Shown: positions 1-6,633, counted from the first letter of the stretch. The stretch is 6,633 bases of DNA from an uncultured Gammaproteobacteria bacterium (GCA_964522265.1 CAZFVS010000057.1:1-6633), one strand, 5' to 3'. Numbers and translations: made by a program. Notes: a model not told the origin generated them from the sequence alone.

Positions 1-782
1 CTTGCTTGCAACTCGGCAAAATCTATATACAAAGATACTATCAAATTTAATTGGTTGAGCTCATTTTCAGTTAAATAATTTTTAGCCACTGCTATATCGT
101 CGGTGGTAATATAATCGCTTTTAAAACTCATCAGACCCATTAATGGTTTTTTACTATCTGCCCGCTTATTTATAATTTCGGCTGCCGTATTTCCATGTAC
201 CGCAAAATGCATTTTATTTTGCACTGTAGCAAAAAACTTCTGAGTAAAATGTGCGTCTTGTTTATAATCAATGCTTGTTGCGTAAATATCAGTTATTTTC
301 TGATAAAACATCCGCTCACTGCTCCGAATATCACGCACTCGTTGTAACAGTTCTTGAAAGTAACGTGCCCTACCGCCAGCCTGCTTGAGCCGTTCATCAT
401 CCAGCGTAAAGCCTTTTATCAGATATTCCCACAGTCTTTCTGTTGCCCATTTGCGAAACCGCGTTCCCTGCTCAGATCGCACACGATAACCAACTGCTAA
501 AATAGCATCAAGGTTGTAGTGTCTTACATCACGAGCAACTTCTCTGGTGGCTTCCTTTTGAACTATCCGGAAATTCCGGACAGTTGAATTTTTATCTAGT
601 TCTTGCTCCAAATAAATATTCGCTAAATGCTCATTAACTGTACGCACATCAACATCAAAAAGCTCGGCTATCAATTTTTGCGTTAGCCAGACATTCTCAT
701 CTTCAATTCTGACTCGGATTTTTTGCTCATCACCAAGAGCTTGATAGATGACAATTTGTGGTTTTTTAGTTTCTTTTTTCAT
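1..782 (-). CDS. RhuM-family protein (Virulence_RhuM-like), N-terminal 260 codons; the C-terminus lies beyond the left window edge
   Basis: Hand translation of the reverse strand from ATG (complement of 780..782) is open all the way to position 1. It reads MKKETKKPQIVIYQALGDEQKIRVRIEDENVWLTQKLIAELFDVDVRTVNEHLANIYLEQELDKNSTVRNFRIVQKEATREVARDVRHYNLDAILAVGYRVRSEQGTRFRKWATERLWEYLIKGFTLDDERLKQAGGRARYFQELLQRVRDIRSSERMFIRKITDIYATSIDYKQDAHFTQKFFATVQNKMHFAVHGNTAAEIINKRADSKKPLMGLMSFKSDYITTDDIAVAKNYLTENELNQLNLIVSLYIDFAELQA. The blocks HYNLDAILAVGYRV, GTRFRKWATERL.EYLIKGF.LDDERLK, DIRSSE, TDIYATSIDY, FFATVQNKMH.A.HG.TAAEII and AKNYLTE.EL..LN.IVS.Y.DFAELQA are the conserved signature of the RhuM family as I recall it. 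The ORF is not in the supplied track because it has no stop inside the window. Confidence 0.88.
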   Translation of the reverse strand, partial: MKKETKKPQIVIYQALGDEQKIRVRIEDENVWLTQKLIAELFDVDVRTVNEHLANIYLEQELDKNSTVRNFRIVQKEATREVARDVRHYNLDAILAVGYRVRSEQGTRFRKWATERLWEYLIKGFTLDDERLKQAGGRARYFQELLQRVRDIRSSERMFYQKITDIYATSIDYKQDAHFTQKFFATVQNKMHFAVHGNTAAEIINKRADSKKPLMGLMSFKSDYITTDDIAVAKNYLTENELNQLNLIVSLYIDFAELQA

Positions 783-788
783 TTATAG

Positions 789-796
789 CTCTCCCT
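789..796 (-). promoter_or_regulatory. Shine-Dalgarno (AGGGAGAG on the minus strand) for the RhuM-family gene
   Basis: The minus strand reads TTTCAGGGAGAGCTATAAATG. The GGAG core (791..794) lies 8 nt upstream of the ATG at 782. This is the only clear purine-rich RBS in front of any gene in the window. Confidence 0.55.
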
Positions 797-851
797 GAAA
801 GGCTTGATACAAAACTGGTTGTTTTAAACGTTCTAATTCTTACAATTGTTC

Positions 852-880
852 TTGAATTATATTACTCAGGTCCTTATAAA
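852..880 (+). promoter_or_regulatory. Candidate sigma70-type promoter upstream of alaS (TTGAAT-17 nt-TATAAA)
   Basis: TTGAAT at 852..857, a 17-nt spacer, then TATAAA at 875..880, inside the 131-nt divergent intergenic region. It would give a leader of about 26 nt with no SD. This is a motif match only. Confidence 0.35.
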
Positions 881-897
881 TCATTCGCTAAAAATAA

Positions 898-906
898 TGA
901 TATACT
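898..906 (+). promoter_or_regulatory. Candidate extended -10 element (TGaTATACT) abutting the alaS start codon
   Basis: TG at 898..899 and TATACT at 901..906. Exactly 7 nt (907..913) separate the hexamer from the ATG at 914, so a transcript from here would start at or next to the start codon (leaderless). There is no SD between the element and the ATG. The -35 is poor (AAATCA), which extended -10 promoters tolerate. Confidence 0.35.
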
Positions 907-913
907 TCTTGCT

Positions 914-2248
914 ATGGACTCCTCCCTGCTTAGGCAGAAATATTTTGATTTTTTTACAAAAAAGGGTCATAAATTAGTTCCCTCATCATCCCTCATCCCT
1001 TCAGACCCTACTACGCTGTTCACCAGTGCCGGCATGCAGCCTATGATCCCTTATCTTTTGGGAAAAACCCACCCGCAGGGCAAAAGGATAGTCAACTCCC
1101 AAAAGTGTTTCCGCTCCCAGGATATCATGGAGATCGGAGATAACCGCCACACCACTTTTTTCGAGATGCTGGGCAACTGGTCATTCGGGGATTACTTTAA
1201 AAAAGAACAATTAAATTGGCTTTTTGAATTTTTAACACAGGATTTAGGGCTTAACCCCAACAAGCTTTATGTAACCGCATTTGAAGGAGGCAGCAGTATA
1301 ACAAAGGATCTGGAAACTGTAAGCATATGGCAAGAAATTTTTGAAAGTAAGGGGATAAAAGCGGAAATCGGAGAGCGGATTTTTCTCTACGGCGCTGCCA
1401 AAAACTGGTGGACCAGGGCAGACTCTCCGGAATCTATGCCTGAAGGTGAGCCGGGCGGGCCTGACTCTGAAGTATTTTATCTCTTTGACCAGATTTCCCA
1501 TGACCCAAAGTTTGGCAAGGAGTGCCACCCGAATTGTGATTGCGGAAGATTTTTGGAGATTGCCAATTCAGTTTTTATGCAGTACCAGAAAAAAGACCGG
1601 GGTTTTATCGGGCTGCCTCAAAAAAATGTTGATTTTGGAGGAGGGCTGGAGAGATTAACTGCCGCCTGCCAGAATCAACCGGATATTTTTAAAATAGATC
1701 TTTTCTGGCCTATTATTGAAAAGCTTAAGGAACAACTTAAGGTCAAATATGATGATGAAAAAATTACAGCATCACTTAGGGTTATTGCAGATCATATCAA
1801 AGCTGCAATTTTTTTAATCAAGGACGGGGTTACACCATCCAACAAAATGCAGGGGTATGTTTTAAGAAGACTGCTTCGCCGGTGTGCTGTAAAAATCCAC
1901 ACCATACAAACAGACTCTGAAAGCATCCTTTCAAAACTGGTTGACCCTGTTTTGGATATTTACCAGGGAACCGGTTACTTCCAAACAAGCGACTGGGATC
2001 ATATTAGGCTGATGATTGAAAAGGAGCTTGTGAAATTTAAACAGACCTTGAAAAGGGGCCTGAGGGAGATTGAAAAAGTGGATAAAGTAACAGACAAAAT
2101 AGCATTTGACCTGTACCAAAGTTATGGTTTCCCTTTTGAACTTTTAGAAGAATTATTTTTAGAAAAAGGGCAGAAAATAAGCAGGGAGGATTTTAATCAG
2201 GAATTCCAGAAACACCAGGAACGTTCAAAGTCTTCCTCAGTTATGTAA
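914..2248 (+). CDS. alaS: Alanine--tRNA ligase, truncated 'mini' form: aminoacylation and tRNA-recognition domains only (444 aa); no editing or C-Ala domain
   Basis: Class II AlaRS signature blocks are present: LRQKYFDFFTKKGHKLVPSSSLIP, DPTTLFTSAGM, SQKCFRSQDI.EIGDNRHTTFFEMLGNWSFGDYFK, GGPDSEVFY, EIANSVFMQY, DFGGGLERL. The helical tRNA-recognition block LRVIADHIKAAIFLIKDGVTPSNKMQGYVLRRLLRR and FDLYQSYGFPFEL are also present. The ORF ends with TAA at 2246..2248, about where the beta-barrel/editing region begins in full-length (~870 aa) enzymes. Confidence 0.93.
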   Translation: MDSSLLRQKYFDFFTKKGHKLVPSSSLIPSDPTTLFTSAGMQPMIPYLLGKTHPQGKRIVNSQKCFRSQDIMEIGDNRHTTFFEMLGNWSFGDYFKKEQLNWLFEFLTQDLGLNPNKLYVTAFEGGSSITKDLETVSIWQEIFESKGIKAEIGERIFLYGAAKNWWTRADSPESMPEGEPGGPDSEVFYLFDQISHDPKFGKECHPNCDCGRFLEIANSVFMQYQKKDRGFIGLPQKNVDFGGGLERLTAACQNQPDIFKIDLFWPIIEKLKEQLKVKYDDEKITASLRVIADHIKAAIFLIKDGVTPSNKMQGYVLRRLLRRCAVKIHTIQTDSESILSKLVDPVLDIYQGTGYFQTSDWDHIRLMIEKELVKFKQTLKRGLREIEKVDKVTDKIAFDLYQSYGFPFELLEELFLEKGQKISREDFNQEFQKHQERSKSSSVM

Positions 2249-2251
2249 CTA

Positions 2252-2530
2252 TTATTTTTTCTTACGCCCTTTTGGGAGGACAAAGGCTACCAGGTCTCTC
2301 AGGGACCTGATCGAGGATTTTGCAAGGAATGCCATAATTGAAGCAACTACTATTTTTGAAGGCAGGTCTATCCTCCTTGCCACATCCTCAGTCTCCTCTA
2401 AAATCTTATCCGCCCTTTTCAACCCTTTTCTGATGGCGATTAATATTATCAGCACAACCAGTGCAATCAGCACAAAAATAACAGTCCAGACTGAAACTAA
2501 TATCACCAGCACAAATTCAAGTATTCCCAT
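2252..2530 (-). CDS. Small membrane-anchored protein (92 aa): N-terminal ~32-residue hydrophobic segment, amphipathic helical region and KKK tail; DUF948-like architecture, function unknown
   Basis: The ORF fills most of the gap between alaS and the RodZ-like gene. The N-terminus GILEFVLVILVSVWTVIFVLIALVVLIILIAI is strongly hydrophobic, followed by charged, helix-prone sequence (RKGLKRADKILEETEDVARRI). There is no SD. The call rests on architecture only, with no family-specific motif recognised. Confidence 0.5.
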   Translation of the reverse strand: MGILEFVLVILVSVWTVIFVLIALVVLIILIAIRKGLKRADKILEETEDVARRIDLPSKIVVASIMAFLAKSSIRSLRDLVAFVLPKGRKKK

Positions 2531-2590
2531 AAAAAATTCTGAAGATAGCTACTAATATTTTACTAGAAACTAAAACCTAGAAGCTAGATA

Positions 2591-3229
2591 CTACTTTTCA
2601 ACAAGTACTGTCCTGTCTATCTTGGTACTCTGCCCAAATTTACTGGTCGCCACAACAGTTATTATGTTCGAGGAGGAAGAAAGTTTAACTTCCTCCTGGA
2701 AATGCCCGTTTTTATCTACCCCTATATCCTGGTTATTTACCATTATTTTATTCTCAGGATCCGTATTCCCTTCAACTAGTACAGACGGTATCTCAACTGA
2801 TTGACCATCCTTGGGACTCACCACTTCCAGATTTGGTGCCCCAATAAACTGCCGGTATTCCAACCAAAGATAGGTAAAAAAACTCAATATAATTATGGCT
2901 GTAGTAAGCCAGATAACTCTGGCGGGAGTAATACGCAGTCTGCTCTCTTTAAGCGGTTTGGAAAAACTTTCTAAAACCACCGGAGGGTGTTTCCTTGCTT
3001 CAAAATCCCTTCTGAACACCGCTAAAAGTTTCTGTGTGTCCAATCCTAAAAACCTTCCGTAGTTTTTAATAAACCCCTGAATAAATGTTGCAGGCGGCAG
3101 TTTGGAATAATCATTTGCTTCCAGGGCCTGGAGAAGCTCTTTGCGAATCTTGGTATTTTTCTCAACATCTTCCAGCATCAGCAGTTTGCTTTCCCTTGTT
3201 TCTCTCAAAATCTGCCCGACAGTTCTCAT
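2591..3229 (-). CDS. RodZ-like protein: N-terminal HTH (HTH_25/XRE-like), one transmembrane helix and an extracytoplasmic Ig-like beta domain
   Basis: The N-terminus VGQILRETRESKLLMLEDVEKNTKIRKELLQALEANDYSKLPPATFIQGFIKNYGRFLGLD matches the RodZ-type HTH pattern (...I....L.ALE..D...LP...Y..GF...YA..LGLD). The TM helix is VIWLTTAIIILSFFTYLWL. The C-terminus LEVVSPKDGQSVEIPSVLVEGNTDPENKIMVNNQDIGVDKNGHFQEEVKL...NIITVVATSKFGQ looks like a beta-sandwich. The ORF track starts at TTG 3232; I prefer the adjacent ATG at 3229 (MRTVGQ...). Confidence 0.82.
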   Translation of the reverse strand: MRTVGQILRETRESKLLMLEDVEKNTKIRKELLQALEANDYSKLPPATFIQGFIKNYGRFLGLDTQKLLAVFRRDFEARKHPPVVLESFSKPLKESRLRITPARVIWLTTAIIILSFFTYLWLEYRQFIGAPNLEVVSPKDGQSVEIPSVLVEGNTDPENKIMVNNQDIGVDKNGHFQEEVKLSSSSNIITVVATSKFGQSTKIDRTVLVEK

Positions 3230-3237
3230 CAAAATGA

Positions 3238-3265
3238 ATTATACCAGTTTTCACTCCTACTCCAA
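3238..3265 (-). promoter_or_regulatory. Candidate promoter for the RodZ-like gene: TTGGAG-16 nt-TGgTATAAT (extended -10), directly abutting the start codon
   Basis: The minus strand reads TGGTATAAT (3246..3238), a perfect TGnTATAAT. The -35-like TTGGAG lies at 3265..3260 with a 16-nt spacer. Only 8 nt separate the -10 from ATG 3229 (5 nt from TTG 3232), and there is no SD, which implies a leaderless or near-leaderless mRNA. Confidence 0.5.
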
Positions 3266-3291
3266 CACTTAAGTCTTCATTTATCCCAGTC

Positions 3292-3320
3292 TTGCAATGT
3301 CTTTTTTTATAGGGTATAAT
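3292..3320 (+). promoter_or_regulatory. Candidate strong sigma70-type promoter for the giant ORF: TTGCAA-17 nt-TATAAT
   Basis: TTGCAA at 3292..3297, exactly 17 nt of spacer, then consensus TATAAT at 3315..3320. The ATG at 3335 is 14 nt downstream of the hexamer, and the intervening tctttcttgcacat is pyrimidine-rich with no SD. The predicted 5' UTR is therefore only about 7-8 nt. Confidence 0.55.
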
Positions 3321-3334
3321 TCTTTCTTGCACAT

Positions 3335-6300
3335 ATGTTCACAGAGAAAGAAGTATCGTTATTTAGCATACTAAACAACCTACTAGCGAATAACCAACTC
3401 GAGCTGAAAAAGTTAACAGGGGAAGTGAAGGAACCGTTTTTGAAAAAATACCCTACTTCTATTATTAATATTAAATCTTTTTACCCAAAGGAGGACTTCA
3501 CAAAGGTTTTAGACCAATCTATCTACAAACCTATCTACAACCAAAGCGTTAAACTGCCAGTTTTTAATCCTAAAAAACCTGCTGCTGACATCCCGGTAGA
3601 GGTATCCATGAGAGTATCCGAGCAGCAAAAAATAGCCGGCCAAGCGCTGACTATAGCTTCGTTAAAAGGTACGCTTGACGAAGAATACCAAAAACATAAA
3701 AAAGCGTTAATCAAAACCGCCCTCGAAGACCAGTTTCCCAGGGTCAAACAGGAAGCTGCCATACAACTGAGGCTTCTTGCCAACTCCGGGCTCGACGGAG
3801 AAATTGTCAGACATATGGCTGCGTTAACCCGCAGGATTATCCGCCAAAAAGGACAAATAGCCAAACTAAGCACTGAGCAGGCATTAGCTATCCGAACCAT
3901 CTGTTCATTAAACGATTACGATGCCCAAAGAGTTGCCATCCAATTGGTAACATCCGAGGCTTTAGACCCCAGGATTAAAAAATTGGTTCTGAGAAAGTTA
4001 TGTCAAACAAGTTTCTTTAATAAATATTATGGGATTTCAGATTTTATCAGTCAGTATACTTCTCAAGACAGCAGGGAGATTCCATGGGATAAATTCAGAC
4101 CCTTAATAAGTTTATATGCCCATCCCAGCAGAGAACTCCGCGAAACAGCCTTTGCATCTATTTCACCGGTAATGAGCAGGGGGGGTTATTGGCTGTCAGA
4201 TGCTATTGCTGATTACCGGGATAAAACACCAAATATTCCTGACAGGGCATTCTTGCAAGTACTCGCACTGTCAGAAAATAGCAAAATACCGATCGAAAAA
4301 TTTGATGCTTTATTCAGTTTAGCAGATAAAAACAGAGCGGTCTCGGAGGAACTAACCATGCTCCTGACTTACCTTCTGGAAAAAGATTCTTGTTATGATA
4401 ACGGACATTATGAACGTGGTCGGATTTTACGGGCACTTTTGCAAGACGATCCCAACCCCGATTTTTTATCTGTCTTCATAAGCTGTCTAAAAAAATCCCT
4501 TTTTATGTTGAGGCAAGCTAGACTAGATTATCTAGAATGTTCAAAATTTATCAGCTGCTTATACGACCCTTCAGGTTCAGCATATAAGCGTAGTCATTCT
4601 TTGGCAGCAGCCTGTGCTGCAAAACCCCCATCTCTGCAAGTAATTGACAAAGCTTTGGAAAAACAGATTGTTAAAAAGATCAGGCAGATCCTGCCCAAAG
4701 GATCTGATGTTAAAAAAATAGCCCAACTGCACTCTTCATGGGACGGCATGGAACCTTTTTTAATTTATATCTCCAGATTATATGATCACCAGTCAGACTT
4801 ATACAAAGACGTATTAGCATTGATGGGTGAGATTATAGCCCATATCGATCCCCCTTCTTTTGAAGAATGGAAAAAATGGCGTTACGACCTGAACAATCAA
4901 AAAGTGAACGAACAGGTGGGTTTTTTAAGCAGTGAGACCTTAGATGCCTGGATATCTGACTATGTTGTGGACTTATCAGATATTCAAAGCGAAGATGTAT
5001 CTGAAAAGATTATTAAAATTAGGGAGATTTTTGACCAGTTTGCTGATTCTGGTCTGAAAGAAACAGGGTCTGTTGACATCCGACAAATTGAGGATAAGCT
5101 TAGAATTTTGACGAAATTTATCTCCTTGAAGGACGATCTCGAACTTGCAAAACGTGCAGCAAAAAGTATTGGGGAGTTGAATGCAACCGAATGCCGCAAA
5201 AGGCGGGCATTGAAAAAAGCCGGGTTCTCTACTCTTAAAACCACAGGCCAAATCCATTCTGAAATTGGCAAAATAAGAGAAGGGTTGGGTGCTGAAAATG
5301 AAGTTAAGATAAAAAATCTTGCTGTAGCTGGCATTATAAAAAAATACACACAGGCTAAAAGCCACTTGGAATATCTCAGATCAAAAAATATTCAACCCAC
5401 GGGTGAAGATTTAACCCATGTTTCATTACTGCAAAACCAGCTCATCGGTACCTTGGGTAACGGATTTGAAAGTCTGCTGAAAGATTATCAAAATATCGCT
5501 GTTTTGACAGCCAACCTGCCAAAGATCATTGACCCTAAACTGGCTGATTTCTTAAGCAGGTACGGGTTAAAAAAATCTTCCCCTTCGGAAAAACTTGAAG
5601 CTGTAATAAATTTTATCCAGAATGGTATTATAGAATTAACTCATACAGAACCTATGCTGGATTCAGATGAAAGAAGAATTTACAAAACCATCAAAGATTT
5701 AAAAATACAGAAGGAAATCCTTTCCCTGCTTACTGCAAAACCCGCAACCTTATCAAACAAACAGCTTAAAGAAAAACTAGCTGTACTTGTAAAAGGCTTG
5801 GGTGAATATAAGGACTTAAGTACCAAATTGGCAGTGTTACAGGAAGATGCGGGAAAAGAGCATTCGGGTAAAAACAATGGTCTGGTGTTTATATTCACCG
5901 ACCACCCTCTAGTTGCTCTTACCGTAGGAAAATATCCTGCGGGGGCTGTCTCCTGCCAGAGTTATTGGAACGGCAGTGATTCTCTTGCAGCATATCCTGC
6001 TGATGCAATGACCAAATTATGTCTTTTAGTTGATAAAAACAGCCTGCCTGAGGATGTAGCCGAAAAGCTGGATAATGCAACCACCAATGAAGAGAAGTTA
6101 GCAGTATTTAACAGTAATACTTATGCCTTTTTAGATGCCATGGTTGCCAGACGGGTTATTAAAATAGTCAGAAATGATCAAAACCAGGAACCATATATCT
6201 TTCTTGAACCGGTTTATACAAGCTACAACCAAACACTGATGATTAATTATTTAAACAAGTTCGCTCTGGGGTTTCTTCATCCTGCAACAGGCTTGCCACT

Positions 6301-6451
6301 GGTAAGAGGTGGCGGAAATATGCGTGTTAGGGTTGCCACCAGCCGTAATAGAAGCCAATATGAAGACGGGGAAAAGGGCGGTCCTAATAATTGCGGCATG
6401 GGTTCTCAAACAGATGAATACACCATGCCTGCCCAATTTTTAGCGGCTTGA
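3335..6451 (+). CDS. Giant orphan protein (1038 aa): N-terminal HEAT/ARM-like repeats, long K/E/L-rich helical (coiled-coil-like) middle, C-terminal globular Cys-containing domain and a Gly/polar tail; function unknown
   Basis: The ORF is an uninterrupted 3.1 kb with a consensus promoter immediately upstream. HEAT-like units are visible: LEDQFPRVKQEAAIQLRLLANSG, NDYDAQRVAIQLVTSEALDPRIKKLVLRKLCQ, YAHPSRELRETAFASISPV. I see no signal peptide, TM segment, Walker A, HExxH or CxxC motif. The alternative start M92 (ATG 3608) has a GAGG 5 nt upstream, but promoter placement favours 3335. Confidence 0.88.
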   Translation: MFTEKEVSLFSILNNLLANNQLELKKLTGEVKEPFLKKYPTSIINIKSFYPKEDFTKVLDQSIYKPIYNQSVKLPVFNPKKPAADIPVEVSMRVSEQQKIAGQALTIASLKGTLDEEYQKHKKALIKTALEDQFPRVKQEAAIQLRLLANSGLDGEIVRHMAALTRRIIRQKGQIAKLSTEQALAIRTICSLNDYDAQRVAIQLVTSEALDPRIKKLVLRKLCQTSFFNKYYGISDFISQYTSQDSREIPWDKFRPLISLYAHPSRELRETAFASISPVMSRGGYWLSDAIADYRDKTPNIPDRAFLQVLALSENSKIPIEKFDALFSLADKNRAVSEELTMLLTYLLEKDSCYDNGHYERGRILRALLQDDPNPDFLSVFISCLKKSLFMLRQARLDYLECSKFISCLYDPSGSAYKRSHSLAAACAAKPPSLQVIDKALEKQIVKKIRQILPKGSDVKKIAQLHSSWDGMEPFLIYISRLYDHQSDLYKDVLALMGEIIAHIDPPSFEEWKKWRYDLNNQKVNEQVGFLSSETLDAWISDYVVDLSDIQSEDVSEKIIKIREIFDQFADSGLKETGSVDIRQIEDKLRILTKFISLKDDLELAKRAAKSIGELNATECRKRRALKKAGFSTLKTTGQIHSEIGKIREGLGAENEVKIKNLAVAGIIKKYTQAKSHLEYLRSKNIQPTGEDLTHVSLLQNQLIGTLGNGFESLLKDYQNIAVLTANLPKIIDPKLADFLSRYGLKKSSPSEKLEAVINFIQNGIIELTHTEPMLDSDERRIYKTIKDLKIQKEILSLLTAKPATLSNKQLKEKLAVLVKGLGEYKDLSTKLAVLQEDAGKEHSGKNNGLVFIFTDHPLVALTVGKYPAGAVSCQSYWNGSDSLAAYPADAMTKLCLLVDKNSLPEDVAEKLDNATTNEEKLAVFNSNTYAFLDAMVARRVIKIVRNDQNQEPYIFLEPVYTSYNQTLMINYLNKFALGFLHPATGLPLVRGGGNMRVRVATSRNRSQYEDGEKGGPNNCGMGSQTDEYTMPAQFLAA

Positions 6452-6463
6452 TTTTTGATTTGC

Positions 6464-6633
6464 ATGTCTAAACAGGAACTGGATAATAATTTTGAACTTG
6501 ACCCATTGCTTTGGGATGTAAACCTGCGTATCCCCGGCCCCACCCCCTGTCCTCCCCAGGTTTCAAAAGCCATGTCCCACCCGATGGTTAACCACCGGAG
6601 TACCAACTATTTTATCCCGCTTGCCAGGAAAAT
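6464..6633 (+). CDS. Class V PLP-dependent aminotransferase (serine-pyruvate/alanine-glyoxylate aminotransferase-like), N-terminal 56 codons; continues beyond the right edge
   Basis: Hand translation from ATG 6464 gives MSKQELDNNFELDPLLWDVNLRIPGPTPCPPQVSKAMSHPMVNHRSTNYFIPLARK, open to the window end. The block L.IPGPTP.P..V..AM..PM.NHRS..F is the characteristic N-terminal signature of AGXT/SGAT-type class V aminotransferases. It is absent from the ORF track because there is no stop in the window. Confidence 0.8.
   Translation, partial: MSKQELDNNFELDPLLWDVNLRIPGPTPCPPQVSKAMSHPMVNHRSTNYFIPLARK

Follow-up and report, generated by a model that had tools for sequence, protein, structure and literature searches.

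A naturally truncated, two-domain alanyl-tRNA synthetase without an editing domain in Microgenomates bacteria

The DNA analysed here (the window) is a complete metagenomic contig of 6,633 bp. It carries an alaS open reading frame (ORF) on the plus strand at positions 914..2248, which starts with ATG, stops with TAA at 2246-2248 and encodes an alanyl-tRNA synthetase (AlaRS) of 444 aa, referred to below as the mini-AlaRS. The intergenic region upstream of it (783..913) is the presumed site of the alaS promoter, and a promoter scan of this region reported no consensus sigma-70 site. Downstream, only 3 nt (2249-2251) separate the stop codon of mini-alaS from the stop codon of a convergent ORF on the minus strand (2252..2530), as had been pointed out in an earlier note on this DNA. 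This ORF encodes a predicted membrane protein of 92 aa, and it lies so close to alaS that an editing domain could not fit downstream. It is kept beside alaS in relatives with the same gene arrangement, including one in which alaS is full length. The next gene (2591..3232, minus strand) encodes a RodZ-like protein with an HTH_25 domain and a Glucodextran_B-like domain, which served as a synteny anchor.

In the Pfam search, residues 6-441 of the protein matched positions 2-431 of the 552 positions in tRNA-synt_2c (PF01411) with E = 1.2e-109, and the score of 367.8 bits (cut-off 30.3) identified it as a class II AlaRS core. The same search of the 444-aa protein returned no match to tRNA_SAD (PF07973) or to DHHA1/C-Ala. 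The best NCBIfam model was PRK01584, which represents a short AlaRS of 595 aa; residues 3-441 aligned to positions 3-437 of this profile with 417.5 bits, leaving positions 438-595 unmatched. The equivalog cut-off of 529 bits was missed because the C-terminal part is absent. TIGR00344, the alaS equivalog for the four-domain prototype, gave 380 bits, under its cut-off of 457 bits.

Based on the profile match, the structure alignments and an AlphaFold model, the class II aminoacylation (catalytic) domain was assigned to approximately residues 1-252 (914..1669, plus strand), with an approximate end that was set by the last beta-strand of the model and the helix at 245-252. The helical tRNA-recognition domain was placed by the alignments and the model at approximately residues 253-444 (1670..2245, plus strand). 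The model of the 444-aa protein had a pLDDT of 81.8 and a pTM of 0.82, and it matched the structures 3HXU, 9JC7, 9JDN and 1RIQ with TM-scores of 0.75-0.82. The earlier note had placed the end of the ORF, at residue 444, near the boundary of E. coli AlaRS fragments known to be active. This was borne out by the end-to-end alignment with the crystallised E. coli fragment 1-441 (3HXU), in which residues 5-442 of the query paired with residues 6-439 of the chain. The fragments from A. aeolicus (1RIQ) and Methylomonas (AlaRS429, 9JC7) also aligned end to end. The ORF is an AlaRS made of the aminoacylation and tRNA-recognition domains only.

The residues needed for the first of these functions are conserved. 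R67, M85, W166, N218, V220, L234, D240 and G242 were invariant in 122 out of 122 sequences, and the equivalents of the E. coli Ala-AMP site residues R69, W170, N212/V214 and D235/G237 were all present. The amino-acid pocket (N218, V220, L234, D240 and G242; 1565..1639, plus strand) was located by alignment to 9JC7 and 9JDN, the wild-type and L219M structures of Methylomonas AlaRS, which were among the best structure matches. In these alignments, Leu234 corresponds to Methylomonas Leu219 and Val220 to Methylomonas Val204. Asp240 corresponds to E. coli Asp235, which binds the seryl hydroxyl, and it is the same in all truncated and full-length relatives.

The L219M substitution in Methylomonas AlaRS has been shown to abolish the misactivation of Ser, acting through Val204, and the same study asked why this solution is never found in nature (PMC12143591, 2025). 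Whether it occurs where editing is absent can be asked of these sequences, and they do not use it. A compensating change in the active site was considered and rejected, as Leu234 and Val220 keep their ordinary identities throughout the 122 sequences. Clade-specific substitutions do exist, the foremost being G170D, where 109 out of 109 full-length relatives have Gly, and none of them is at a known pocket residue. As the amino-acid pocket is unchanged, the mini enzyme should misactivate Ser and Gly in the same way as other AlaRS do.

For the tRNA-recognition domain, the view in the earlier note that all motifs are intact has to be modified. It holds for the catalytic residues and for the acceptor-stem Asn, which is kept as N310 (1841-1843, plus strand), the counterpart of E. 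coli Asn303. It does not hold for the Asp of the LYDTYGFP motif (E. coli Asp400), which is replaced by Gln402 (2117-2119, plus strand). Gln was found in place of E. coli Asp400 in 114 of 122 CPR AlaRS, making it a family-wide feature and not one peculiar to the truncated forms. In the mini-AlaRS of Tupanvirus (TuAlaRS), both of the acceptor-stem residues, Asn and Asp, can be dispensable (PMC10036535). Neither the window nor 8 related loci contained a tRNA gene from which tRNA(Ala) identity elements could be read.

Another feature of the catalytic domain, recognised from sequence only, is the Cys/His cluster C204-H205-x2-C208-x-C210 (CHPNCDC; 1523..1543, plus strand). This cluster is invariant across the small and mini AlaRS and is absent from the E. 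coli and Methylomonas enzymes. It may be a metal site.

The closest proteins belonged to Candidatus Daviesbacteria and to other Microgenomates (CPR/Patescibacteria), and the gene belongs to an ultra-small bacterium of this group. Nearly all of the relatives are 580-650 aa in length and contain PF01411 and PF07973 only. A 'small-AlaRS' has been described in CPR and in some archaea, which has the catalytic, tRNA-recognition and editing domains and neither a beta-barrel nor a C-Ala domain (bioRxiv 10.1101/2023.05.29.542759). The parent of the mini-AlaRS is a CPR small-AlaRS of about 600 aa, and not the four-domain prototype. The nearest full-length relatives, which are CPR small-AlaRS (PRK01584) of 590-635 aa, are 56-65% identical to it over all 444 residues. 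Like the mini-AlaRS, they carry the CHPNCDC cluster and a Gln at the site of E. coli Asp400, lack C-Ala and have the same chromosomal neighbourhood. However, the small-AlaRS is defined by three domains including the editing domain, whereas the mini-AlaRS stops at the linker and falls outside this definition.

The earlier note had described the enzyme as missing both the editing domain and C-Ala. Neither is present, but a truncation that removed both is not what the relatives indicate, since C-Ala was already missing in the small-AlaRS parent. With C-Ala already absent in the ancestor, only the editing domain has been lost in the window lineage. The lost domain, of about 165 aa, resembles AlaX-S, with HxxxH and CGGPH motifs and no barrel.

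The truncation point was located by the alignment of relatives (2225..2248, plus strand). The last conserved residue is S438 of the KHQExS motif, which is followed by six non-conserved residues (KSSSVM) and the TAA stop codon. In the full-length relatives, the sequence continues past this point with the linker AGMFKGGLAD and then the editing domain with its HxxxH/CxxxH motif.

The window protein (P0001) and six others (P0002-P0005, P0012 and P0061) formed one clade with 94% bootstrap support in a phylogeny based on neighbour-joining only. The seven sequences came from independent assemblies, and the identity of the members with the window protein is 63-83%. P0002, from the NCBI MAG GCA_016186955.1, has 462 aa and is 80% identical to it, and P0003-P0005 have 446 aa each. 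An apparent absence of the N-terminus in P0061 was an effect of gene calling. All members of the clade end 2-9 residues past KHQExS, just before the position of AGMFKGGLAD in the long forms, and their tails differ. The stop codons were checked at the DNA level in five loci, taken from one NCBI MAG and from Logan assemblies of different runs, and were confirmed as true stop codons, with no remnant of an editing domain downstream of them. A scan of species-representative genomes gave a closest match of 62-63% identity, and neither the window clade nor the MAG of its closest relative (GCA_016186955.1) was among these genomes.

For the window gene paired with the relative at 80% identity, dN/dS was 0.07 and dS was 1.5. 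In the other pairs for which it could be computed, dN/dS was 0.11-0.12, most pairs being saturated at synonymous sites. The clade has diverged to approximately 63-66% identity without decay. Mini-alaS is under purifying selection and is a real gene, neither an artefact nor a pseudogene.

The loss of the editing domain was not restricted to this clade. At least four other lineages were truncated independently at the same linker. These are L015, with 448 aa on a contig of 609 kb, L074, with 446 aa on a contig of 219 kb, P0105/L093 and P0057/L092. A truncated gene is also present in the assembly CAZPLB01. The nearest relatives of L015, at 70% identity, are all full length, as are P0045 and P0047, the sisters of P0057. 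Together with the window clade, this makes at least five separate losses of the editing domain in Microgenomates. Four of the five events are singletons so far, and these could be short-lived, mildly deleterious variants.

As the mini-AlaRS has no editing domain of its own, proofreading could be provided by another protein. For the vicinity of the gene, we searched six-frame translations of the window and of the loci L001-L006, L015 and L074, by tblastn with the editing domain of a sister and by hmmsearch (--max) with an editing profile of 23 sequences. No editing domain was found within approximately 10 kb in these nine loci, with nothing better than E ~1. Several small ORFs downstream of alaS in relatives (100 aa and 92 aa in L002, 143 aa in L001) were considered as candidates and rejected, as their translations are unlike the editing domain. 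Of the split enzyme raised as an option in the earlier note, an adjacent partner is excluded over this distance.

An editing protein encoded more than 10 kb away, which clears Ser and Gly from tRNA(Ala) and keeps fidelity, is a possibility that we take seriously without considering it probable. Such a protein might be the lost domain, separated by fission, or an AlaX without relation to it. The lost domain resembles AlaX-S, which makes function on its own plausible, and repeated independent loss would be easiest to tolerate if the group commonly has such a back-up. On the other hand, no tRNA_SAD ORF lay within approximately 10 kb of alaS in any of the nine loci. Free-standing editors were also searched for by running the profile against 1.84 billion representatives and by a homologue search with a 175-aa editing domain. 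Although these database searches returned many short proteins with tRNA_SAD only, those inspected start within AlaRS sequence and are fragments. Three candidates on the longest contigs were rejected as free-standing editors, being pieces of frameshift-broken alaS genes in error-prone assemblies. Among the best 120-150 matches, none of the short tRNA_SAD proteins was on a contig of a truncated-alaS locus, which is a weak negative. There was no report of AlaX in CPR in the literature that was searched.

The position of the gene in the chromosome bears on whether the mini-AlaRS is the enzyme that the cell depends on. The block RNase J-FtsK-RodZ-alaS-p731-Sortase-RuvX-YceG is common to the full-length and truncated loci, p731 being a protein of approximately 730 aa. 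Mini-alaS is the positional orthologue of the full-length Microgenomates alaS. As it occupies the conserved position of alaS, the mini-AlaRS is most likely the only AlaRS of the cell. When set against the full-length sister P0009, the window clade has its alaS in the opposite orientation with respect to RodZ and to p731-Sortase-RuvX-YceG. The inversion was considered as a cause of the truncation and rejected, as P0047 is inverted and full length, while L015, L074 and P0105 are truncated and not inverted. The inversion is therefore older than the truncation and unrelated to it.

If, instead, mini-alaS were a duplicate that has degenerated or been repurposed, the real work would be done by a full-length alaS at another place in the genome. 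The 'hypothetical' annotation by NCBI of two of these genes (HYW46_00405 of GCA_016186955.1, JACPKP01, and HY404_02030 on the 609-kb contig of the JACQJR01 MAG) would fit with this. However, the gene fills the ancestral alaS slot of the conserved block, its dN/dS is in the range of 0.07-0.12 with all catalytic residues invariant, and the divergence of the clade to about 63-66% identity has taken place without decay. In addition, CPR genomes, which are of approximately 1 Mb, rarely have duplicate synthetases. We consider a duplicate very unlikely.

An assembly or sequencing artefact, whether a frameshift, an erroneous premature stop or a chimeric join at approximately position 2248, is effectively refuted. 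The window is a short metagenomic contig, and error-prone assemblies elsewhere do split alaS into pieces, but the same boundary recurs in at least seven clade members and in nine loci that were assembled separately and whose tails and stops differ. In addition, the convergent neighbour follows directly in the same way, and no coding remnant of an editing domain lies downstream. The earlier note had itself named a chimera and relatives fused to an editing domain as findings that would speak against a natural truncation. The recurrence of the boundary argues against the former, and in the clade no relative at 63% identity or more is fused to an editing domain, which speaks against a local sequencing error. 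Its main claim, that this is a naturally truncated mini-AlaRS and not an error, is upheld by the same cut in independent assemblies of relatives, by purifying selection and by the conserved position.

Our preferred explanation, which we hold with considerable confidence, is that the mini-AlaRS is a functional enzyme of two domains, kept by selection and derived from the CPR small-AlaRS by loss of the editing domain. The editing domain would have been deleted cleanly at the inter-domain linker. The remaining protein would activate alanine and charge tRNA(Ala) through the acceptor stem alone, by analogy with the isolated AlaRS fragments and with the mini-AlaRS of Tupanvirus. Because its amino-acid pocket is ordinary, some Ser-tRNA(Ala) and Gly-tRNA(Ala) would be expected, and the enzyme itself would not be able to clear them. 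The mischarged products would have to be hydrolysed in trans, by an AlaX-type protein for Ser and by DTD for Gly, or else be tolerated as low-level mistranslation, in the manner of other parasites with reduced genomes. Between these two outcomes, we weakly favour the tolerance of mistranslation, for which we see roughly an even chance, over the trans-editor.

A stronger version, which we put forward tentatively, is that this Daviesbacteria-like clade of free-replicating Microgenomates has lived for a long time without any AlaRS proofreading, having no editing domain in cis, no AlaX and no compensation in the pocket. If this is true, Ala-to-Ser and Ala-to-Gly mistranslation would be a constitutive and tolerated feature of the proteome, and the loss would be one that recurs in related lineages.

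The loss of the built-in proofreading domain in this lineage matters as AlaRS editing has been regarded as kept in nearly all of cellular life. Editing of Ser and Gly by AlaRS is backed by AlaX and DTD, and mild defects result in disease in mammals (PMC12143591). AlaRS has also been called the only synthetase whose prototype architecture is preserved across biology (PMC10036535). The lineage can be regarded as a natural experiment on whether AlaRS proofreading is indispensable for cells. It could also show how a minimal AlaRS binds tRNA when both C-Ala and the editing domain are absent. A practical consequence concerns annotation: 'hypothetical protein' labels on these essential genes can distort the completeness estimates and metabolic calls of CPR genomes.

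Decay of editing is known from parasites with reduced genomes, in the LeuRS, PheRS and ThrRS of Mycoplasma and in the LeuRS of microsporidia. These cases are similar to the present one in the reduced genome, the dependence on a host, the loss of proofreading and its recurrence in several lineages. They differ in affecting other synthetases, mostly by point mutations or degeneration. To our knowledge, AlaRS editing has been seen as the exception in never being lost.

In the literature searched, there was no report of a mini-AlaRS from a cellular organism, and the only cases were those of giant viruses. The AlaRS of Tupanvirus, Terrestrivirus and Yasminevirus consist of the catalytic and recognition domains only, with no editing domain and no C-Ala, as in the bacterial mini-AlaRS, and a giant-virus example had been mentioned in the earlier note. 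TuAlaRS is able to charge both tRNA(Ala) and a microhelix, which it binds, and it can rescue yeast; it descends from the eukaryotic AlaRS of the amoeba host (PMC10036535). The model of the mini-AlaRS matches the giant-virus AlaRS by fold, but the sequence identity is only 22%. Given this low identity, the host origin of TuAlaRS and the fact that the nearest relatives of the mini-AlaRS are bacterial CPR enzymes, its architecture is of an origin independent of the viral proteins. There are two further differences. TuAlaRS has lost both the acceptor-stem Asn and Asp, whereas the bacterial mini-AlaRS keeps the Asn. The viral enzyme also works in a host that has an editing-competent AlaRS, while the bacterial one appears to be the cell's own alaS product.

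The split AlaRS of Nanoarchaeum equitans, with its alpha and beta subunits, is another natural cellular case in which the catalytic part is a separate polypeptide. In N. equitans, however, the recognition domain itself is split, and its remainder is retained in the beta subunit together with the editing domain and C-Ala; this subunit is needed for G3:U70 specificity. The mini-AlaRS has its whole recognition domain, and a second half was not present within approximately 10 kb in the nine loci.

Engineered fragments of similar extent are 1-441 and N461 from E. coli, AlaRS453 from A. aeolicus and AlaRS429 from Methylomonas, which share the fold and have their end points within a few residues of that of the mini-AlaRS. 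Methylomonas AlaRS429, without an editing domain, is active and still misactivates Ser (PMC12143591), whereas tRNA binding by E. coli N461 is weak and yeast is not rescued by it (PMC10036535). Given this behaviour of N461, it cannot be taken for granted that a bare catalytic fragment is active. These fragments are laboratory truncations of four-domain enzymes, whereas the 444-aa AlaRS described here is a natural protein under selection.

Directly upstream of alaS in the window lies a RhuM-family gene (1..782, minus strand; PF13310, E = 8e-92), which is incomplete and extends past the contig start. The same gene had a second match in PADLOC, to PDC-S05 (E = 4e-118), a candidate defence family. 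In the relatives, this place is taken by the conserved block encoding a ~730-aa protein, Sortase, RuvX and YceG. The window contig has therefore undergone an additional rearrangement or insertion, adjoining the promoter region of alaS.

Immediately downstream of alaS, a predicted membrane protein of 92 aa without a family match is encoded on the opposite strand (2252..2530, minus strand). Its homologues, with 34-67% identity, are found immediately 3' of alaS in related loci with the same gene arrangement, and the loci keeping it beside alaS include one with a full-length alaS (L094). Further along, searches of Pfam, NCBIfam, PHROGs and PADLOC gave no match for a 1038-aa ORF (3335..6451, plus strand). 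The closest relative has a 1065-aa homologue with 57% identity in the equivalent place (L001, 10383-13580); this was the only one of the related loci fetched in which a homologue was found.

The truncated AlaRS of this closest relative (L001 7378-8766, HYW46_00405) and that of an independently truncated alaS locus (L015 10001-11347, HY404_02030) were both named 'hypothetical protein' by the NCBI annotation, presumably due to scores under the alaS equivalog cut-offs. Genomes with a truncated AlaRS of this kind would look as if they lacked alaS in automated surveys. On some long ENA contigs (L089 4586-6507, L090 5000-6531 and L091 4949-6579), frameshifts split alaS, as well as neighbouring ribosomal-protein genes, into two to three ORFs. 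Such splitting results in spurious 'free-standing' tRNA_SAD proteins, which could wrongly pass for AlaX or for a split AlaRS. A separate 246-aa protein on a 2,128-bp ENA contig (P0449) was recorded with PHP (PF02811) and tRNA_SAD domains, an uncommon pairing.

Within the AlaRS itself, residue 170 (Asp170, window 1421..1423) was Gly in all 109 full-length relatives and Asp in six of the seven members of the truncated clade, while the independently truncated P0057 carried Ser. This change may reflect a constraint released following the loss of the editing domain, or it may be compensatory.

Two further features are shared with the small AlaRS. A Cys/His cluster in the catalytic domain, CHPNCDC (residues 204-210, window 1523..1543), was invariant across the small and mini AlaRS and missing in the E. 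coli and Methylomonas enzymes; judged from the sequence, the cluster may serve as a structural metal site particular to this lineage of AlaRS. Gln402 (window 2117..2119) occupies the position of the canonical G3:U70-contacting Asp (E. coli Asp400, LYDTYGFP), and the same replacement (LYQSYGFP) was found in 114 of the 122 CPR small and mini AlaRS. The partner Asn of the G3:U70 contact was retained. The whole CPR small/mini AlaRS family may recognise tRNA(Ala) in a mode different from the textbook one.

Follow-up and report, generated by a model that had tools for sequence, protein, structure and literature searches.

The gene at positions 3335..6451 (+ strand) of the window (the whole 6633-nt stretch of DNA analysed), which encodes a protein of 1038 residues, is real and selectively maintained; its product is cytoplasmic and, contrary to the first-pass annotation, which had called it an orphan, belongs to a family of at least 108 homologue clusters, clusters being defined at 50% identity. 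The reading that we favour, with a probability of roughly 0.4, is that this protein is a scaffold-tethered enzyme, possibly linked to NAD or to a nucleotide, the C-terminal domain of which would be catalytic, with the solenoid and helical domains acting as a platform.

The ORF list bore out the frame originally called, which starts at an ATG, ends at a TGA stop (6449-6451) and takes up 47% of the window. A consensus scan (10/12 matches) and reading of the sequence located a sigma-70-like promoter candidate (TTGCAA, a 17 nt spacer and TATAAT; 3292..3320, + strand) which ends 14 nt before the ATG; it is considered only a candidate since promoter-like sites were no commoner in the window than in shuffled sequence. 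The 5′ part of a class-V aminotransferase gene, recognised by reading the sequence directly (6464..6633, + strand), begins 12 nt past the stop codon of the giant gene, with which it is probably co-transcribed. The same-strand upstream neighbour is the catalytic half of alanyl-tRNA synthetase (AlaRS), two opposite-strand genes lying in between. No transmembrane (TM) segment (the top 19-residue Kyte-Doolittle mean was 1.07) and no secretion signal were detected in the protein, and a motif search found no Walker A, HExxH or CxxC motif, in agreement with the initial view that it lacks membrane, export, NTPase, metalloprotease and zinc-finger features.

Word-index searches that started from the protein, from a profile of its C-terminal domain or from a phage protein returned hardly any homologues; the family was revealed only by an exhaustive HMMER scan, which yielded 108 clusters of homologues (E < 1e-3). 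For 50 of these, E was below 1e-30. All named members (Daviesbacteria, Woesebacteria, Sungbacteria and Parcubacteria) belong to the Candidate Phyla Radiation (CPR; Patescibacteria), and the proteins of the family reach ~1000-2300 residues, encoded by genes of 3-7 kb. An orthologue from Candidatus Daviesbacteria is 57% identical over residues 68-1038 (the BLASTP alignment starts at residue 68), with an overall dN/dS of 0.20, and lies in a shared gene order: AlaRS-N, a 92-aa TM protein, a RodZ-like protein, the giant gene and the class-V aminotransferase. This orthologous locus (L001) differs in having one extra 143-aa ORF after AlaRS, and its 376-aa Aminotran_5 gene lies 38 nt downstream of the giant gene. 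As to whether the RodZ-like and aminotransferase neighbours are conserved, a question raised at the outset, they are so only in this one close Daviesbacteria relative, both being absent from more distant members. A spurious or decaying ORF might have been suspected from the lack of a visible Shine-Dalgarno sequence before the ATG (sequence read directly) and from the first 67-81 residues, which are poorly conserved and modelled with low confidence; however, the conservation data (the homologue clusters, the syntenic orthologue and its dN/dS) refute this explanation, and the AlphaFold2 (AF2) model is a confident one, so that its probability can be taken as negligible. The first-pass annotation had staked its view on two points, and on both it stands: no full-length homology to a characterised family was found, and selection is purifying (dN/dS ~0.2).

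Domain mapping by phmmer showed a block order common to dozens of homologues, with a core made of four parts: a HEAT-like α-solenoid, a conserved helical block, a helical domain and a C-terminal α/β domain. Homologues carry variable N-terminal modules on top of this core, and the window's protein is the minimal version, without any such addition. The claim that no family could be assigned to it has survived wider searching. Scans of the protein and its four segments, of 37 full-length homologues and of 37 C-terminal domains against Pfam, NCBIfam, PADLOC and PHROGs assigned the conserved regions to no family; two homologues alone gave matches, P0089 to LRRs and P0070 to an additional Acetyltransf_6 domain, which directly follows its family domain. 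PDB sequence searches with the protein, with profiles of the C-terminal domain and of the middle block, and with P0007 and P0026, gave nothing significant. No relatives of the C-terminal domain were found by tblastn against phage and plasmid collections or in two IMG/VR scans, a JGI metagenome scan recovered only the contig of locus L003 itself, and a literature search (PcfJ, DUF4132/HEAT, CPR giant proteins, Patescibacteria NAD salvage, GNAT-like folds and NAD) found no description of the family.

The full-length AF2 model (pLDDT 83.6) divides the protein into five parts. The three-part layout first proposed was roughly right; it missed the helical block at residues 434-570, and its boundaries had to be corrected. 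The N-terminus (residues 1-81; 3335..3577, + strand), with pLDDT values below 50 at residues 1-17 and 19-81, is probably disordered; residues 1-67 show 32% identity to the Daviesbacteria orthologue and a dN/dS of 0.57. Next comes the predicted HEAT-like α-solenoid (residues 88-410; 3596..4564, + strand), which aligns with the corresponding block of dozens of homologues and contains 18 helices of 10-32 residues (from H88-111 to H399-410), mostly with pLDDT 85-95. HEAT repeats had been assigned to residues ~125-290; a helical-repeat solenoid was indeed predicted, over this wider span, its tandem antiparallel helix pairs being read from the AF2 secondary-structure string (~35-45 residues per pair were taken as the criterion for HEAT repeats). 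The only signs of HEAT in the sequence itself were below the Pfam thresholds and fell on one stretch, residues 124-148 (HEAT_2, 16.7 bits versus a 27.7 cut-off, E 0.0094; HEAT, 13.0 versus a gathering threshold of 23.5). The helix pairs are what the protein has in common with HEAT/ARM scaffolds such as importin-β/Kap95, AP2 and the PBS-lyase HEAT proteins; it differs from them in bearing no known partner-binding motifs, and Foldseek comparison of the full-length model with the PDB yielded nothing significant, importin-β being the best match (E 0.14, TM 0.15).

The conserved helical block (residues 434-570; 4634..5044, + strand), delimited from alignments A4 and A6 and from the AF2 model, in which its pLDDT reaches 98, is matched separately in most homologues. 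It bears the motif H-x-D-P-P-x4-W-K-x-W-R-Y; W512 and Y517 are invariant, while W469, P474, W515, R516, Q527 and L531 are at least 90% conserved. A profile of this block retrieved nothing from the PDB sequences. The region that follows (residues 574-840; 5054..5854, + strand) had been described as a coiled-coil-like spacer spanning residues ~555-845. Long unbroken helices with a continuous heptad register, as expected of a coiled coil, were not found in it: a single 55-residue helix (574-628) is followed by some ten helices of 4-21 residues (pLDDT ~88-96), and the heptad register that fits best is not the same from one 28-residue window to the next. The model shows a compact, folded domain of helices in place of a simple coiled-coil spacer. 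It is 59% identical to that of the orthologue (dN/dS 0.24) and is variable or missing in the most distant family members.

The mixed α/β domain expected at residues ~848-1000 was confirmed, its limits being placed by the AF2 model at residues 850-1036 (5882..6442, + strand); when modelled alone it gave a pLDDT of 86.4 and a pTM of 0.83. By sequence comparison, this domain of ~190 residues is the best conserved part of the family. It shows 76% identity to the orthologue and a dN/dS of 0.08, the lowest among the protein regions compared, and 88 near-full-length copies of it were collected in the family. An alignment of 37 domains, 28-74% identical to that of the window, contained 16 invariant columns. 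G865, P868, C874, R939 and K943 are invariant in all 88 copies, which come from clusters below 50% identity, and 15 further positions are conserved in at least 90% of them; near-invariant residues include D856, D890, E958, S1003 and E1010. The invariant cysteine (codon TGC, 5954..5956, + strand) sits in the loop motif G865-K-Y-P868-x-G870-x-x-S873-C874-Q875-x-Y877, while R939 and K943 occupy positions i and i+4 of one predicted β-strand (6149..6163, + strand). A third motif, S1003-R-N-x-x-Q1008-Y1009-E1010-D1011 (6341..6367, + strand), keeps each of its named positions in 81-87 of the 88 copies. The order R939...S1003...Q1008-x-E1010 superficially resembles the R-S-E signature of ADP-ribosyltransferases (ARTs), in which a distance of 5 residues from S to QxE would be wrong. 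R-S-E ART and RES readings of these residues were rejected because the spacing does not fit and neither fold nor HMM searches support them: ART (R-S-E or H-Y-E), RES, SIR2 and TIR domains gave no Pfam or PADLOC match and were absent from the top 50 Foldseek PDB matches to the domain.

When the C-terminal domain was compared with the PDB using Foldseek, the top 40 matches were all GNAT acetyltransferases, although weak ones (best E 3e-3, TM 0.37-0.49, probability up to 0.99, 6-14% identity); they included AAC(3)-Ia, GNA1 and Hpa2, with AtaT and KacT coming first. The predicted domain thus weakly resembles the GNAT fold, the core of which is β1-α1-α2-β2-β3-β4-α3-β5-α4-β6-β7; compared with this topology, three helices are inserted between β2 and β3, and α4 is absent. 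The likeness to the GNAT superfamily (AtaT/KacT/TacT and the enzymes just mentioned) is one of overall α/β fold. A regular-expression search found the motif that binds the pyrophosphate of acetyl-CoA (Q/RxxGxG/A) nowhere in the protein, and the β4-α3 loop carries a conserved L-E958-P959-x-Y961 where GNATs have Q/R-x-x-G-x-G/A. No Pfam GNAT model (Acetyltransf_1, _3, _6 and others) matched the window's domain or any of the 37 aligned domains at E ≤ 10, and hhalign gave a probability of 0.2% when the family profile was compared with the genuine Acetyltransf_6 domain of P0070. To our knowledge, the invariant Cys/Arg/Lys set of the domain has no counterpart in GNATs. These negative results argue against the idea that the domain is a divergent true GNAT which uses acyl-CoA or aminoacyl-tRNA on a substrate held by the solenoid, in the manner of Pat/YfiQ or of AtaT/TacT/Fem-type enzymes. 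Apart from the fold matches, headed by two toxins that acetylate aminoacyl-tRNA, the idea could draw on P0070, whose additional bona fide GNAT domain recalls tandem-GNAT enzymes, and on the presence of the AlaRS gene 1.1 kb upstream of the giant gene in both Daviesbacteria-like loci, although the two opposite-strand genes separate them. The protein does share with the Pat/YfiQ-type protein lysine acetyltransferases a large size, a cytoplasmic location, a big N-terminal non-GNAT region and a C-terminal GNAT-fold domain of ~200 residues; Pat, moreover, has a functional connection with NAD by way of the sirtuin that partners it. Against this, the window's protein lacks an acyl-CoA-synthetase-like N-terminal domain and a CoA motif, its gene has no sirtuin neighbour, and its sequence is not similar to theirs. 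We therefore regard a true GNAT as unlikely.

The missing cofactor motif and the lack of a match to any enzyme family would also be compatible with a protein that is not catalytic at all, the whole of it, including a degenerate GNAT-like domain, serving as an adaptor or a regulatory platform to which partners or a small-molecule ligand bind. Some 80% of the protein consists of helical repeats or bundles, typical of interaction platforms, and the invariant aromatic and Arg residues of the 434-570 block resemble a binding surface. What makes this explanation rather unlikely is the C-terminal domain: its five strictly invariant residues, the ~15 others conserved at 90% or above (among them Cys, Arg, Lys, Asp, Glu and Ser) and its dN/dS fit an active site better than a binding module. 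The first-pass view of a cytoplasmic multidomain protein with a HEAT-like scaffold and an uncharacterised C-terminal module was supported.

A kinship with MolR/DUF4132 proteins or with PcfJ, which would make this a conflict-system protein, had also been raised. The resemblance is a general one: like MolR/YehI, this protein is large and cytoplasmic and combines helical repeats with an uncharacterised C-terminal domain, and like PcfJ of pCF10 it has a short motif with a conserved Cys (H-C-V-G in PcfJ, S-C-Q in the giant family). In addition, two distant homologues adjoin a Shedu-type SduA_C gene and a Fic gene, and the best structural matches to the C-terminal domain in BFVD were uncharacterised phage proteins (E 1e-5). 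Nevertheless, neither DUF4132 (PF13569; whole protein, segments and homologues) nor PcfJ (PF14284) was matched at E ≤ 10, and there was no PADLOC match; hhalign gave 0.09% for profile A4 against E. coli YehI and 3% for profile A1 against PcfJ, in the latter case aligning an unrelated region with the Cys motifs outside it. PcfJ has a different context, being found on conjugative plasmids. Searches of phage, plasmid and IMG/VR collections detected no relatives of the giant family. A conserved C-terminus with a variable N-terminus is, moreover, the reverse of what polymorphic toxins show, which is why a polymorphic-toxin reading was rejected. Membership of the MolR/DUF4132 or PcfJ families is thus largely refuted, and a conflict-system role of this type seems very improbable. 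Cyanophage PP ORF10 (419 aa), which from its length is presumably the BFVD match U5PV84, shows by eye a similar order of motifs (D...SSCMSS...R...K/R...E..Y...YQD). As a possible relative of the family it was set aside as unproven (hhalign 0.1%, hmmsearch -0.2 bits); its relatives were near-identical cyanophage proteins only.

We return to a scaffold-tethered enzyme as the best explanation. The C-terminal domain would have a GNAT-like fold with a residue set of its own, in which C874, R939 and K943 are invariant. In GNAT enzymes the active-site cleft is formed by the α1-α2 loop and the ends of β4, β5 and β6, and in the model the conserved residues of the family appear to lie on the elements that line it. 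The solenoid and helical domains may bind a macromolecular substrate or partner and hold it against the catalytic module; the likeliest chemistry would be one that acts on protein or RNA, either by transferring a group to this substrate or by hydrolysis on it, with a nucleotide-containing donor. The weakest step is the proposal of NAD itself, or of a compound derived from it such as ADP-ribose, as the possible donor or ligand; it stems from the presence of a sister clade in NAD salvage and regulon clusters. In this Parcubacteria-type clade the C-terminal domain is ~50% identical and keeps all the conserved residues, and in four lineages the homologue is found in the company of genes for NAD salvage (nadD-nrtR-nadE-giant-pncA/pncB). 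The orders observed were nadD-nrtR-nadE-giant-pncA (L010), nadD-nrtR-nadE-giant-x-x-pncA-nadK-nadB-nadA-nadC (L011), pncB-ADP-ribosylglycohydrolase-nadE-giant with prs and NUDIX genes near (L007) and giant-pncA-x-pncB-prs (L018); in L014 the giant gene is flanked by NUDIX genes on both sides. The giant proteins found in these contexts are just 40-45% identical pairwise (41-45% between the four lineages), and the adjacency to nadE does not simply reflect recent shared synteny, since the nadE products of L007 and L011 are only 25% identical. However, no NAD genes were found near the giant gene in the window, in its orthologous locus or in the other clades examined (L005/L006, L008, L009 and L016). 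The NAD neighbourhood is confined to the clade whose proteins also carry, at the N-terminus, a nucleotidyltransferase-like module (KGS...ARDxD). The window's protein has no such module, so the NAD link may belong to the module and not to the shared core.

A bolder version of the proposal, which we consider a long shot, is that the C-terminal domain is the founding example of a new class of enzymes that consume NAD, either transferring ADP-ribose or cleaving NAD, with a Cys/Arg/Lys/acidic active site on a GNAT-like fold, the giant proteins being specific to CPR and depending on NAD to modify a macromolecule that the solenoid holds. If NAD were consumed in this way, the products of the flanking genes (PncA-PncB-NadD-NadE, NUDIX and ADP-ribosylglycohydrolase) would recycle the nicotinamide and ADP-ribose released, under the control of NrtR, a regulator that senses ADP-ribose.

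The small genomes of CPR/Patescibacteria thus keep genes of 3-7 kb for a family that is undescribed in curated databases. Its highly conserved, enzyme-like C-terminal domain has no counterpart in Pfam, NCBIfam or, by sequence, the PDB, and this absence, together with the strong conservation, makes the domain a concrete target in the search for new chemistry. The NAD salvage/NrtR-regulon context seen in four deeply diverged Parcubacteria-type lineages offers a testable handle, namely whether NAD or ADP-ribose is bound or consumed by the domain, which is rare for uncharacterised CPR proteins. If the domain is not catalytic, the family would still provide well-delimited new domains (residues 88-410, 434-570 and 850-1036) ready for curation; if it is, it would add a new way of building an active site on a GNAT-like scaffold, and would show on what these episymbionts spend so much of their coding capacity.

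The giant gene (3335..6451, + strand; ATG to TGA), the sole long ORF there, encodes a protein of 1038 aa and takes up 47% of the window, itself one complete contig of 6633 nt. The first-pass annotation took its product for an orphan, and indeed no match was found in Pfam, NCBIfam, PADLOC, PHROGs or among PDB sequences, while a word-indexed search through 5.8 billion proteins yielded the query alone or, when a profile was used, three short fragments. In contrast, an exhaustive HMMER scan covering 1.84 billion representatives recovered 108 clusters of homologues with E < 1e-3, 89 with E < 1e-10 and 50 with E < 1e-30. Since the index had retrieved almost none of these, an orphan call based on it alone is wrong for this family, for which a syntenic orthologue was found as well. 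Family members are mostly 1000-2300 aa long; those with a taxonomic name belong to Candidatus Daviesbacteria, Woesebacteria, Sungbacteria and Parcubacteria and are all annotated as 'hypothetical protein'. Phage, plasmid and IMG/VR collections contained no relatives. The family is undescribed and so far known only from CPR bacteria.

The orthologue, a protein of 1065 aa with 57% identity across aa 68-1038, lies at locus L001 (Ca. Daviesbacteria contig JACPKP010000002). The gene order there is that of the window, the sole difference being an extra 143-aa ORF past the alanyl-tRNA synthetase (AlaRS) gene. In the window, the order starts with the catalytic N-terminal half of AlaRS (914..2248, + strand; PF01411, E 1e-109), a 444-aa product that covers positions 2-431 of the 552 in the Pfam model and has neither an editing nor a C-Ala domain. 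The AlaRS of L001 (4434..5822) is likewise short (462 aa), so that the lineage seems to have conserved an AlaRS that is either truncated or split; the two are 83% identical, and the window therefore comes from a Daviesbacteria-like CPR bacterium. Next come the gene for a 92-aa membrane protein with a single TM segment (2252..2530, - strand) and a RodZ-like gene (2591..3232), of which the former lies immediately downstream on the same strand. The RodZ-like product has an HTH_25 domain at its N-terminus (E 1e-22) and a Glucodextran_B-like beta domain at its C-terminus (E 3e-13). The two genes are syntenic in L001. A sigma-70-like promoter candidate (TTGCAA-17-TATAAT; 3292-3320, + strand) ends 14 nt 5′ of the giant ATG, ahead of which no Shine-Dalgarno sequence is visible. 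As read from the sequence, a class-V aminotransferase gene begins on the + strand 12 nt past the giant stop codon (junction 6449..6466), the gap being 38 nt in L001 (10636..10675). This adjacency, seen only in the window and L001, which are close relatives, suggests that the two genes may be co-transcribed. The left end of the window holds a partial RhuM-family gene (782..3, - strand; 260 aa), absent from the standard ORF list because it runs off the contig, with 49-57% identity to plasmid-borne genes labelled 'virulence RhuM family protein'; these plasmid-borne relatives often adjoin type I restriction-modification genes.

Comparison of the giant gene in the window and L001 gave an overall dN/dS of 0.20 (Nei-Gojobori), a figure that is imprecise since synonymous sites are near saturation. 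By segment, the values were 0.57 for aa 1-67, 0.23 for aa 125-290, 0.15 for aa 431-565, 0.24 for aa 566-845 and 0.08 for aa 846-1038. Purifying selection acts on the gene, most strongly at its C-terminal end, and this disposes of the idea that it is a spurious or decaying ORF, a reading to which we give practically no credence.

Modelling of the full-length protein with AlphaFold2, using a 50-sequence family alignment as input, yielded a mean pLDDT of 83.6 and a pTM of 0.67, with low confidence at aa 1-81 and 412-427. A run of paired helices at aa 88-410 forms an alpha-solenoid. The HEAT-repeat N-terminus proposed earlier thus holds as a modelled helical solenoid, while sequence support for HEAT repeats is limited to a sub-threshold HEAT_2 hit (16.7 vs 27.7 bits); importin-beta matches in a full-length Foldseek search were not significant, and HEAT-type solenoids are the nearest known likeness for this region at the level of the fold only. 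It is followed by a very confidently modelled helical block (aa 434-570; the WRY block) with the motif H-x-D-P-P-x4-W-K-x-W-R-Y, in which, among 50 sequences, W512 and Y517 never vary and W515 and R516 are at least 90% conserved. The all-helical segment at aa 574-840 (pLDDT ~90), previously described as a coiled-coil-like spacer, is better regarded as a folded helical domain: a 55-residue helix precedes about ten short ones, and the best heptad register shifts between windows. The last part (aa 850-1036) was modelled as the mixed alpha/beta domain that had been anticipated. Also as first reported, the protein has no TM segment (top 19-residue Kyte-Doolittle mean, 1.07) and no match to Walker A, HExxH or CxxC motifs. 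Across the family, domain mapping revealed a common order of blocks, namely a variable N-terminal extension, query aa ~115-350 and ~430-565, a variable helical linker, and aa ~840-1036, the last being nearly always at the extreme C-terminus. Individual homologues depart from this plan: P0070 has an extra, genuine Acetyltransf_6 (GNAT) domain (aa 1774-1916) ~110 residues past the family C-terminal domain, P0089 bears N-terminal leucine-rich repeats (aa 153-227), and in the shorter, distant P0079, P0095, P0099, P0104, P0107 and P0108 the helical linker is missing and the WRY block leads almost directly into the C-terminal domain. The possible kinship with MolR/DUF4132 or PcfJ proteins, which would make this a conflict protein, is rejected: neither family matched in Pfam, and hhalign gave the family profile a probability of 0.09% against E. 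coli YehI and 3% against pCF10 PcfJ, the latter alignment missing the HCVG motif. This origin is very improbable.

Aligning 37 copies of the C-terminal domain, which share 28-74% identity with the query, revealed 16 invariant columns. Among 88 near-full-length copies, G865, P868, C874, R939 and K943 are invariant, and conservation is 90% or higher at D856, P858, G870, S873, L884, D890, L933, E958, P959, Y961, S1003, Q1008, Y1009, E1010 and D1011. When the domain was modelled by itself (pLDDT 86.4, pTM 0.83) and compared with the PDB using Foldseek, GNAT-fold enzymes (AtaT, KacT, AAC(3)-Ia, GNA1, Hpa2, RimI/J) made up almost all of the 50 matches listed, all weak (best E 3e-3, TM 0.37-0.49, identity 6-14%). 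Unlike in canonical GNATs, the predicted topology of the domain lacks alpha4 and has three additional helices inserted between beta2 and beta3, and the Q/RxxGxG/A acetyl-CoA motif is absent from the giant protein. Even at E ≤ 10, none of the 37 domains was matched by a Pfam GNAT model, and hhalign gave a probability of 0.2% when the family was aligned with the genuine Acetyltransf_6 domain of P0070. For these reasons the fold is called GNAT-like, GNAT being its nearest known likeness at fold level only, and the domain is not filed as a GNAT. An acyl- or aminoacyl-transferase of conventional type, if a highly divergent one, would agree with the fold but not with the missing motif and the profile results, and is unlikely. 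Matches in BFVD to phage proteins that are uncharacterised and 300-900 aa long (A0A411CWI8, A0A8D9FQH3, A0A249Y195, A0A516LC34, A0A384ZXE1 of Dickeya phage JA29, and others; E 1e-5 to 2e-3, and up to 6e-4 for the best) surpassed every PDB GNAT in E value. Cyanophage PP ORF10, probably one of these matches given its equal length of 419 aa, has no sequence-level similarity to the family.

Read from the predicted secondary-structure string, the conserved residues would occupy the loop between alpha1 and alpha2 and the ends of strands beta3, beta4, beta5 and beta6, which in GNATs form the walls of the active-site cleft. Invariant Cys, Arg and Lys residues, alongside a conserved Ser and conserved acidic residues, and the lowest dN/dS among the segments compared are more in keeping with an active site than with a binding surface. 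The rival notion of a non-catalytic scaffold, with which the solenoid would be compatible, is accordingly rather unlikely.

In the Parcubacteria-type clade (homologues P0007-P0017; 1340-1670 aa), the C-terminal domain is ~50% identical to that of the window and retains every conserved residue, and the giant gene mostly lies among NAD genes. The order is nadD-nrtR-nadE-giant-pncA in L003 and L010 (a closely related lineage), nadD-nrtR-nadE-giant-x-x-pncA-nadK-nadB-nadA-nadC in L011 (Sungbacteria), pncB-ADP-ribosylglycohydrolase-nadE-giant in L007, close to prs, NUDIX and PRTase genes, and giant-pncA-x-pncB-prs in L018; L014 has NUDIX genes on both sides and no NAD synthesis genes. The NAD clusters on these CPR contigs are compact (L007 421..4658; L011 4512..19018; L010 3846..13319; L018 4498..9025) and include an NrtR-type regulator (NUDIX + WHD_NrtR). 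The association persists across deep divergence, since the giant proteins of this clade are 40-45% identical pairwise, the NadE proteins of L007 and L011 (552 aa, of a different type, and 653 aa; 693 aa in L003/L010) only 25%, and the nadE-to-giant gap is about -4 to 66 nt. This suggests that, in this clade, the giant protein is functionally coupled to the Preiss-Handler route of nicotinamide recycling. No NAD genes were found near the giant gene in the window, the orthologue, L005/L006, L008, L009 or L016; the association is robust but clade-restricted. The same clade alone conserves an N-terminal module, which the window protein lacks, with the motifs VV(V/I)KGSxAxAxxxGxxxxxARDxDxxF, EPExVLWD and LRLxDLGERFGIxVDD (as in the giant genes at L007 4724..9094, L010 7572..12587 and L011 8001..12020). 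The module had no Pfam match and, from its motifs, looks like a putative minimal Pol-beta-type nucleotidyltransferase. As both the module and the NAD genes are confined to this clade, the NAD link may be a matter of the module rather than of the core that the family shares. Beside the distant homologues in L008 and L009 lie genes for a Shedu-type SduA_C nuclease and a Fic protein (L008 6897..7916; L009 1133..2050), which may be there by chance or hint at a defence island for that clade.

The giant protein is thus cytoplasmic, multidomain and conserved, and the tightest constraint falls on its C-terminal alpha/beta domain with its invariant polar residues. Our main reading, a scaffold-tethered enzyme, is tentative (probability roughly 0.4): the C-terminal domain would be catalytic, the solenoid and helical domains would position a macromolecular substrate or partner, and the variable N-terminal modules of homologues (nucleotidyltransferase-like, LRR, long helical repeats) would diversify targeting or regulation. 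Pat/YfiQ-type acetyltransferases, large proteins that likewise end in a GNAT domain, offer an analogy of layout. The cofactor might, speculatively, be NAD-derived or another nucleotide-containing donor; a specifically NAD-consuming enzyme is doubtful. What remains is a family of giant CPR proteins that joins a solenoid scaffold to a novel enzyme-like, GNAT-like C-terminal module.
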